From Clostridia bacterium (GTDB taxonomy: Bacteria; Bacillota; Clostridia; Oscillospirales; CAG-272), in assembly GCA_017613355.1 (NCBI GenBank), contig JAGAEA010000047.1:4393-68392 (forward strand): a stretch of 64,000 bases of DNA, given 5' to 3'. Shown in pieces: positions 1-64,000 of the stretch. Numbering within the stretch: position 1 is the stretch's first letter; each line of letters begins with the position of its first letter. Below the pieces are notes generated by a model. That model had not been told where the DNA came from. It did not search any database and worked only from the letters and a program-made list of their open reading frames with translations. Made by a program: the position numbers and the translations under genes.

Positions 1-154
1 TTTCTACATTTCCCCCTTCACTTAAAAGGGCATTTTTGACCAATAAATCGAAACTTTTTTGCGCGCAAAAAAATCGCCGATATCATTACCGCCGACTACT
101 TCGCTTGACTATTCGGTTGTCACTTCACTACAGCATAATCACCTCCTGTAAACA

Positions 155-217
155 AAAAGTCCGTACGAATTTGACCGCCAAACTAACACAGGCGTAATTA
201 CACTCGTACGGACTTTT
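155..217 (-). terminator. 14-bp perfect inverted repeat with 35-nt spacer followed by a U-run on the minus strand (terminator-like or structured element)
   Basis: aaaagtccgtacga (155-168) pairs with tcgtacggactttt (204-217). On the minus strand the stem is followed by UUUUUGUUU. Confidence 0.4.
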
Positions 218-290
218 CTTCCGTTTTGATATTGAATTTTAATTGTGCTACCTAAAAAATTGCATAGCGAAAAAGCCCATCAACATTTTC

Positions 291-505
291 CGCAAAAAAC
301 GCAACAATTTCATTGCAAAGCAGAAAACTCCGGGAAGCTCTCGATCGCCAAACCATCATAGCGATCGACGCCAGCCGCAACAACAAACACTTACCCTATC
401 GTAGAGTTGCGCCGGGGAACCGCGGGATCATCTCTCCCGCGCAAACGAAGTTCTTTTCTTGCAACCCACAAAGCGGCATTTCGCAAGGCAAACTTCCAAT
501 AACGG
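291..505 (-). ncRNA. Candidate structured non-coding RNA (unclassified), or a decayed gene remnant, transcribed from the 510-538 promoter
   Basis: GC-rich patch in an AT-rich context, starting ~7 nt after a consensus -10. Perfect helices at 421-427/435-441, 341-348/361-368, 447-452/491-496 and 458-462/483-487. A weak hairpin plus U6 at 294-322 (minus-strand sense). No convincing ORF with an RBS. Confidence 0.35.
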
Positions 506-509
506 AACT

Positions 510-538
510 ATTATAGCATATAGATTTGCTGTTGTCAA
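510..538 (-). promoter_or_regulatory. Sigma-A-type consensus promoter (TTGACA-17 nt-TGcTATAAT)
   Basis: The minus strand reads ttgaca acagcaaatctatatgc tataat. The -35 is at 533-538 and the -10 at 510-515, with an extended -10 TG. Confidence 0.6.
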
Positions 539-574
539 TAGTTTTTTGAAAAAATATTTCCGAAAGCAGAAAAA

Positions 575-2962
575 TTAGAAGAGGGCTTGGTTTGGAGATC
601 TTCCACAACACTTTTTATATTTCTTCCCGCTACCGCATGGGCACAATTCATTTCGCCCAATTTTGTTTCCGTTCGAAGCGATGTATCGTTGTAATCGATC
701 GCTTGCAAGTCTCTCTCCTTGAATTCTTAATTCTTCCCAACGATCCGTTGGAATATCTTTTTTAGAATAGAAGCAAATCGAAACCCCTTTAATTTCTCGA
801 AAATCATCTAAATCAAGGTTGATTTGTGTACGATTTTCATCACTGTTCAAAATCATATTTGAAAGGACATAATCTTTTTGGGTCTCTTCGGTAGGACTTG
901 GAACACCAGGCTGAGAAATAAAACAAGAGTATCTTAAATCGCTTTCCTCTTTTCCAATTGAACTGATTGTTCTTGTCTGACCCGTCGTTTTTTGATACGT
1001 AAAAACTTGCTCTATTTGATTGGACAACTGTTTTTTTGCCTCTGACGAAAAGTCCAAGAAATAATTTGATATTTGCACTTTATTATCATAATTAGACTTA
1101 TCTAAAAAAGCGATAATCTTTTCGAAAAGCCCCGGGATTGCTTGCTGAGGTTTTACAGGATTTAGTTGGGGATGATAAATTTGTGTAAAGTAATTATCTA
1201 ACTCTTCTCTAAATCCAATCGGATTTGTTCTGCCCCGACTCATGCCCGAGAAATACATTGCATAACAATTATGCTTAATGTACATTCCCAAGTGGTCTAA
1301 CTCGTCCGTCGGAACAAGATTTCGCAATAAAGTAGCCGCTCTTCGGTTCTTCAAAAAGTGCAAAAACTTCGAGGGGGAATCAAAATAAGACTGGTATACC
1401 ATCAAATCGTCAATCGCTATACTTATCGCACTGCAATTTGCTTTTATAAAGCTTAGTTTTTCAGCTCTTGCAGCAAAAACATTTATGTTGTCTACGGTGA
1501 CTGAAAGCAAATATATATCGTTAATTTTTGACATATCAATGCAATCTTTTTCGGTTTTATCTTCATTGTATAATTGGGCATTATCTTTTGAAGACAAATA
1601 ATCAAAAGTTCGTTGACATTGATTCTCCGATTCTTCAATCAACTTTTTATACGATTCGATGTGATGATCAAAGTCAAAAATCGGTGGAGTATAAACAAAG
1701 GTTCCTGCTTTGATTTCAACAACCATTAAACAATCGTAATATTGTATTATTAGATCGTTTTCGCACATCTGCTTTAAAGACTTATTTCTGGGATAATAAT
1801 TATTTTTATAAATTGAACATCCGGGAAGTAGCTTTTGAAAAACATCTGCTACCATGGATTCGCTCGCCTGTTGTTGGATTGAACTCCAATTATAATCAGG
1901 ATTTTTATTTAAAATCATCTTTTGAATTGCTCTGTAAAAATTATCTGCGAAGGAATAATAATCAAAGCAATAATATTGATCTTCAATTCCGATAAAAGGC
2001 TTTTTTTGTATGGGCAAATTTATAATTGGCCATCCAGAATATTCTTTGTCAGCAAAAAAGTCCGTGCACTCGCCCAAGCCAAAAGAAAGCTCTTTAACGA
2101 ATTCTTTTGACCACCCTGTTATGTCGCAAACATCATTTAGCCCAACGCCAAAAAAATCTTGAGCAAGTTTTTGCCCTGTTTCTATTTGGGCGCTCATAAC
2201 CTGTTCAATATCCTTTTGATCAATATCTTTCAAGGCATCAAACATATTCATAAGCCCATTCATGGGATCCATTCTTCCCTGCGAGAGAGCATATTGCAAT
2301 TTGCCTATCCCTTCAATAATGTCGTTGCTTGACATGTTGAATAATTTCAGAAAAATATCATTGTGAGGCATAAGTAAATATCTATAGTAATCTAACTCAA
2401 ACACCTGATATCTATGCCCTCTAACCAAATATGCCGCTTGTGCCTCAAATATCTCTTGCAACAATTCCTCGTTTATGTTATGGGATTTTTTATAAGCAGC
2501 GAAAAAAGCAATGTAATACTGGTGAACTAATTGATATAATTGTTCAATATCAGCACTAATTTCAAAGAACAATTCTGAAGGGTCTTCGATGGCTTCTGGT
2601 TGCCTTTTTTCGCATGAAACATAAACGCTTTGAATGTATTCAACTGAACGACCAACTGCAATATTGTCAAGTCCTTGAAGTTGAAATTCTGAAGTCGTTC
2701 CTAAAAGTGATTGAAGAAAAGTTAACTGAACATAGTTTAACAATTGCAACGGATCACATTTAAGAATGTTATCACGTATCTTTAAGATTAAAGAATCCAT
2801 TTCAGACTTTAATTCTGGTTCTTGCTTTGAAAGTTCATCCATAAGTTTTGAATGATCATTTTGTGACAGGACGTTGTGCAAAAAGATATTTTGTCCTATT
2901 TGCTCCATCTCCACAATACCATTATTAAAATAGTTTTTTGCTTTTTCCGTTTTGGGCTTCAA
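575..2962 (-). CDS. Uncharacterised 795-aa protein: PD-(D/E)xK/NERD-like nuclease core plus C-terminal SEC-C zinc-binding motif
   Basis: Long uninterrupted ORF starting 54 nt downstream of res on the same strand, with no intervening hairpin. CPCGSGKKYKKCCG lies at the C-terminus (nt 605-643). E368 ... ENDLIIQYYDCLMVVEIKAG (D403, E416, K418; nt 1709-1861) fits E...D...ExK. The start is TTG at 2962 with a distant GGAG; the next in-frame ATG is codon 19. Confidence 0.75.
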   Translation of the reverse strand: MKPKTEKAKNYFNNGIVEMEQIGQNIFLHNVLSQNDHSKLMDELSKQEPELKSEMDSLILKIRDNILKCDPLQLLNYVQLTFLQSLLGTTSEFQLQGLDNIAVGRSVEYIQSVYVSCEKRQPEAIEDPSELFFEISADIEQLYQLVHQYYIAFFAAYKKSHNINEELLQEIFEAQAAYLVRGHRYQVFELDYYRYLLMPHNDIFLKLFNMSSNDIIEGIGKLQYALSQGRMDPMNGLMNMFDALKDIDQKDIEQVMSAQIETGQKLAQDFFGVGLNDVCDITGWSKEFVKELSFGLGECTDFFADKEYSGWPIINLPIQKKPFIGIEDQYYCFDYYSFADNFYRAIQKMILNKNPDYNWSSIQQQASESMVADVFQKLLPGCSIYKNNYYPRNKSLKQMCENDLIIQYYDCLMVVEIKAGTFVYTPPIFDFDHHIESYKKLIEESENQCQRTFDYLSSKDNAQLYNEDKTEKDCIDMSKINDIYLLSVTVDNINVFAARAEKLSFIKANCSAISIAIDDLMVYQSYFDSPSKFLHFLKNRRAATLLRNLVPTDELDHLGMYIKHNCYAMYFSGMSRGRTNPIGFREELDNYFTQIYHPQLNPVKPQQAIPGLFEKIIAFLDKSNYDNKVQISNYFLDFSSEAKKQLSNQIEQVFTYQKTTGQTRTISSIGKEESDLRYSCFISQPGVPSPTEETQKDYVLSNMILNSDENRTQINLDLDDFREIKGVSICFYSKKDIPTDRWEELRIQGERLASDRLQRYIASNGNKIGRNELCPCGSGKKYKKCCGRSPNQALF

Positions 2963-3016
2963 GATTAGTTACACTCCGTTTCCGTTGCTTTATTTGTCTC
3001 CTATAGTTCTCTAATT

Positions 3017-5668
3017 TTACTTCCCCTCAAACCTCTCCGCCAGTTGCTTAAAGGACGAATTCGGCTGAATTTGCCCCGCGGGGATGAAGAGATATCGCCA
3101 TTCCTTATAGCCGTTGGCTTTGCCCCAACGGGAAGCGACGGCACAATACTGAATTCCGCGCTCTTTCTTGGCAAGAACATCCGGGTCATTGAGTTTGTCC
3201 TCTCCCTTGACTTCCACCAAGTAAATGATATTTTCGGTTTCCACCACAAAATCCGGCTCGTAGATGTGTCCGTGATTGTAGGTGATATTGAATTCTTGCG
3301 GATGCGGACGCAACCAGTTGACCACGTCGGGATCGGATTCCAGCACGCGCGCGAGCGTCAGTTCGCCCTCCTTGCTGTCAAATTTGGCAGTGCTGAAAAC
3401 ACCTTTCCGAATTCCCGTAAACAGAACGCTTCTGATATCTTCCGTAAACGACTCGTAAAGGCCAGCCGATTCTCTATAGTTGTAGGTTTGTTGGAGATTA
3501 TAATCCCTCGTTCCGATCACTTCTTCCTGCAAAAATCCGTTTTTACAATAGAAGTGCCGGAGCATTTGAGCATACAATTTGTTGCCGATATCGCGCTTAT
3601 ACATCATAACAATGTTGCGCATCCCATTCTCGCCGTTTGCGGCAGTGTAGTGATCGCAAAGCTGCGTGATGAGTTTGAACAACAGCGCGGAACACTTCTC
3701 ATAGTCGATTTCCGGCTTTTTACGAAGCTCGTCCAAAATCACCTTTTTGGGATTGTAGCCTTCAAAGTCAATGGCGTCACCTTTGATGCGCTGACGGTCA
3801 CTCATATCCTCAAGATTCTGGATCAACAATTCATTGCGAATCGGCACGTGATTGAAGTCGGCAAAATCAAGATCGAAATCCACAAAAACATATTCTTCCA
3901 CGCCGGCATCGGTGATTTTGATGCGCGGAATCGGGATGAATTTTTCTTTGGCGGCAATGTAGGTTTGCTCGGTTTCGTGCAACATCCATGAAGCCAAAGG
4001 CATTTCATTTTCGCGGAAAGTATCGCCAAGGTCCTGATCTTCCGAAATCTGCTTTGCAACCGACTCTGCAATTCTTTTTGCCGTCTGCTGTGTAACCGTA
4101 TGGCTTGGTTCGCTCTGAATACTCTGCAAAACTTCATTTTGAAGCAGTGTTTTGGTTTTTTCAAAAACTGCGTCGGTCTTTTCCGTGCGTTCCAGTTGCG
4201 TAAAGGAATACGCTTCCTCGTGTGTTTCGGTTGACGGGATATCAAACGACAACTGCGTGGTGGTGATTTGTTCCGGCACGAGTTCCTCTGCTTTGATGAC
4301 GTTCCCGGCTTTGAAGATAGAGTCGCCGCGTTGCGCTTCAGCGAGAATATCGTTGAATTTGTCGTGCGCTGTCAGCATGACAGCATCAACGTCGCGGTCG
4401 CCGGTGCGTTCTCCGTAAGGTAAACGCAAACCGCGCCCCACCATCTGCTCGCGCAGAATTTTCGATGCGGCGGTGCGAAGAGGGACAATGGTATAAAGAT
4501 TGTTGACGTCCCAACCCTCTTTGAGCATATTGACGTGAATAACGATCTCAACCGGGTTTTCCGGGTCTTCCACTTCCAACAAAAGCCGTGTGTTTGCCTC
4601 GGTCTCGGCGCCGGTTTGTTTGGAGTGAACGATGATCGTCTTATTTTTATATGCCCCGTCACGGAATTCATCGGAGCGAACAAATTGATCCACCCATTGT
4701 GCGTGTTCAGTGTCTTTGCAAACCACCATCATAAACGGTTTGACAACCGGCTTGCCCGGATGATTGCCGGCATATACCTTTAACTTTTGTTTTGTGGTTT
4801 CATGGCACAAAATGCCGTCCAAAAGCATGAGCTTGTCCAGTTGCTCGTCGCCGAAATTATAAAAATCAATATCCGATCGGGTAACGGCAAACGGAGTACG
4901 GGTATAGCCGTCTTCAATCGCTTTGGAGAGCGGATATTCATAGACAACGTTTTTGAACGGAACCTGCTTGCTTCCTTTGGTAACGAGCGGCGTTGCCGTT
5001 AATTCCAGCCCCAAAAGAGGATGCAGTTCATTCAGAGCCGCCGCTCCTCTTTCTGCCCGATAGTGGTGCGATTCATCCATGATCAGCACAAGGTCGGGCA
5101 AGGCAGAAAGATACTGATAAAAGGAGTCGCCGATAATTTCGTTGACCTTTTTCATGTTGGCATCTTCTTTATTGAACTTGTCAATGTTATAAACAAAGAT
5201 GCGGATATCCGATTCAAAGGCAGAAATCTGCCGCGATTTATAATCGTCGTCAGTAATAATCTGCGGAGGCGCGCTGAAACAACCGAGTCCACGGAACACA
5301 TACTTTTGGCTGGTCATATCGGAAAGATCCCGCTTCAGCTTTTCGTATATGGTCGTATTCGGCGCAACGACAAAATAGTTTTTAATATTGTGTTGCGTGT
5401 ATAAATACGCGATAAAAGCGCCCATCAATCTGGTTTTGCCAACGCCGGTGGCAAGGGCAAAGGTCAGCGACATAAACTCCCGCTCAAAATCGGAGCAAAT
5501 CGGATACAGTGCATGAACCGCACCGAGCGCGCCGCGCAGGTTCATTCCTTTTTTGAGGGAAACGCTGTTCAAAATCTCTTCCAAAATCTTCAGAGACTTT
5601 TCCTGCGGCTTGCGGAGTGACATAACGCCGGTGATGTAATCGGTGGTGTATTGCGGGAAATTACTCAT
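3017..5668 (-). CDS. res: Type III restriction endonuclease, Res subunit (helicase-nuclease)
   Basis: Walker A LATGVGKT, DEAH-like LIMDESHHY, and a helicase C region (LKEGWDVNNLYTIVPLR, QMVGRGLRLPYG). C-terminal nuclease motif YEPDFVVETENIIYLVEVKGE. The ATG at 5668 overlaps the mod stop (ATGAGTAA). Confidence 0.9.
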   Translation of the reverse strand: MSNFPQYTTDYITGVMSLRKPQEKSLKILEEILNSVSLKKGMNLRGALGAVHALYPICSDFEREFMSLTFALATGVGKTRLMGAFIAYLYTQHNIKNYFVVAPNTTIYEKLKRDLSDMTSQKYVFRGLGCFSAPPQIITDDDYKSRQISAFESDIRIFVYNIDKFNKEDANMKKVNEIIGDSFYQYLSALPDLVLIMDESHHYRAERGAAALNELHPLLGLELTATPLVTKGSKQVPFKNVVYEYPLSKAIEDGYTRTPFAVTRSDIDFYNFGDEQLDKLMLLDGILCHETTKQKLKVYAGNHPGKPVVKPFMMVVCKDTEHAQWVDQFVRSDEFRDGAYKNKTIIVHSKQTGAETEANTRLLLEVEDPENPVEIVIHVNMLKEGWDVNNLYTIVPLRTAASKILREQMVGRGLRLPYGERTGDRDVDAVMLTAHDKFNDILAEAQRGDSIFKAGNVIKAEELVPEQITTTQLSFDIPSTETHEEAYSFTQLERTEKTDAVFEKTKTLLQNEVLQSIQSEPSHTVTQQTAKRIAESVAKQISEDQDLGDTFRENEMPLASWMLHETEQTYIAAKEKFIPIPRIKITDAGVEEYVFVDFDLDFADFNHVPIRNELLIQNLEDMSDRQRIKGDAIDFEGYNPKKVILDELRKKPEIDYEKCSALLFKLITQLCDHYTAANGENGMRNIVMMYKRDIGNKLYAQMLRHFYCKNGFLQEEVIGTRDYNLQQTYNYRESAGLYESFTEDIRSVLFTGIRKGVFSTAKFDSKEGELTLARVLESDPDVVNWLRPHPQEFNITYNHGHIYEPDFVVETENIIYLVEVKGEDKLNDPDVLAKKERGIQYCAVASRWGKANGYKEWRYLFIPAGQIQPNSSFKQLAERFEGK

Positions 5669-7241
5669 CGCATTCTTCCTCCTCGTCGTCATATACCGGT
5701 GGATGGACAATGTTCAGATTATAATTCTCTTTTCCAAATTCACAACGGTCAAGTAGCATTTGCGGGATCTTTTTGATGGTGATGTTGCTATACGCCTTTT
5801 CCAAGCCGGCATCGTAGGAACGGCAGGCAATGATCAGATACTCGCCTTCTTCCATCGTATCGCGGATGGAATCCAGGAAGGTGCTGTTCAAGTGCCGCGT
5901 CGTCACAAAAAGATAGCTCTTTTCGTTTCCAACTGACTGCTTCCAAAACAGGTTGCCGTCGGGTTGATAGGTAAAGCCCTCGTGCAATGCCATTGCCGCC
6001 GCAAGCATATCCGCATCGTAATCGGGATTGATCACATATTCGCCAAACGGATCTTGGTTGATGAGCGTTGGGGCAAGCTCATAAAAGCGGTAGCCACCGC
6101 CGCTTTCCCACTTCACAGATTTTGTGATACCGCCCTGATCTTCGCCGGAAATAACTTTATCCAAGCGCACTTTACAGTGTGTATAAGCGTGGTCGCCCAT
6201 TTCAATGCCAATATACCGTCTGCCCATCTTGTGGGCGACGGCGGCAGTTGTTCCGGAACCGAGGAAAGAGTCGAGGACAAGATCGTTAGGTTGCGTTGCT
6301 AATATCATTATTCTTTCAAGAAGGCGTTCTGGTTTCGGTGTTGAAAAAACGTCATCACTATTGAGTTGTTTCGCTTCTGTTTTTGCCTCTTGGTTATCGC
6401 CGACTTCATCTCGAAACCAAAGAGTTGTTGGCACAAGACCGTCTTTAACCTCTGAAAGGAATTTTTTGTAACGAGGAACATTTTTTCCATTTTTTCCGAA
6501 CCATATCCGATTATCTTTCTCCATTTGTTCCAGACTTTCATGAGAAAAGGCGGCGAATCTGCCAGCTGGTGGAGTCCAGACAACACCATTCGAGAAAACA
6601 TGGGTAAAATTGGGATCGGTACCGCTTCTTGCTTGCAACGGGAGAGATTGCCACGGTCCACGTGGATCATTATCAGGGTTTGAATATCCTTTTTCACTTT
6701 CTGGTGTGCGCGGAAGGAGATAAGGATGCCACATTTCTTTTGACTTTGCATAAACAAGGATAAAATCATGATTATCGGAAAACCATTTCGCGTCATTTGC
6801 ACGCGTATGCTTTTTATGCCAAATAACTGTAGCAATAAAATTGCTACGGCCAAAAACCTCATCGCAGAGGACTTTTAAATAGTGACCTTCATCATCATCT
6901 ATACTAATCCAAATACTACCATCAATTGTCAGTAAATGTTTCAGCAATTCAAGACGAGGTCTCATCAGATTTAGCCACTCGCTGTGCTCTAAATTATCAT
7001 CGTAATGCTCAAAAGCTGCGCCGGTATTATACGGCGGATCAATATAGATACATTTCACCTGACCGGCATACTTGCTCTCCAACGCTTTTAGCGCCAAAAG
7101 GTTGTCCCCGTGGATCAACATATTTTCGGTATCAGGATCGTTGGCACAGTTCGACAGAGCCGCATTCTCAATCAAGAGTCTCGGCTCAACCACAATCGGC
7201 TCGTCTTTTCCGTACCAAGTCAATTCCAATTTGTTTGGCAT
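5661..7241 (-). CDS. mod: Type III R-M Mod subunit, N6-adenine/N4-cytosine-class DNA methyltransferase
   Basis: IYIDPPYNTG (motif IV) precedes FLGSGTTAAVAHKMGRRYIGIE (motif I), which is the beta-class order. GGAGG RBS. 8-nt overlap with res. Confidence 0.9.
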   Translation of the reverse strand: MPNKLELTWYGKDEPIVVEPRLLIENAALSNCANDPDTENMLIHGDNLLALKALESKYAGQVKCIYIDPPYNTGAAFEHYDDNLEHSEWLNLMRPRLELLKHLLTIDGSIWISIDDDEGHYLKVLCDEVFGRSNFIATVIWHKKHTRANDAKWFSDNHDFILVYAKSKEMWHPYLLPRTPESEKGYSNPDNDPRGPWQSLPLQARSGTDPNFTHVFSNGVVWTPPAGRFAAFSHESLEQMEKDNRIWFGKNGKNVPRYKKFLSEVKDGLVPTTLWFRDEVGDNQEAKTEAKQLNSDDVFSTPKPERLLERIMILATQPNDLVLDSFLGSGTTAAVAHKMGRRYIGIEMGDHAYTHCKVRLDKVISGEDQGGITKSVKWESGGGYRFYELAPTLINQDPFGEYVINPDYDADMLAAAMALHEGFTYQPDGNLFWKQSVGNEKSYLFVTTRHLNSTFLDSIRDTMEEGEYLIIACRSYDAGLEKAYSNITIKKIPQMLLDRCEFGKENYNLNIVHPPVYDDEEEECDE

Positions 7242-7274
7242 GATTATTTGTCCTCCGTTGCTTTGTGCGCTTTC

Positions 7275-8561
7275 TTACAGGGAATATCGTGTGTTTCTCG
7301 CCGTTCCGTGGCGCTTGATCAGCCCTTTTTGAACCATATTCGTTAGAATCCTTGTTGCCGTCGGCGCAGAAACTTTTAAGAATGCTTCAACATCCGATCT
7401 GCCAACCTCTTCCTGCTGCCGAATATAATCCAAGACAAGCGCTTCACGCTCATCCGATTCCATTTTTTCAACCGTCGTCAAAGTTGTTTTGGGAAGCGTC
7501 ACCTTAAAGGCGTTTGAAGAACATTCAAAAATCGGTTGCTTTTTGAATCCCTCATAGGATTTTTTGATTTTTGAAATGCCGGTTCCGTACGCTTCAATGA
7601 AATGCAAACGATAGAAAATCTCTGCCAAGCGCCGATTGCGAAGATAGGAAACGCCCATCATAATATCATTCATCTCCACACCGCGCATCAGTCCGCCAAG
7701 CGATACGATTTCCATGCGATCGTCAAATACGCTGACCAGCGTGTAGCCGCCCAATCCATAATCTCTGTGAATAAACGCATTCAAAACCGCTTCGCGGATT
7801 GCCTCAACAGGATAATCTCTGACATCCTTGCGCTTGATGTTTTCAATTTTTGGGCTGCTTAACGTGTTGTATTTATCCAGCATTTTCAAAAGATCGTCTA
7901 ACTGCCGGAACAAGGAACCCGAAAACTCGTGGCGATCCTTGAAAACTTCCTTTTCTGTTCCTTCAAACACGGCAAATTTGATTTTGTGTTCGCATTGATC
8001 GGAAAGAAGCAAGCCGAGATTGGTGTAGCAATCGTCTCTTCCGATCACACCGAGCGACCGCTTTTGCGATTCCGCAAACGAAAGCCCGGCATTGGTAAAT
8101 TCTTCTTCCGCCTGGAAAAAGGTTAGGTTTTGATTCAACGAGCGGGTTTCTTCAAAAGAATCCCCGGTCGTTTCTTTGATCATAGAGAGAATCGCCGTTT
8201 CGGTCGCCGGAACCGAGGCGGTACCGTGCCGGACATAAACACCTTCAGGCCGGATTCCTTTGGAGGCCAGGTAATACGGCGACATACTGCCCCGATTGAC
8301 GGTGATTTTTAAGACCTCTTTGTTCTCCATTGAAATACGCTCATACTTAATAAACATGGAAATATCCGGTTTAACGGTATCGGCTAAATGGCTGACACAT
8401 TGAAGCTCAACCGATTGAATATCGGAAAGCCCAACGACCTTGCCGTCGTCATCAATTCCGATCAAAATCTCGCCGCCGTTGGTGTTGGCAAAAGCGATGA
8501 CTTCCTTGTTCAAATCGTTTACAAATTGCCTTTTGAATTCCATCGTTTCAGACTCTTTCAT
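7275..8561 (-). CDS. AlbA_2 (Schlafen-like) domain / ATPase-like / C-terminal winged-HTH protein, putative regulator or defence-associated ATPase
   Basis: N-terminus ESETMEFKRQF...VIAFANTNGGEILIGIDDDG is typical of the AlbA_2 'divergent AAA/RecG-like' family. The C-terminus LVLDYIRQQEEVGRSDVEAFLKVSAPTATRILTNMVQKGLIKRHG looks like a wHTH. The ATG at 8561 is preceded by GGAGG; the track's TTG at 8573 is less likely. Confidence 0.7.
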   Translation of the reverse strand: MKESETMEFKRQFVNDLNKEVIAFANTNGGEILIGIDDDGKVVGLSDIQSVELQCVSHLADTVKPDISMFIKYERISMENKEVLKITVNRGSMSPYYLASKGIRPEGVYVRHGTASVPATETAILSMIKETTGDSFEETRSLNQNLTFFQAEEEFTNAGLSFAESQKRSLGVIGRDDCYTNLGLLLSDQCEHKIKFAVFEGTEKEVFKDRHEFSGSLFRQLDDLLKMLDKYNTLSSPKIENIKRKDVRDYPVEAIREAVLNAFIHRDYGLGGYTLVSVFDDRMEIVSLGGLMRGVEMNDIMMGVSYLRNRRLAEIFYRLHFIEAYGTGISKIKKSYEGFKKQPIFECSSNAFKVTLPKTTLTTVEKMESDEREALVLDYIRQQEEVGRSDVEAFLKVSAPTATRILTNMVQKGLIKRHGTARNTRYSL

Positions 8562-8596
8562 TTGAACCTCCAAACATTTATCGAATCAATTCGCTT

Positions 8597-8623
8597 TATG
8601 ATTTGATTATATATGATTTGATT
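8597..8623. repeat. Two 12-nt direct repeats TATGATTTGATT (8597-8608, 8612-8623) overlapping the -10 and spacer; candidate operator
   Basis: Exact 12/12 repeat at a 15-nt period, followed by a partial third copy cgatttg. Confidence 0.5.
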
Positions 8624-8634
8624 CGATTTGTCAA
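8606..8634 (-). promoter_or_regulatory. Consensus promoter for the AlbA_2-mod-res-SEC-C cluster
   Basis: The minus strand reads ttgaca aatcgaatcaaatcata tataat. The -35 is at 8629-8634, the -10 at 8606-8611, with a 17-nt spacer. Confidence 0.6.
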
Positions 8635-8749
8635 TAGGATTCTCAAATTTCCTATTATAAAATTAATCCTGTGGCATTGATATTGTTTTTATTGGTGTTT
8701 GCTTTTTATAGTAGATTACATTGGCTTTTGAATAATCATCGGGATGAAA

Positions 8750-8787
8750 TATAAAAAGCAGGGACTTGAAACAATCCAAGTCCCTGC
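8750..8787 (-). terminator. Orphan rho-independent terminator oriented for the minus strand
   Basis: gcagggacttg (8758-8768) pairs with caagtccctgc (8777-8787), 11 bp perfect. On the minus strand it is followed by UUUUUAUAUUU. No annotated minus-strand gene lies upstream of it. Confidence 0.5.
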
Positions 8788-8972
8788 TTGTTAACCGTTT
8801 GAAAGTGCAAATTCTTATTTGATTTTATTTTTTCAAAAAATCCCTATGGGACTTGCGCTTTGTCAAGCTTTTTTGCTTTGTTTTCGAAACAAGTTTGCGC
8901 GTAAATGTTGGTTAAACAGATGGAAAAATGTATTGCTCCGTTTTTGCGTGTTGCCAGTTAACTAGCGGTGTA

Positions 8973-9001
8973 TTGACAATTTGCCCCTCATATGGTATAA
9001 T
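8973..9001 (+). promoter_or_regulatory. Consensus promoter (TTGACA-17-TGgTATAAT) for the protease cassette
   Basis: ttgaca atttgcccctcatatgg tataat. The -35 is at 8973-8978 and the -10 at 8996-9001. Confidence 0.65.
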
Positions 9002-9033
9002 ATTATTATATTTGAATGAGGGAGGGGAAAATT

Positions 9034-10017
9034 GTGGCAAATTTTACAAAGATTCAATCTCAGTATGACAATGATTGCAACAATCTTATTAGTGCTTTTT
9101 TTGCAACTAATAAGAACTCTGATCCTAACTACATTAACCAAGAAATAAATAAAATTCGAGCGACTACAATCAGTAAATTAAGAACAACTTACGTTTCTGA
9201 ATTATCCAAATATACTGGTAGAAACACCATTGTTTATTATTCCACATTTCTTCAAGGGAATATGATGTCAACCAACCCAGAATTGATGATTAACGACAAC
9301 GATATGAATGGGTTGATGAATGCAGTGAGTGGATTAGACAAGAAAAAAGGACTAGACTTAATTTTACACACTCCGGGTGGTATAACAACCGCAACTGAAG
9401 CAATTGTAAAGTATTTGCGCAAATGTTTCAATAGCGATATTCGCGTTATCGTCCCTCATCTGGCTATGTCTGCAGGCACAATGATCGCTTGCTCTGCAAA
9501 AGAAATCATTATGGGAAAAGAATCTAGTTTAGGGCCAATAGATCCTCAATATCGCAATGTCCCGGCGGAGGGCGTTATTGACGAATTCAATAGGGCTGTA
9601 AAAGAAATTCAAGCCGCCCCTCAAAAAGCGCTTGTTTGGAAAGAAATTATCTCTCAATATAGGCCTACATTTTTAGGCGAATGCCAATATGCAATTGATC
9701 TTTCAAGAAACTTGGTTACGGAATGGTTGTCTACTTGTATGTTTAAAAGCAACAAGAAGCGAGAAGCAAAGGTTGGCTGCATAGTAAATGGTTTAGCGTC
9801 TCATTCTTCATCAAAAATGCATGATAAGCATTACGATTTTGAAGATTGTAAAAAAATAGGTTTAAAAGTTATTGCATTAGAAAAAGATTCTAATCTTCAA
9901 GACCTTGTTCTTTCCATTCATCATTCATATGTATTAAGTTCTTATGTTTTGCCTGGAACGTTAAAATACATAGAAAACAATAATGTGCAAACATTTGTTA
10001 TTTCTGGAAACAAATAA
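9034..10017 (+). CDS. SDH-family / SppA-ClpP-fold serine protease
   Basis: LILHTPGGITTATEAIVKYLR...VIVPHLAMSAGTMIACSAKEIIMGKESSLGPIDPQ is the Clp/SppA-fold signature, with the nucleophile Ser in AMSAGT. The GTG at 9034 sits 6 nt after GGGAGGGG. The ORF-track ATG at 9016 lies inside the RBS. Confidence 0.75.
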   Translation: MANFTKIQSQYDNDCNNLISAFFATNKNSDPNYINQEINKIRATTISKLRTTYVSELSKYTGRNTIVYYSTFLQGNMMSTNPELMINDNDMNGLMNAVSGLDKKKGLDLILHTPGGITTATEAIVKYLRKCFNSDIRVIVPHLAMSAGTMIACSAKEIIMGKESSLGPIDPQYRNVPAEGVIDEFNRAVKEIQAAPQKALVWKEIISQYRPTFLGECQYAIDLSRNLVTEWLSTCMFKSNKKREAKVGCIVNGLASHSSSKMHDKHYDFEDCKKIGLKVIALEKDSNLQDLVLSIHHSYVLSSYVLPGTLKYIENNNVQTFVISGNK

Positions 10018-10028
10018 GGTGGTTTTGT

Positions 10029-10223
10029 ATGAATAATTTAGATAAGAATATTGAAATAGCTTTAAATGCCGGCCTGTTTTCTCAACCTGAAAATGAGACC
10101 GCAAATGAAAATATAATTTTTGACACTTATGGGAATTATTGCTTCCCGACAGATTTTTCAAGCAATGAGAAAAATTCGATTCTTTCTGTTTCACAAGTAA
10201 CTATTCCTGCGGTTTCAAAATAG
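10029..10223 (+). CDS. Small acidic hypothetical protein (64 aa) co-transcribed with the protease
   Basis: ATG lies 11 nt after the protease stop, with an AAGGTGG RBS. No TM segment and no recognisable motif. The terminator follows. Confidence 0.45.
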   Translation: MNNLDKNIEIALNAGLFSQPENETANENIIFDTYGNYCFPTDFSSNEKNSILSVSQVTIPAVSK

Positions 10224-10283
10224 TTTTGTTATTTAAACTCAACAACGAGTTCAATGAGAGCATCACTCGTCCCGCCATAAAAG

Positions 10284-10319
10284 AAACCTCTTTTGTCGTG
10301 GTAGACAAAAGAGGTTTTT
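10284..10319 (+). terminator. Rho-independent terminator of the protease cassette
   Basis: aaacctcttttgtc / gacaaaagaggttt stem with a 6-nt loop, then a T-run. Confidence 0.75.
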
Positions 10320-10363
10320 CCTTGCATTTTGGGCAAAAATCGGGCAAATATAGGCAAAATTTG

Positions 10364-10405
10364 GCTTTCGGACGGTGGATCATCCGTCCGAAAGCCCGAT
10401 TTTTT
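10364..10405. terminator. Second hairpin/terminator at the island-core junction
   Basis: gctttcggacgg (10364-10375) pairs with ccgtccgaaagc (10384-10395), 12 bp perfect, followed by ccgattttttc. Confidence 0.5.
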
Positions 10406-10608
10406 CATTTCAGGACGCGAAAACAGTCAAAAAATGCTGTACTGCCCGCCACCGATTTGTCGAGGAACGCTTCTACAACGCACCAATCAACCGTTCGTTG
10501 AAAAAATCTACCGTTTTTCAACAGCGCGGTTATTGTATTGCGGCAGGAGAAGTGTTATAATAAACGCAGAACAAGCGCTTGTTACTTTCATTTTCGAGGG
10601 AGAAAACT

Positions 10609-11679
10609 ATGAACATTTTATTGAGTGTGCAATTAAAAAAACTCCGCAAGGAAAGAGGCAATACGCAGGAGGATCTTGCGAACTATCTCGGCATTTCCAC
10701 GCAGGCAGTTTCCAAATGGGAGCGTGATGAAGGATACCCGGATATCACGCTCCTCCCGGCGATCGCGTCCTATTACAACATCAGTGTGGACGATCTACTC
10801 GGCGTGGGTGAAATCGAGAAAGAGAAAAAGTTGCTTGCATACCGTGAAAAAAACAATGAACTGTTTCGCGACGGAAAAAACTCAGATCGGGTGGTGCTAT
10901 GGAGAGAAGCCCAAAAGGAGTTCCCGAACGATCTGTCCGTGCTTTACGATCTGATGTACGCTTTGTCCGCGGCGGATCAAAACGCAAACGCTGACGAGAT
11001 CATTGCTTGCGGAGAGAGGATATTAGATGAATCCACGGATCAATCTTTGCGCGGCGGCGCGGTCCAATGCTTATGCTTCACCTATTACTATGCCAAAAAG
11101 GATGCGGAGTCGGCAAAGAAATACGCAAATATGGCGGACGGTTATTCGGTCACGGTCGATGAAATGATGCCGCGCATTCTGGAAGGAGAGGAAGCGGTCC
11201 GATATTGTCAGTTCAACATACAACATCTTTTTGATATGGTCGGATTGAACGTGCGTATCATGTGTCAAAAGGGCGATTATTCGCCGGAGGAGCATATCAA
11301 AGCGCGCGAATTTCTTATTCATTGCTTCGATCTGCTTTATCCGGACGGAAACTGCGGTTTTTATCACTGCCGATATTCGGAGATCTATCGGGAAATGGCG
11401 GCAAACTATTTAAAGCTTAACGACGCGGTAAATATGTTTAAGTATCTTGAAAAATCTGCTGAGCACGCGATCAGGTATGATACGCTGAAGGATGGACAGT
11501 TCACTTCTTTCTTCGTAAGTCGGATCGATTTTTCTTCCATACATGCGGTCAAGGATTATACTGAAAATCAATCGGGTTTGCTTTTGAAATCCTTGAAAGG
11601 AGAGAAGTTCAAACAGTTTGAAAAGGATCTCCGCATGGCGAAGATCGTTAATATGCTGACACCCGTGGCGATTTTCTGA
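10609..11679 (+). CDS. XRE-family HTH plus TPR-like domain regulator (RRNPP-like architecture)
   Basis: N-terminal [60 protein letters not shown], then a ~280-aa helical repeat-like region. GAGGGAG RBS before the ATG at 10609. Promoter TTGTAT-17-TGtTATAAT at 10533-10561. Confidence 0.8.
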
Positions 11680-11706
11680 CTTTCCCGTAATCTCCGTTTT
11701 CAAGTG

Positions 11707-11739
11707 GGCAAAAGGGCGTGCACCGTGCGCCCTTTTGCC
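11707..11739 (+). terminator. Terminator after the HTH-TPR gene
   Basis: ggcaaaagggcg / cgcccttttgcc stem with a 9-nt loop. Confidence 0.6.
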
Positions 11740-11842
11740 TCATTCGTCATAAACAAAGATACGCCGCGGGGGAAGGATCTGACGGCATGTATCATTATGG
11801 CGCTTTTAGTTGGGTTTATGTATCATTACGGCGGTCTTTCAC

Positions 11843-11885
11843 AACAAAAGCGCGTCTTTTGTTTATCAAAAGACGCGCTTTTGTT
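11843..11885. terminator. 18-bp perfect hairpin, terminator of the ABC remnant (bidirectional shape)
   Basis: aacaaaagcgcgtctttt (11843-11860) pairs with aaaagacgcgcttttgtt (11868-11885). Confidence 0.7.
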
Positions 11886-11895
11886 GGTTCTCCGT

Positions 11896-12291
11896 TCAGA
11901 GGACTTTGCTCAAAAAATCCTTGGTTCGGGGGTTCTTCGGGTTGCCGAAAAGTTCCTCGGGCGTTCCTTCCTCGGCAATTCCGCCGTCCGCCATGAACAG
12001 CACTCTGTCCGCAACTTCTCTCGCAAACCCCATTTCGTGGGTCACAATGACCATTGTCATTCCCTCTTTGGCAAGTTGCCGGATCAAATCCAACACTTCT
12101 CCCACCATTTCGGGATCGAGCGCCGACGTCGGTTCGTCGAACAGAATGACCTTGGGGTTCATTGCCAACGCACGAACGATCGCAATTCTTTGCTTCTGTC
12201 CGCCCGAAAGCGTCTGCTTTCGGGGGCTTTTGTCGTTTGCTGTCAAAATTGTAAACAATCTGCGAACGCGCAACATATTTTCCGCTCGGGC
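11896..12291 (-). pseudogene. 5'-truncated polar-amino-acid ABC transporter ATP-binding gene (GlnQ-like C-terminal half only)
   Basis: [104 protein letters not shown] carries the signature, Walker B and H-loop. No Walker A/N-terminal half is present; the upstream part of the ORF is unrelated sequence. Confidence 0.7.
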
Positions 12292-12364
12292 AACATTTAT
12301 ATATGGTGAGCAAACTTTCCCCGTTTGTTTATACATTCGGAACCCTTTGGAGGATATACGGAAA

Positions 12365-12589
12365 ATGGGATCGGCACAATACCGTTTGGCAGAGGAAACG
12401 GTCAAGTTGGAAGGAAATGATTGCAAGACATTCGGGATCATTGTCGAACAGGAAAAGAAGGAGGTTGCTTGGATCCATGACGTTTCCTGCGTTCGTGAAC
12501 GGATCGAATTACTGGTGAACCGCTGCAATCGTCTGCAACCGGACCCACTGCATCTTTTTGACGTGATTGAGGATTTCCTGATGGAATAA
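12365..12589 (+). CDS. Small hypothetical protein (74 aa)
   Basis: The ATG at 12365 is preceded by GGAGG. A strong GC hairpin terminator follows. The rest of the 259-aa track ORF upstream is antisense to the ABC remnant. Confidence 0.5.
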
Positions 12590-12633
12590 AAAAGCACCGC
12601 CCCGCGAGATGATCTCGCGGGGCGGCACGCTTT
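12590..12633. terminator. Bidirectional GC-rich terminator between convergent genes
   Basis: ccgccccgcgaga / tctcgcggggcgg stem flanked by aaaagc and gctttt. Confidence 0.7.
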
Positions 12634-13056
12634 TCAATCTTCGGGACAACAGAAAGTGTAATAGGATCCGAGTTCTTCAAAATCCCGATAACTGCTGCAC
12701 CTGGCACAAGTGATCAGGTCTCCGATGGTTTCCAAGCACCTGGGATTTGTGGCGCGAACACAATGCTCTATGATCGTGATGGATTCCGATATCTTTTTAT
12801 GACCGAAGATGTTGCAAATGATATTTCCGGTTAGACCGCGTTGGGCGGCAACTTCTCTTTCATCATCGTGGAGAGCAAACGATTTTGCGATTGCAAGACG
12901 TTGCTTGGCGGTCAAAGAGGAGTTTTCCCCGAAGATCACGGTGATCTCGCCGTAATCGACAACGGTCGGGGCTTTGATCTGCGCGGCAGAAGGCGCAATC
13001 ATACATACGGCAACCAATAGTATAATTGCCAAAAAAAGTGAAACGACACGGTTCAT
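12634..13056 (-). CDS. Secreted cysteine-rich hypothetical protein (signal peptide)
   Basis: N-terminal MNRVVSLFLAIILLVAVCMIAPSAAQ looks like a signal peptide. The C-terminal 50 aa carry 7 Cys (HCVRATNPRCLETIGDLITCARCSSYRDFEELGSYYTFCCPED). ATGA overlap with the upstream gene. Confidence 0.6.
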   Translation of the reverse strand: MNRVVSLFLAIILLVAVCMIAPSAAQIKAPTVVDYGEITVIFGENSSLTAKQRLAIAKSFALHDDEREVAAQRGLTGNIICNIFGHKKISESITIIEHCVRATNPRCLETIGDLITCARCSSYRDFEELGSYYTFCCPED

Positions 13057-13895
13057 GATGGGTATTCCTTCATTTCCTGAATGATTTGTTTTAAGAATGT
13101 GATGCTGTCGGTTGATATCGTATATTCGCAGCCGCCGAACCGGCAGTACGCCTGAACGGTCTCTTCATCGAGATAATAGACAACGCCGTTTCCCGTGACG
13201 ACTTCGTATTGTTCGATATTCCCGTTTTCAAAGTTGTTCGTATTGTTGATAAAGATTTGCGTGCGATGGTTTTCAAAGAGGATCGCTATGGTTTTGACTC
13301 CGCCTTCTTTTTCGACAAAAGTGATCGACCCCGGTTTCATTTTGCTTTCCAAACCGACAGGGTATAGTATGTGCAGATTTTCGGCTTGGAGAAATGCGTT
13401 CACGGACTCGTATTCCTGTTTTTCCGCATTTTTGACCACGGTGATTGTTTCCCGATCCGATTTGCTTCCCTTCCGGATATTCCGAATCCACGTTGCGTTG
13501 TCATAGGCAAACTGCCATGCGGAACGATACCCCTTGGTATATGCGACTGCGGAAACCGTGAAAAGCAGAACCAGCATGATTGCCGCCGCAACGCCGACAA
13601 CTTTGAAAAAGCGTTTGCGGTGTTTTTTCCCTGCCGACGCTTTCTCCGCCGACGGTATCTGCGCAAAAACAATGCCGGAAGGATTTTCCGCGACCCGTGC
13701 GCGAATCGCTGCAAGTCGTTCCCCGATCTCTTCCGCAGTCAGCGAGTTCTCGTCCGCTTGCAGTTCGTCGAGGTAGGCGGTACATTCCGCAATCAGATCG
13801 TTGTCCGATTCATCGCTCGTTTTTTCCAATTCACACAAAATGATTTGATATAGCCATGAGATAGTTGCCTGACGGCTCATGCTACCCATATTCAT
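13053..13895 (-). CDS. Single-pass membrane protein, anti-sigma-factor-like (DUF4367-like C-terminal domain)
   Basis: Cytoplasmic acidic N-terminus, a TM segment FFKVVGVAAAIMLVLLFTVSAVAY, and an extracytoplasmic domain. It sits directly downstream of the sigma gene. Confidence 0.6.
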   Translation of the reverse strand: MNMGSMSRQATISWLYQIILCELEKTSDESDNDLIAECTAYLDELQADENSLTAEEIGERLAAIRARVAENPSGIVFAQIPSAEKASAGKKHRKRFFKVVGVAAAIMLVLLFTVSAVAYTKGYRSAWQFAYDNATWIRNIRKGSKSDRETITVVKNAEKQEYESVNAFLQAENLHILYPVGLESKMKPGSITFVEKEGGVKTIAILFENHRTQIFINNTNNFENGNIEQYEVVTGNGVVYYLDEETVQAYCRFGGCEYTISTDSITFLKQIIQEMKEYPS

Positions 13896-13991
13896 GTTGA
13901 ACCTTTCTTTTTGTTTTGTTACACACGAGGCTCACCTCCTCGTATGTTAATGTTTTATGCTGTCAAAATATGTCAGGTTTTCATAAAAAGT

Positions 13992-14504
13992 TCACAAATT
14001 ATGATTGGACAGACCCGGAAATCGCTTTGCGATCTTTTCCCGGATCCTATGCAATCGCAAACGGAGCGCGTTGACCGATACACCCATCATTTCCGAAATT
14101 TCCGAATAGGAGCGCCTATCAACCACAAGTCGGTGAAACAAAAGCCTTTCTTCCATTGAAAGGTTTTGTTCAATTTCAAAAATGTATTTATGATAACGAT
14201 CCAACGACTCCGAAGGCTCGTCCTCTGCGGGAAGTTTTTCCAAAAGCGTTTCTTCCATCGGAGCGGAAAGCTTTTTGCGGGTATAATTCCTTACAAAATT
14301 TCGCGCGACTTGGTGTAGCCATCCCAAAACGGCACTGTCGGAAGCAAAGTCGAGCCTCTCCCATTGTGTCATCAAAAGATAGAAAACATCGCTCGTAATG
14401 TCGTCCGCACCATGGAGATCGTTGTTCATCATGTGCAGGCAGAAGCGACGAATCGGTTCGTAAAATTGCGTGCAAAGGTCATTTAAGTATTGCGGGTCGT
14501 TCAT
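13992..14504 (-). CDS. Sigma-70 family (ECF-like) RNA polymerase sigma factor
   Basis: Region 2-like DDITSDVFYLLMTQWERL...WLHQVARNFVRNY and region 4 HTH RSYSEISEMMGVSVNALRLRLHRIREKI. Confidence 0.8.
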   Translation of the reverse strand: MNDPQYLNDLCTQFYEPIRRFCLHMMNNDLHGADDITSDVFYLLMTQWERLDFASDSAVLGWLHQVARNFVRNYTRKKLSAPMEETLLEKLPAEDEPSESLDRYHKYIFEIEQNLSMEERLLFHRLVVDRRSYSEISEMMGVSVNALRLRLHRIREKIAKRFPGLSNHNL

Positions 14505-14885
14505 TCATTTGGCATCCTTTTTCCGAAGCAGGAGTTCGCAGAACATTCTGGAAAGGTTGATCAGGGTCGTTCGATCCTTCGGTTCCAGTTGAACAAGCAT
14601 ATCATTCAATTCCGGGATTTTGAGGGTTTCGTCATAGCGGGTGCATCCGAACAGGAATTCGTCCACGGACATATCAAGAATTTTGACGAGGCGAAAGAAG
14701 TTCTGCGAAGAGGGAAAATTGATGCCTCTTTCCATGCAGCTGATGGATTTTGTGGTAATTTCAAGAATGTCGGCGACTTGTTGCTGAGTCAGTTTCTTTG
14801 CCTTTCTGCAGTTTCGGATATAATTTCCGAATGCCTGCATTTCTGCGTTGGGTTCCACGGGGTCATATGCGGCGATCGTTTTCAT
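14505..14885 (-). CDS. XRE-family HTH transcriptional regulator
   Basis: IRNCRKAKKLTQQQVADILEITTKSISCMERGINFPSSQNFFRLVKILDMSVDEFLFG. Its stop codon abuts the sigma start (TGAATG). Extended -10 TGaTATAAT at 14919-14927 (minus strand). Confidence 0.8.
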   Translation of the reverse strand: MKTIAAYDPVEPNAEMQAFGNYIRNCRKAKKLTQQQVADILEITTKSISCMERGINFPSSQNFFRLVKILDMSVDEFLFGCTRYDETLKIPELNDMLVQLEPKDRTTLINLSRMFCELLLRKKDAK

Positions 14886-15106
14886 GTCAACCCTCCGAAA
14901 GATATTTGATTTACCATTATTATATCACGAAAGGTTTTGCGCCGAAAACCCATTATCAGGTTCAGAATGGACGAAAAAGGTTCATTTTTTTACAAAAAAG
15001 GAAATTTTTGTCAAATGATAATGGAAACGGTCGAACGGATTTCTTCTTTTTTTACATTTTTGTCCATTTTTATTCATAAAAAGCGCTTCCGATCTTGCAA
15101 AAATCG

Positions 15107-15135
15107 TTGACAAAAACAAACAATTCGGCTATAAT
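15107..15135 (+). promoter_or_regulatory. Consensus promoter upstream of the MFS transporter, followed by a ~100-nt leader
   Basis: ttgaca aaaacaaacaattcggc tataat. Confidence 0.55.
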
Positions 15136-15238
15136 ATGGTTAGATCAAAACATCTGCGGCAAGACCGCGCCTTTGCCGACGGTCGCATATTGCAACCGTT
15201 TGCGAAATTTCACAAATTTACAGAAAAGGAGTCTCCCT

Positions 15239-16681
15239 ATGAAAGAAGCAAAAGCGTCCTCGCCTGTGTTAAAGCTGAACTACAAGCGCACCCTTCTCAT
15301 CGGGTTTGCCTTTTTCGGCATTCTGCTCTTGTGGCAGGTCTACGATTCGTGGTGCCCGACTTTCCTGACCGACATTTTCGCCCGCAGGATGTATAACCTT
15401 TCCTCTGCGGAGTTGAAAGCGGGTGACCCCGACAAGATTCTGAACGTGCAATGGATCGTGGGTATCATCATGGCTTGCGATAACCTCGCCGCCCTGATCC
15501 TGCTTCCGATCTTCGGCAGTCTCTCCGACCGCACGAAATCCCCCATCGGCAAGCGGATGCCCTATATCCTTGCGGGAACCATGGTCTCCGCTCTCGCCTT
15601 CCCCTTTATTCCGATCTTCTTCCACCGGAACCAGATCGCGGGGATGGTCGCCATGATGGCGATCGTGCTGATCTTCATGATGATCTACCGCAATCCCGCC
15701 GTCTCTCTCATGCCCGACATCACGCCCAAGCCTCTTCGCGCAAAGGCAAACGGTCTTATTAACATCATGGGCTATCTCGGCGGCGCGTTTGCTACCGTTC
15801 TCGGTATCTTTCTCAAACTTTCCGACTACATCAATGTACAAGACAGCGCGAGAAAGCTTTGGATCATTGAAGTTCCTTTCCTTGTCGCGTCGGTTCTCAT
15901 GGTCATCTCCGCGCTCGTTCTGTTCTTTACCGTTCGGGAAAACAAACTCGCCGCGGAAATGAAAGACGAAATGGACGCGGGCGAACAACTTGCCGCCATT
16001 GAAAACCCGATTGACGACAACGCTCCCATGTCCCCCGCGAACCGCCGGATGCTCTTCGCCATTCTCGGCGCCGAATTTCTCTGGTTCATGGCGGACAACG
16101 CCATTGGAACTTACATTGGAAACTACGTCATTTACTATCTGAACTCCGCATCCAGCGCCACCATGCTGCTCACGATCATCGGCGGCGTTGCAAGTGTGTT
16201 CGGCTTTGCCACGGCGGGCATGATCGCGGATAAGATCGGACGCAAATGGACGATCTCCTGCGGACTTGCGGTCACCGTCCTCGCTCTCGTGGTAATGTGT
16301 TTCGTAACGCCTACCGCGAAGATCACCGGAGCAAACGGCGAACACGCTTTCCCCACCCTGCTCTTCGCCGTTTGGGCGATCAAGGGATTCGGCATGGCGC
16401 TGGTGCACAACTGCTCTTTCCCGATGGTGGTGGAGCTTTGCTCCAATCAAAAAATCGGCAAATTCACGGGCTTCTATTATGCGGCGAGTATGTCCGCGCA
16501 AACGGTCACGCCCGTCCTGCTCGGTCTGGTGTTCAAAGCCACGCTCGCGTGGCGCGCACTTCCCGTTTACGCCGCGATCCTTTTCGCGTTCAGTTGCGCC
16601 GTGTTTACCCTGTTGGTTAAAAATATCAAAGCAAAAAAGATCGCAAATATACACGGTCTTGAAGCGATCGAAGGAGATTGA
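15239..16681 (+). CDS. MFS-type transporter (GPH/lysophospholipid-transporter-like)
   Basis: About 12 predicted hydrophobic spans. AAAGGAG RBS before the ATG at 15239. Translationally linked to the downstream GDPD gene. Confidence 0.85.
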   Translation: MKEAKASSPVLKLNYKRTLLIGFAFFGILLLWQVYDSWCPTFLTDIFARRMYNLSSAELKAGDPDKILNVQWIVGIIMACDNLAALILLPIFGSLSDRTKSPIGKRMPYILAGTMVSALAFPFIPIFFHRNQIAGMVAMMAIVLIFMMIYRNPAVSLMPDITPKPLRAKANGLINIMGYLGGAFATVLGIFLKLSDYINVQDSARKLWIIEVPFLVASVLMVISALVLFFTVRENKLAAEMKDEMDAGEQLAAIENPIDDNAPMSPANRRMLFAILGAEFLWFMADNAIGTYIGNYVIYYLNSASSATMLLTIIGGVASVFGFATAGMIADKIGRKWTISCGLAVTVLALVVMCFVTPTAKITGANGEHAFPTLLFAVWAIKGFGMALVHNCSFPMVVELCSNQKIGKFTGFYYAASMSAQTVTPVLLGLVFKATLAWRALPVYAAILFAFSCAVFTLLVKNIKAKKIANIHGLEAIEGD

Positions 16682-16684
16682 ACC

Positions 16685-17518
16685 ATGCCCACGTTTCTTA
16701 TTGTAATCATCATTGTTTTTGCCGTCCTCGTTCTGCTCCTGCCCTTTCTTCTGCTTGCGCCGCGGGTGGCTGGACGAAAAAAGAAAGCCCCTTTTTACGG
16801 GCGCAATTTCGCCCATCGCGGGCTCTATGAAAAGGATCAGTCGATCCCCGAAAACTCCCTCCCCGCTTTTGCGCGGGCGGCAGAAGCCGGCTACGGGATG
16901 GAATTGGACGTTCAACTCTCCCGCGACGGTCGGGTCGTGGTCTTTCACGACGACACCCTTGACCGCGTTTGCGGCGTTCATGCGCGCGTTGACGAATTGG
17001 ATTACGACGAGTTGCGCGCTCTGCGCTTGTGCGGAACGGAAGAATCTATCCCTCTGTTTGACGAAGTACTCGCACTGGTGAACGGAAGAACCCCCATCAT
17101 CATTGAATTGAAAAACGGAAAGCGCAATCGCGAGCTTTGCGAAAAAACGCTGGCGGCAATAAAGTCCTACAAAGGCGAAACCTGCATTGAAAGTTTTAAT
17201 CCCATGATCGTGGCTTGGTTCCGTCGGCACGCGCCGTCCGTATTTCGGGGACAGCTCGCGCAACCGCCGAAGAATTACTCCACCAAAAAGTTCTCGAAAA
17301 AGACCGCTTTTCTTCTCGGCAATTTGCTGTTGAACGTTCTCGCAAGACCGCAATTCATTGCATACCGCATTGGCAAAAAGCCGCTTTCGGTTCGCTTTTC
17401 CGAGGCGCTCGGCGCCGTAAAGGTCGCATGGACGAGTCACGACCCCTCCACCGAAGCGGATTTTGACGTCGTGATCTTCGAGCATTATCTGCCGAAGCCG
17501 CGCTTCAAAGAACAATAA
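16685..17518 (+). CDS. Glycerophosphodiester phosphodiesterase family protein (membrane-anchored)
   Basis: FAHRGLY...ENSLPAFARAAEAGYGMELDVQLSRDGRVVVFHDDTLDR is the GDPD signature. N-terminal TM segment. Confidence 0.85.
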   Translation: MPTFLIVIIIVFAVLVLLLPFLLLAPRVAGRKKKAPFYGRNFAHRGLYEKDQSIPENSLPAFARAAEAGYGMELDVQLSRDGRVVVFHDDTLDRVCGVHARVDELDYDELRALRLCGTEESIPLFDEVLALVNGRTPIIIELKNGKRNRELCEKTLAAIKSYKGETCIESFNPMIVAWFRRHAPSVFRGQLAQPPKNYSTKKFSKKTAFLLGNLLLNVLARPQFIAYRIGKKPLSVRFSEALGAVKVAWTSHDPSTEADFDVVIFEHYLPKPRFKEQ

Positions 17519-17539
17519 ACAAACGGAGCATTCCAAGAG

Positions 17540-18301
17540 ATGCAAGATCAATTCTCTCGTACACAATTGCTGTTCGGCAGGGACGCCATGAAGCGGCTCG
17601 CAAACGCCCGCGTGGCGGTGTTCGGCATTGGTGGGGTCGGCGGCTATGCCGTGGAAGCGCTCGCCCGTTCGGGCGTGGGTGCGCTTGACCTGATCGACGA
17701 CGATCGCGTTTGCCTGACCAACCTCAACCGACAGATCATCGCAACGCGTCCGGCCATCGGGAAATACAAAGTGGATGTTGCCGAGGCTCGTGTTCTCGAC
17801 ATCAACCCCGATTGCAAGGTTCGCACATACAAGACCTTCTTTCTCCCCGAAACCGCCGAACAATTTGACTTTTCGCAATATGATTATGTGATCGACGCGA
17901 TCGACACCGTTACAGGCAAGATCGGGCTCGTCACGGCAGCGCACGCCGCAAGCGTTCCCGTTATCTGTTCGATGGGTGCCGGCAACAAGGTCGACCCAAC
18001 AAGATTTCGCGTTTCGGACATCTACAAGACCCACACCGACCCGCTCGCAAAGGTCATGCGATACAAGTTGAAACGGCTGGGAATCAAAAAATTGAAGGTG
18101 GTGTGGTCGGACGAGCTGCCGATCAAACCGATCGACGACCCGACCATCAGTTGCCGCTTGCATTGCGTCTGTCCGCCCGGGACCGAGCGCAAATGCACCG
18201 AGCGGCGGGACATCCCCGGATCCAATGCGTTCGTGCCGTCGGTCGTCGGGCTGATCCTCGCGGGAGAAGTCGTGAAAGACCTGATCGGGTGGGGAAAATG
18301 A
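17540..18301 (+). CDS. tcdA: tRNA threonylcarbamoyladenosine dehydratase (ThiF/HesA family)
   Basis: VAVFGIGGVGGYAVEALARSGVGALDLIDDDRVCLTNLNRQ, and GAGNK. Confidence 0.85.
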   Translation: MQDQFSRTQLLFGRDAMKRLANARVAVFGIGGVGGYAVEALARSGVGALDLIDDDRVCLTNLNRQIIATRPAIGKYKVDVAEARVLDINPDCKVRTYKTFFLPETAEQFDFSQYDYVIDAIDTVTGKIGLVTAAHAASVPVICSMGAGNKVDPTRFRVSDIYKTHTDPLAKVMRYKLKRLGIKKLKVVWSDELPIKPIDDPTISCRLHCVCPPGTERKCTERRDIPGSNAFVPSVVGLILAGEVVKDLIGWGK

Positions 18302-18376
18302 AAAACAGCAAATTTCTCTTTCCCGCCGAGATTTTCTCGGCGGGAAAATTTTTTTGAAAAATTTTTCAAAAACCTA

Positions 18377-18405
18377 TTGACAAAGTGGGGAAATGGGTTT
18401 ATAAT
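18377..18405 (+). promoter_or_regulatory. Consensus promoter of cysK
   Basis: ttgaca aagtggggaaatgggtt tataat. Confidence 0.55.
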
Positions 18406-18456
18406 GGTTGCAGACCATCCGAAAGGTGTCAATTTTATCAAAGGAGATTTCCAACC

Positions 18457-19389
18457 ATGTCCCACATTTACACATCCGCCGACCAACTCGTCGGCAAAAC
18501 GCCGCTTCTCGAACTTGCCCACATTGAAAAGAAACTCGGGCTGAACGCCAAAATCTACGCTAAACTCGAATACTTCAATCCCGCCGGATCCGTGAAAGAC
18601 CGTATCGCAAAGTCCATGATCGACGACGCGGAAGCTTCGGGCAAACTCAAACCCGGTTCGGTCATCATCGAGCCCACCTCCGGCAATACCGGCATCGGGC
18701 TTGCTTCCATTGCCGCCGCCAAGGGCTACCGCATCATCATCGTCATGCCCGAGACCATGTCGGTCGAGCGCCGTCAACTGATGAAGGCTTACGGTGCGGA
18801 GCTGGTGCTCACCGACGGTACCAAAGGCATGAAAGGCGCGATCGCGAAAGCGCAGGAGCTTGCCGAGGTCACCCCGAACAGCTTTATTCCGGGTCAGTTC
18901 GTCAACCCCGCCAATCCGAAAGCCCATTTTGAAACAACGGGTCCCGAAATCTATGCCGATACCGACGGTGAAGTCGATATTTTCGTGGCGGGCGTCGGAA
19001 CCGGCGGCACCGTGACCGGTGTCGGCGAATACCTCAAAAGCAAAAAAGCCGACGTGAAGATCGTTGCCGTGGAGCCTGCTACCTCCGCCGTGCTCTCCAC
19101 GGGTGTTGCGGGTGCTCACAAAATCCAGGGCATCGGTGCCGGCTTCGTCCCCGACGTGCTCAACACGCACATTTACGACGAGATCTTCCCCGTTTCCAAC
19201 GAGGACGCTTTCGCCACGGGCAAACTGATCGGCAAGAGCGAAGGCGTTCTGGTCGGTATCTCGTCCGGTGCCGCGGCTTTCACCGCCATTGAGATCGCGA
19301 AACGTCCCGAAAACGCAGGCAAAAAAATCGTCGTCCTGCTTCCCGACACGGGCGACCGCTATCTTTCCACCCCGCTCTTTGCGGACTGA
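18457..19389 (+). CDS. cysK: Cysteine synthase A (O-acetylserine sulfhydrylase)
   Basis: GKTPLLEL...[11 protein letters not shown]...[12 protein letters not shown]...[22 protein letters not shown] before the ATG at 18457. Confidence 0.92.
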
Positions 19390-19405
19390 TCTTCGGCTTC
19401 CCGCT

Positions 19406-19444
19406 CCGACCGAACCGTTTTCCCCATCGGTTCGGTCGGTTTTT
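19406..19444 (+). terminator. cysK terminator
   Basis: ccgaccgaaccg / cggttcggtcgg, 12-bp stem plus TTTTT. Confidence 0.8.
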
Positions 19445-19521
19445 GATGAAAAACACTTGAAAAACCGTTTTAATTCTGTTATAATATAAAAAAATTCCCA
19501 ACCGAAAGGAAAGAACGACAA

Positions 19522-19950
19522 ATGATGATCTCCACCCGCGGCAGGTACGCCCTGCGCGTTCTGATCGATCTTGCGGAACACGAAAGAAACGGATATATCC
19601 CGCTCAAAGAAATCGCCGCACGCCAGGAAATCTCGCTCAAATACGTAGAGCAGGTCATGGCACTGCTCTCTTCAAACGGATTGGTTGCCACCGCTCACGG
19701 CAAGGGCGGCGGTTATCGGCTTTGCAAGGATCCGTCCGACTACCGCGTGGGCGATATTCTCCGCGTGACGGAGGGAACGCTTGTCCCCGTCGCCTGCCTC
19801 GAAGAGAACGCCGCACCCTGTACCCGTTCGGCGGAATGCCGCACGCTTCCGCTTTGGAAAAAGCTTTCCGACGCGATTTCGGACTGTCTCGACCATGTAA
19901 CGCTCTCCGATCTGACACAAACGGAAATGCCGGATAATTACGTGATCTGA
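19522..19950 (+). CDS. Rrf2-family transcriptional regulator (CymR/IscR-like)
   Basis: MISTRGRYALRVLIDLA...IPLKEIAARQEISLKYVEQVM. Cys residues in CLEENAAPCTRSAEC. Promoter TTGAAA-17-TATAAT at 19457-19485. Confidence 0.88.
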   Translation: MMISTRGRYALRVLIDLAEHERNGYIPLKEIAARQEISLKYVEQVMALLSSNGLVATAHGKGGGYRLCKDPSDYRVGDILRVTEGTLVPVACLEENAAPCTRSAECRTLPLWKKLSDAISDCLDHVTLSDLTQTEMPDNYVI

Positions 19951-19964
19951 TTATCCACAATATC

Positions 19965-20004
19965 GGCGGGGCGCTTTTTCTTCCCAAAGAAAAAGCGCCC
20001 CGCC
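19965..20004. terminator. Bidirectional terminator between the Rrf2 and SDR genes
   Basis: ggcggggcgcttttt / aaaaagcgccccgcc, perfect 15-bp arms. Confidence 0.8.
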
Positions 20005-20014
20005 AAGTTTTATT

Positions 20015-20734
20015 CTATATCGCATACCCGCCGTCCACGCCGAGGCATTGACCCGTGACGAAAGACGCCTCGTCCGACGCGAGAAACCGGACCGCCGCCA
20101 CAACGTCCTCCGGCGTCCCCATTCGGCAAAGCGGCGTGGCGTCCGCCAATTCCGCTTTGGTTTTGTCGTCGAGGGCAACGTTCATTTCGGTTTCGATCAC
20201 GCCCGGTTCCACGCAGTTGACCGTGACGCCGGAGGGACCCAACTCCTTTGCCAGCGCCATTGTCATCCCGCGCAAGCCCGCTTTTGCCGCCGAATAGTGC
20301 ACCTCGCAGGATGCGCCTACCTTTCCCCACATGGAACCGATGTTCACGATCCTTCCGCTGTGGCGCGCGATCATGCCGCGAACCGCCGCGCGGGTCACAT
20401 AGAACGCGCCGTCGAGATCGGTTGCCATCATGCGCCGCCAATCGTCGTCGGTCAGATCGGTAAACGGCTTGATCTGCGCCACGCCCGCGTTATTGACGAG
20501 CACGTCGATCCCGCCGCCGAGCGCGGCTTCCGCTTCCCTGACCGCGCGTTCGGCTTCGGCAGAGTCGGAAACGTCGGCGCGGATCGCCGCCGCACCCGTT
20601 GCCGTTGCAACGGAAGTCGCCGCCTGTTCGGAAGAACGGTAAATAAAAGCCACGCGATCGCCCTGCGCCGCAAACGCGCGCACACAAGCCGCGCCGATCC
20701 CGCGCGAACCGCCTGTAATCAGAACACGAGCCAT
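20015..20734 (-). CDS. SDR-family oxidoreductase (FabG-like)
   Basis: ITGGSRGIGAA, NNAG, and YSAAKAG (the YxxxK motif). Confidence 0.85.
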   Translation of the reverse strand: MARVLITGGSRGIGAACVRAFAAQGDRVAFIYRSSEQAATSVATATGAAAIRADVSDSAEAERAVREAEAALGGGIDVLVNNAGVAQIKPFTDLTDDDWRRMMATDLDGAFYVTRAAVRGMIARHSGRIVNIGSMWGKVGASCEVHYSAAKAGLRGMTMALAKELGPSGVTVNCVEPGVIETEMNVALDDKTKAELADATPLCRMGTPEDVVAAVRFLASDEASFVTGQCLGVDGGYAI

Positions 20735-20772
20735 TTCAAAGTCTCCTTTTTGGGTTTGAAAATACTGTTTTT

Positions 20773-21621
20773 CTATGATACGGGTTGCAAATTTTCTCCG
20801 TCGGACGTAAATAGAATATCACCGGAAAGATCGGTGCGAAAGATTTCGGCGCCGACCTCGGAAAGCCTCGCCAGCGTTCTTCCGTCGGGATGCCCGAACC
20901 GATTTCCCGCGCCGCAGGAGATCACGGCATGGTGCGGAGCAACCGCCCGCAAAAACGCTTCGCCGCTCGACGTGTCCGACCCATGGTGACCGACGTGCAA
21001 AACGTCCGCCGCAAGATGCGTCGCGCCGTATTGCTCCAACAGTACCGTTTCGATCTCGGTTTCGGCGTCCCCCGTCATCAAAATCGAAGTGTTACCGCAT
21101 TGCACCCGAAGCACAAGGCTTCCGCGGTTCCCCGCCTCCGCTTCGGTGCCGACGGTCGGATACAATACCGTGAGCAACACCTCGCCGAGCTCAAACGAAG
21201 TCCCCGCTCGGACGATCTCCGGCTTGATCCCGCATTCGTTCAGGCTTTTCCGAAAACGGTCGGCACTTTCGTTTTCCGCGTTCGTCCCGTTTACAAAAAC
21301 GCGATCGGCGGGAAAGGTCTCCAAAACCGCATCCGCACCGCCGATGTGATCCTCGTCTCCGTGCGTGAGAATCAAAAGAGACAATCGCTTCACGCCGTAT
21401 GACTTCAACTTGCGGCAAAGCGTTTCCTGGGATGCTTCGGGTCCGCAATCAATGAGAATATTCCCTTGGGTTGTTTGCAAAAGTGTACAATCGCCCTGCC
21501 CCACGTCGAGGAACATCGCGCGCAAAAGCGGCGTTTTCTCCGTCGGCGCGCCGCGACAAGCGGAAAGGATCAGGAAAAAGAGGAGAACTGCCACCGTGAA
21601 AATCGGACGTTTGCTTCGCAT
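20773..21621 (-). CDS. MBL-fold metallo-hydrolase lipoprotein (ComEC C-terminal-domain-like)
   Basis: Lipobox LILSAC. LILTHGDEDHIGG (the HxHxDH-type motif). HVGHHGS. Confidence 0.8.
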   Translation of the reverse strand: MRSKRPIFTVAVLLFFLILSACRGAPTEKTPLLRAMFLDVGQGDCTLLQTTQGNILIDCGPEASQETLCRKLKSYGVKRLSLLILTHGDEDHIGGADAVLETFPADRVFVNGTNAENESADRFRKSLNECGIKPEIVRAGTSFELGEVLLTVLYPTVGTEAEAGNRGSLVLRVQCGNTSILMTGDAETEIETVLLEQYGATHLAADVLHVGHHGSDTSSGEAFLRAVAPHHAVISCGAGNRFGHPDGRTLARLSEVGAEIFRTDLSGDILFTSDGENLQPVS

Positions 21622-21751
21622 TTCCGCTCTCCTATCCCCTTCCTACTTGAAAAACCAATTTATTATAACAGAAATTCAACCGTTTTGCAAGCGTTTCCCA
21701 CCCGCTTTTCCCAAAAAAACGCAAAATAAAGGGAAAAAATTTGAAAAAACC

Positions 21752-21780
21752 TTGACAGAAGGTTGGAAACATGGTATAAT
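21752..21780 (+). promoter_or_regulatory. Consensus promoter of the rpsF-ssb-rpsR operon, followed by an ~85-nt hairpin-containing leader
   Basis: ttgaca gaaggttggaaacatgg tataat. Leader hairpins acgggc-aaa-gcccgt and ccgcgc...gcgcgg. Confidence 0.6.
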
Positions 21781-21864
21781 TCTGTATTGATACGGGCAAA
21801 GCCCGTCTCTCTGCCGCGCAAATTTTTACAGCGCGGTCGAATAGTCCATAGGGAGGTGTAAAAC

Positions 21865-22269
21865 ATGGAAAAAGCAGCCAATTCTTACGAGAGCATGTTT
21901 GTCGTGAGTCTTGCAAACGGCGAGGAAGCCGCCAAGGCCACGGTCAACAAGTTCACCGGTCTGATTGCCGCCAACGCGCAGGTCATCAAGATCGATGAGT
22001 GGGGTAAGCGTCGTCTCGCATATCCGATCCAGGATATGAACGAAGGCTATTATACCGTTGTAACGTTCAAAAACAACGGTGAATTCCCCGTTGAGCTCCA
22101 GCGTTTGATGAACATTGACGAGTCCGTGATCCGTTCGATGACCATCAAGCTCGAGTACGACGCGGAAAAAGTCGCTACCGCCGCACCCGTTGCCGCCGAA
22201 GAAGCGGAAGTCGAGCCCGAAGAAGAGCCCGCTCCTGCCGAAGAGGCGCCCGCCACCACCGAAGAATAA
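21865..22269 (+). CDS. rpsF: 30S ribosomal protein S6
   Basis: YESMFVV...WGKRRLAYPI, with an acidic C-terminal tail. Confidence 0.92.
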   Translation: MEKAANSYESMFVVSLANGEEAAKATVNKFTGLIAANAQVIKIDEWGKRRLAYPIQDMNEGYYTVVTFKNNGEFPVELQRLMNIDESVIRSMTIKLEYDAEKVATAAPVAAEEAEVEPEEEPAPAEEAPATTEE

Positions 22270-22303
22270 TTCGGTTTGGCAAAATTGAAAGGAGGCATTC
22301 ATC

Positions 22304-22777
22304 ATGTCCAGCTTGAACCTCAATAAGGTCATTCTTGGCGGACACCTGACCGCCGACCCCGAACTGAAACAAACCAACAGCGGGATCCCCGTGATTTCCT
22401 TCTCGATTGCCGTCAACCGTCGGTTCCAATCCAAAGCGACCGAGGGTGCTTCCGCGCAACCGACGGTGGATTTTTTCAACATCACCGCGTGGAGAAGTCA
22501 GGCGGAATTCGTTTCCCGCTATTTTCGGAAGGGTTCCGCGATCTGCGTTGTCGGTTCCATTCAAAATCGGACATGGACCGATCAACAGGGTCAGAAACGC
22601 TATGCCACCGACATCGTTGCCGACGAAGTGATGTTCGTTGACAGCAAGAACGAAGGAGGCGCGGGCGGAGCGCAGCAGTTCCCCGCCGACACCTATACGG
22701 CGCCATCCTATTCCACCCCGCCGGAACAGACTCCCAAATTTGAGGAGATCAAAGCCGACGACGATCTGCCGTTTTGA
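22304..22777 (+). CDS. ssb: Single-stranded DNA-binding protein
   Basis: [19 protein letters not shown]...FFNITAWR...C-terminal DDDLPF. Confidence 0.93.
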
Positions 22778-22815
22778 GCGGATCATCCCATTCTATCAAG
22801 GAGGAATTGAACAAC

Positions 22816-23079
22816 ATGGATAATAAAGCAACCGAAGCGGTCGTTCGTCCCGCTCGTCCCGCAATGATCCGCAGAAGAAGAAAAGTTTGCATTTTCTGCG
22901 CCGACAAGGTTCCGTTCATTGACTACAAGGACAGCGCCAAACTCCGCAAATTCATCAGCGAGCGCGGCAAAATTCTGCCTCGCCGCGTGTCGGGCACCTG
23001 CGCCCTTCACCAGCGCGAGCTCAACACCGCCATCAAGCGCGCGCGCAACATGGCGCTGCTGCCGTTTGTGACGGACTGA
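22816..23079 (+). CDS. rpsR: 30S ribosomal protein S18
   Basis: [20 protein letters not shown]...[25 protein letters not shown]. Confidence 0.92.
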
Positions 23080-23087
23080 CTTTCAAC

Positions 23088-23134
23088 AGATCGCCCCGTA
23101 AAAGCGTCATGCGTTTATGGGGCGATCTTATTAT
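23088..23134 (+). terminator. rpsR terminator
   Basis: agatcgcccc (23088-23097) pairs with ggggcgatct (23119-23128), followed by a T-rich tail. Confidence 0.55.
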
Positions 23135-23169
23135 GACCGACCCATTCCCCGCGAAAGGAGAAGCCCTCG

Positions 23170-23715
23170 ATGCCGAAGATATTGCGGAACACCAAAGCCA
23201 TCCTATATCTCTTTGCCGCGATTTTTATTTTTCTTTTTCACGAGCAGATCATGCCCGGCGTGGCATTTCTCGTTGGCGGCGTGGTATTGGTTTACGCTCT
23301 GGAAGAATTGTTCTTCCTCATTATGGAAAGAAAATTCGCGGACATGGCGGAAGCGATCATTCAAATCGTGCTCGCGGTTCTGCTTTTTCTCGCCCACGAC
23401 GACATCATCAAAATTTGCATTATCTGGGGTGTATGGTCGATCATCCGCGAAGGGCGGGAAATGACGCACGCACTGGTACATATCCGCAGGCATCGGCTCG
23501 CGGTGATCAACATTGTGGAATCGGTTGTCGTAACGGTGCTTTCCGCAATTATGATTTTGAACCCCGGAGAACACCACGCGCACACGCACGTCATTCTGCT
23601 CGGAATCGAACTGCTCCTCGAAATCGCGTTCCCGCTTTTGGAAACGGTTCTCGATCTGTGGATCAATCGAAAAAAGGAAAAAGACAAATCCCTCTCCGAA
23701 AAGGAACAGGAATAA
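23170..23715 (+). CDS. Hypothetical integral membrane protein
   Basis: Five to six hydrophobic spans and a lysine/glutamate-rich tail. No recognised motif. Confidence 0.6.
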   Translation: MPKILRNTKAILYLFAAIFIFLFHEQIMPGVAFLVGGVVLVYALEELFFLIMERKFADMAEAIIQIVLAVLLFLAHDDIIKICIIWGVWSIIREGREMTHALVHIRRHRLAVINIVESVVVTVLSAIMILNPGEHHAHTHVILLGIELLLEIAFPLLETVLDLWINRKKEKDKSLSEKEQE

Positions 23716-23746
23716 AAGGAAGCGCCCCGCGGGGCGCTTCCTTTTA
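23714..23746. terminator. Bidirectional terminator (membrane protein / prmA)
   Basis: aaaggaagcgcccc gc ggggcgcttccttt. Confidence 0.8.
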
Positions 23747-23767
23747 TTCTTTCTTGCTTCCGAACGA

Positions 23768-24739
23768 TCAAGAAGGTTTCTTCATGACCGCCAATGCGCA
23801 CCAACCGTTCTCGGTGGGTTGCTCGACTACGCGGTAACCGTACCGATCCAAACAATCCTTCACATCCTGCGCACGTTCGTTGATGATTCCCGAAGCGAGC
23901 AGAACGGTGTGTTCATCCATGAAGGGTGAGAGATCGGGAACCATGCGAATAATGATATCCGCCACGAGGTTGGCGCAAATCAAGTCATACGGGCGCGTTC
24001 TGTCCGCTTGACGAAGCAGGTCGGACTGCGCGCACCGAATACCGGAAAGTCCGCTATCCTTGATGTTCTCGGTGGCAACGCGCACTGCAACCGGGTCGAT
24101 GTCATAGGCGAAGCACTCGCTCGCGCCGAGTTTGGCGGCGCAAATGGCGAGAATCCCGCTTCCCGTTCCCACGTCGAGCATCCGACAGCCTTTTTTCGTG
24201 TATTTTTCCAGCAAACCGATCACCAAGCGCGTGGTTTCGTGCGTCCCCGTTCCGAATGCCATTCCCGGGTCCATGCGAACCACCAGTTCGTTCGGCGCGG
24301 CATCGTAACGCTCCCACGCCGGAACGATGACCAGCCGTTTTCCGATATGAACGGGTTTATAGTAAGCTTTCCATGCGTTTGCCCAGTCCTCTTCCTTTAC
24401 GCCCACCGTCTCGATTTTGATGGGTTCAAGCCCTTCCGCCGCGAAACGCTCTTTCAGAAACGCGACACTCTCGGCAACGCTCCGCTCGGCGGGCAGATAG
24501 ACCGACACCGAGGCGACGGTTTTATCTGCGTTCAGGATCGCTTCGTCGATCAGGTCGCCGTAGCAGGTTTTAAGGTCGATGTCACTGTAATCCTCGATCT
24601 GCAAATTGTTGGAGATCATGCTCATCACCGCCGTAAGACGGTCGAGGTCGGCAAGATGTACCGTTACACGGAGCTGCGTCCAATCGGTCACCGTTCCGTA
24701 ATCGCCGCAAAGATAGTCTTTGTCCATCTCCGTCCTCAT
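23768..24739 (-). CDS. prmA: Ribosomal protein L11 methyltransferase
   Basis: [14 protein letters not shown]...[16 protein letters not shown] overlap with the dnaJ stop. Confidence 0.88.
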
Positions 24740-25878
24740 TTCTGCCCGAAAATTTTCTTGAAGAACGCTTTATGCTTGGCGTAATTCGTTTCGCCGCAAC
24801 TGTCGGCAAAGGCTTTCATCGCCGCTTTCTGTTTGTCGGTCAGCCCCTTCGGGATCTCTACCGTGGTGCGGAAAATCAGGTCGCCGCGCCGGTTCTGATT
24901 GTTGATATACGGGATCCCTTTGCCGCGAAGAGTGAAGGTGGTTCCCGGTTGCGTTCCCTCGGGGATGGTGTATTTGACGTTGCCTTCAAGTGTGGGAACG
25001 TCGATTTCGGCACCGAGCGTGGCTTCCGCAACGGTCAAAGGTACCTCGCAGGAAACGGTGACGCCGTTTCGCTCAAACACGGGATGACGCTTGACCGAAA
25101 CACTGATGATCAGGTCGCCCGCGGGTCCGCCGTTTTTCCCGTCGCACCCCTGCCCCCGCAGGGCAATGCGCTCTCCGTTGTCGATCCCTGCGGGAATGGA
25201 AACGGTCAGGCGCTTGTTTTCGCGCACGAAACCGCTCCCGCGGCACTTGGAACAGGGATTTTTAATGATCTTTCCCGTTCCCCGACAAGCTTCGCAGGTC
25301 GCCGTGCTTTGAAACGCCATGCCGCCCATGCGCTGAACGCGCTTGACCTGTCCCGTTCCGCGACACACGGAGCAGGTTTCGGCTTGCGTTCCCGCCGCCG
25401 CGCCGCTCCCCTTGCAATCGGGACACCGACAAATGCGGTTATAGGAAATATCCTTTTTCACGCCGAACGCGGCTTCCTCGAAGGTAATGATCACGTTCGC
25501 GCCGATGTCGTCGCCCTGCTGCGGACCGTTCCGCCGTCTGCCGCCGCCGAAAGCGCCGCCGAACATTCCTCCGAGAATATCACCGAGATCACCGAAATCC
25601 CCGAAGCCTCCAAAACCGCCGAAACCACCTTCGCCGCCGCCCATGGACGGGTCGAACGCGGCATGACCGAATTGGTCGTACTTGGCGCGCTTGTCGGCGT
25701 CCGACAAGACTTCATACGCCTCGTTTGCCTCTTTGAACTTCTCTTCCGCAACTTTATCGCCCGGGTTGGCGTCGGGATGGTATTTTTTCGCAAGTTGGTA
25801 ATATGCCCGTTTAATGGTTCCCGCGTCCGCATTCTTATCGACGCCGAGAACCTCATAGTAATCTCTTTTATCCGCCAT
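24736..25878 (-). CDS. dnaJ: Molecular chaperone DnaJ
   Basis: J-domain DYYEVLGV...YHPD, a G/F region, and four CxxCxGxG zinc repeats. Confidence 0.95.
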
Positions 25879-25955
25879 GTTTTTCCTCTGTGTTGCAAAT
25901 ACGTCCGACGGGAAAGGGCGCGAAGCGCCCTTTCCCGTTTTTTCGGTTCAGCCGA

Positions 25956-27821
<1,866 letters not shown>

Positions 27822-27829
27822 TTACAATG

Positions 27830-28369
27830 TTAGTTCGCGACCTTGACCATCGCATAGCGGATGATCTTGTCGCCTTTGCGGTATCCCTTTTGGAACACCT
27901 CAACGATTTCGCCGTCTCCTTTTGTTTCATCCTCAACGTGCATCACGGCGTTGTGCAGATTGGGGTCGAACTTCTCTGTTTCGATCTCGGTGATTCCCAT
28001 TTTGGAAAGCGCGTCCCCGAACGCCTTTTCGGTCATTTCCAATCCTTTTTTCACCGCCTCGAAATTCTCCGAACCCGCCGCGCGGGAGAGATTATCGAGA
28101 ATGGGAAGGATATTTCCGATGCAATCGGCATAGGCGTCGGCATAGACGCTTTCTTTTTCTTTTGCGGAACGCTTGCGGAAGTTGTCGTACTCCGCCATCA
28201 TGCGCAAATATTTATCGTTTGCCTCCGTTGCTTTTGCCTCTTCCGCTTCGAGCTGCTTTTTCAGCTCCCGAAGTTCGGTTTCCGGCTTTTTCGTTTTTTT
28301 CTTTTCGTTCTTTTCCTCGGCGGCAGCTTCGGTTTCCACCGTTTCCGGCGTATCTTTCACTTCATCCAT
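27830..28369 (-). CDS. grpE: Nucleotide exchange factor GrpE
   Basis: YLRMMAEYDNFRKR...FDPNLHNAVM. The ATG at 28369 has GGAGG 8 nt upstream. The track start at 28387 lacks an RBS. Confidence 0.9.
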   Translation of the reverse strand: MDEVKDTPETVETEAAAEEKNEKKKTKKPETELRELKKQLEAEEAKATEANDKYLRMMAEYDNFRKRSAKEKESVYADAYADCIGNILPILDNLSRAAGSENFEAVKKGLEMTEKAFGDALSKMGITEIETEKFDPNLHNAVMHVEDETKGDGEIVEVFQKGYRKGDKIIRYAMVKVAN

Positions 28370-29435
28370 CGGATGTTCCTCCGTCATGCAGTTGTTTATT
28401 CGGTTGGATCAGATTTTCGATATTCCCGCTCAATCCTTCCAGCGTGGCGAGTACCTTGGCATAGTCCATCCGTCGCGGTCCCAGAACGCCGATGGCTCCG
28501 AGCGTTTTTCCGTCCTTGACGATCGGCTTGAACACCAGCGCGGAATTGTTCATGACCTTAACGCGGCTCTCCGATCCGATGAGAACGTTGATGTCACCTT
28601 CTCCTCCGTCCGTTGTGGAAACCAGATCGAGTATATCATCCTTCTTTTCCAACGTTCCGAGCAATTCACGGAACTGCGCGGTATCGCTGTATTCGGGGTA
28701 TTGCAACAGGTGGTCGATGCCCGCCACCTGCATTTCTCCCGCGTCGAGCTCGTTGAGAAGGTCATAAATGACTTTAATGACCGTTCCGACCGTTCCGCTC
28801 TCCGCTCCCATGCGCGTTTCCAGCTCCATGATGATCGGAAGCGTGATTTGCCCCGCGGCAAGACCCGCGATCATGGCGTTGAGCGCTTCGGCAAGCTTCG
28901 TGACCGTTTCGGCAGAAATCGGTCGCTCCGTGCGGATATGCTTGGACTTGACCGTTCCCGTGGAGGCAACGGCAACCAAAATAAAATGATCGGGTTCGAG
29001 ATAGATCCCCTCGAATTTGGAAATGCTGACCGATCCCGCGCGCGGCTTGATGGCAATTCCCGTGTAGTTGGTCAGGTTGGACGCGAGATGCGACGCCGCC
29101 GAAAGAATTTGGTCGAGCTCCCCCATCTTGACGCGCAGCAGATTGTTGATTTGCGCGATCTCATGCGTGGTCATGGCGTAGTGCTCGATGAGCGAATCCA
29201 CGTAGAAACGGTAGCCGAGCTCGCTCGGAACTCTGCCCGCCGAAGCGTGCGGCTGTTCGAGATAGCCCATTTCTTCCAGCTCCGCCATTTCATTTCGGAT
29301 GGTCGCGGAAGAACAGTTCATCCCGCCCGCGGCAAGAATCGCCTTGGAACCAACAGGTCCGCCGCCTTCGATTTGCGCGTCCACGATCGCTTTGAGGATC
29401 CGCTTTTTGCGTTCGCTCAACTCACCGCCCGCCAT
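28362..29435 (-). CDS. hrcA: Heat-inducible transcription repressor HrcA
   Basis: LSERKKRILKAIVD...GSKAI...SSATIRNEMAELEEMGYLEQPHASAGRVPS. The CIRCE operator lies upstream. Confidence 0.92.
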   Translation of the reverse strand: MAGGELSERKKRILKAIVDAQIEGGGPVGSKAILAAGGMNCSSATIRNEMAELEEMGYLEQPHASAGRVPSELGYRFYVDSLIEHYAMTTHEIAQINNLLRVKMGELDQILSAASHLASNLTNYTGIAIKPRAGSVSISKFEGIYLEPDHFILVAVASTGTVKSKHIRTERPISAETVTKLAEALNAMIAGLAAGQITLPIIMELETRMGAESGTVGTVIKVIYDLLNELDAGEMQVAGIDHLLQYPEYSDTAQFRELLGTLEKKDDILDLVSTTDGGEGDINVLIGSESRVKVMNNSALVFKPIVKDGKTLGAIGVLGPRRMDYAKVLATLEGLSGNIENLIQPNKQLHDGGTSDG

Positions 29436-29467
29436 GAGAACTCTCCTTTCCGTTACCGATTTCGTTT

Positions 29468-29494
29468 TTAGCACTCTTATTTGCCGAGTGCTAA
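29468..29494. promoter_or_regulatory. CIRCE operator (HrcA binding site)
   Basis: TTAGCACTC-ttatttgcc-GAGTGCTAA, a perfect match to the 9-N9-9 consensus, located between the promoter and the hrcA start. Confidence 0.92.
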
Positions 29495-29506
29495 CCCAAC
29501 GTATAT

Positions 29507-29535
29507 AATTTACCACTTTTCGGCGGTTTTGTCAA
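29507..29535 (-). promoter_or_regulatory. hrcA operon promoter
   Basis: The minus strand reads ttgaca aaaccgccgaaaagtgg taaatt. Confidence 0.6.
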
Positions 29536-29707
29536 TGGTTTTTCGCAATTTATTTATGAATGAATTGTAAACATCTGTTCCGAGTGCTAAAAGATCGGAA
29601 AACCTTTCTGTCCGTTTTAAGGAAGAAAATCGCTTGCCGCCTTTGACGGCACACATCTTCATTTTACCGCTTCTTTTCCCATTTTATACCGTTTCGCGCT
29701 CCCGTAG

Positions 29708-29714
29708 TCCGACA
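29708..29714. promoter_or_regulatory. Spo0A-box-like motif upstream of spoIIE (distal)
   Basis: TCCGACA (6/7 to the reverse 0A box TTCGACA), within TCCGACAaAAAATCG. Confidence 0.4.
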
Positions 29715-29859
29715 AAAAATCGTCATGCAAATTGTGACGTTTGACGACCAGCGTCGCCTCCCCGCGCCATTCTTTTTTCCGTTCGTCGTCCCCGCTCGCC
29801 GAAACCTTTGCAAAACCGCTTCGAAGCGACGGACTTCCTCTTTTTTTGACTGTTCCTTT

Positions 29860-29866
29860 TCCGACA
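29860..29866. promoter_or_regulatory. Spo0A-box-like motif overlapping the -35 region of the spoIIE promoter
   Basis: TCCGACA within TCCGACAgAAATCG, 21 nt upstream of a TAAAAT -10 at 29888-29893. Confidence 0.45.
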
Positions 29867-29928
29867 GAAATCGCACTGCCGACGCTGTAAAATAAAGGAG
29901 ATTTCGGCACAAAACGGGAGGTTTTGCC

Positions 29929-32448
29929 ATGCAAGGAAAAGTGAAAGAAACCCGAAAAGGGTGGACCGAAAAACTGAAACAAAAAGACGCCGCGTCCCGC
30001 CTTCGGGTGGTCTCGCTCGTTCTGCGGGAAGTACTTTGGACGGGTGCGGGATTTCTGTTCGGGCAAGGATCGATGCTCTTCGGCACAAACCCGCTCGGCG
30101 TCGCTCTGCTTTGCGCCTCGTCGGGACATGTGTTTCCCATTCTGGCGGGTCTGATCCTCGGTGCGGTATTTTCGGAAGAACAGCCGTGGGTATTGATCGT
30201 TACCTATGTTGCCGCCGCGTTGATCCGCGCGATCTCCGCGCGGCTTGCCGACCCGCGCGAATCGCGGCTGCGTTTGCTTCCCGCACATATCCGCAAGAAA
30301 CTGCAAGGCACGGAAGCGGACAAGCTTCCCGAAACGGAGACCGGGCTTCCCCGATCCCGGGCGGCGCGTCTTTGGTCGAAAATCACATCCTCTTCGGGCG
30401 CGGAACTTCTCGGCACGTTGCGCAGCGAAATTCGCAGTCTGTTTTCCGAATGGGTGCTTTTGCGGATGGTGACGGCGGCGACCTGTATGCTGATCGTTTC
30501 GCTGTTTCGCGTGATCGGCGGCGGGTTTCGCTATTACGATCTTTATGCCGCGTTCTTTGCCGTTTTTGCGGCGCCCGCCGCCGTCATGGTCTATTCCGTA
30601 TGGTTGGAGGGGCGGCGCGAGTTGCGCGTGCTCTACGCCCTCTCGGCGGGCGCCTTGCTCTTCTCCGCCGTTTGGGCGTCCGACGCACTCCTGTTCGGGA
30701 TCGTGCCTCTCTCCGCGTTTTTCGCGTTGTTTCTCTCCCTATGGGCGGCTCGGCGCGTCGGAGCGGTCGGCGGTGTTGCCGCCGCCATTCTCGCGGGGTT
30801 GGCGCATGATCCGATGTCGATTCCCGCCTATCTGATCGCGGTTTTGATTTATTCGCTCGCAAGCATCCGCAAAAAGACCGACGTGGGCATCCCCGTTGCC
30901 GTGTTCGCCGCGCTCGGCTGGTCGATCTACGCGCATGGGATTTCGGTTTTGATCCCGCTCCTGCTCTCTAACCTGACGGCGGGCGCTTTGATAACGGTTC
31001 TTTCCCATTTCGGCGAAACGTCAACCGCGACCGAAACCGCCGTGAGCACTCCCACCTCCGATGACGCCGCAGCTCGGCTCCGATACGTGACAAACCGCCA
31101 CGAGGACGCGAAAGACCGCCTGCGAAGAATCTCCGACGCCTTTTCTTCCCTTTCCGAAATGTTCTATAATTTAAGCGACCGCCTTCGCCGACCGACTACG
31201 CTGGATCTGCACCGCCTTTGCGACGCTTCCTTTGACCGTTTTTGCCCGAACTGCCCGAACAAAACCGTTTGTTGGGGTCTTGAATACGCCGACACGCTGG
31301 AAGTGCTCGGTGGGCTCGCCTCGGCGCTCCACACGCGCGGCACCGTGACCGAAAAACAAATTTCTCCCGTTTTGTTCCGTCGTTGTTCCTCTATGACCGC
31401 CATCCTTGCCGACATCAATCACGAGTGTTCCGAACTGACAGGCAACCTGTTGCGCGACAACCGAACCGAAATTTTCGCCATGGACTACGAAGCGGCGGCA
31501 AATATCATCAACGACGCGCTGGAAGAGGACGACGGCGAATACCGTCTCGACGCCGATCTCTCCTCCCGCATTTGCGAATACCTTGCGAGCGCGGGAATTT
31601 CGGCGCAGAGCGTGGTGGTTTACGGGGGGCGGATGCGGCGGGTGATCGTGCGCGGCGTTGACGTTGAGCAAGCAAACGTGACCACGGAGACCCTGCGGAG
31701 CGACTTGGGGGAAATGTGCGGCTTGGAACTATCCGCACCGATCTTTGAAGTGGACGGTTCGGTTTGCACCATGGTTCTTCACTCGCGCAAGCGGTTCTCG
31801 GTGAACGGAGCGCAAAAATGTCTCTCGGCGGACGGCGGCGTCAGCGGTGACGCGGTGTCCCTCTTTTCCAACCGCAAGGATTATTTCTATGCGCTCATCA
31901 ATGACGGAATGGGGTCGGGGCATGACGCGGCGCTGACTTCCAACCTCTGTTCGGTTTTCCTCGAGAAAATGCTCCGCGCGGGCAACCGCGCGGGAACTTC
32001 CCTGCGAATGCTCAACAACATGGTGCTTTCGCGCACGCAAAACAACAGTGCGGCGGAATGTTCTTCCACCGTTGACCTGCTCGAATTCGATCTTGTGACG
32101 GGCGTTGCCTCCTTCATCAAAAGCGGCGCCGCCCCGAGCTTCGTGGTGCGCGGTTCGACCGTTCACCGTATTCAAGCGGATACCGCTCCCATCGGTATTC
32201 TGCGCAACACGGAAGCGCAAACTTCCGAATTCCCGCTCAAAGCGGGCGACACGGTAGTTCTCATCAGCGATGGGATTCAACAGAACGACCCCGATTGCGA
32301 ATGGCTTTTGAACTATCTTGCGGGGTCGGGAGAAAAAGATCCCGAAGAGATCGTGAAGCGCATTTGTCTGCACGCCTCCACGGGAGAAGAACCGCGCGAC
32401 GATTGCTCCGCAATCGCCCTGCGAATTGCAATCGACGATGAAAAATAG
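29929..32448 (+). CDS. spoIIE: Stage II sporulation protein E (PP2C phosphatase with a multi-pass membrane domain)
   Basis: About 10 N-terminal TM spans and a C-terminal PP2C-like region (INDGMGSGHDAA...VLISDG...DDCSAIALRI). GGGAGG RBS. Confidence 0.88.
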   Translation: MQGKVKETRKGWTEKLKQKDAASRLRVVSLVLREVLWTGAGFLFGQGSMLFGTNPLGVALLCASSGHVFPILAGLILGAVFSEEQPWVLIVTYVAAALIRAISARLADPRESRLRLLPAHIRKKLQGTEADKLPETETGLPRSRAARLWSKITSSSGAELLGTLRSEIRSLFSEWVLLRMVTAATCMLIVSLFRVIGGGFRYYDLYAAFFAVFAAPAAVMVYSVWLEGRRELRVLYALSAGALLFSAVWASDALLFGIVPLSAFFALFLSLWAARRVGAVGGVAAAILAGLAHDPMSIPAYLIAVLIYSLASIRKKTDVGIPVAVFAALGWSIYAHGISVLIPLLLSNLTAGALITVLSHFGETSTATETAVSTPTSDDAAARLRYVTNRHEDAKDRLRRISDAFSSLSEMFYNLSDRLRRPTTLDLHRLCDASFDRFCPNCPNKTVCWGLEYADTLEVLGGLASALHTRGTVTEKQISPVLFRRCSSMTAILADINHECSELTGNLLRDNRTEIFAMDYEAAANIINDALEEDDGEYRLDADLSSRICEYLASAGISAQSVVVYGGRMRRVIVRGVDVEQANVTTETLRSDLGEMCGLELSAPIFEVDGSVCTMVLHSRKRFSVNGAQKCLSADGGVSGDAVSLFSNRKDYFYALINDGMGSGHDAALTSNLCSVFLEKMLRAGNRAGTSLRMLNNMVLSRTQNNSAAECSSTVDLLEFDLVTGVASFIKSGAAPSFVVRGSTVHRIQADTAPIGILRNTEAQTSEFPLKAGDTVVLISDGIQQNDPDCEWLLNYLAGSGEKDPEEIVKRICLHASTGEEPRDDCSAIALRIAIDDEK

Positions 32449-32452
32449 CCGC

Positions 32453-32499
32453 AAAAAAAGAGCGGGCACAGAATGAAAATTCTGTGCCCGCTCTTTTTT
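32453..32499. terminator. Bidirectional terminator (spoIIE / leuS)
   Basis: aaaaaagagcgggcacagaat gaaa attctgtgcccgctctttttt. Confidence 0.85.
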
Positions 32500-32506
32500 G
32501 TATCAA

Positions 32507-34909
32507 TCAACGCACCACGATATTGACGATCTTATTGGGAACGCTGATCTCTTTGACAATGGTTTTCCCTTCAAGCTGTGCCGCGATCCTCGGGTCGGCT
32601 TTCGCCAACGCCACGGCTTCCTCGCGCGGGCAGTTCAGGGGCAATTCCACCGTCCCGCGCACCTTACCGTTGATCTGCACGGCAACTTCCACGGTGCTGT
32701 CCACCGTTTTCGCGTCGTCCCATTCGGGCCACTCTGCAAGCGTGCAAAGTCCTTTTCCACCCAAATTTTCCCAAAGTTCTTCCGCAAGATGCGGTGCAAA
32801 CGGGGAAAGCAGGCGCGTGAGCGTCATCATCTGTTCGCAGGTCAGGCTCCCGACCTCGTAAATCTCGTTGATGAGCGCCATCATGGCGGCAATGGCGGTG
32901 TTGAATTTAAGTTCCTCAATGTCCTCGGAGACCTTTTTGACCGTCTTATGGAACGCGGTTTCGAGTTTCGGGCTTCCGCCGCCCTCGCGGATGAGATCGG
33001 TCAGGTCGGCAAGGCGGTCGAGGAACCGTTTGCACCCCTTCATGGAATTGTCATTCCACGGCGTTGCGCTCGCGTAATCGCCCATAAACAGGACGTACGT
33101 GCGCAGAACGTCCGCGCCGTAAACGTCGATCACGTCGTTGGGGTCGACCACGTTGCCCTTGGACTTGGACATCTTCTCGCCGTCGGGACCGAGGATCAAC
33201 CCTTGCGCGGTACGCTTGGCATAAGGTTCGTCGCAGGGGACGGCACCGATGTCGTAGAGGAATTTATGCCAGAAACGCGAATAGATCATGTGGCGGGTGA
33301 CGTGCTCCATGCCGCCGTTGTACCAGTCCACGGGCATCCAGTATTTCAGCTTTTCGGGGTCGGCAAGCGCTTCCCCGTTGTGCGGATCGATATAGCGCAG
33401 GAAATACCACGAAGAACCCGCCCACTGCGGCATGGTGTCGGTCTCGCGCTTGGCGTCCCGCCCGCACTTGGGACATTTGCAATTCACGAACGATTCGATT
33501 TTGGCAAGCGGGCTTTCCCCACCCTCACCGGGCTCGAAGTTTTCCACCTTCGGCAGACGAAGAGGCAATTCCTCATAAGGTACGGGAACAATGCCGCAAT
33601 GCGGACAATGGACGATCGGGATCGGTTCGCCCCAGTAGCGCTGGCGGTTGAACGCCCAGTCCTTCATCTTGTACTGCACGCCCATCTCGCCGATGCCTTT
33701 CTCCGCGAGATATTCCAACATCCGTGCGATGGAATCTTTTTTGTTGGTATAGCCGTTGAGAAAATCCGAATTGACCATTTCTCCGTCGCCCGTGTAGGCT
33801 TCCTTCGAGATGTCGCCGCCCTTGATGACCTCGATGATGTCAATGCCGAATTTCTTTGCGAAAGCGTAGTCCCGCTCGTCATGCGCGGGAACCGCCATGA
33901 TCGCGCCGGTACCGTACCCCATCATCACGTAGTCGGAAATGTAGATCGGGATCTCCTTGCCGCTCACGGGGTTGATCGCCGTCAGCCCCTCGATGCGCAC
34001 ACCCGTTTTGTCCTTGTTCATCTGCGTCCGCTCGAACTCGGTCTTTTTGGCGCACTCCTCGCGGTAGGCGTCCAGCGCGGCAACGTTCGCAATGCGTTCG
34101 CGGTTCGCTTCGATGATGGGATGTTCGGGCGCGATGACCATAAAGGTCACGCCGAAGAGCGTGTCGCACCGCGTGGTGTAGATGCGGAGCTTTTCTCCCG
34201 TTTCCTTGATGGTGAAGTTGACGAACGCGCCCGTGGATTTACCGATCCAGTTGACCTGCTGCTGCTTGATGTTGGGAAGGTAGTCCACCTCGTCAAGCCC
34301 CGAGAGCAGACGGTCGGCATACTCGGTGATGCGGAGATACCAAACGGTTTTGGACTTTTGCACGATGTCGCTGTGGCAAATGTCGCACTTACCGCCCTGC
34401 GAATCCTCATTGGAAAGGACGACCTTGCAGCTCGGGCAGTAGTTGACCAGCGCCTGATCGCGGAACACCAATCCGCGCTCGAACATTTTCAGGAAGATCC
34501 ATTGCGTCCAGCGATAGAAGCCCTCCTCGGTGGTGTCCACCACGCGGCTCCAATCGAAAGAAAATCCGACGCGTTTGAGCTGCGAGGTGAATTTGACGAT
34601 GTTGCGGTCGGTCACCTCGCGGGGATGTATGCCCGTTTTGATCGCGTAATTCTCCGTGGGAAGTCCGTAAGCATCGAAACCGATCGGGAACAGGACGTTA
34701 TACCCCTGCATCCGTCTTTTGCGGGAAATGACTTCCATGCTCGAATACGCCTTGATATGTCCGACGTGCATCCCCGCGCCGGACGGATACGGAAACTCGA
34801 CCAATGCGTAGAATTTCTTTTTATCGCTGTTGTCGATCGCGCGAAATGCGTTTGCTTCTTCCCATTTCTTTTGCCATTTCGGTTCGATCTGACGAAAATC
34901 GTACTTCAT
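32507..34909 (-). CDS. leuS: Leucine--tRNA ligase
   Basis: PYPSGAGMHVGH (HIGH motif) and KMSKS. 800 aa. Confidence 0.97.
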   Translation of the reverse strand: MKYDFRQIEPKWQKKWEEANAFRAIDNSDKKKFYALVEFPYPSGAGMHVGHIKAYSSMEVISRKRRMQGYNVLFPIGFDAYGLPTENYAIKTGIHPREVTDRNIVKFTSQLKRVGFSFDWSRVVDTTEEGFYRWTQWIFLKMFERGLVFRDQALVNYCPSCKVVLSNEDSQGGKCDICHSDIVQKSKTVWYLRITEYADRLLSGLDEVDYLPNIKQQQVNWIGKSTGAFVNFTIKETGEKLRIYTTRCDTLFGVTFMVIAPEHPIIEANRERIANVAALDAYREECAKKTEFERTQMNKDKTGVRIEGLTAINPVSGKEIPIYISDYVMMGYGTGAIMAVPAHDERDYAFAKKFGIDIIEVIKGGDISKEAYTGDGEMVNSDFLNGYTNKKDSIARMLEYLAEKGIGEMGVQYKMKDWAFNRQRYWGEPIPIVHCPHCGIVPVPYEELPLRLPKVENFEPGEGGESPLAKIESFVNCKCPKCGRDAKRETDTMPQWAGSSWYFLRYIDPHNGEALADPEKLKYWMPVDWYNGGMEHVTRHMIYSRFWHKFLYDIGAVPCDEPYAKRTAQGLILGPDGEKMSKSKGNVVDPNDVIDVYGADVLRTYVLFMGDYASATPWNDNSMKGCKRFLDRLADLTDLIREGGGSPKLETAFHKTVKKVSEDIEELKFNTAIAAMMALINEIYEVGSLTCEQMMTLTRLLSPFAPHLAEELWENLGGKGLCTLAEWPEWDDAKTVDSTVEVAVQINGKVRGTVELPLNCPREEAVALAKADPRIAAQLEGKTIVKEISVPNKIVNIVVR

Positions 34910-35337
34910 TTTGCCTCTGCCTCTGCTTTCTCGTCGATGCTCTCAAAGTGAATCTCCTCCGCATCTCCGTATAGTTTCTCCAACTTATAGAATTCCCGCG
35001 ATTCGCGGCTGAAAATATGCACGATGACGGAGCCGTAGTCGAGCACGACCCAATTGCCGTTGTCCCGTCCTTCGTAATGTGCGGGCGCCGCGTCGCGTTC
35101 GCCGAGCTTGAACTCCACTTCGCCCCCGAGCGACTTGACCTGCGTGGACGACCGCCCGGAGCAAACGATGAAATAATCCGTAATCACGGTGTGGTCATGG
35201 ACGCGCAAAACGCGGATGTCCTCTGCTTTTTTCTCGTCGAGCACGTCGAAAATCGCGTTTGCGAGTGTTTTCGGGTCGGCTTCCGCGAGAGACGGGAGCT
35301 TTTTGACGGCGAGTGTTTCCGTTGTTTGAAGATTCAT
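34906..35337 (-). CDS. rsfS: Ribosome silencing factor RsfS
   Basis: DYFIVCSGRSSTQVKSL...WVVLDYGSVIVHIF. Confidence 0.88.
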   Translation of the reverse strand: MNLQTTETLAVKKLPSLAEADPKTLANAIFDVLDEKKAEDIRVLRVHDHTVITDYFIVCSGRSSTQVKSLGGEVEFKLGERDAAPAHYEGRDNGNWVVLDYGSVIVHIFSRESREFYKLEKLYGDAEEIHFESIDEKAEAEAK

Positions 35338-35361
35338 AAGTGATATATCCTTTCTTTCCCT

Positions 35362-36279
35362 CTACTTGGCGGGGGAACTGTAAATTCCGTGAAAATCGGC
35401 GTCGTCCGCACGGTCGAATACGCGATCGGGGTCAAATGCTTTGTCGGAAACGGGAGCGTTCGGGGAGAGCAGGCGGTTGACGGCGCTTTGCGCGCCCATG
35501 CGGTTCAGCACATAATACCACGCACCGTTCTTCCCTCGGATCGCCTCGCCCGGCGCCGTTTCGATCGGGATCGCGGAAAAATCGCAATTCAAAAGTCCGC
35601 GCGAGATACGGATCGCCTCGGTTACGGGCAGATCGGTTTGCATATGCGGGACCGAGATCATAAACATACGGAAAAAGGTTGCGGCGTTCAGATTGCGGCA
35701 TTTTTCCGCAAACGCGCGCAGAAATACCTTTTGCGCGTCCATCCGCCCGAGGTCTGCGTTGACATACCCCGACCGAAAACGGATGAAGGAAAGCGCCTCC
35801 GCTCCGTCCAAATGTTGTCGTCCCGCTTTGAGATGGATCTCCAACCCCTGCGCGGGATCGCTGTAATCCATGTTCATCGGAACGTCGATGTCCACACCGC
35901 CCACGGTATCCACCAAAAGCGAAACGCATTCCAGATCCATTGCGGCAAACCAATCCACACGCACGCCGAGCGCGCGGGAGAAGAACGCCTTGCATTTCTC
36001 GCTCCCGAGCGACCGCAAGGCGCCGTTGAGCTTGCGATAGCTCCCTTCGGTATATGCCGCGTAGGTGTCCCTCGGAAGTTGCAGAACGCGAAGCTCGCCC
36101 GTTGCTTCATTTCGCGAAACCAGAAAGATCGAATCCGTCAGCGCCGCCGCTTTGTCGCACCCGAAAATCAAAAACCGTTTCACTGGGTCTTTCCCCGCCG
36201 CCTGCGCCGCAGTCGGGAAGGAAAAGGCGAAAAGCAAAACGAGAAACGACAAAAGCAGACAAACCACACGTTTTTTCAT
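35362..36279 (-). CDS. LytR-CpsA-Psr (LCP) family protein
   Basis: N-terminal TM/signal segment, then LQLPRDTY...ALSFIRFR. Confidence 0.82.
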   Translation of the reverse strand: MKKRVVCLLLSFLVLLFAFSFPTAAQAAGKDPVKRFLIFGCDKAAALTDSIFLVSRNEATGELRVLQLPRDTYAAYTEGSYRKLNGALRSLGSEKCKAFFSRALGVRVDWFAAMDLECVSLLVDTVGGVDIDVPMNMDYSDPAQGLEIHLKAGRQHLDGAEALSFIRFRSGYVNADLGRMDAQKVFLRAFAEKCRNLNAATFFRMFMISVPHMQTDLPVTEAIRISRGLLNCDFSAIPIETAPGEAIRGKNGAWYYVLNRMGAQSAVNRLLSPNAPVSDKAFDPDRVFDRADDADFHGIYSSPAK

Positions 36280-36318
36280 ACGGCACCTCTTGAATTTTGA
36301 TGTACCGTGTGTGCGAAA

Positions 36319-36981
36319 TCAAATTGTTTCGCGTTTCTTAGCCGCGCGGTCGAGAACCAGTCGGTTGCGGGCTTTGACCGTGTCCTCGGCGATCGGAAGT
36401 CCATCCGCGGTCAGCGCCGCGATGGTCATATCATAGGAAAGGATCAACGCGTCCCGCAGGAGCGCTTTCCGACCTTTCGCGTCCAGATGTTCGGGTTCGG
36501 TGGCGAAAAAGAACTGCCGCAGGATGACACAATCCTTGAATTTGCGGGACAGGTCGATATAATCGGCAAGATAAAGGAGTTTTTCGGTCAGCGTCATGCC
36601 CGCGCGTCCCGTGGTGTGCCACCGGACCGCGTTGACGACCGTTCGTTCGGAAAACTGCGGAAACCGCTCGGGAATGAGCAGCGCCGCCGTTCTTGCATGA
36701 AGCGTTTTGAACGCCATGCGATCCTGCGCGGAAACCTTGATGCCGTGCGTCTCGCAGAACGCGACGTGCTCCTCAACCGTCCACTCTTTGGTAACGTCGT
36801 GGAGCAGAGCGGCGGCTCGCAGGGACACGGTTTGTTCGGGACAATAGAGGGACGCGAGCCGCGCGACCATTTCCTCCACGGCGGCAACGTGGAAAAACCG
36901 CTTGGGGGAAAGTTCCCCTTCCACCGCTTTGCGCAAGCCGTCAAGGTCTTTTTCGCAAAAAAGACGTTCGCTATCCATCAT
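36319..36981 (-). CDS. yqeK: HD-domain bis(5'-nucleosyl)-tetraphosphatase YqeK
   Basis: H...LLHDVTK...RWHTTG, in the conserved position after nadD. Confidence 0.85.
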   Translation of the reverse strand: MMDSERLFCEKDLDGLRKAVEGELSPKRFFHVAAVEEMVARLASLYCPEQTVSLRAAALLHDVTKEWTVEEHVAFCETHGIKVSAQDRMAFKTLHARTAALLIPERFPQFSERTVVNAVRWHTTGRAGMTLTEKLLYLADYIDLSRKFKDCVILRQFFFATEPEHLDAKGRKALLRDALILSYDMTIAALTADGLPIAEDTVKARNRLVLDRAAKKRETI

Positions 36982-36987
36982 TTTGCT

Positions 36988-37605
36988 TCAACTCCGTTCT
37001 TTTGAACCGTACAAATGATTGTCAAAAATGTAATTTGCGACCGACGGCGGAATAAGATCGGAAACGGTTTCGCCCGCTTCGATTTTCTTTCGTATTTCAT
37101 GCGAGGAGGTCACAAACGGCTCCATTTGGATTTTTCGGACGATTTTTCCGTATTTTTCCTGATATTCCGCGATTTTTTTGATAATGACGTGATCCAACAA
37201 CGGATCTTTTTCGCGGCGAACGTAAACGGGGTAACACAAACGGAAAATTTCTTCCGCTTCGTGCCATTCGTCGAGCGTGAGCATCATGTCGGTTCCGCAG
37301 AGCAGAAACAACCTGCGATCCTCTCCCGAAAGCTCCCGCAGTGTATCCACGGTGTAGCTCTTCCCGCCTCGCTTGATCTCCATATCGCTGACGTAAACAC
37401 CTTCGATCCCCTCAAACGCCAACTGCGTCATGCGGTAGCGGTCGGCGGCGGAAACGGGACATTCCATTTCCTTATGCGGCGGGACGGCGGCGGGAACGAC
37501 AAACAGAAAATCCAACCACATTTGCTCCATGAAGGCTTTTGCGGCGGCGACGTGTCCGTTATGCGGCGGCGAAAAGGTGCCGCCGTAGATCCCGATGCGC
37601 GTCAT
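36988..37605 (-). CDS. nadD: Nicotinate-nucleotide adenylyltransferase
   Basis: IGIYGGTFSPPHNGH...SSHEIR. Confidence 0.92.
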   Translation of the reverse strand: MTRIGIYGGTFSPPHNGHVAAAKAFMEQMWLDFLFVVPAAVPPHKEMECPVSAADRYRMTQLAFEGIEGVYVSDMEIKRGGKSYTVDTLRELSGEDRRLFLLCGTDMMLTLDEWHEAEEIFRLCYPVYVRREKDPLLDHVIIKKIAEYQEKYGKIVRKIQMEPFVTSSHEIRKKIEAGETVSDLIPPSVANYIFDNHLYGSKERS

Positions 37606-37892
37606 GGCAGCTCAATGACGGGCTTTTGAGAGGACGCCCGATACAGAACGACTTTCTTCCCCGTAACGGCAACGACCTCGGCTCCGAGTTCCGACGCCAG
37701 CGCGTTTGCCGCCGCTTTGGGGTCTTCTCCGCTGTTTTCCAGAATATGAAGTTTGATCAGCTCCCGCGCTTCGAGCGCGTCCGAAACGGTTTTGAGCAAA
37801 TTGGGCGTAACGCCGCCCTTGCCGACCTGCAAAATGGCGGGATAGTCGTTTGCCATTCCCCGCAGATAAGCTCTTTGTTTGGATGTGATCAT
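37602..37892 (-). CDS. yhbY: Ribosome assembly RNA-binding protein YhbY (CRM domain)
   Basis: MITSKQRAYLRGMAN...ILQVGKGGVTPNLL...ELIKL. The ATG at 37892 has a GGAAAGGA RBS. Confidence 0.85.
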   Translation of the reverse strand: MITSKQRAYLRGMANDYPAILQVGKGGVTPNLLKTVSDALEARELIKLHILENSGEDPKAAANALASELGAEVVAVTGKKVVLYRASSQKPVIELP

Positions 37893-37915
37893 GTCGGAAT
37901 TCCTTTCCGTCGATT

Positions 37916-38419
37916 TCAGTTCCACCCCTCGCGGCACAGAACTTCAAACAGTTCCGCGGAAGCGGTGGACGTGATCAAAATAAATTTCGTGGCGTCCAGA
38001 AACAGGCTGACGGCGTTTTTCGCTTCGGAAAATTTGACCGATTTGACGTCGTCTCTCGTCAGTGACATACGGTGGTCACCTCCGTCGAGAGAGATCAAAG
38101 CGATGCATTTTTCGGTCAGAACGATATATCCGTTCAGCGAACCGCCGCGAATGGCAAAGCGGACGGGATGCCGATAGACGATCGGTTCCCCGATTTCCGC
38201 GATCACCCTTCGGTACGGGGCATCCCCGATCCACAGCATGAACGGGAAAACGACCGACAACGCCAAAGCGACGCCCGCGCCGATCAGCAGCCCCCACGCC
38301 CAGCCGACGTAAAGACCCGTCAGCATACCGACTCCCGCGACCGCGACGCCGATAAATGCGCCGATCATGACCGCCAGCGTGTGCATTCCCCGTATATGAA
38401 AATAACTTGAAAATTTCAT
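37916..38419 (-). CDS. Hypothetical membrane protein with a bacterial PH-like C-terminal domain
   Basis: Two TM spans, then a soluble domain. The start was trimmed to the ATG at 38419 to avoid overlap with rdgB. Confidence 0.5.
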   Translation of the reverse strand: MKFSSYFHIRGMHTLAVMIGAFIGVAVAGVGMLTGLYVGWAWGLLIGAGVALALSVVFPFMLWIGDAPYRRVIAEIGEPIVYRHPVRFAIRGGSLNGYIVLTEKCIALISLDGGDHRMSLTRDDVKSVKFSEAKNAVSLFLDATKFILITSTASAELFEVLCREGWN

Positions 38420-38429
38420 ACGTATTGCG

Positions 38430-39044
38430 TTAATCCTTGTATTCCGCCCGAAGCCGCTCCGCGAACGCACGGATCGCCTTGCCGCGATGGGACACCGCGT
38501 TTTTCTCGGCGGGCGTGACCTCGGCAAGCGTTTTTCCGTAGGGTTCGTAGAAGAACAGCGGGTCATAGCCGAAGCCGCCGTTGCCGTGGTATTCGGTCAG
38601 AATTCTGCCGTGTACCTCGCCGCGAACGGTAAATTCCCGCCCGTCCGGCAAAACGCATCCGATGGCACACACGAACGCGGCTCCTCGCCGCTCGGCGGGT
38701 ACGCCTTCGAGATTTTTGAGCACCAAACGGTTGTTCGCTTCGTCGTCGTGTCCTCCCGCAAAATGCTTGATCGCGGCATAACGCGCCGAATAGATCCCGG
38801 GTTCACCGCCGAGATAATCCACGGTCAGTCCCGAATCGTCGCCCACACCGATATAGCCGGACGCCGCGGCGGCTCGCGCTTTGATGAGCGCGTTTTCCTC
38901 GAACGTGTTGCCGTTTTCCTCGATTTCGCCGCAAATACCGACGTCGTCGAGCGAGAGCACTTCGAGCGCGGGAAAGCTCTCCGCGAGCAGGGTTCTCAAT
39001 TCACCGATCTTTTTTCGATTGCGGGACGCCAGAACGATTTTCAT
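38430..39044 (-). CDS. rdgB: XTP/dITP diphosphatase (RdgB/HAM1)
   Basis: IVLASRNRKKIGE...EENGNTFEENALIKA...DDSGL...GFGYDPLF. Confidence 0.9.
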   Translation of the reverse strand: MKIVLASRNRKKIGELRTLLAESFPALEVLSLDDVGICGEIEENGNTFEENALIKARAAAASGYIGVGDDSGLTVDYLGGEPGIYSARYAAIKHFAGGHDDEANNRLVLKNLEGVPAERRGAAFVCAIGCVLPDGREFTVRGEVHGRILTEYHGNGGFGYDPLFFYEPYGKTLAEVTPAEKNAVSHRGKAIRAFAERLRAEYKD

Positions 39045-39059
39045 TTGATTCCCTCTTTT

Positions 39060-40169
39060 TTAACTTTCAAACAGTGCTTTAACGAATTCTTTTTGGTCGA
39101 ATTCCTGCATATCGTCGATCTTCTCACCGACGCCGATGAACTTGACGGGAATGTTCAGCTCCCGACGGATGGCAAGAACGATGCCGCCCTTTGCCGTTCC
39201 GTCCATTTTGTTCAAAATCAAGCCCGTGAGCGCTGCGGCGTTGCGGAATTCCTTGGCTTGCAGAATGGCGTTCTGCCCCGTTGTGGCGTCCAGAACGAGC
39301 AAATTCTCGCGCGAGGCGTCGGGCAGTTCCCGATCAATGATGCGATTGATCTTTGCAAGTTCGTTCATCAGGTTGGTTTTGTTATGCAACCGTCCCGCCG
39401 TGTCGATCATGAGCACGTCGGCGTTTTGATTTTTCGCCGCGTGGCACGCATCGAACACGACAGCCCCCGGGTCACTCCCTTCGTTCTGCCGCACGAGCGT
39501 CACCTTGGCGCGCTCGCACCAAACGGCAAGTTGGTCGATCGCCGCCGCGCGGAAGGTGTCCGCCGCCGCCACAATGACCTTTTTCCCCTCCTTGCGGAGC
39601 TGATTGGAAATTTTGCCGATCGCCGTGGTTTTGCCGACGCCGTTAACGCCGATGGCGAGAATGACCGACGGTTTGGTCTCCAATTTCAACGGTTCTCCTT
39701 CACCGATCATCTCTTCGAGAATTTCGCGCAAAGTCGCCGTGATCTGCTCTTTTTCTTTCAACCGTCCGTCGCGGATGCGCTCGCGCAGTTCCTCGATGAT
39801 CTGCTCGGTCGCGTTCACACCGACGTCCGCCGTGATAAGCAATTCTTCCAGCTCTTCAAGGAGATCCTCGTCGATATGGTGGAACCGTTTGAGCAGGTCG
39901 TCGATGCCGCCGAAAATCGCGTTTTTGGTCTTTGCGAGCCCTTCTCTGACGCGGTTCCAAAAGGATTTTTTCTCTTTTTTGCGCGTTTCTTCGGTCTCGG
40001 TCGGTTCGTTCGTCCCGTTCTCGGGCTGCTCCGCGGGTTCGGCAGAAAGTTCCGCTTGGGTCGGCGCTTCGGTTTCCGCTTCTTCCGAAACGGTCACGTT
40101 TTCCGCAACCGCTTCGACGGTCTCCTCTTTTTCCTTTTTCTTTCCGAACAGCTTACCCAAAAATGCCAT
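39060..40169 (-). CDS. ftsY: Signal recognition particle receptor FtsY
   Basis: Acidic N-terminus, then [18 protein letters not shown] and [10 protein letters not shown]. Confidence 0.92.
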
Positions 40170-43100
40170 CCCATTCTTCTCCGTTTTTCTTGGAAATATC
40201 GTTGATATTGAGCATGAGCACCTTGGAAATGCCGTGCTCGGGCATGGTGACGCCATAGAGACGGTCCGCCGCCGCCATGGTGCCGCGGCGGTGCGTGATC
40301 ATGATGAACTGCGTTCCGTGCGAATACCGCTTGATGTACTGTGCCAACCGCTCCACGTTGACTTCGTCGAGCGCCGCCTCGATTTCATCGAGAATGCAAA
40401 ACGGCGTGGGATTGACTTGCAGAATGGCAAAGAAGAGCGCAACGCCGATGAACGCCTGTTCGCCGCCCGAAAGCTGCATGAGGCTCTTGATGATTTTTCC
40501 GGGAGGCGCGGCTTTGATCTCGATGCCGCTTTCCAACACGTTTTCGGGGTCGGTGAGCGAAAGCTCCGCCGATCCGCCGCCGAACAACTCCGCGAACACC
40601 TTCCCGAAATTCTCGTTGATTTTGTTGAAGGAGTCCACAAACGAGGTTTTCATTTCGGTTTCAAGCTGTTTGATGATTTCAAGCAGATCCTTGCGCGAAT
40701 TTTCCAAGTCGGTGATTTGCGCGTTCATCGCGTCGTAACGCGCGCGCACCTCGGCATATTTATTCACCGCGTCGAGATCGACGTTTCCGATCGCGCGCAG
40801 CTTATTCTTGCATTCGGTCTGCAACGCCAACATTTCGGAGCGGGTCTCCTTGGTCAGGGGCGGATATCCGAGCGCGACCGCGTCGGTACGGGTCATTTCG
40901 TATTCGTCCCAAAGGCGTGTGGAAAGTTTATCCTGCGATTCGCGCAGATTGATGAGTTTGTTCTCGCAAGTGGTATAATCGCGGAAAACAAGCTCTTTAT
41001 GGTTCATGCGCTCACGCAAACGGTTGTTCAGATCGTTGAGTTTCTTCTCGAAAGCGAGGTTTCCCTCTTCGACCGTACTGCGCTTGGCGTTGAGTTCTTC
41101 CAAAAGGGCGCTTGCCGAACGGTGCGCCGCGCGGTTTGCTTCGATTTCGGCGGTCTTTGCGGCAATCTGCTCGTTGCGCATACGGATCCGCTCGGAATAC
41201 TCGGTCAGCTCCTCGTGCAGGGCGGCAATGCGCGCTTCGCTGCTCTCTTTGAGCGTGGTCTCGGTTTCAATGTCTTTCTGCGTTTCGCTGATCTTGATAT
41301 ACAACTCGGTGAGCGCGCGACCGAGTTCGTCTTTTTTCAAAACCGTTTCCCCGTGTTCCGCCGATTTTTCGGCGCGGAAATCGGTTAATTCCCGAATGCG
41401 TATCCGCAGTTCCTTCTCCTCGGCGGAAAGACGCGCAAGATCCTCCTCGTAGCGCGTTTGTGCCTCTTCGAGTTCCTTGGTGTCCTCGCGGAGTTTTTCG
41501 AGCAGGGTGTTGTTGGCGTCGAGCTTGGCGCGGAGCTGTTCGAGCCCTGCCGCTTCGGTCGCGCGCAGAACGCCGATCAGATCCTTGCGATCCTCGGCGG
41601 AAGTTTTGACCCCTTCCGCTTCTTCAAGCCGCTCTGCAAGCGCCTTGGCTTCTTTTTCACGCTTTTCCGCAACGGCGTTCAGCTCTTTGAGTTCCTCTTC
41701 CAGTCGCTTGATCTCGCCCGCGCGGGACAGCACGCCGCTTCCCGTTTTCACGGAGCCGCCCGTAAACGAGCCGCCGACGTTGATCTGCTGACCGTCTACC
41801 GTGACGACGCGGACACGGTATCCCGACGCTTTCGCCATGACGTTGGCATGGTCGATGTTGTCGAACACGACCGTTCTGCCGAGAAGCGAGGACAGCACAT
41901 TGCGGAATTTTTCATCGGTTTTCACCAATGCGTCCGCAATGCCGACGTAGCCCGCATAGCCCGCCGCGTCGGTCATTTCTTTTGTGGGAGTGGAGGGCTT
42001 CATGGACGTAAGCGGGAAGAAGGTCGCCCGTCCCGCTTCACCGCGTTTGAGCGCGAACATGGCAGCTTTCGCCGTTGCTTCGTCCTCCACCACGATATTC
42101 TGCAAATTCACACCGAGCGCGATCTCAATGGCGGTCACATATTTGTCCTCCACCGAAATCACCTTGGAGAGCGGACCGTAAATTTTCCCGCAGGGCGCGC
42201 CCGTGCGGTCGGTGATCTCACCCGCCTCATATCGGTTCATCACAAAGCGAACGGCGTTGGAATAGCCCTCGAAATGCTCGTCCATGGCTTTCATGGTGGC
42301 AATTCTCTGCGCCACGGAATCGCGGCGGAAGCGGGCGCTGTTGCTCTCGGCGTTCGCCGCCTGCAACTGCTCCGCCATGGCTTCGATCTTCTTTTCGTTC
42401 TCGGTAATTTCGGCGTCGATTGACGCGATCTCCGCATCGTATCCCGCGACCGTCCGCTCCTTGACGGCGCATTGCTCGCCGAGTTTTTCGGACGTTTCCC
42501 GGTAGCTCTGCAATTCCTGCAAAGCCGAAGAGTTTTTGCCCGTGTCGGTCTCTTTCGCGTTTTCCAGCACCGAGATCCGGACTTTGACGTCCATCTCTTC
42601 GGCTTCCACGTTGCGAATGTCGACGAGCGCCTGCGCAACGGCGTCCGCAAGCTTGGTTTCCTTTTCGGAAAGTTCGGTTTGCTCCGCCGTCAGCTCATCC
42701 TGCTTTTTTTCAAGGTTGGAAATGACGTTTTCGAGTTCTCCGATCTTTTTCGCGTGCTCCGCGCAGGTCGCCTGCTCCGCTTGCATGGACTTCTCCACGC
42801 CCGCGACCGATCCCTGTGTGGCGGCGATCAGATCCTTTGCGTGCGTAATGGTGTTTTCCGCAACGCTTTGCGCGTTTTCGAGCCGGTGGCATTCCTCGGT
42901 TTTTTCGCGAATCTGTGTGAGCAGCTGCTCGGACTCGAGCTTACTGCTTTGCGACGCTTCAAACAGTTTTTCGTTCTGCGCTTCGAGCGTTTTGATGCTT
43001 TCCTCGGCGTTGTCCAGATCGAATTTGGAATGGCGGAAGGCTTCCTCCGCCGCTTCCAGCTCCCCATGGAGCTTTTCGGTGTCGTAGAGCCAGAGTGTGA

Positions 43101-43824
43101 CGTCGGCGCGCTTTTTGTTCTCCATGAGTTCCATGGCGCGTTTCGCCTTTCCCGCCTCTTTTTCAAGCGGTCCCACCTGCGCAGAGACTTCGGCAAAAAT
43201 ATCGTTCACGCGCGCCATGTTGTCCTCTGTCGCGGCGAGTTTCCGCTCCGCTTCGTCCTTGCGATGGCGGTATTTCGCGATCCCCGAGGCGTCCTCGAAC
43301 ACGCTTCTCCGTTCCTCGCTCTTGCGCGAGACCATTTCCGCGATCTTTCCCTGACCGATAATGGAATAACCGTCGCGCCCGATACCCGTATTCATAAACA
43401 GCTCGTAAATGTCCTTCAAGCGCACCGCTTTGCGGTTGATGAAGTATTCACTGTCCCCCGCGCGATAATAGCGACGGGTGACGGTGACTTCATCATAAGG
43501 ACAATCGAGCTTGGCAAAATCGTCTTTGTTGTCGAACGTGACCGACACTTCCGCATATCCCATGGGGCGGCGGCTGTCCGCACCGCCGAAAATGACATCC
43601 TCCATCTTGCTTCCGCGCAGGCTCTTGGACGAAATTTCACCCAAAACCCAACGCATTGCGTCCGCGATGTTGGATTTTCCCGAACCGTTCGGACCCACGA
43701 TCACGGTAACACCCTTTGTGGGGCTTTCGACGTTTACGGAAACGTCGACGCCTCTGTCAAAGAGCAACTTCGTTTTATCGGGAAAGGACTTGAAGCCCTG
43801 CATTTCAAGTGATTTCAAATACAC
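40153..43824 (-). CDS. smc: Chromosome segregation protein SMC
   Basis: IVGPNGSGKSN, long coiled coils, a hinge, LSGGEQA and ILDEIEAALD. GTG start. Confidence 0.95.
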   Translation of the reverse strand: MYLKSLEMQGFKSFPDKTKLLFDRGVDVSVNVESPTKGVTVIVGPNGSGKSNIADAMRWVLGEISSKSLRGSKMEDVIFGGADSRRPMGYAEVSVTFDNKDDFAKLDCPYDEVTVTRRYYRAGDSEYFINRKAVRLKDIYELFMNTGIGRDGYSIIGQGKIAEMVSRKSEERRSVFEDASGIAKYRHRKDEAERKLAATEDNMARVNDIFAEVSAQVGPLEKEAGKAKRAMELMENKKRADVTLWLYDTEKLHGELEAAEEAFRHSKFDLDNAEESIKTLEAQNEKLFEASQSSKLESEQLLTQIREKTEECHRLENAQSVAENTITHAKDLIAATQGSVAGVEKSMQAEQATCAEHAKKIGELENVISNLEKKQDELTAEQTELSEKETKLADAVAQALVDIRNVEAEEMDVKVRISVLENAKETDTGKNSSALQELQSYRETSEKLGEQCAVKERTVAGYDAEIASIDAEITENEKKIEAMAEQLQAANAESNSARFRRDSVAQRIATMKAMDEHFEGYSNAVRFVMNRYEAGEITDRTGAPCGKIYGPLSKVISVEDKYVTAIEIALGVNLQNIVVEDEATAKAAMFALKRGEAGRATFFPLTSMKPSTPTKEMTDAAGYAGYVGIADALVKTDEKFRNVLSSLLGRTVVFDNIDHANVMAKASGYRVRVVTVDGQQINVGGSFTGGSVKTGSGVLSRAGEIKRLEEELKELNAVAEKREKEAKALAERLEEAEGVKTSAEDRKDLIGVLRATEAAGLEQLRAKLDANNTLLEKLREDTKELEEAQTRYEEDLARLSAEEKELRIRIRELTDFRAEKSAEHGETVLKKDELGRALTELYIKISETQKDIETETTLKESSEARIAALHEELTEYSERIRMRNEQIAAKTAEIEANRAAHRSASALLEELNAKRSTVEEGNLAFEKKLNDLNNRLRERMNHKELVFRDYTTCENKLINLRESQDKLSTRLWDEYEMTRTDAVALGYPPLTKETRSEMLALQTECKNKLRAIGNVDLDAVNKYAEVRARYDAMNAQITDLENSRKDLLEIIKQLETEMKTSFVDSFNKINENFGKVFAELFGGGSAELSLTDPENVLESGIEIKAAPPGKIIKSLMQLSGGEQAFIGVALFFAILQVNPTPFCILDEIEAALDEVNVERLAQYIKRYSHGTQFIMITHRRGTMAAADRLYGVTMPEHGISKVLMLNINDISKKNGEEWDGIFG

Positions 43825-43857
43825 GGTCGTTATTTCCTCCGTTCGTTATGTGGATCG

Positions 43858-44580
43858 TCAATGGTCAATGCCGAAAAGTTCGAGCGCGGCGGCGGCGGCT
43901 TCCTGCTCCGCCTGCTGTACCGTAGTTCCTTTTCCCCGCCCGATACAGTTGGACGCGAGGTAAAGTTCCACTTCAAATGTTTTCGCGTGGTCGGGTCCGC
44001 TTTCCCGCACCTTGCGGTATTCCAGATCGGTCAGCAGTTCCTCATGCGCGTCCTGTTGGATGAATTTATAAAGCAGGGATTTATTATCCAGCAAAGCTCT
44101 CCCGTCCTGCTCGTCCACCGCGCGGACGAGGAACGGAAGCAGAAACTCGGAAACGCGCGCGAGCGCGTCCCCTTCCGCGTCCAGATACACGGCGGCAAGG
44201 ATCGCTTCGAACGCATCCGCGAGAATGGCGGGCTTTTGCGCCCCCCCGCACTTGCTTTCCCCTTTTCCGAGCAGGAGAAATTCCCCCAGTCCAAACTGCT
44301 GTGCATAGCCGCAGAGCGCCCCCTCGCAAACGATGCGCGAACGCAGTTGCGAAAGCTCGCCTTCTTTATAGTCGGGGAAACGGGAAAACAGATAGCGGCT
44401 CGCGATGATGGAAAGTACCGAATCGCCGAGAAACTCCAACCGCTCGTTACAGCGCAGATGATGATTGTGCGCGCCCGTTTCGTTGGCATAGGACGAGTGG
44501 GTGACGGCTCGTTCCAAATAACGCTCGTTACGGAACGTATATCCGATGCGTTTCTGCAATTCACCAAGCGGTTGCGGCAT
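43858..44580 (-). CDS. rnc: Ribonuclease III
   Basis: NERLEFLGDSVL, with a dsRBD at the C-terminus. Confidence 0.93.
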   Translation of the reverse strand: MPQPLGELQKRIGYTFRNERYLERAVTHSSYANETGAHNHHLRCNERLEFLGDSVLSIIASRYLFSRFPDYKEGELSQLRSRIVCEGALCGYAQQFGLGEFLLLGKGESKCGGAQKPAILADAFEAILAAVYLDAEGDALARVSEFLLPFLVRAVDEQDGRALLDNKSLLYKFIQQDAHEELLTDLEYRKVRESGPDHAKTFEVELYLASNCIGRGKGTTVQQAEQEAAAAALELFGIDH

Positions 44581-44601
44581 GGCAATTCTCCTTTCCGAAA
44601 A

Positions 44602-45696
44602 TCAGTTTTGCGGGGTCTCTTCTGTTTGAATGTCCGTATTCCGCGGGACTTCGACGGCTTCCGAATGTTCCCGCTTCCATTGGTCGTGTTCTTCTTTTTT
44701 TCTCGCCGCGAACACCTGCGCGCTTGCGGCAAGATCGTAGATCACACCCGAATCGGCGTAGGCGATCGCCTGCCGGATCGCGTTCTTGAACGCAATCGCG
44801 TCACTAGACCCGTGCGCTTTGACAACGGGTTTGGAAATGCCGAGAATGGGCGCGCCGCCGTGCTCCTTCGGGTCAAGGTCTTTTTTCATCGCGGTAAGCG
44901 GTTTTTTCATGGTCAGCGCGGCGATTTTAGTTGCCGTACTGCTGTATAGCACGTCTTTGAGTTTGAGAAGCAAATACTTCCCGAGCCCCTCGATCGCTTT
45001 GAGAAAGATGTTTCCCGTAAATCCGTCTGCTACCAGCACGTCGCATCCGCCCACCACGGCGGTATTCGCCTCAACGTTGCCGACGAAATTGACGTCGGGA
45101 TTGCTTCCGAGCAATTGATAGGCTTTCTGTTGCAATTCGGTGCCTTTGCAGGATTCGCTTCCGTTATTGAGCAAGCCGACGCGCGGCTCCGCAATTCCGT
45201 ACATTTTCCGCATATAGGCGCTTCCCATGGAACCGAACTGTTCGAGGTTCTCCTCGGTCACGGTCACGTTCGCGCCCGTGTCGAGTAGCAGCGTTGGGGT
45301 TTGGAGCGGGATGACCGTGCCGATCCCCGCCCGCGTGACGCCTTTGATTTTGCGCACGATGAGCGTAGCGCCCGTGAAAAGCGCGCCCGTGTTCCCCGTG
45401 CTGACAAACGCGTCCCCTTCGCCCTCGGCGAGCAATCGAAGTCCCGTTGCCATGGAAGAATCGCTCTTGGAACGAACCACGCAAAGCGGATCGTCCTCCA
45501 TGGTAATCACGGTTTCGGTATGCACAATGTCGAACCGACGGATGTCGAGCGCGTTTTCCTCGGCGACCCGCTCGATCTCCGCACGGTCACCGACGAGAAT
45601 ATATGTTGCATTGTATTCGCGGGCGGCAAGGCAAACACCCTTGACGGTTTCGTCGGGTGCTTTGTCTCCGCCCATCACATCCACAATGATCCTCAT
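44602..45696 (-). CDS. plsX: Phosphate acyltransferase PlsX
   Basis: IVDVMGGD...GNTGA...HGSS. Confidence 0.93.
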   Translation of the reverse strand: MRIIVDVMGGDKAPDETVKGVCLAAREYNATYILVGDRAEIERVAEENALDIRRFDIVHTETVITMEDDPLCVVRSKSDSSMATGLRLLAEGEGDAFVSTGNTGALFTGATLIVRKIKGVTRAGIGTVIPLQTPTLLLDTGANVTVTEENLEQFGSMGSAYMRKMYGIAEPRVGLLNNGSESCKGTELQQKAYQLLGSNPDVNFVGNVEANTAVVGGCDVLVADGFTGNIFLKAIEGLGKYLLLKLKDVLYSSTATKIAALTMKKPLTAMKKDLDPKEHGGAPILGISKPVVKAHGSSDAIAFKNAIRQAIAYADSGVIYDLAASAQVFAARKKEEHDQWKREHSEAVEVPRNTDIQTEETPQN

Positions 45697-45730
45697 GTTC
45701 CTCCGTATGACGGCTTACGCCGACTCCTTT

Positions 45731-47050
45731 TCAGATTTCGATCGTTGAAACAACGTCCAGCGACCGCTCCGCGAGGCGTTCGTTCCGCGCGGATTTGCCG
45801 CCCTTGACGCGCACGTCAAGCGGTTTGATGATGCCGAAATTGGCGTTCATGGGGACAAATTCCCCAACGCCTCCACGACTGACGTACGCCGCCATGGCGC
45901 CGAGCATGATCTCCTCGGGAAACACGAACGCTTCCGCTCCCTCGGCGCGCCTTGCGGCGTTGATACCCGCCACAAACCCGCTTCCCGCGCTTTCCACGTA
46001 GCCTTCCACTCCGGTCATTTGTCCCGCGAAAAACACGTCGGGTCTCGTTTTCACGGCATAGGTCGGCGCAAGGACTCCCGGGGATTGGAGATAGGTGTTG
46101 CGGTGCATAACGCCGTACCGCAGAAATTCCGCGTTTTCAAGTCCCGGAATGAGACGGAACACGCGCCGTTGCTCGGGAAACGTCAGGTGCGTTTGGAACC
46201 CGACAAGGTTGAACATGGTTCCCTCTTCGTTTTCCCGCCGCAGCTGCACCACGGCATAGGCTTCCTTTCCCGTTCGGGGATCGGTCAACCCGACGGGCTT
46301 CATGGGCCCGAAGCGAAGGGTATCTCTCCCCCGCTTCGCCATGACCTCCACGGGCATACACCCTTCAAACACTTTCAGGTCCTTTTGCGACTCTTTGTCA
46401 AAATCTTTGAGCTGTGCTTCTTCCGCCCCGATCAGCGCTTCGTAAAATGCGTCGTACTGTTCGCGCTTCATAGGGCAGTTGAGATAGTCCGCATCGCCTT
46501 TGTTATAACGGGAAGCAAAATAGGCGACGTTCATATCCACCGTGGCAAAATCCACGATGGGCGCGGCGGCATCGAAGAAATGCAGACCCGCGCAGCCGAG
46601 CTCATTTGCAATATAATCCGCCATCGCGTCGCTCGTGAGCGGTCCCGTGGCAATCACGCTGACTTCGTCCTCCGCGATGCGATCGGCTTCCCGCTCTTCC
46701 ACCGCGATCAACGGACAGGAGCGGATCCGTTCCGTGATAAAATCGGAAAACCGTTCCCGATCCACGGCGAGCGCCGACCCCGCGGCGACCCGCGTGGCAT
46801 CCGCCGCTTCCATGACGAGTGACCCGAGCCTCCGCATCTCCTCTTTGAGAAGCCCCACGGCATTGGTTACGCTATCCGATCGCAGAGAATTGGAGCAGAC
46901 CAACTCGGCAAATCCGTTCGGACGGTGATGGGCGGGCGTCGTCTTTTTCGGCTTCATTTCCACAAGCCGAACGGGAACTCCCCGCTTCGCCGCCTGCCAC
47001 GCCGCCTCGCAACCCGCAAGTCCCGCTCCGTAAACGGTTAGTTTTTTCAT
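45731..47050 (-). CDS. trmFO: FADH2-dependent tRNA (uracil-5)-methyltransferase TrmFO
   Basis: [14 protein letters not shown]...[15 protein letters not shown]. Confidence 0.93.
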
Positions 47051-47055
47051 GGAAT

Positions 47056-49362
47056 TCAGACTTCCTGCGCCGTTTCCGCCGCGATCTCGCGGGAATACCC
47101 GCAATCCGCTTCATGGCAGACGAGCAGATTTCTCCCCTTCTTGCGGAAAAGCATTTTCCCGCACTTGGGGCAAAGCTCCTTCGTGGGCATATCCCATGAC
47201 GAAAAATCACATTCGGGATAACGCTCGCAACTGTAAAACACGGTGTGGCTCCTTCCGAATTTGGTGACGATCTTGGCGCCGCATTTGGGGCAGGTCACGC
47301 CCGTATCGCGCATTCTCGCCTTGGTAAACTTACATTCGGGATAGCGGCTGCACGCATAAAAACTGCCGAACTTCCCTGTCCGCAAAATCATATCCGCGCC
47401 GCATTTCTCGCACTTCATGTCCGAAGCGACGGGCGCTTTCTTTTCTTCTTCGGTCTCCCGCTTTTCCTCTTCGTCGCCCGTTCCGTTCGCGGTGAGCGGC
47501 TTGGTGTTGCGGCAGGTGGGATAATTGGGGCACGCGGCAAACTTGCCGAACCGACCGTTCCGCACGATCATGCGGCTTCCGCACTTCTCGCAAATGAGGT
47601 CGGTCTCTTCGGGCGGAACCTCGATGGTGTTCTCGCCGATCTTCTTTTCGGCTTCTTCGAGCTGTTTGGAAAAGCTCTTCCAGAACTTTTCGAGAACGTC
47701 GCCCATCGTGTCCTTTCCGTTTTCGATCTCGTCCAGTTCGTTTTCCATCTCGGCTGTGAATTTATAATCCACGATCGAGGAAAAATTCTCTTTCATGAGT
47801 TTGTTTGTAACTTCTCCGAGCGGTGTGGGGACGAATGCCTTTCCCTCGCGCTTGACATAGTTGCGCGCGAGAATGGTGGAAATGATGGTGGCATAGGTGC
47901 TCGGACGTCCCAGCCCCTGCTCTTCCAGCATTTTGATCAGCGACGCGTCGTTATAGCGGACGGGCGGCTCGGTGAAATGCTTATTGGGCGTCACTTCGTC
48001 CGCACGGAGCTTCTGCCCCTTCGAGATATCGGGCAGACGAATGTTTTTGACCTCGGCGGGATCGTCCGCGTTTGCCGACGTTTCCTCTTCGCTCTCCTCG
48101 TAAACCGCCATATATCCTTGGAAGGTCACGGTATAGCCGCTCGTGCGGAACAAATACCCCTCGCAGGAGAAATCGGCCGTTACGGTATCCAACAGCGCCG
48201 ACTCCATTTGACTTGCGAGAAAACGCTCCCAAATGAGTTTATAGAGCTTATACTGCTCGGCGGAGAGCATTTTGCGGATCTTTTGCGGTTCCAGATCGAT
48301 CCGTGCGGGACGGATCGCCTCGTGCGCGTCCTGTGCGCCCGCCTTGGATTTATAGACGCGGGGCGTTTCGGGGCAGAACTCTTTGCCGTACTTCCCGAGA
48401 ATAAACGTTCTCGCCGCGCTCTGCGCTTCCTCCGAAACACGAAGTGAATCGGTACGCATATAGGTAATGAGACCCTGTGTGCCGCCGAACTCCGCGCCGA
48501 GGTTGATCCCTTCGTAAAGCTCCTGCGCGACCTTCATAATGCGTTGGGATTGGAACCCGAGCTTGCGCGCCGCTTCCTGCTGCATGGTCGAGGTGGTAAA
48601 CGGCGGCGCGGGCAGTTTATGTTTCGCGGCGCGGCGCACCGACGCCACCGAATAGGGTTTTCCGCTCACGGTATTCACGATCTGCTTCGTTGTTGCTTCA
48701 TCGGAAAGACGGATCTTTCCCTTGGCGTCGCCCCAGAAATGCACGGGTACGCGAACGCCGTCATCCGTGCAGAGGGTTGCTTCCACCGTCCAGTATTCTT
48801 CGGGAACGAACGCGCGGATCTCCTCCTCGCGCTCCACGATAATTCTCGTTGCCACCGACTGAACGCGCCCCGCGCTCAACCCGCTCTTGACGTTCTTCCA
48901 AAGCAGGGGGCTCAATTTGTAACCCACGATGCGGTCAAGGATGCGTCGGGTCTGTTGGGAGTTGACGAGGTTCATGTCGATCTGTCTCGGCGCCTTGATG
49001 GCGGCGCGGACGGCGTTTTTCGTGATTTCGTTGAAACAGATGCGATGCGTTTTTTCCACGGGGATATCCAGCGTTGCCGCAAGATGCCACGAAATGGCTT
49101 CTCCTTCGCGGTCGGGGTCGGTCGCAAGATAGATTTTACCCGCGTTTTTGGCTTCCTTCTTGATCTCTTTAATCAGGTCTCCCTTGCCGCGAATGCTGAT
49201 ATAATGCGCCGCAAAGCCGTTTTCGATATCCACGCCGAGCGAACTTTTCGGAAGATCGCGGACGTGCCCGATGGACGCTACCACTTTATAATTGCTCCCA
49301 AGGTATCCTTTGATTGTCAGCGCCTTGGAAGGTGACTCCACAATAACCAGATTATTTGCCAT
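47056..49362 (-). CDS. topA: DNA topoisomerase I
   Basis: [23 protein letters not shown], the catalytic region [10 protein letters not shown], and three C-terminal C4 zinc ribbons. Confidence 0.95.
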
Positions 49363-49461
49363 TTTAATTCCTTTCTTCTCTTTCCATCTTTTACTGCTTT
49401 TGTTCTTTTATTGCTTTTGTTGTATTTTTACCGATTGATGGGAAAATAAACCCGATCTCTC

Positions 49462-50739
49462 TCATGCCTTGCCGTACATTGATCCCGGTAATTTCCGCAC
49501 GATACCGGAAATTTCCAACACGGTGAGCGCCGCGAGGACTTCCCCGAAAGGATATTCCGTTTTAATGGTTTCCACCGTGACCGGAACGTCGTCCGGCATG
49601 GCTTCCAACACCGCTTTTTGAACGGGTGAAAGCGATTGCAGCACCTCGTCCGGAACCGTTTTCGGTGCATCTTCCGCGGTCGGGGACGGAACGATCCTTT
49701 TCGTCGGTGCGGGGCGTTCCGCCTTTTCGGACCGTTCAACCGCAGAGCTCCCGATCGGCTTTTCCCGCTCAAAACCGATCACGCCGTATTTACGGAGCGC
49801 TTCCCTGTCCGCGCCGCCCCGCAACGGTCTGACCCGTTCGGCAAGCGGTCGCTTTTCAAACACATAGCGGTAACGGTCCACAATGTCCTGCGCTTCGATC
49901 GCAACCTTTGCACCGTCGCGCAAAAGGCGATTGTTTCCTTCCGCCGCGGCGGTACCCGCGTCCACGGGGACGGCATAAACCGCTCTCCCCTGTGTGACGG
50001 CTTCCTTCGCCGTGATGAGCGATCCGCTCGACATTCCCGCTTCCACAACGATCACCATTTGCGAAAGCCCGCTGATGATGCGGTTGCGGATGGGAAAATG
50101 ATACTGCATGGGGCGCGTCCCGGGCGGATACTCGGAGAGGATCGCGCCGCCGCTTTCCACAATGCGGTTCATCAGTTTGCCGTGATGTCTCGGATACGCG
50201 ATGTCCAGCCCGCATCCAATGACGGCAACCGTTTTCCCGCCACCTTCCATGGCTCCGACGGCGCAAACCCCGTCGATCCCTTCCGCAAGCCCGCTGATGA
50301 TGAGCGCCTGCGCACCCGCAAGCTCATAGGCGAGCCGATAGCCGCTTTGCATCCCGCTCTCGCTCATTTTTCGCGTTCCCACCATGCCGATACAGAACGT
50401 GTGCGAAAAATCGGGCAATTTTCCCACGTAATACAGCAATACAGGCGGGTCGGGAATCTCCCGCAGGCTCTGCGGGAATTGCTTATCGTTATAGGGGAGA
50501 ACCGAAATGCCCAACCGCTCGCAAGCGTCGAAAATTTTCGTTGCGGCGGTCAGATCTTTGTTCATCAGCCCTTTGACGTTTCTCTCGGTCAGTTCGGGAA
50601 TTGCCCGAATGATCTCCTCATCCGCTTCCAAAAGGTCTTTCGGTCGGGTAAAATGCCCGATCAGTTTGCGGAAAGCTCCGCCCGATCGTCCGATCGCCTC
50701 GGCAAGCCAAATCCAATCTATCCATTCGTCCCGACGCAA
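49462..50739 (-). CDS. dprA: DNA-processing protein DprA (long form with C-terminal extension)
   Basis: GMVGTRKMSESG...SGLAEGIDG...FPIRNRIISGL. TTG start preceded by AAGGGGGAG. Confidence 0.88.
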   Translation of the reverse strand: MRRDEWIDWIWLAEAIGRSGGAFRKLIGHFTRPKDLLEADEEIIRAIPELTERNVKGLMNKDLTAATKIFDACERLGISVLPYNDKQFPQSLREIPDPPVLLYYVGKLPDFSHTFCIGMVGTRKMSESGMQSGYRLAYELAGAQALIISGLAEGIDGVCAVGAMEGGGKTVAVIGCGLDIAYPRHHGKLMNRIVESGGAILSEYPPGTRPMQYHFPIRNRIISGLSQMVIVVEAGMSSGSLITAKEAVTQGRAVYAVPVDAGTAAAEGNNRLLRDGAKVAIEAQDIVDRYRYVFEKRPLAERVRPLRGGADREALRKYGVIGFEREKPIGSSAVERSEKAERPAPTKRIVPSPTAEDAPKTVPDEVLQSLSPVQKAVLEAMPDDVPVTVETIKTEYPFGEVLAALTVLEISGIVRKLPGSMYGKA

Positions 50740-50770
50740 GCGGACTCCCCCTTTTGCCCCACACGGGCGA

Positions 50771-51607
50771 TCATTTCGAAAATTCCCACATCAAAAGCGA
50801 CGCGGCAACCGCCGCATTGAGCGATTCCGTCCGTTCGGTCATGGGAATATAAACGTTTCCGTCACAAACCGAAAGGATCTGTTCCGTCAACCCGTGCCCC
50901 TCGTTTCCGATGACCACGCAGTCTCCTTTTTCGATCCGAAAAGTACCCAATCGAAGCGCGTCGCGATCCAATGCGGCGGCAAACACGCGCCGCCCGCTTT
51001 CCCGCAACTGCCCGATCACCTCGGGCAACCGATCCGTCCGGTCGATCTTTTGCCGGAAGATCGTTCCCATGGAGGCTCTCACTGCCTTCGGATGGTAGAT
51101 ATCCGCGCAATCCGCGCTGACAATCAGGCGATCAACGCCAAACGCCGCCGCCGACCGAATCACCGCGCCGATATTGACCGGATCTCTGACCGCTTCAAGC
51201 AGGACGATTCGCTCGTCCGCGAGCTCCGAAAAATCCGCGTCATTATATATTGTAACATTTTTTTGGAATTTGTCAATATATTTTGCCACACAGATCACGC
51301 CTTCGGGCGATTTTTCTTCCGAAACGCGGTCGAAAACACCGTCGTCGAGACAAACGATTTTCCCCACCCGTTCGGCGAGCGAACGCTCGGTTCGTTCTTC
51401 CAAGGCGGCAACGATCGTTTTCGCTTCACTTTCGCGCAAAAACATTTGCGGGATCTCCGCCCCGCTCGCGATCGCTTCTTCGGCGAGCTTGACCCCATCG
51501 AAACGAAATAACTTTACCGCTTCTCTCGTGCGTCGATCGGTCAGTTTCGCAAGTTCCACCACCGTTCGGTTTTGCCTCGAACGGATCGGTTCGGATGAAA
51601 AAAGCAT
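50771..51607 (-). CDS. TrmH/SpoU-family RNA 2'-O-methyltransferase
   Basis: LEAVRDPVNIGAVIRSAAAFGV...IGNEGHGL...SLNAAVAASLLMWE. The ATG at 51607 follows GGAGGG. Confidence 0.82.
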   Translation of the reverse strand: MLFSSEPIRSRQNRTVVELAKLTDRRTREAVKLFRFDGVKLAEEAIASGAEIPQMFLRESEAKTIVAALEERTERSLAERVGKIVCLDDGVFDRVSEEKSPEGVICVAKYIDKFQKNVTIYNDADFSELADERIVLLEAVRDPVNIGAVIRSAAAFGVDRLIVSADCADIYHPKAVRASMGTIFRQKIDRTDRLPEVIGQLRESGRRVFAAALDRDALRLGTFRIEKGDCVVIGNEGHGLTEQILSVCDGNVYIPMTERTESLNAAVAASLLMWEFSK

Positions 51608-51696
51608 GGTTTTTCCCTCCATTTTTTCTCTCTTTTCCGCCTTTTTCAACGGATTTCGAGGTATTCGGGCGCGTTCGGAAAGCACGCTATCAATGA

Positions 51697-51725
51697 CAAA
51701 AACCCGATGCAACCATCGGGTTTTC
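51697..51725 (-). terminator. rplT terminator
   Basis: aacccgatg / catcgggtt stem flanked by A- and T-runs. Confidence 0.75.
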
Positions 51726-51736
51726 GATTTGTCGGA

Positions 51737-52090
51737 TCAGAGCGCCGCCTTCGCCTGCGCCGCGAGCGTTGCAAATGCTTCTTTATCGGAAATCGCGATT
51801 TCGGAGAGCATCTTGCGGTTCAGATCAATGCCCGCTTTTTTCAGCCCGTGCATGAAGGTCGAGTAGTTCAACCCGTTGACCTTCGCCTGCGCGGAAATTC
51901 TCGTGATCCAGAGACTGCGGAAGTCTCTCTTTCTCATCTTTCTGCCGGCAAACGCGTAGTTGCCGCTCTTCATGACGGCTTCTTTCGCCATCTTGAAGTG
52001 CTTGGACTTGGCACCCCAATATCCCTTCGCCGCTTTCAGCGTTGCTTTTCTTCTTTTGCGCGTCATCAGTGCGCCTTTGATTCTTGCCAT
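51737..52090 (-). CDS. rplT: 50S ribosomal protein L20
   Basis: [15 protein letters not shown]...[21 protein letters not shown]. Confidence 0.95.
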
Positions 52091-52112
52091 TTTTCGTTTC
52101 CTCCGTTTCCGA

Positions 52113-52304
52113 TTACTTTACCAAGGATTTGATGTTGCTTGCCATTTTGCCCTGCACCAATGCGCTCGAACGCAAGTGCCGGATCCGTTTGGCGCTCTTA
52201 TTGCCCGTGTTGTGGCGGTGAGAGCTGTGGAACATCTTTACCTTTCCGTTCGAAGAAACGGTAAATCTTTTCGCGGAAGCCTTATGTGTTTTGATCTTTC
52301 CCAT
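52113..52304 (-). CDS. rpmI: 50S ribosomal protein L35
   Basis: [14 protein letters not shown]. The start was trimmed to the ATG at 52304. Confidence 0.9.
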
Positions 52305-52364
52305 TTTGAAAACTCCTTTTTTCTGTTCGGTCAAATATGGTTGCGGTTCGCCGTTCGTGCCGAA

Positions 52365-52889
52365 TTATTTTGCTTTGACGGGCGAAATGACCATGCTCAA
52401 AAATCTGCCGTCCAAAACCGGCTTCTTCTCCACCGTTCCGACTTCGGCGCAAGCGTCCCTGAACTTTTCAAGAACTTCCTGCCCGATGTGCTGGTGGCTC
52501 ATTTCACGTCCTTTGAACTTCATCACCACACGCACCTTGTTTCCTTCCGTGAGAAAGCGGACTGCGTGCCGTGCTTTGGTTTCAAAATCGTGCGTGTCGA
52601 TCCTGCAAGAGAGCTGGATCTCTTTCAGCTCCACCGTTTGCTGTTTCTTGCGTGCCTCCTTCTCCCGCTTGTCGCGGTCGAAGCAGAACTTTCCGTAGTC
52701 CATGATCTTGCACACGGGCGGGTCGGCTTGCGCCGCCATGAGCACAAGATCCATTCCGCGGTCGTAGGCAAGTTCCAGGGCATCCCGGGAGCTCATGATC
52801 CCGAGCGTTTCTCCGGCGGGTCCGATCAAACGGACTTCCTTTGCGGTGATCGCCTCATTGAGCAATGTCTCTTTGTCCTTCGCGCTAAT
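52365..52889 (-). CDS. infC: Translation initiation factor IF-3, with non-canonical ATT start
   Basis: The in-frame extension upstream of the track TTG reads ATT AGC GCG AAG GAC AAA GAG ACA TTG CTC AAT GAG (I-SAKDKETLLNEAITAKEVRLIG). It is bounded by an in-frame TGA two codons upstream of the ATT (TGA ACG ATT). GAGGTG lies 8 nt before the ATT at 52889. Confidence 0.85.
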   Translation of the reverse strand: MSAKDKETLLNEAITAKEVRLIGPAGETLGIMSSRDALELAYDRGMDLVLMAAQADPPVCKIMDYGKFCFDRDKREKEARKKQQTVELKEIQLSCRIDTHDFETKARHAVRFLTEGNKVRVVMKFKGREMSHQHIGQEVLEKFRDACAEVGTVEKKPVLDGRFLSMVISPVKAK

Positions 52890-53030
52890 CGTTCAACACC
52901 TCACAGTACAAAAAATTCCGCACAAAGACATCGTCTCCGCGCGGCACAATCCTTCCCTTCGGGAAAGGTCTGTATCAACCCGTTGCACGCGATTGTGGCG
53001 GGTGAGAGCGGGAGCTCTGCTTTGTTTTCC
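52890..53030 (-). promoter_or_regulatory. L20-leader-type attenuator upstream of infC-rpmI-rplT
   Basis: A ~140-nt leader. The terminator CCGCGCGGAGAC-GAU-GUCUUUGUGCGG plus U6 lies at 52910-52944. An upstream CACAAUC can pair with GAUUGUG abutting the terminator's 5' arm, giving alternative structures. Confidence 0.55.
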
Positions 53031-53035
53031 ATGTT

Positions 53036-53064
53036 ATTTTATCACAACCCGTTCGGTTTGTCAA
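53036..53064 (-). promoter_or_regulatory. infC operon promoter
   Basis: The minus strand reads ttgaca aaccgaacgggttgtga taaaat. Confidence 0.55.
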
Positions 53065-53225
53065 GGGGTTTCGGAAATTTTTTTCGTTTTTTATTTTCCA
53101 GTTTTTGGTACGACAAGAAATGTCTATCGGAAAAAGCGCCAAAAAAGGAGTCGCTTGTCCGCCGAAATTTCTCCGTTACTATGTTTTACACAAAAAAAAG
53201 AGCAAATTTTTGTGACATTCGGATA

Positions 53226-53254
53226 TTTACAAATCGCTCGAAATTTGGTATAAT
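53226..53254 (+). promoter_or_regulatory. Strong promoter (TTTACA-17-TGgTATAAT) for the candidate sRNA
   Basis: tttaca aatcgctcgaaatttgg tataat. Confidence 0.55.
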
Positions 53255-53260
53255 GATTTT

Positions 53261-53382
53261 GCTGTCGGAAACATCCGGCAGGTTCCCTTAACGATTGCAC
53301 ACCGAACGCTACGGATTCTGCGAAATGCCAACCTTATGACATCTCTTGCGCAGAAACGCACCTTATGGTGTGCAATTTTTTT
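53261..53382 (+). ncRNA. Candidate ~120-nt small RNA (unclassified)
   Basis: Bounded by the promoter above and by a 10-bp perfect closing stem, attgcacacc (53294-53303) / ggtgtgcaat (53367-53376), followed by T7. Inner helices at 53262-68/53275-81 and 53316-22/53349-55. No meaningful ORF. Confidence 0.4.
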
Positions 53383-53538
53383 GTTTTTCCGCCCGCGCTC
53401 CGTAATATTCACGGTTTGTTTACGCTTTCGCGGAACTTTTTTCCGAAAACCTATGGAAATTTACGGGAAAGTGTGTTATAATATTGTATAATTATGACTT
53501 GTAAACCGTCAGAGCCTTGAAAGGACCCTATCCCCGAA

Positions 53539-55965
53539 ATGTCATCCTATATTGAAAAAGCAGAACAGATCACGCTCCCCGTCGTCACCCTGCGGGGAAC
53601 AGTCGCTTTCCCGTCCGTCCCGCTCAACATCGAGCTCTCGGACGACGCTTCCGACGCCGCCGTCCGCACGGCAAGCGGTGGCAGTCCTTTTGTGTTTCTC
53701 GTTGCCGCCGCCGAGCAGATCCCGTCGGGGCAGAACGCCGAGGCGGGGCAGCTCTATCGCGTTGGCACCGTGGCGAAAATCAAACAGCTTCTCCGCTCGC
53801 CGGAAGGTACGACCCGCGTCATGTTCGAGGGTTTTGCCCGCGCGGTCGTTTCCGAATACCGGAAAACCGGCAACTATACCGAGGCGGATCTTGTATGCAA
53901 AACGATCTCTCTGCCCGACCACGGCGGGATCCGCGGCGAGGCCTGCATTCACGAATTGCTCGACGCACTCGAAGAAAACCTGCAATTTCTGCCCACCGGC
54001 TCCGAGGACATTCTCAACGCCGCCCGTCTCCATACCAATCCGGGTGCGCTCGCAGATTTCATTGCCGCGAACGTGCTCGTCCGTATGCAGGACAAGCAAA
54101 CCGTTCTCGAATGCTTCGATCCATTTGCGCGCACCGAGGCGCTTTTGCTCATTCTCGGGCAGGAATCCGAGCTGATGGAAGAGGAAGCCTCCATCCGCCG
54201 CCGCGTTTCGGAGCGGATGAACCGCAACCAACGTGAATTTTATCTGCGCGAGCAGATCAAGGTGATCGAAGAAGAGCTCGGAGAAGGCGGCTCGGACGTT
54301 GACGAATACAAAGAACGGATTTCCTCCGCGCATCTCCCGAAAGAAGTGGAAGAAAAGCTTTTGAAAGAGACCGATCGTCTCGACAAAACACCCTACGGAT
54401 CGGCGGAATCCACGGTCATCATCAACTATCTCGACACCTGCCTCGACATTCCGTGGAACAACGCCACGCACGACCGCACGAAAGCGTCTCTCGTTCAGAA
54501 AGTTCTCGACGAGGATCACAACGGGCTTGAAAAGGTGAAAGAGCGCATTGTGGAATACATTGCCGCAAAGCAGATGAGCCCCGAACTCCGCAATCAGATT
54601 CTCTGCCTCGTGGGACCTCCCGGCGTCGGTAAAACCTCGATCGCTTCTTCGATCGCCCGCGCCATGAACCGTAAGTACGTCCGCATTTCGTTGGGCGGCA
54701 TCCGCGATGAAGCCGACATCCGGGGACATCGCAAAACCTATATCGGAGCAATGCCCGGGCGCATCATCACCGCCGTTACGCAAGCAAAAGTGCGTAACCC
54801 CCTGATTTTGCTCGACGAAATCGACAAGCTGACGCGCGACGCGCACGGCGACCCGACCTCGGCGCTTCTCGAAGTGCTCGACAGCGAGCAGAACAAGGTC
54901 TTTCGCGACCACTTCGTAGAGCTTCCCTTCGACCTCTCCGACTGTGTCTTCATCGCCACGGCAAACTCGCTCGACGCCATCCCGCGCCCTTTGCGCGACC
55001 GCATGGAGATCATTGAACTCGGCATTTATTCCCGACGCGAGAAACTCGCGATTGCAAAAGAGCATCTGATCCCGAAGCAGTTGAAGCGCCACGGGCTGAC
55101 GCGCCGTCAACTCAAATTTTCGGACGACGCGATCTATGAGATCATCGACTACTATACGCACGAAGCGGGCGTTCGGAGCCTTGAACGCGCGATCGCCGCG
55201 ATCTGCCGCAAGGTGGACCGTCGGTTGATCGAAAAAGAGAAAACGCGGGTTTCGATGACTGCAAAAGAGATCAATTCTTATTTGGGAGTACGTAAAACAT
55301 TGCCCGACTCGGTGGGCACCGACGATGAGATCGGCGTGGTGAACGGACTTGCCTACACCGAGCTCGGCGGCACCCTTTTGAAAGTGGAAGTTGCCGTTCT
55401 CGACGGAACGGGCAAGATTGAGACCACGGGGTCGCTCGGCGACGTGATGAAAGAATCCGCGCATATCGCCGTGAGCTATGTCCGTTCGATCGCCGCGTCC
55501 TACGGGATCCCGACCGATTTTTACAAAACAAAAGACATTCACATCCACTTCCCCGAGGGCGCCGTTCCGAAGGACGGGCCGTCCGCCGGAGTGACGATGG
55601 TAACGGCATTGGTCAGCGCGCTTTCGGGTCGCGCCGTTCGCCACGACGTTGCCATGACGGGGGAAATCAGTCTGCGCGGTAAAGTCCTGCCCATCGGCGG
55701 GCTGAAAGAAAAAACGATGGCGGCGTACACGGCGGGAGCCAAGACCGTCCTGATCCCGCAGGAGAACGTTCGCGACCTTGAAGAGATCGACGCGCTTGCG
55801 CGGGAAAATCTGCATTTTATCCCCTGCCGCACGGCGGACGAGATACTCTCGAACGCGCTTGTGCCGGACGAGGCGATCTCCCGATATTCCGAACTTGCGG
55901 AAAAAACACCGCCCGCGCCCGTGTTTCTCCCGTCCCATCCTTCCACCACGCAAATCCGCATCTGA
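53539..55965 (+). CDS. lon: ATP-dependent Lon protease (LonA)
   Basis: GPPGVGKTS, the LLDEIDK Walker B, and the catalytic PKDGPSAG(V)T. 808 aa. Confidence 0.95.
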   Translation: MSSYIEKAEQITLPVVTLRGTVAFPSVPLNIELSDDASDAAVRTASGGSPFVFLVAAAEQIPSGQNAEAGQLYRVGTVAKIKQLLRSPEGTTRVMFEGFARAVVSEYRKTGNYTEADLVCKTISLPDHGGIRGEACIHELLDALEENLQFLPTGSEDILNAARLHTNPGALADFIAANVLVRMQDKQTVLECFDPFARTEALLLILGQESELMEEEASIRRRVSERMNRNQREFYLREQIKVIEEELGEGGSDVDEYKERISSAHLPKEVEEKLLKETDRLDKTPYGSAESTVIINYLDTCLDIPWNNATHDRTKASLVQKVLDEDHNGLEKVKERIVEYIAAKQMSPELRNQILCLVGPPGVGKTSIASSIARAMNRKYVRISLGGIRDEADIRGHRKTYIGAMPGRIITAVTQAKVRNPLILLDEIDKLTRDAHGDPTSALLEVLDSEQNKVFRDHFVELPFDLSDCVFIATANSLDAIPRPLRDRMEIIELGIYSRREKLAIAKEHLIPKQLKRHGLTRRQLKFSDDAIYEIIDYYTHEAGVRSLERAIAAICRKVDRRLIEKEKTRVSMTAKEINSYLGVRKTLPDSVGTDDEIGVVNGLAYTELGGTLLKVEVAVLDGTGKIETTGSLGDVMKESAHIAVSYVRSIAASYGIPTDFYKTKDIHIHFPEGAVPKDGPSAGVTMVTALVSALSGRAVRHDVAMTGEISLRGKVLPIGGLKEKTMAAYTAGAKTVLIPQENVRDLEEIDALARENLHFIPCRTADEILSNALVPDEAISRYSELAEKTPPAPVFLPSHPSTTQIRI

Positions 55966-55985
55966 TCCTTTGAAGGGAGGCTTCG

Positions 55986-56594
55986 ATGTCCCTGAACCTC
56001 AATCGCGTGACCCTGCGCATCAGCGCGGGAACGCCAAAGCAATTCCCCGCCGATCCGCTCCCGCAAGTTGCTTTTTCGGGGCGTTCCAACGTCGGCAAAA
56101 GCTCTTTGATCAACCTTTTGCTCGGGCGCAAATCGCTGGCGCGGGTCAGTTCGGCGCCCGGGAAGACCATTACGGTCAATTTCTACGACGTTGACGGTCG
56201 GCTTTTGCTCGTTGACCTGCCGGGCTACGGCTTTGCCAAACGAACCAAGGAAGAACAGGCGCGCTGGTCGGGGTTGACCGACGGGTACTTTACCGCAAAT
56301 CGGAACGCCGACCGCGTCCGTTTGATCGTTCAATTGATCGACAGCCGCGTCGGTCCCACAAAAGACGACGAGATGATGCTCGACTATCTGACGCGGACGG
56401 GAATTCCCTTTCTCGTGGTTGCCACGAAATGCGACAAGCTCAACGCCGCCGAACGTCGGAATGCGGAAACCGTTCTGCGCGATCATCCGCTCATTTCCTC
56501 CGAAGTCCCCGTGATCTTTTCCTCCTCTCAAAACGGTGCGGGAAGATCCGAGATATGGCAGGGGATCGGTCGTTTTACGGGCGTCCGGCTTTGA
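55986..56594 (+). CDS. engB: Ribosome biogenesis GTPase EngB/YsxC
   Basis: GRSNVGKSSLIN, DLPGYG, and TKCDK. Conserved lon-ysxC adjacency. Confidence 0.9.
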   Translation: MSLNLNRVTLRISAGTPKQFPADPLPQVAFSGRSNVGKSSLINLLLGRKSLARVSSAPGKTITVNFYDVDGRLLLVDLPGYGFAKRTKEEQARWSGLTDGYFTANRNADRVRLIVQLIDSRVGPTKDDEMMLDYLTRTGIPFLVVATKCDKLNAAERRNAETVLRDHPLISSEVPVIFSSSQNGAGRSEIWQGIGRFTGVRL

Positions 56595-56643
56595 ATGCGC
56601 GAAAGTTCATGCGGTACATCGCCATCAAAAAAGGAGTTTGCTC

Positions 56644-57369
56644 ATGCTGTTATCCCTGATCGATCAATCGAGCTTTCTGGATTATCTGATCCAGCTCATT
56701 CTGATATTGCCCGTCATGCTTTTCTCGCTCTCGGTGCACGAAACCATGCACGGATTTGTGGCATGGAAGCTCGGTGACCCGACCGCGCGAAATCTCGGTC
56801 GCCTCACGCTCAATCCGAGAAAACACATTGACCCCATCGGTCTCATCGTGCTTCTGCTCGTGGGGATCGGTTGGGCAAAACCCGTTCCCGTGAACGCCCG
56901 CTATTTCAAAAATCCGAAATGGGGATTTGCTCTCGTGGCGTTGGCAGGTCCGCTTTCCAATTTTCTGCTTGGCATCATTAACGCCGCTCTGTATGGCGTT
57001 TTTCGGGCGGTGTATTTGCACGCGGCATACTCATCGTACTCCACCGATGAACAAGGTTTCCGGCTGACGTTGCTCTATTGGCTCGCGGTCTTTTTCCTGC
57101 TCGCGGCGGCGATGAATTTCGTTTACTCGGTGTTCAACATGATCCCCATCCCGCCCTACGACGGATCCCGGATCCTCTTTGCGTTCCTGCCGCAGCGTGC
57201 CTATTTCGCCGTGATGCGATATGAGCGGCAGATCATGCTCGGTTTGCTTCTGGTGTTGGTCGTCATGTCCTATCTGCTTCCCGTTTCCCCGTTCTCGTGG
57301 GTTGCCGGAAAGTTGACTTCTCTGATCGCCAACCCCGTTTCAAACGCGGTTTTTCGCGCGATCTCTTAA
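56644..57369 (+). CDS. Site-2 protease (M50) family membrane metalloprotease
   Basis: HETMHG (the HExxH motif) in TM1, NxxPxxPxDG-like NMIPIPPYDGSR, and multiple TM spans. AAGGAG RBS. Confidence 0.8.
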   Translation: MLLSLIDQSSFLDYLIQLILILPVMLFSLSVHETMHGFVAWKLGDPTARNLGRLTLNPRKHIDPIGLIVLLLVGIGWAKPVPVNARYFKNPKWGFALVALAGPLSNFLLGIINAALYGVFRAVYLHAAYSSYSTDEQGFRLTLLYWLAVFFLLAAAMNFVYSVFNMIPIPPYDGSRILFAFLPQRAYFAVMRYERQIMLGLLLVLVVMSYLLPVSPFSWVAGKLTSLIANPVSNAVFRAIS

Positions 57370-57409
57370 TCATTCCGTTCCTTATTCTGTCATTTCCGAA
57401 GGAGTCCTC

Positions 57410-58555
57410 ATGGAAGCGATCACCTACCGTCTGGATCAATTCGAAGGTCCGCTCGACCTTCTCCTGACCCTGATCCAGAAAAACAAAGTGAATATCGAGG
57501 ATATTCCGATCTCCATGATCTGCGATCAATACCTCGAATATCTGCGGGCGGCGCAGAATATGGACATGGAGATCGCGGGGGAATTTATCGTGATGGCGAG
57601 CGAACTCATGCTCATCAAGAGCCGAATGCTCCTGCCTCGCACCCCCGAGGACGAGGATGACCCGCGCGCCGATCTTGCCGACGCTCTCCGCCGCTACCAG
57701 CAAGCCAAACAGGCGGCTGTCAAAATGGCGGAGCTCTACAAAATATACAGCGGTCGAATGGTGAAGGACACCGACGAGATCACGGTCGACACTTCCTATG
57801 TCGCCGACCAACAGGTCACGAGCCTTTGCCTCGCCGTTCGCCGCATTATTGCGGCAAACGAGAGCCGACCGAAACTCGAAAAAACGATCTTTGCGCCGAT
57901 GATCGCCAAACCCATCATTCCCGTTGACATTAAAATCGTCGGGATCCTGCATCGCATGGAAAAAAAGAAAAAAGGAAACGCAACTTCCATGAAGGAACTG
58001 CTTTCCGACGCAACCTCCCTTTCCGATCTGATCGCGATCTTTCTCGGGATCCTCGAATTGATAAAAGTCCGAAAAATCAAAATCGAGCAGGACGATTTTG
58101 CGGACGACTCGGTTCACGGCGCGGACACGGTATTCGTCATCAACGACGAGCCGCTTCCCGAAGAGGGCATGGAAGAAAAGCGGGTGATCCGCGAGGACGA
58201 CGAACCGATCCCGCTCTCCTCCAAAGCCGAAATGCACCGCGAACAGCGTCGCATCCTGCGCGAGCAAAAACTCGCGGAGCAAAAACACCAACGGGCGGAG
58301 GAACGCGCGCGCCGCGCCGCCGATCGGGAAGCGGGCATTGCGATTCCCTCCGACATTCCCGACGACGACAGCGATCTCGACGCGGAAGAAGCGGTTGCCG
58401 CCATGCTTGAAGACCGTCTTTCCGAACAGGACGAGGATATGCTCGACGACATCGGATTGGATATGAGCGAAATCGTTTCCCACATGGCAAAACAAGCGGC
58501 GACCTTCCCGAAAGAAGCGCCGAACACATCGACAGAAAAGGATCATAACCGATAA
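57410..58555 (+). CDS. scpA: Segregation and condensation protein A, with a ~130-aa charged C-terminal extension
   Basis: FEGPLDLLLTLIQKNKVNIEDIPIS...ELMLIKSRMLLP. The tail is rich in E/D/R. Confidence 0.88.
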   Translation: MEAITYRLDQFEGPLDLLLTLIQKNKVNIEDIPISMICDQYLEYLRAAQNMDMEIAGEFIVMASELMLIKSRMLLPRTPEDEDDPRADLADALRRYQQAKQAAVKMAELYKIYSGRMVKDTDEITVDTSYVADQQVTSLCLAVRRIIAANESRPKLEKTIFAPMIAKPIIPVDIKIVGILHRMEKKKKGNATSMKELLSDATSLSDLIAIFLGILELIKVRKIKIEQDDFADDSVHGADTVFVINDEPLPEEGMEEKRVIREDDEPIPLSSKAEMHREQRRILREQKLAEQKHQRAEERARRAADREAGIAIPSDIPDDDSDLDAEEAVAAMLEDRLSEQDEDMLDDIGLDMSEIVSHMAKQAATFPKEAPNTSTEKDHNR

Positions 58556-59353
58556 ATGGAAGAAAAAAAGCAACAAACCTCCGGCGCACCCGTCCTCGAA
58601 CCGCTCGGCAGTGCGCGCGAAGTGGAACAGGCGATCGAAGCTATCCTTTTTGCGGCGGGTTATCCCGTTCGCTTCGAAAAGCTCTCCGAGGTGCTCGGCG
58701 TCGGAGTGAAAGACATCAAAACCATGGTGCGCGATCTCGAAAAGAAATTTCGTGAGGATGAGACCTGCCACGGCATCCAACTCTTGATTTATCCCGCTTC
58801 CTGTCAGCTCGCCACCAAGGAACAATACGCCCCCTACATCCGGGAAGCGCTCGGCATTCGTCGCGGCGGGAATCTCTCGGCGTCGTCGTTGGAAGTGCTT
58901 GCCGTGGTTGCCTATAACCAACCCGCAACGCGGTCGTTCATCGATCTGGTGCGCGGCGTGGACAGTTCCTATGCCGTCAATTCCCTGCTTGACAAGGGTT
59001 TGATCGAGGCAGCGGGACGTTTGGACGCCCCGGGGCGCCCGATGCTCTATGTCACTACCGAAAAATTCCTTCGCGTGTTCGGCATCAATTCGCTGGACGA
59101 ATTGCCCGCTACCGAGGCATTGAGCGTTGCGGAACAGGCGGAGCAACTCAACATGGACAAGGAAATCAACGCCGACGGCACCGTTTTGAAAAAGCCCGAT
59201 GAAGAAGAGGACGCCGTTGAGCCGAAAGAATACACCGAAGCAACGGATCCCGAAGAAACCGACGTTGTTTTCGAGAACGGCGCCGAACCGCTCTCGGACG
59301 GTTCGGAAGAAATTTTCGCCGGAGACCTCGCTTCTGGTTCCACCGAAGAATAA
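58556..59353 (+). CDS. scpB: Segregation and condensation protein B, with an acidic C-terminal extension
   Basis: AIEAILFAAG...SSLEVLAVVAYNQPATRSFIDLVRGV...GRPMLYVTTEKFL. Confidence 0.88.
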   Translation: MEEKKQQTSGAPVLEPLGSAREVEQAIEAILFAAGYPVRFEKLSEVLGVGVKDIKTMVRDLEKKFREDETCHGIQLLIYPASCQLATKEQYAPYIREALGIRRGGNLSASSLEVLAVVAYNQPATRSFIDLVRGVDSSYAVNSLLDKGLIEAAGRLDAPGRPMLYVTTEKFLRVFGINSLDELPATEALSVAEQAEQLNMDKEINADGTVLKKPDEEEDAVEPKEYTEATDPEETDVVFENGAEPLSDGSEEIFAGDLASGSTEE

Positions 59354-59374
59354 CCGTTTCAAAGGAGATATGCC

Positions 59375-60094
59375 ATGACTGCGTTGCAGATCGTGCTGTC
59401 CGTGATCGGCGGCATCGCGGTTCTGCTGCTCCTCTTGCTCTTTTTCGGATCGGTACGCATCAAAGCGACGATCAACGGCGAGGTGATGATCTTGGGATCG
59501 ATCCTCGGCATCCGCCGGCGGCTGTATCCCCACCCGGAGCCGAAAGAAGACCTGATCGACGTTTCGCGCTGTCGCCACCCCGAACGAGTTTTGAGAAAAG
59601 AGGAAAAGCGGCGCCGAAAAGCGCTGGAAAAAGCAGAGCGGAAGCGTTTGAAAAAGAAAGAAGAAAAGCCTTCCGCACCCGCTCCCGCCCCGAATTTGAA
59701 GGAAAACCTCGATATGATCCTCGCCCTTCTCAAACGGGCATACAAACTCACGCGGGGAAAGCTCGCGATCGAATTTCGGGAAATGCACCTCCGGGTTGCG
59801 GCAGGCGACGCCGCGCAAACCGCGATCCTGTACGGGGTCGTTTTGCAAACCTCGGCATACCTCTTGCAATGGACGGAGGATCATTTCAATCACGTTCGGC
59901 GACGCGACGGTGCCATGACCGTGGAACCCGATTATCTCGCCGCAAAACCAACCGCAAAGCTGGATCTGCGGATCTCGGTTCGTTTGTTCCGCGCAATCGG
60001 CATCGGTTTTCAAATGCTTCGCGCCTATTCCGCCGAACGCCGCCGCGCACGTAGGCACGCCATGAAACGGACGGCGGACGCGAAAAACAGATGA
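59375..60094 (+). CDS. DUF2953-like sporulation-associated membrane protein
   Basis: N-terminal TM segment and a K/R/E-rich linker. It sits immediately upstream of ytfJ, as in other Clostridia. Confidence 0.6.
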   Translation: MTALQIVLSVIGGIAVLLLLLLFFGSVRIKATINGEVMILGSILGIRRRLYPHPEPKEDLIDVSRCRHPERVLRKEEKRRRKALEKAERKRLKKKEEKPSAPAPAPNLKENLDMILALLKRAYKLTRGKLAIEFREMHLRVAAGDAAQTAILYGVVLQTSAYLLQWTEDHFNHVRRRDGAMTVEPDYLAAKPTAKLDLRISVRLFRAIGIGFQMLRAYSAERRRARRHAMKRTADAKNR

Positions 60095-60142
60095 CACCGT
60101 TATTGATTTTGTTCACATAGAAACAGGAAAGGATTTTTTAAC

Positions 60143-60841
60143 ATGGAAAACGAAAGCTCGATCAAGGAAATCATCCGCAACGCGCTTGAAGAGGTCCGCT
60201 CGGTCATGGACGCGGACACGATCGTGGGTCAGCCCGTCAAACTGGATAACGGCGCCACCGTGATCCCGATTTCCAAAGTCTCCATGGGCTTTGCCTCGGG
60301 CGGGCTTGACCTTCCGGGCAAAACCGAACAGGGAGCAAAAAAGAACTTCGGAGGCGGTGGAGGAACCGGCGTTTCGGTCATTCCCATCGGCTTTTTGACC
60401 GCGTTTCCGGACGGGCGGGTGGAATTGCTTTCGCTCAAACCCGAACAGTCCACGGCGATCGAACAAATTGCCGACATTCTCAACCGCACACCCGAAATCA
60501 TCGGAAAAATCAAAAGTATTTTCGACGACAAAAAGCCCGAACCCGAAAAAGCGGTCAAGGCGGCGGAACCGGCGGTACCGAAAGCAGAGCCCGCGCCCAA
60601 CAAACCCGCGGAGGGCGATTTGACCGAAAAAATGCTTACCCGCATGGCGCAGGATGAAAACTATGCCGCGGCGGAGCCTATCGAGGACGAGAACGACGAA
60701 CCCGCGGGCAAGCCGCGCCTCACCAAAGAGGAAAAAGCGGCGCAAAAAGACGCGAAGAAAAAAGAAGTTGCCGAACAGAAAAAGGTGAAAAGAGAAGTTG
60801 CGCGCCGTCGCGCAAGCTTCGACTACGCCGACGAGGATTGA
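60143..60841 (+). CDS. ytfJ: GerW/YtfJ-family sporulation protein with a long K/E/A/P-rich C-terminal extension
   Basis: DADTIVGQPVKLDNGATVIPISKVSMGFASGG...GGGGGTGVSVIPIGFL. Confidence 0.8.
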   Translation: MENESSIKEIIRNALEEVRSVMDADTIVGQPVKLDNGATVIPISKVSMGFASGGLDLPGKTEQGAKKNFGGGGGTGVSVIPIGFLTAFPDGRVELLSLKPEQSTAIEQIADILNRTPEIIGKIKSIFDDKKPEPEKAVKAAEPAVPKAEPAPNKPAEGDLTEKMLTRMAQDENYAAAEPIEDENDEPAGKPRLTKEEKAAQKDAKKKEVAEQKKVKREVARRRASFDYADED

Positions 60842-60922
60842 CTTCCCTTCTCTTTCATTTGCATAAACCGAACTCCGAAAAAATATACATGAAACAAATG
60901 TATGTTTTTTCGGAGGTTCCTT

Positions 60923-62110
60923 ATGAAAAGCGGATTTTCCCGCACCGTTTTTTTGTTTCTGCTGGGTCTCGCACTTGCGTCGCTCCCCGTTTTTCACACT
61001 TTTGCGCAATCACGGTCGGTAACCGAAACGGAAAGGGCGTCCCTGCTTGCGGGCGTCCGCGTTTCTCCGTCGGTCTCGGCGCAAAGCGCCGCTCTGATGG
61101 AAGCGGAAAGCGGCGAATTTCTGTTTGAAAAAGAAGCCGACGTCCGTTTACCCATGGCGAGCACCACAAAAATCATGACCGCGTTGGTCGCTTTGGAACA
61201 CGCCGCACCCGAAACGGTCATCACCGTGGCACACGAGGCAGTGGGAACAGAGGGGTCGTCGGTTTATCTCTTTGAAGGAGAACAGCTCACGTTGGAGCAG
61301 TTGCTCTACGCGCTTCTGCTCTCCTCCGCGAACGACGCGGCGGTGGCGATCGCCTACGGCGTGGCGGGCGGTGTGGAACCGTTTGCCGCGCTGATGAACG
61401 AAAAAGCCTCGTCGCTCGGGCTTCGCAACACACATTTTACCAACCCCCACGGTCTCGACGACCCCGACCACTATACCACCGCGCGCGAGCTTGCCGTCAT
61501 TGCCCGCGCGGCGCTTGCAAACGATCTGATCCGCAAAATGGCGGCAACGCGCAAAACCACGATCCCACAAAACGGGAACGTGGGAATGCGGTTGCTCGTG
61601 AACCACAACAAGCTGTTGCGTCTCTATGACGGCGCGATCGGTATAAAAACGGGTTTTACCAAGCGGAGCGGACGCTGTCTGGTGTCCGCCGCCGAGCGCG
61701 AAGGGGTCACACTCATCGCCGTTACCATCAATGCGCCGAGCGATTGGAACGACCACCGCGCGATGCTCGATCAGGGCTTTTCGCATCTGGCTTTTGTTCC
61801 GCTTTGCGCCGAAAACGGCGTTTCCGTTGAGCTTCCCGTGGTCGGCGGGCTTTCGGAAACCGTTGCGGTATCTTCCAAGGAAGAGCGACATTTGATCCTG
61901 CCCGCGAAACATGGGACGATCATGGCGTCGGTAGAGCTTCCCCGCTTTCTCTATGCGCCAGTCGCCGCGGAAAGCGAAGTCGGTCGCGTGGTGTGGCGGA
62001 TGGACGGGCAAATCGTGTCCGAGGTTCCGCTCGTGGCAGAGAAAACCGTCGCCGCGCCTGAAAAGCCGAGCCGGTTCCGCCGCTTGTTGGAAAAAATATT
62101 TCATCATTAA
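60923..62110 (+). CDS. D-alanyl-D-alanine carboxypeptidase (PBP5/DacB-type)
   Basis: Signal peptide, then the SxxK motif ASTTKIMT, SSAND (SxN) and KTGFT (KTG). GGAGG RBS before the ATG at 60923. Confidence 0.88.
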   Translation: MKSGFSRTVFLFLLGLALASLPVFHTFAQSRSVTETERASLLAGVRVSPSVSAQSAALMEAESGEFLFEKEADVRLPMASTTKIMTALVALEHAAPETVITVAHEAVGTEGSSVYLFEGEQLTLEQLLYALLLSSANDAAVAIAYGVAGGVEPFAALMNEKASSLGLRNTHFTNPHGLDDPDHYTTARELAVIARAALANDLIRKMAATRKTTIPQNGNVGMRLLVNHNKLLRLYDGAIGIKTGFTKRSGRCLVSAAEREGVTLIAVTINAPSDWNDHRAMLDQGFSHLAFVPLCAENGVSVELPVVGGLSETVAVSSKEERHLILPAKHGTIMASVELPRFLYAPVAAESEVGRVVWRMDGQIVSEVPLVAEKTVAAPEKPSRFRRLLEKIFHH

Positions 62111-62124
62111 TAAGGAGTTGCACG

Positions 62125-62859
62125 ATGGCAGAATTGATCCGCGTTCAGAAATACTGTGCCGACTGCGGCGTCTGTTCGCGTCGTGCCGCCGAAACCGCGA
62201 TCTCCGAAGGAAAAATTCGCGTCAACGGCTTCCCTGCCGCGATCGGGCAGAAAATCGACCCCGATCGCGACACGGTCGAATATCGCGGGCGGCGCGTTTT
62301 GCCGTCCACTTCGGAAAAACATTATATCCTTCTGAACAAGCCGCGCGGGATCGTCTGCACGGCAAAAGACGAAAAAGGACGCACGCCCGTAACCGATCTT
62401 GTCCGCGTTGACAACGCGCGGCTCTATCCCGTCGGACGGCTGGACATGGATTCGGACGGTCTGTTGCTCCTGACCGACGACGGCGACCTTGCAAACCGTT
62501 TGACACACCCGCGCCACGAAATCCCGAAAATATACGAGGTCACGCTATCTTCTCCCGCAACTTCGGAACAGCTTGCCGCGCTGACCGCACCCATGGAGTT
62601 GAACGGTTATCCGCTCCGCCCCGTCGGTCTGCGCGTGCTTTCGGCGGACAAGCTCGAACTGACGCTTTGGGAAGGACGAAACCGCCAGATCCGCAGGATG
62701 TGTGAAAAGGTAGGACTTCAAATTTCCCGCCTTTGCCGCGTTGCCCTCGGAGAACTGAAACTCGGCGGTCTCCCCGCGGGAAAATGGCGCGAACTGACCG
62801 CAGACGAAGTAAACTATCTTCGCGGAAACGATAAAAATATTTCAAAAAGTGAGAATTGA
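62125..62859 (+). CDS. rluB: Pseudouridine synthase, RsuA/RluB family (S4 domain)
   Basis: IRVQKYCADCGVCSRRAAE...GRLDMDSDGLLLLTDDGDLANRLTHP. Confidence 0.88.
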   Translation: MAELIRVQKYCADCGVCSRRAAETAISEGKIRVNGFPAAIGQKIDPDRDTVEYRGRRVLPSTSEKHYILLNKPRGIVCTAKDEKGRTPVTDLVRVDNARLYPVGRLDMDSDGLLLLTDDGDLANRLTHPRHEIPKIYEVTLSSPATSEQLAALTAPMELNGYPLRPVGLRVLSADKLELTLWEGRNRQIRRMCEKVGLQISRLCRVALGELKLGGLPAGKWRELTADEVNYLRGNDKNISKSEN

Positions 62860-62861
62860 TC

Positions 62862-63254
62862 ATGCTGGAAGTACTGCCGATCCAAGAAAAAAGCGAACAA
62901 GAACGCCTCTGCGGCGTTTGCAAAATTCCCTACCGCCCCGAAATGCTCGCGTACAGCGCCGCCGTTGACGGCGATTTCCGCGGGATCTGCCAATTCACAA
63001 TGGATGCCCGTGGCGGCAGGATCGTCGATTTTGCATGGGTTCCCGAAAAATACGATTTTCAAACCTTTTTCATCCTCGGTCGCGCCGCGCTCAATTTTAT
63101 CGACCTCTGCGGCGTCCATCGCGCCTTTTTCGACGCCGAATGCGACGAGGAAACGCTCGTCAAAGCCATCGGTTTTTCCCGAAATTCCGAGGGCAGATAC
63201 GAAATGGATTTGACAGGATTTTTCTACGATCCCTGCAAACATACCCCAAAATAG
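62862..63254 (+). CDS. Hypothetical protein (small GNAT-like?)
   Basis: 130-aa ORF. No motif recognised with confidence. The start is uncertain (TTG at 62856 or ATG at 62862). Confidence 0.45.
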   Translation: MLEVLPIQEKSEQERLCGVCKIPYRPEMLAYSAAVDGDFRGICQFTMDARGGRIVDFAWVPEKYDFQTFFILGRAALNFIDLCGVHRAFFDAECDEETLVKAIGFSRNSEGRYEMDLTGFFYDPCKHTPK

Positions 63255-63330
63255 ATTTTTCGCCATGGAACTGTAAAATTTTTCCATTTACAGTGCTCTA
63301 TTTTTGTGAATTTTTTCGAGCGAAAAAGAC

Positions 63331-63359
63331 TTGCAAAATTTTCCAAAATATGGTAAAAT
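63331..63359 (+). promoter_or_regulatory. spo0A promoter (TTGCAA-17-TGgTAAAAT)
   Basis: ttgcaa aattttccaaaatatgg taaaat. Confidence 0.55.
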
Positions 63360-63364
63360 ATTCC

Positions 63365-63371
63365 TGTCGAG
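63365..63371 (+). promoter_or_regulatory. Spo0A-box-like motif just downstream of the spo0A -10
   Basis: TGTCGAG (6/7 to TGTCGAA), 6 nt after the -10. Confidence 0.4.
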
Positions 63372-63405
63372 GAAAAACCAGTAAAAACGACGGAGGAAAT
63401 TTACC

Positions 63406-64000
63406 ATGGAATATACGACAAAAATTTTAATTGCCGACGAAAGTCTCGCAAGCCGCTCGCAAATGCGGGAATGGCTGCTTCGTTCGGGGTATCGGAATGT
63501 GGAAGAAGCGGCAAACGGCGAGGACGCGCTCGCAAAAATCGAGCGCAACCGCCCAACGGTGGTATTGCTTGATATTTGGCTCTCCAAGCTGGACGGCATC
63601 GGTTTGCTGCGCGCCTGCCACGCATCGGAAAAGCACGCCGAAACGCCTGTGTTTATCGTGATCTCCTCGGTCACGAACCAAGGTCTCTTCATTCAGGCGA
63701 GCGAAGCGGGCGCCGACCTCTGCCTGCCCAAGCCCGTGAACATGACGAGCCTTTGCAACCACATTGAAAGTCTGTTGGCAGGTCGGCAAAACGACGCCGC
63801 GCGGACAGCGGCAACAACGGAAAAAACGCCCGACATCGAGTCGCAAGTCACGCAGATCATCCATCAGATCGGTGTCCCCGCGCACATCAAAGGCTACCAA
63901 TACCTGCGAACGGCGATTTTGCTGACGGTGCAGGACAACGACATTATCAATTCGGTTACGAAAGTGCTTTATCCGTCGGTCGCGAAAAAATACTCGACCA
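63406..64000 (+). CDS. spo0A: Sporulation master regulator Spo0A (3'-truncated by the window end)
   Basis: Read by hand; it is not in the ORF track because it is open at the window edge: MEYTTKILIADES...VVLLDIWLSKLDG...IIHQIGVPAHIKGYQYLRTAI. The last stretch is the Spo0A-specific C-terminal signature. GGAGG RBS. Confidence 0.9.
   Translation, partial: MEYTTKILIADESLASRSQMREWLLRSGYRNVEEAANGEDALAKIERNRPTVVLLDIWLSKLDGIGLLRACHASEKHAETPVFIVISSVTNQGLFIQASEAGADLCLPKPVNMTSLCNHIESLLAGRQNDAARTAATTEKTPDIESQVTQIIHQIGVPAHIKGYQYLRTAILLTVQDNDIINSVTKVLYPSVAKKYST

Follow-up and report, generated by a model that had tools for sequence, protein, structure and literature searches.

A horizontally mobile gene pair for an SDH-family serine protease and a small acidic protein in a Clostridia bacterium, probably a gene-order-inverted variant of a known anti-phage cassette

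In the window, i.e. the whole stretch of 64,000 nt of Clostridia bacterium DNA analysed here, a compact cassette was found in which a gene for a serine protease of the SDH family is directly followed by a gene for a small acidic protein. On balance, this locus is best explained as a horizontally mobile two-gene anti-phage cassette of the type consisting of a small hypothetical protein and an SDH protease. By sequence comparison it appears to be a known defence cassette in a variant form, with inverted gene order and divergent sequence; due to the fact that a system of hypothetical protein and SDH protease (HP+SDH) is already listed by DefenseFinder, it is considered an extension of a known kind. 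An anti-phage function is likely, a phenotype that we infer for the clade of the window. The following features were annotated.

8973..9001, plus strand: sigma-A/sigma-70 consensus promoter with extended -10 region (TTGACA-17-TGgTATAAT)
9020-9027, plus strand: RBS of the protease gene, GGGAGGGG, read from the sequence, 6 nt 5' of the GTG start
9034..10017, plus strand: SDH-family (PF01972) serine protease with ClpP/SppA fold, 327 aa (Pfam, PHROG, AF2 model)
10016-10022, plus strand: RBS of the small ORF, AAGGTGG, read from the sequence, overlapping the protease stop codon
10029..10223, plus strand: small partner gene, 64 aa (Ka/Ks, homologue family, synteny)
10282-10319, scoring on both strands: hairpin terminator closing the cassette, 16-bp stem
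10363-10396, plus strand: second intrinsic terminator, GC-richer, 13-bp stem with 9 GC pairs and a T-run

The promoter, with TTGACA at 8973-8978, a TG-containing spacer of 17 nt and TATAAT at 8996-9001, reached a score of 12/12. Six perfect TTGACA-N17-TATAAT sites were counted in the window as compared to 0 expected from 100 shuffles. The GTG start codon at 9034 agrees with the 327-aa database protein P0001 (100% match), and translation of the protease probably does not begin at the in-frame ATG of 9016. The stop codon at 10015-10017 is followed by a gap of 11 nt and the ATG of the small ORF at 10029. With a perfect consensus promoter in front and a terminator behind, the pair appears to be transcribed on its own. 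The second terminator lies beyond the conserved unit and looks like a backstop ahead of the next gene. The promoter, the 11-nt gap with a small ORF preceded by AAGGTGG, the terminator and a protease with the signature HTPGG...AMSAGT...GPIDPQ had all been proposed in the original prediction, and each of them was recovered in the sequence.

DNA homology to the nearest relatives (loci L012 and L013) is confined to the two ORFs, from 9035 to 10281; it stops at 10281-10282, where the terminator stem starts. The flanks are unrelated, and the promoter of the window is not kept in these relatives. Because the homology spans only both ORFs, the protease gene and the small ORF are regarded as one mobile unit, and the pair is, judged by these comparisons, almost certainly a conserved mobile two-gene module. 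Among the 130 nearest neighbour genes of 38 loci (L012-L049) no Pfam family occurred more than two times, and therefore a conserved third gene appears to be absent.

The protease matched PF01972 (SDH_protease) with E = 3.8e-25 and 88.9 bits, the gathering threshold being 31.3 bits, and phrog_11747 over its full length (4e-87). The catalytic features of PF01972 were all present, namely a serine within (A/S)MS(A/G)G, the HTPGG motif, and an aspartate and a histidine in the order Ser-Asp-His. HTPGG is encoded at 9367-9381 (His112 at 9367-9369), and AMSAGT contains Ser146 (9469-9471). In 30 diverse homologues Ser146, Gly115 and Gly116 are invariant and Asp170, His263 and His266 are conserved to at least 90%; all of these residues occur in the window protein. 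This conservation points to Ser146 as the putative nucleophile and to HTPGG as the predicted oxyanion motif. With 102.3 bits the protease stayed under the curated cut-off of 250 of the NCBIfam equivalog NF047768 (Clp_like_SDH); the clade of the window is a divergent SDH subfamily. As compared to the E. coli type, the N-terminal helical hairpin of the protease is extended by about 30 inserted residues. In RefSeq the E. coli SDH proteins are named Clp_like_SDH. The AF2 model of the protease (pLDDT 94.2) was compared with solved structures by Foldseek; the nearest folds were SppA (4kwb, 3rst) and then ClpP, with TM-scores of only about 0.5. The best-ranking viral structural matches were SDH proteinases of giant viruses and not prohead proteases. 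Many SDH paralogues are found in giant viruses. The protein is basic (pI 8.7) and has no predicted transmembrane segment, the maximum 19-residue Kyte-Doolittle hydropathy being 1.34; it is predicted to be soluble and cytoplasmic.

The small ORF appears to be a real gene under purifying selection, with Ka/Ks values of 0.09-0.12 versus L012 and L013. Its family comprises 57 homologue clusters, and 7 positions are invariant among 51 sequences. In all contexts read, the downstream-type small gene is located directly 3' of an SDH protease gene, which is truncated in L108; there, 1 kb of the protease gene is deleted while the small gene is intact. Both conservation and synteny of the small ORF, which the original prediction had singled out for a neighbourhood check, were thus observed. 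The encoded protein has a pI of 4.1, a net charge of -5.5 and a tail rich in Ser, Thr and Asn. An FDxYGNY core, invariant in all 57 clusters, is embedded in the motif FDxYGNYxFPTD, which is itself near-invariant. For the small protein a Pfam search gave no match, and neither this search nor the AF2 model revealed a DNA-binding domain. In the model (pLDDT 72.9, pTM 0.30) only one N-terminal helix (residues 3-13) is formed and the remainder is coil, suggesting that the protein is mostly disordered by itself. In the clade of the window an acidic partner is combined with a basic protease in 7/7 pairs; as a general sign of interaction, charge complementarity was rejected, since it does not hold outside this clade.

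In 56-60 of 80 genome loci, drawn from archaea and many bacterial phyla, a small ORF is tightly coupled to the protease gene. This count is composed of 41 loci obtained by BLASTP clustering, 15 loci added by HMM searches and about 4 more plausible ones; the other 20-24 loci are without a convincing partner ORF of at least 35 aa. The distance between partner and protease genes ranges from -19 to +20 nt, archaeal loci (L071, L088) included, and natural fusions of the small protein to the protease exist (P0250, P0201). The partner sequence is highly variable. A layout of helix and disordered tail is common to most clusters, several of which are linked by profile comparison with a probability of up to 90%. 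The small ORF is usually located upstream of the protease gene. In the protease tree, the clade with downstream partners is monophyletic, and its sister L017 has an upstream small ORF which matches the window-type profile (HMM E = 5e-5; hhalign 51%, E = 1.6e-4). It is suggested by this topology that the partner moved downstream once in the clade of the window, L017 bridging both arrangements. Downstream partners of another sequence type are present in L023 and L085. A direct profile link between window-type and upstream-type partners was not found (best probability 5%).

The GC content amounts to 33-49% over 1-15 kb of the window and to 50-61% in the remaining part. A Type III R-M pair is encoded on the minus strand at 3017-7241, and an AlbA_2/HATPase_c_4 gene (7275-8573) is the single gene between this pair and the cassette; the proposed location in an AT-rich island next to an R-M cluster was thereby confirmed. 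At other loci, the cassette directly follows a 5mC methyltransferase gene and RE_NgoBV (L008), an N6/N4 methyltransferase gene and RE_MjaI (L102-106), or an integrase gene, there beside a Fic gene (L107-110); a further one is part of an integrase-relaxase element with GmrSD and WYL (L097-101). Some contexts are of housekeeping character, with polA in L012 and a glycosyltransferase gene in L014. In E. coli the family is present in 80 of 5426 genomes, and 5/5 contexts examined were moron sites of lambdoid prophages, where the cassette is located right after the Q antiterminator gene or before the terminase gene. The two scanned E. coli cassettes (L092 and L094) are closed by their own terminator, and L094 additionally has an upstream promoter-like site and terminator. 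In Porphyromonas prophages, which account for 5/7 phage records, the cassette lies among structural genes and adjoins HicAB, and in Gordonia phage BeeGee it is found between the tail genes and the integrase gene. Defence genes are found around the cassette, and mobile elements carry it: in a qualitative evaluation of about 10 distinct contexts, the pair recurred by R-M, GmrSD, integrase and relaxase genes. Capsid, portal and scaffold genes, which the original prediction had reported as missing, were indeed not present among the island genes scanned, and in the phages and prophages carrying them the homologues are mostly not located in head modules, only the Porphyromonas prophages having them between structural genes.

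In DefenseFinder, a system with the existing name FS_HP_SDH_sah is listed (PMC13532340), and the earlier statement that this protease family has no assigned cellular role is therefore out of date. The name is read here as meaning a hypothetical protein together with an SDH_sah protein. SDH_sah, in turn, is presumably the old Pfam identifier of PF01972. FS_HP_SDH_sah was reportedly among the PICI-encoded immune systems subjected to anti-phage experiments by Fillol-Salom et al. in 2022 in Cell. This system and the cassette of the window are alike in being two-gene cassettes, in which a PF01972 protease is paired with an unannotated protein of only about 60-70 aa, and in being carried by mobile elements. 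In the E. coli prophage representative a 68-69-aa hypothetical protein is encoded upstream of the SDH protein, to which the window protease is 43% identical (E. coli Nissle prophage; E = 8e-85). The differences concern the gene order, with the protease first in the window and the hypothetical protein first in the E. coli cassettes; the partner, which belongs to another sequence cluster with the FDxYGNYxFPTD core (hhalign 0.4% versus the E. coli partner); the protease, which scores below the equivalog cut-off and has the N-terminal insertion, unlike the E. coli type named Clp_like_SDH; and the hosts, which in the clade of the window are Clostridia and Bacilli. The tie between both partners runs via the single bridging locus L017 and the protease tree. 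PADLOC did not match the window pair, and the SDH and hypothetical proteins of E. coli were also unmatched; because PADLOC-DB 2.0.0 holds no model for the family, this negative result is uninformative.

Several other explanations were weighed against an anti-phage cassette. It is unlikely that the pair serves addiction in the manner of a toxin-antitoxin module and lacks a dedicated role against phages; in this case, a protease toxin held by a labile small antitoxin would stabilise the islands, prophages and mobilisable elements carrying it. The compact operon of two tightly coupled or overlapping genes, the small partner being disordered like many antitoxins, the constant location on mobile or variable DNA and the vicinity of HicAB in the Porphyromonas phages would all suit such a module. 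However, the small protein, for which no DNA-binding domain or Pfam match was detected, is modelled as one short helix only, and the position directly after R-M operons in 3 unrelated cases fits better to defence islands. The retention of the small gene in L108 after deletion of the protease gene is consistent with the toxin being lost first but is no proof of it. Moreover, many toxin-antitoxin modules are defence systems themselves, so that this explanation overlaps with that of an anti-phage cassette.

A service to the mobile element, either as counter-defence against immune or regulatory proteins of the host or as a means of tuning the life cycle of the prophage or island, is considered quite unlikely. 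It would account for the occurrence of the family in phages and prophages with a PHROG of its own, for the E. coli position next to the Q antiterminator or terminase gene, and for the paralogues in giant viruses. Nevertheless, the own terminators insulate the cassette from phage late transcription in the 2 E. coli prophages scanned, and L094, like the window, additionally has a promoter or promoter-like site of its own; such a pattern is typical of morons expressed in the lysogen. The cassette also occurs in chromosomal R-M islands without phage genes nearby, and it is listed by DefenseFinder as a defence system.

That the small ORF encodes a precursor of a signalling peptide or a bacteriocin-like peptide which is cut by a dedicated protease is very unlikely. 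While peptide maturation would be in line with a protease gene next to which a small ORF encodes a conserved core motif between variable flanks, neither protein of the pair has a detectable signal peptide or transmembrane segment, genes for an exporter, a modification enzyme or a receptor are not conserved nearby (no family more than 2 times in 130 neighbour genes), and in some cases partner and protease form one fused protein. An orphan or remnant prohead protease of a phage, followed by a chance or decayed ORF, was refuted, for the weak partial matches to PHROG 53, 94 and 1684 (1e-7 to 1e-4) and to NCBIfam Clp_rel_HeadMat (8.5e-8) span no more than the Clp core (some 70 residues) and are much weaker than the match to phrog_11747 over the full length, head genes are absent from the island genes scanned, the gene-carrying E. 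coli prophages with a head module in the examined stretch (L092, L096) own a separate S49 or ClpP-like prohead protease, giant-virus SDH proteins are the best viral structural matches, and the small ORF is under purifying selection.

For the preferred anti-phage cassette a mechanism can be proposed. Because the partner is common, variable with a shared layout, located on either side of the protease gene and fusible to it, and because no third gene recurs, a direct complex of protease and peptide is suggested as the functional unit. As effector, the soluble serine protease of ClpP/SppA fold would use Ser146 as its nucleophile and may form a stoichiometric complex with the partner. The partner could serve as gate, pseudo-substrate or specificity adaptor, so that the protease would stay latent or without direction as long as the cell is uninfected. 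Upon a cue from the phage, the partner would be displaced, consumed or engaged, and the freed or directed protease would cleave one or several phage or host targets, by which phage production would be stopped. The assignment of the partner as gate or adaptor is tentative, and we infer the complex, the direction of regulation and the targets. The models would fit a binding partner: the small protein is modelled as a helix followed by coil, and in the SppA entry 4kwb, the closest solved fold of the protease, the active sites are filled by the C-termini of SppA itself.

A comparable principle may be seen in NfeD/STOPP (PH1510), which acts with stomatin, and in SppA. With these proteases the window protease shares the ClpP/crotonase core and a serine nucleophile after a G-G oxyanion motif, and the matches are weak but significant in both sequence and fold. 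For PH1510, the product of the operon partner is a substrate, and in SppA the active site takes up the C-terminal peptide of the enzyme itself (4kwb); by analogy, both may be taken as precedents for a protease that is occupied by a partner or a peptide. In contrast to them, the window protease is without a membrane anchor, has a different C-terminal helical domain with the conserved His263 and His266, and is found as mobile defence cargo and not in a housekeeping operon. Proteases are also known from immune modules such as bacterial gasdermin with its protease, CalpL-CalpT-CalpS, and Lit with the Gol peptide. As proposed here, the action of a protease on a small or partner protein turns the sensing of infection into an effector response in these modules; however, their proteases have caspase-like, Lon-like and zinc metalloprotease folds unrelated to that of the window protein, and their partners are not homologous to the one described here. 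Type II toxin-antitoxin systems resemble the cassette in the tightly coupled two-gene operon, the acidic disordered small partner and the location on mobile elements, and differ in that the window partner has no recognisable DNA-binding domain. Tai systems, which belong to the same research field, contain no protease and were set aside as unrelated.

The HP+SDH system is catalogued as defence, and a mechanistic paper on it was not among the literature retrieved. The Firmicute clade with inverted gene order and unrecognisable partner is absent from PADLOC and probably under-called by DefenseFinder. The comparisons provide constraints for testing: a partner is present in most members examined, its gene may lie on either side of the protease gene or be fused to it, and a third gene is not needed beside protease and partner. 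A more far-reaching and rather doubtful reading is that all small partners belong to a single superfamily that diverges fast, its members being intrinsically disordered peptides which would sit in self-compartmentalising SDH proteases as bait or gate. Each of them would dock by a helix at its N-terminus and carry a polar tail of variable sequence, and immunity would result when phage factors displace or consume the peptide. If true, this would be a protease-based sensing principle without characterised precedent, conserved from bacteria to archaea with a possible echo in giant viruses, and the clade of the window would be a rearranged form probably missed by current defence-finders. A candidate motif of the partners, the C-terminus DAKLV in one cluster, was rejected, as it seems to correspond to the conserved MPNW start of the protease in an overlapping frame.

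The cassette consists of an SDH protease gene (9034-10017) and a small partner ORF (10029-10223) on the plus strand. Each element named in the original prediction (promoter, protease motifs, 11-nt gap, RBS and terminator) was recovered at its predicted position, and a second terminator was located downstream.

8973-9001, plus strand: promoter TTGACA-17-TGgTATAAT, score 12/12
9020-9027, plus strand: RBS GGGAGGGG, upstream of the protease GTG start at 9034
10015-10017, plus strand: protease stop codon, overlapped by the AAGGTGG RBS of the small ORF
10029, plus strand: start of the small ORF (64 codons), 11 bases after the protease stop
10282-10319: hairpin with a 16-bp stem, closing the cassette
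10363-10396: second terminator, after the closing hairpin

Six perfect TTGACA-N17-TATAAT sites are present in the 64-kb window (510-538 and 8606-8634 on the minus strand; 8973-9001, 15107-15135, 18377-18405 and 21752-21780 on the plus strand) versus none in 100 shuffles; therefore, consensus promoters are used by this organism and the cassette promoter is not a chance occurrence. A Clostridia MAG in the databases encodes a protein identical to the 327-aa protease. The small protein is acidic (pI 4.1, charge -5.5) whereas the protease is basic (pI 8.7), and neither protein has a hydrophobic stretch of membrane-spanning length.

The protease carries the motifs HTPGG, AMSAGT and GPIDPQ, matches Pfam PF01972 (SDH_protease) well over threshold and is matched over its full length by the phage family of unknown function phrog_11747 (4e-87). 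Its score against the NCBIfam equivalog was 102 bits at a cut-off of 250, which marks it as a member of a divergent subfamily. Across 30 aligned, diverse homologues, Ser146, Gly115 and Gly116 were invariant, and Asp170, His263 and His266 nearly so. The AlphaFold2 model was confident (pLDDT 94.2, pTM 0.91). No solved structure from the SDH protease family was found, the nearest being B. subtilis SppA followed by ClpP, with TM-scores of about 0.5-0.6. Among viral models (BFVD) the best matches were giant-virus 'serine dehydrogenase proteinases' and not prohead proteases. These proteins, which among viral ones are closest in structure to the window protease (BFVD matches to its predicted model m3d30428d1ea2), are encoded by Hyperionvirus, Klosneuvirus, Mimivirus LCMiAC01, Marseillevirus LCMAC101, Harvfovirus and others, some genomes, e.g. 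that of Hyperionvirus, having several of them.

The small ORF is a real gene that is co-inherited with the protease. Close and mid-distance protease relatives (55-84% identity) all carry, directly downstream, a small ORF of some 60-80 aa, or 64-71 aa when counted from the aligned start, and a FDxYGNYxFPTD core is common to these ORFs. Ka/Ks values against the nearest relatives were 0.09-0.12 for the small ORF and 0.06-0.07 for the protease. Searching 5.8 billion proteins by profile yielded a window-type partner family of 57 clusters, all of 55-106 aa with seven invariant positions and none with a Pfam domain; the three members whose genomic position was looked up (3/3) each have an SDH protease gene just upstream. 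The conservation and synteny on which the proposed pairing depended were thus both observed. DNA similarity to the nearest relatives (78%) extends from 9035, at the protease start codon, to 10281, where the terminator stem begins, and the flanking sequences are unrelated, which identifies the two genes as the moving unit. A natural variant (locus L108, 5707-6001, compared with L109, 4710-5722) has lost roughly 1 kb from the protease gene and retains its 3′ end and an intact small ORF; this cassette is therefore decaying from the protease side.

A small partner is general to the protease family, and the side on which it is encoded varies. Small same-strand ORFs flanking the protease gene on either side were collected from 94 loci and clustered. 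About ten upstream clusters were obtained, from loci of Proteobacteria, Planctomycetota, Bacteroidota, Chloroflexota, Spirochaetota and two archaea; the gap between small ORF and protease start ranged from -19 to +20 nt. Cluster HMMs contributed 15 further loci, so that altogether 56-60 of 80 genome loci have a partner ORF. Most clusters share an N-terminal motif, [FY]xx[FL]x[IL]..(D/E), and after it a polar tail rich in Ser/Thr/Asn; several were linked by profile comparison (probability 24-90%), in which the window-type partner had no direct link to the other clusters. In the protease tree all loci with a window-type downstream partner form one clade. Its sister, L017, has an upstream small ORF bearing the window-type core, FLDSLGNYIFVTE, and matching the window-type profile (HMM E = 5e-5; hhalign 51%, E = 1.6e-4). 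Two other loci, L023 and L085, have downstream partners of another sequence type. In two database proteins, P0250 and P0201, an upstream-type partner is fused in frame to the SDH protease N-terminus; both records are C-terminally truncated, so a sequencing or gene-calling artefact is possible. The window partner alone was predicted as a single short helix followed by coil. An 'AKLV' C-terminus shared by the small ORFs of L019, L061, L067 and L073 (preceded by D in the latter two) was rejected as a partner signal: it is the conserved MPNW start of the protease read in an overlapping frame, and its conservation is thus not independent evidence on the partner.

Among relatives, same-type pairs were found immediately after two Type II R-M operons unrelated to each other, within an integrase-relaxase element that also carries GmrSD, WYL and an AlbA_2/HATPase_c_4 gene, and immediately after an integrase, with a Fic gene alongside. 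Other relatives had uninformative neighbours (polA, a glycosyltransferase, a candidate PDC-M36A gene). No Pfam family occurred more than twice among the 130 nearest neighbour genes of 38 loci, hence there is no conserved third component. Several contexts have Radical-SAM genes within a few kb of the cassette (L005, 2438-3816, minus strand; L102 and L106, downstream of the pair), that of L005 being paired with an RNase_T/DEDDh gene. Overall, the proposed defence role is supported by a conserved mobile pair that occurs beside R-M operons and on mobile elements.

FS_HP_SDH_sah is a DefenseFinder system whose gene-model name appears in a 2026 paper (PMC13532340). Its description, a small hypothetical protein and an SDH protease, is fitted in that order by E. 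coli prophage cassettes. Homologues were present in 80 of 5426 complete E. coli genomes, and all five contexts inspected were lambdoid prophages, one of them in strain Nissle 1917; the gene either follows the Q antiterminator or is flanked by the lysis genes on one side and the terminase gene on the other. An upstream ORF of 68-69 aa is annotated beside the SDH gene in L093 and L094. In L092 (NZ_CP025916.1) the SDH proteinase is preceded by a 66-aa ORF (8622-8822) that RefSeq leaves unannotated; this ORF is homologous to the 69-aa hypothetical protein of L093 (8607-8816), and both end in QLY(T/S)Y. The cassette of the probiotic strain Nissle 1917 (L094, 7605-8723) stands just after the prophage Q antiterminator with a terminator and a promoter-like site upstream and a terminator downstream; each of the two E. 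coli cassettes scanned (L092, L094) is closed by a terminator of its own. A separate prohead protease was found within the stretch examined in two E. coli prophages (L092, L096), and in phages the SDH gene occupies accessory positions. The Nissle SDH protein shares 43% identity with the window protease. The window departs from the E. coli-type cassette in its gene order and partner sequence, and its protease has a longer N-terminal hairpin. We regard the window pair as an inverted-order, divergent-partner, Firmicute-clade form of a catalogued, mechanistically unsolved defence cassette. PADLOC-DB 2.0.0 holds no model for the SDH protease family, and no mechanistic study of the HP + SDH cassette was found in the literature searched. 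We take FS_HP_SDH_sah to stem from Fillol-Salom et al. 2022 (Cell), where accessory genes of phage-inducible chromosomal islands were reportedly tested for phage resistance.

We argue that protease and partner act as one complex, since the coupling between their genes is tight and often translational, the partner is disordered on its own, its gene occurs on either side of the protease gene, fusions of the two are found, and no third gene is conserved. Within the ClpP clan, NfeD cleaves the protein encoded by its operon partner, and SppA accommodates its own C-terminal peptide in the active site (4kwb); these two precedents support a peptide occupying the protease. Together with the evidence for one complex, they lead us to favour the partner as a putative gate, pseudo-substrate or adaptor. 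Infection would then release or redirect SDH proteolysis, which may act on its targets either to abort the infection or to block phage maturation directly.

The expected defence-island setting beside R-M genes was also borne out. The cassette is part of an island of low GC content (33-49% up to about 15 kb versus 50-61% in 15000-64000); one gene separates it from a Type III Mod/Res pair, and HTH and sigma-70-like regulators follow downstream.

575-2962, minus strand: gene for a 795-aa protein, its only Pfam feature a C-terminal SEC-C metal-binding motif
7275-8573, minus strand: Schlafen AlbA_2 + HATPase_c_4 + winged-helix gene (432 aa), the cassette's immediate neighbour
8634-8606, minus strand: promoter of the preceding gene, perfect 12/12, divergent from the cassette promoter
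10579-12309, plus strand: gene for a 366-aa protein with N-terminal HTH_3 and, 25 nt later, a 201-aa ORF
13992-14504, minus strand: sigma-70-like gene near the GC boundary
14505-14885, minus strand: HTH gene near the GC boundary

No tRNA gene was found anywhere in the window, and the island may extend past its left end. GC is lowest (33-35%) in the stretch that contains the gene for the 795-aa SEC-C protein; this gene directly adjoins that of the Type III Res subunit and may also serve in defence. The 432-aa protein gave partial PADLOC matches to pAgo-associated and PDC-S50 models, and another gene with its architecture (L100, 9352-10674) lies close to a cassette of the same type in an unrelated element. 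Sigma-70 r4 regulators resembling the gene at 13992-14504 are also found with the cassette in L107-L110, which are integrase-bearing elements. The genes at 10579-12309 may form a separate regulator/effector pair; the HTH_3 protein has weak RmrA-like and spr1629-like matches, the 201-aa ORF belongs to no family, and an overlapping frame (11810-12589) matches DUF6514.
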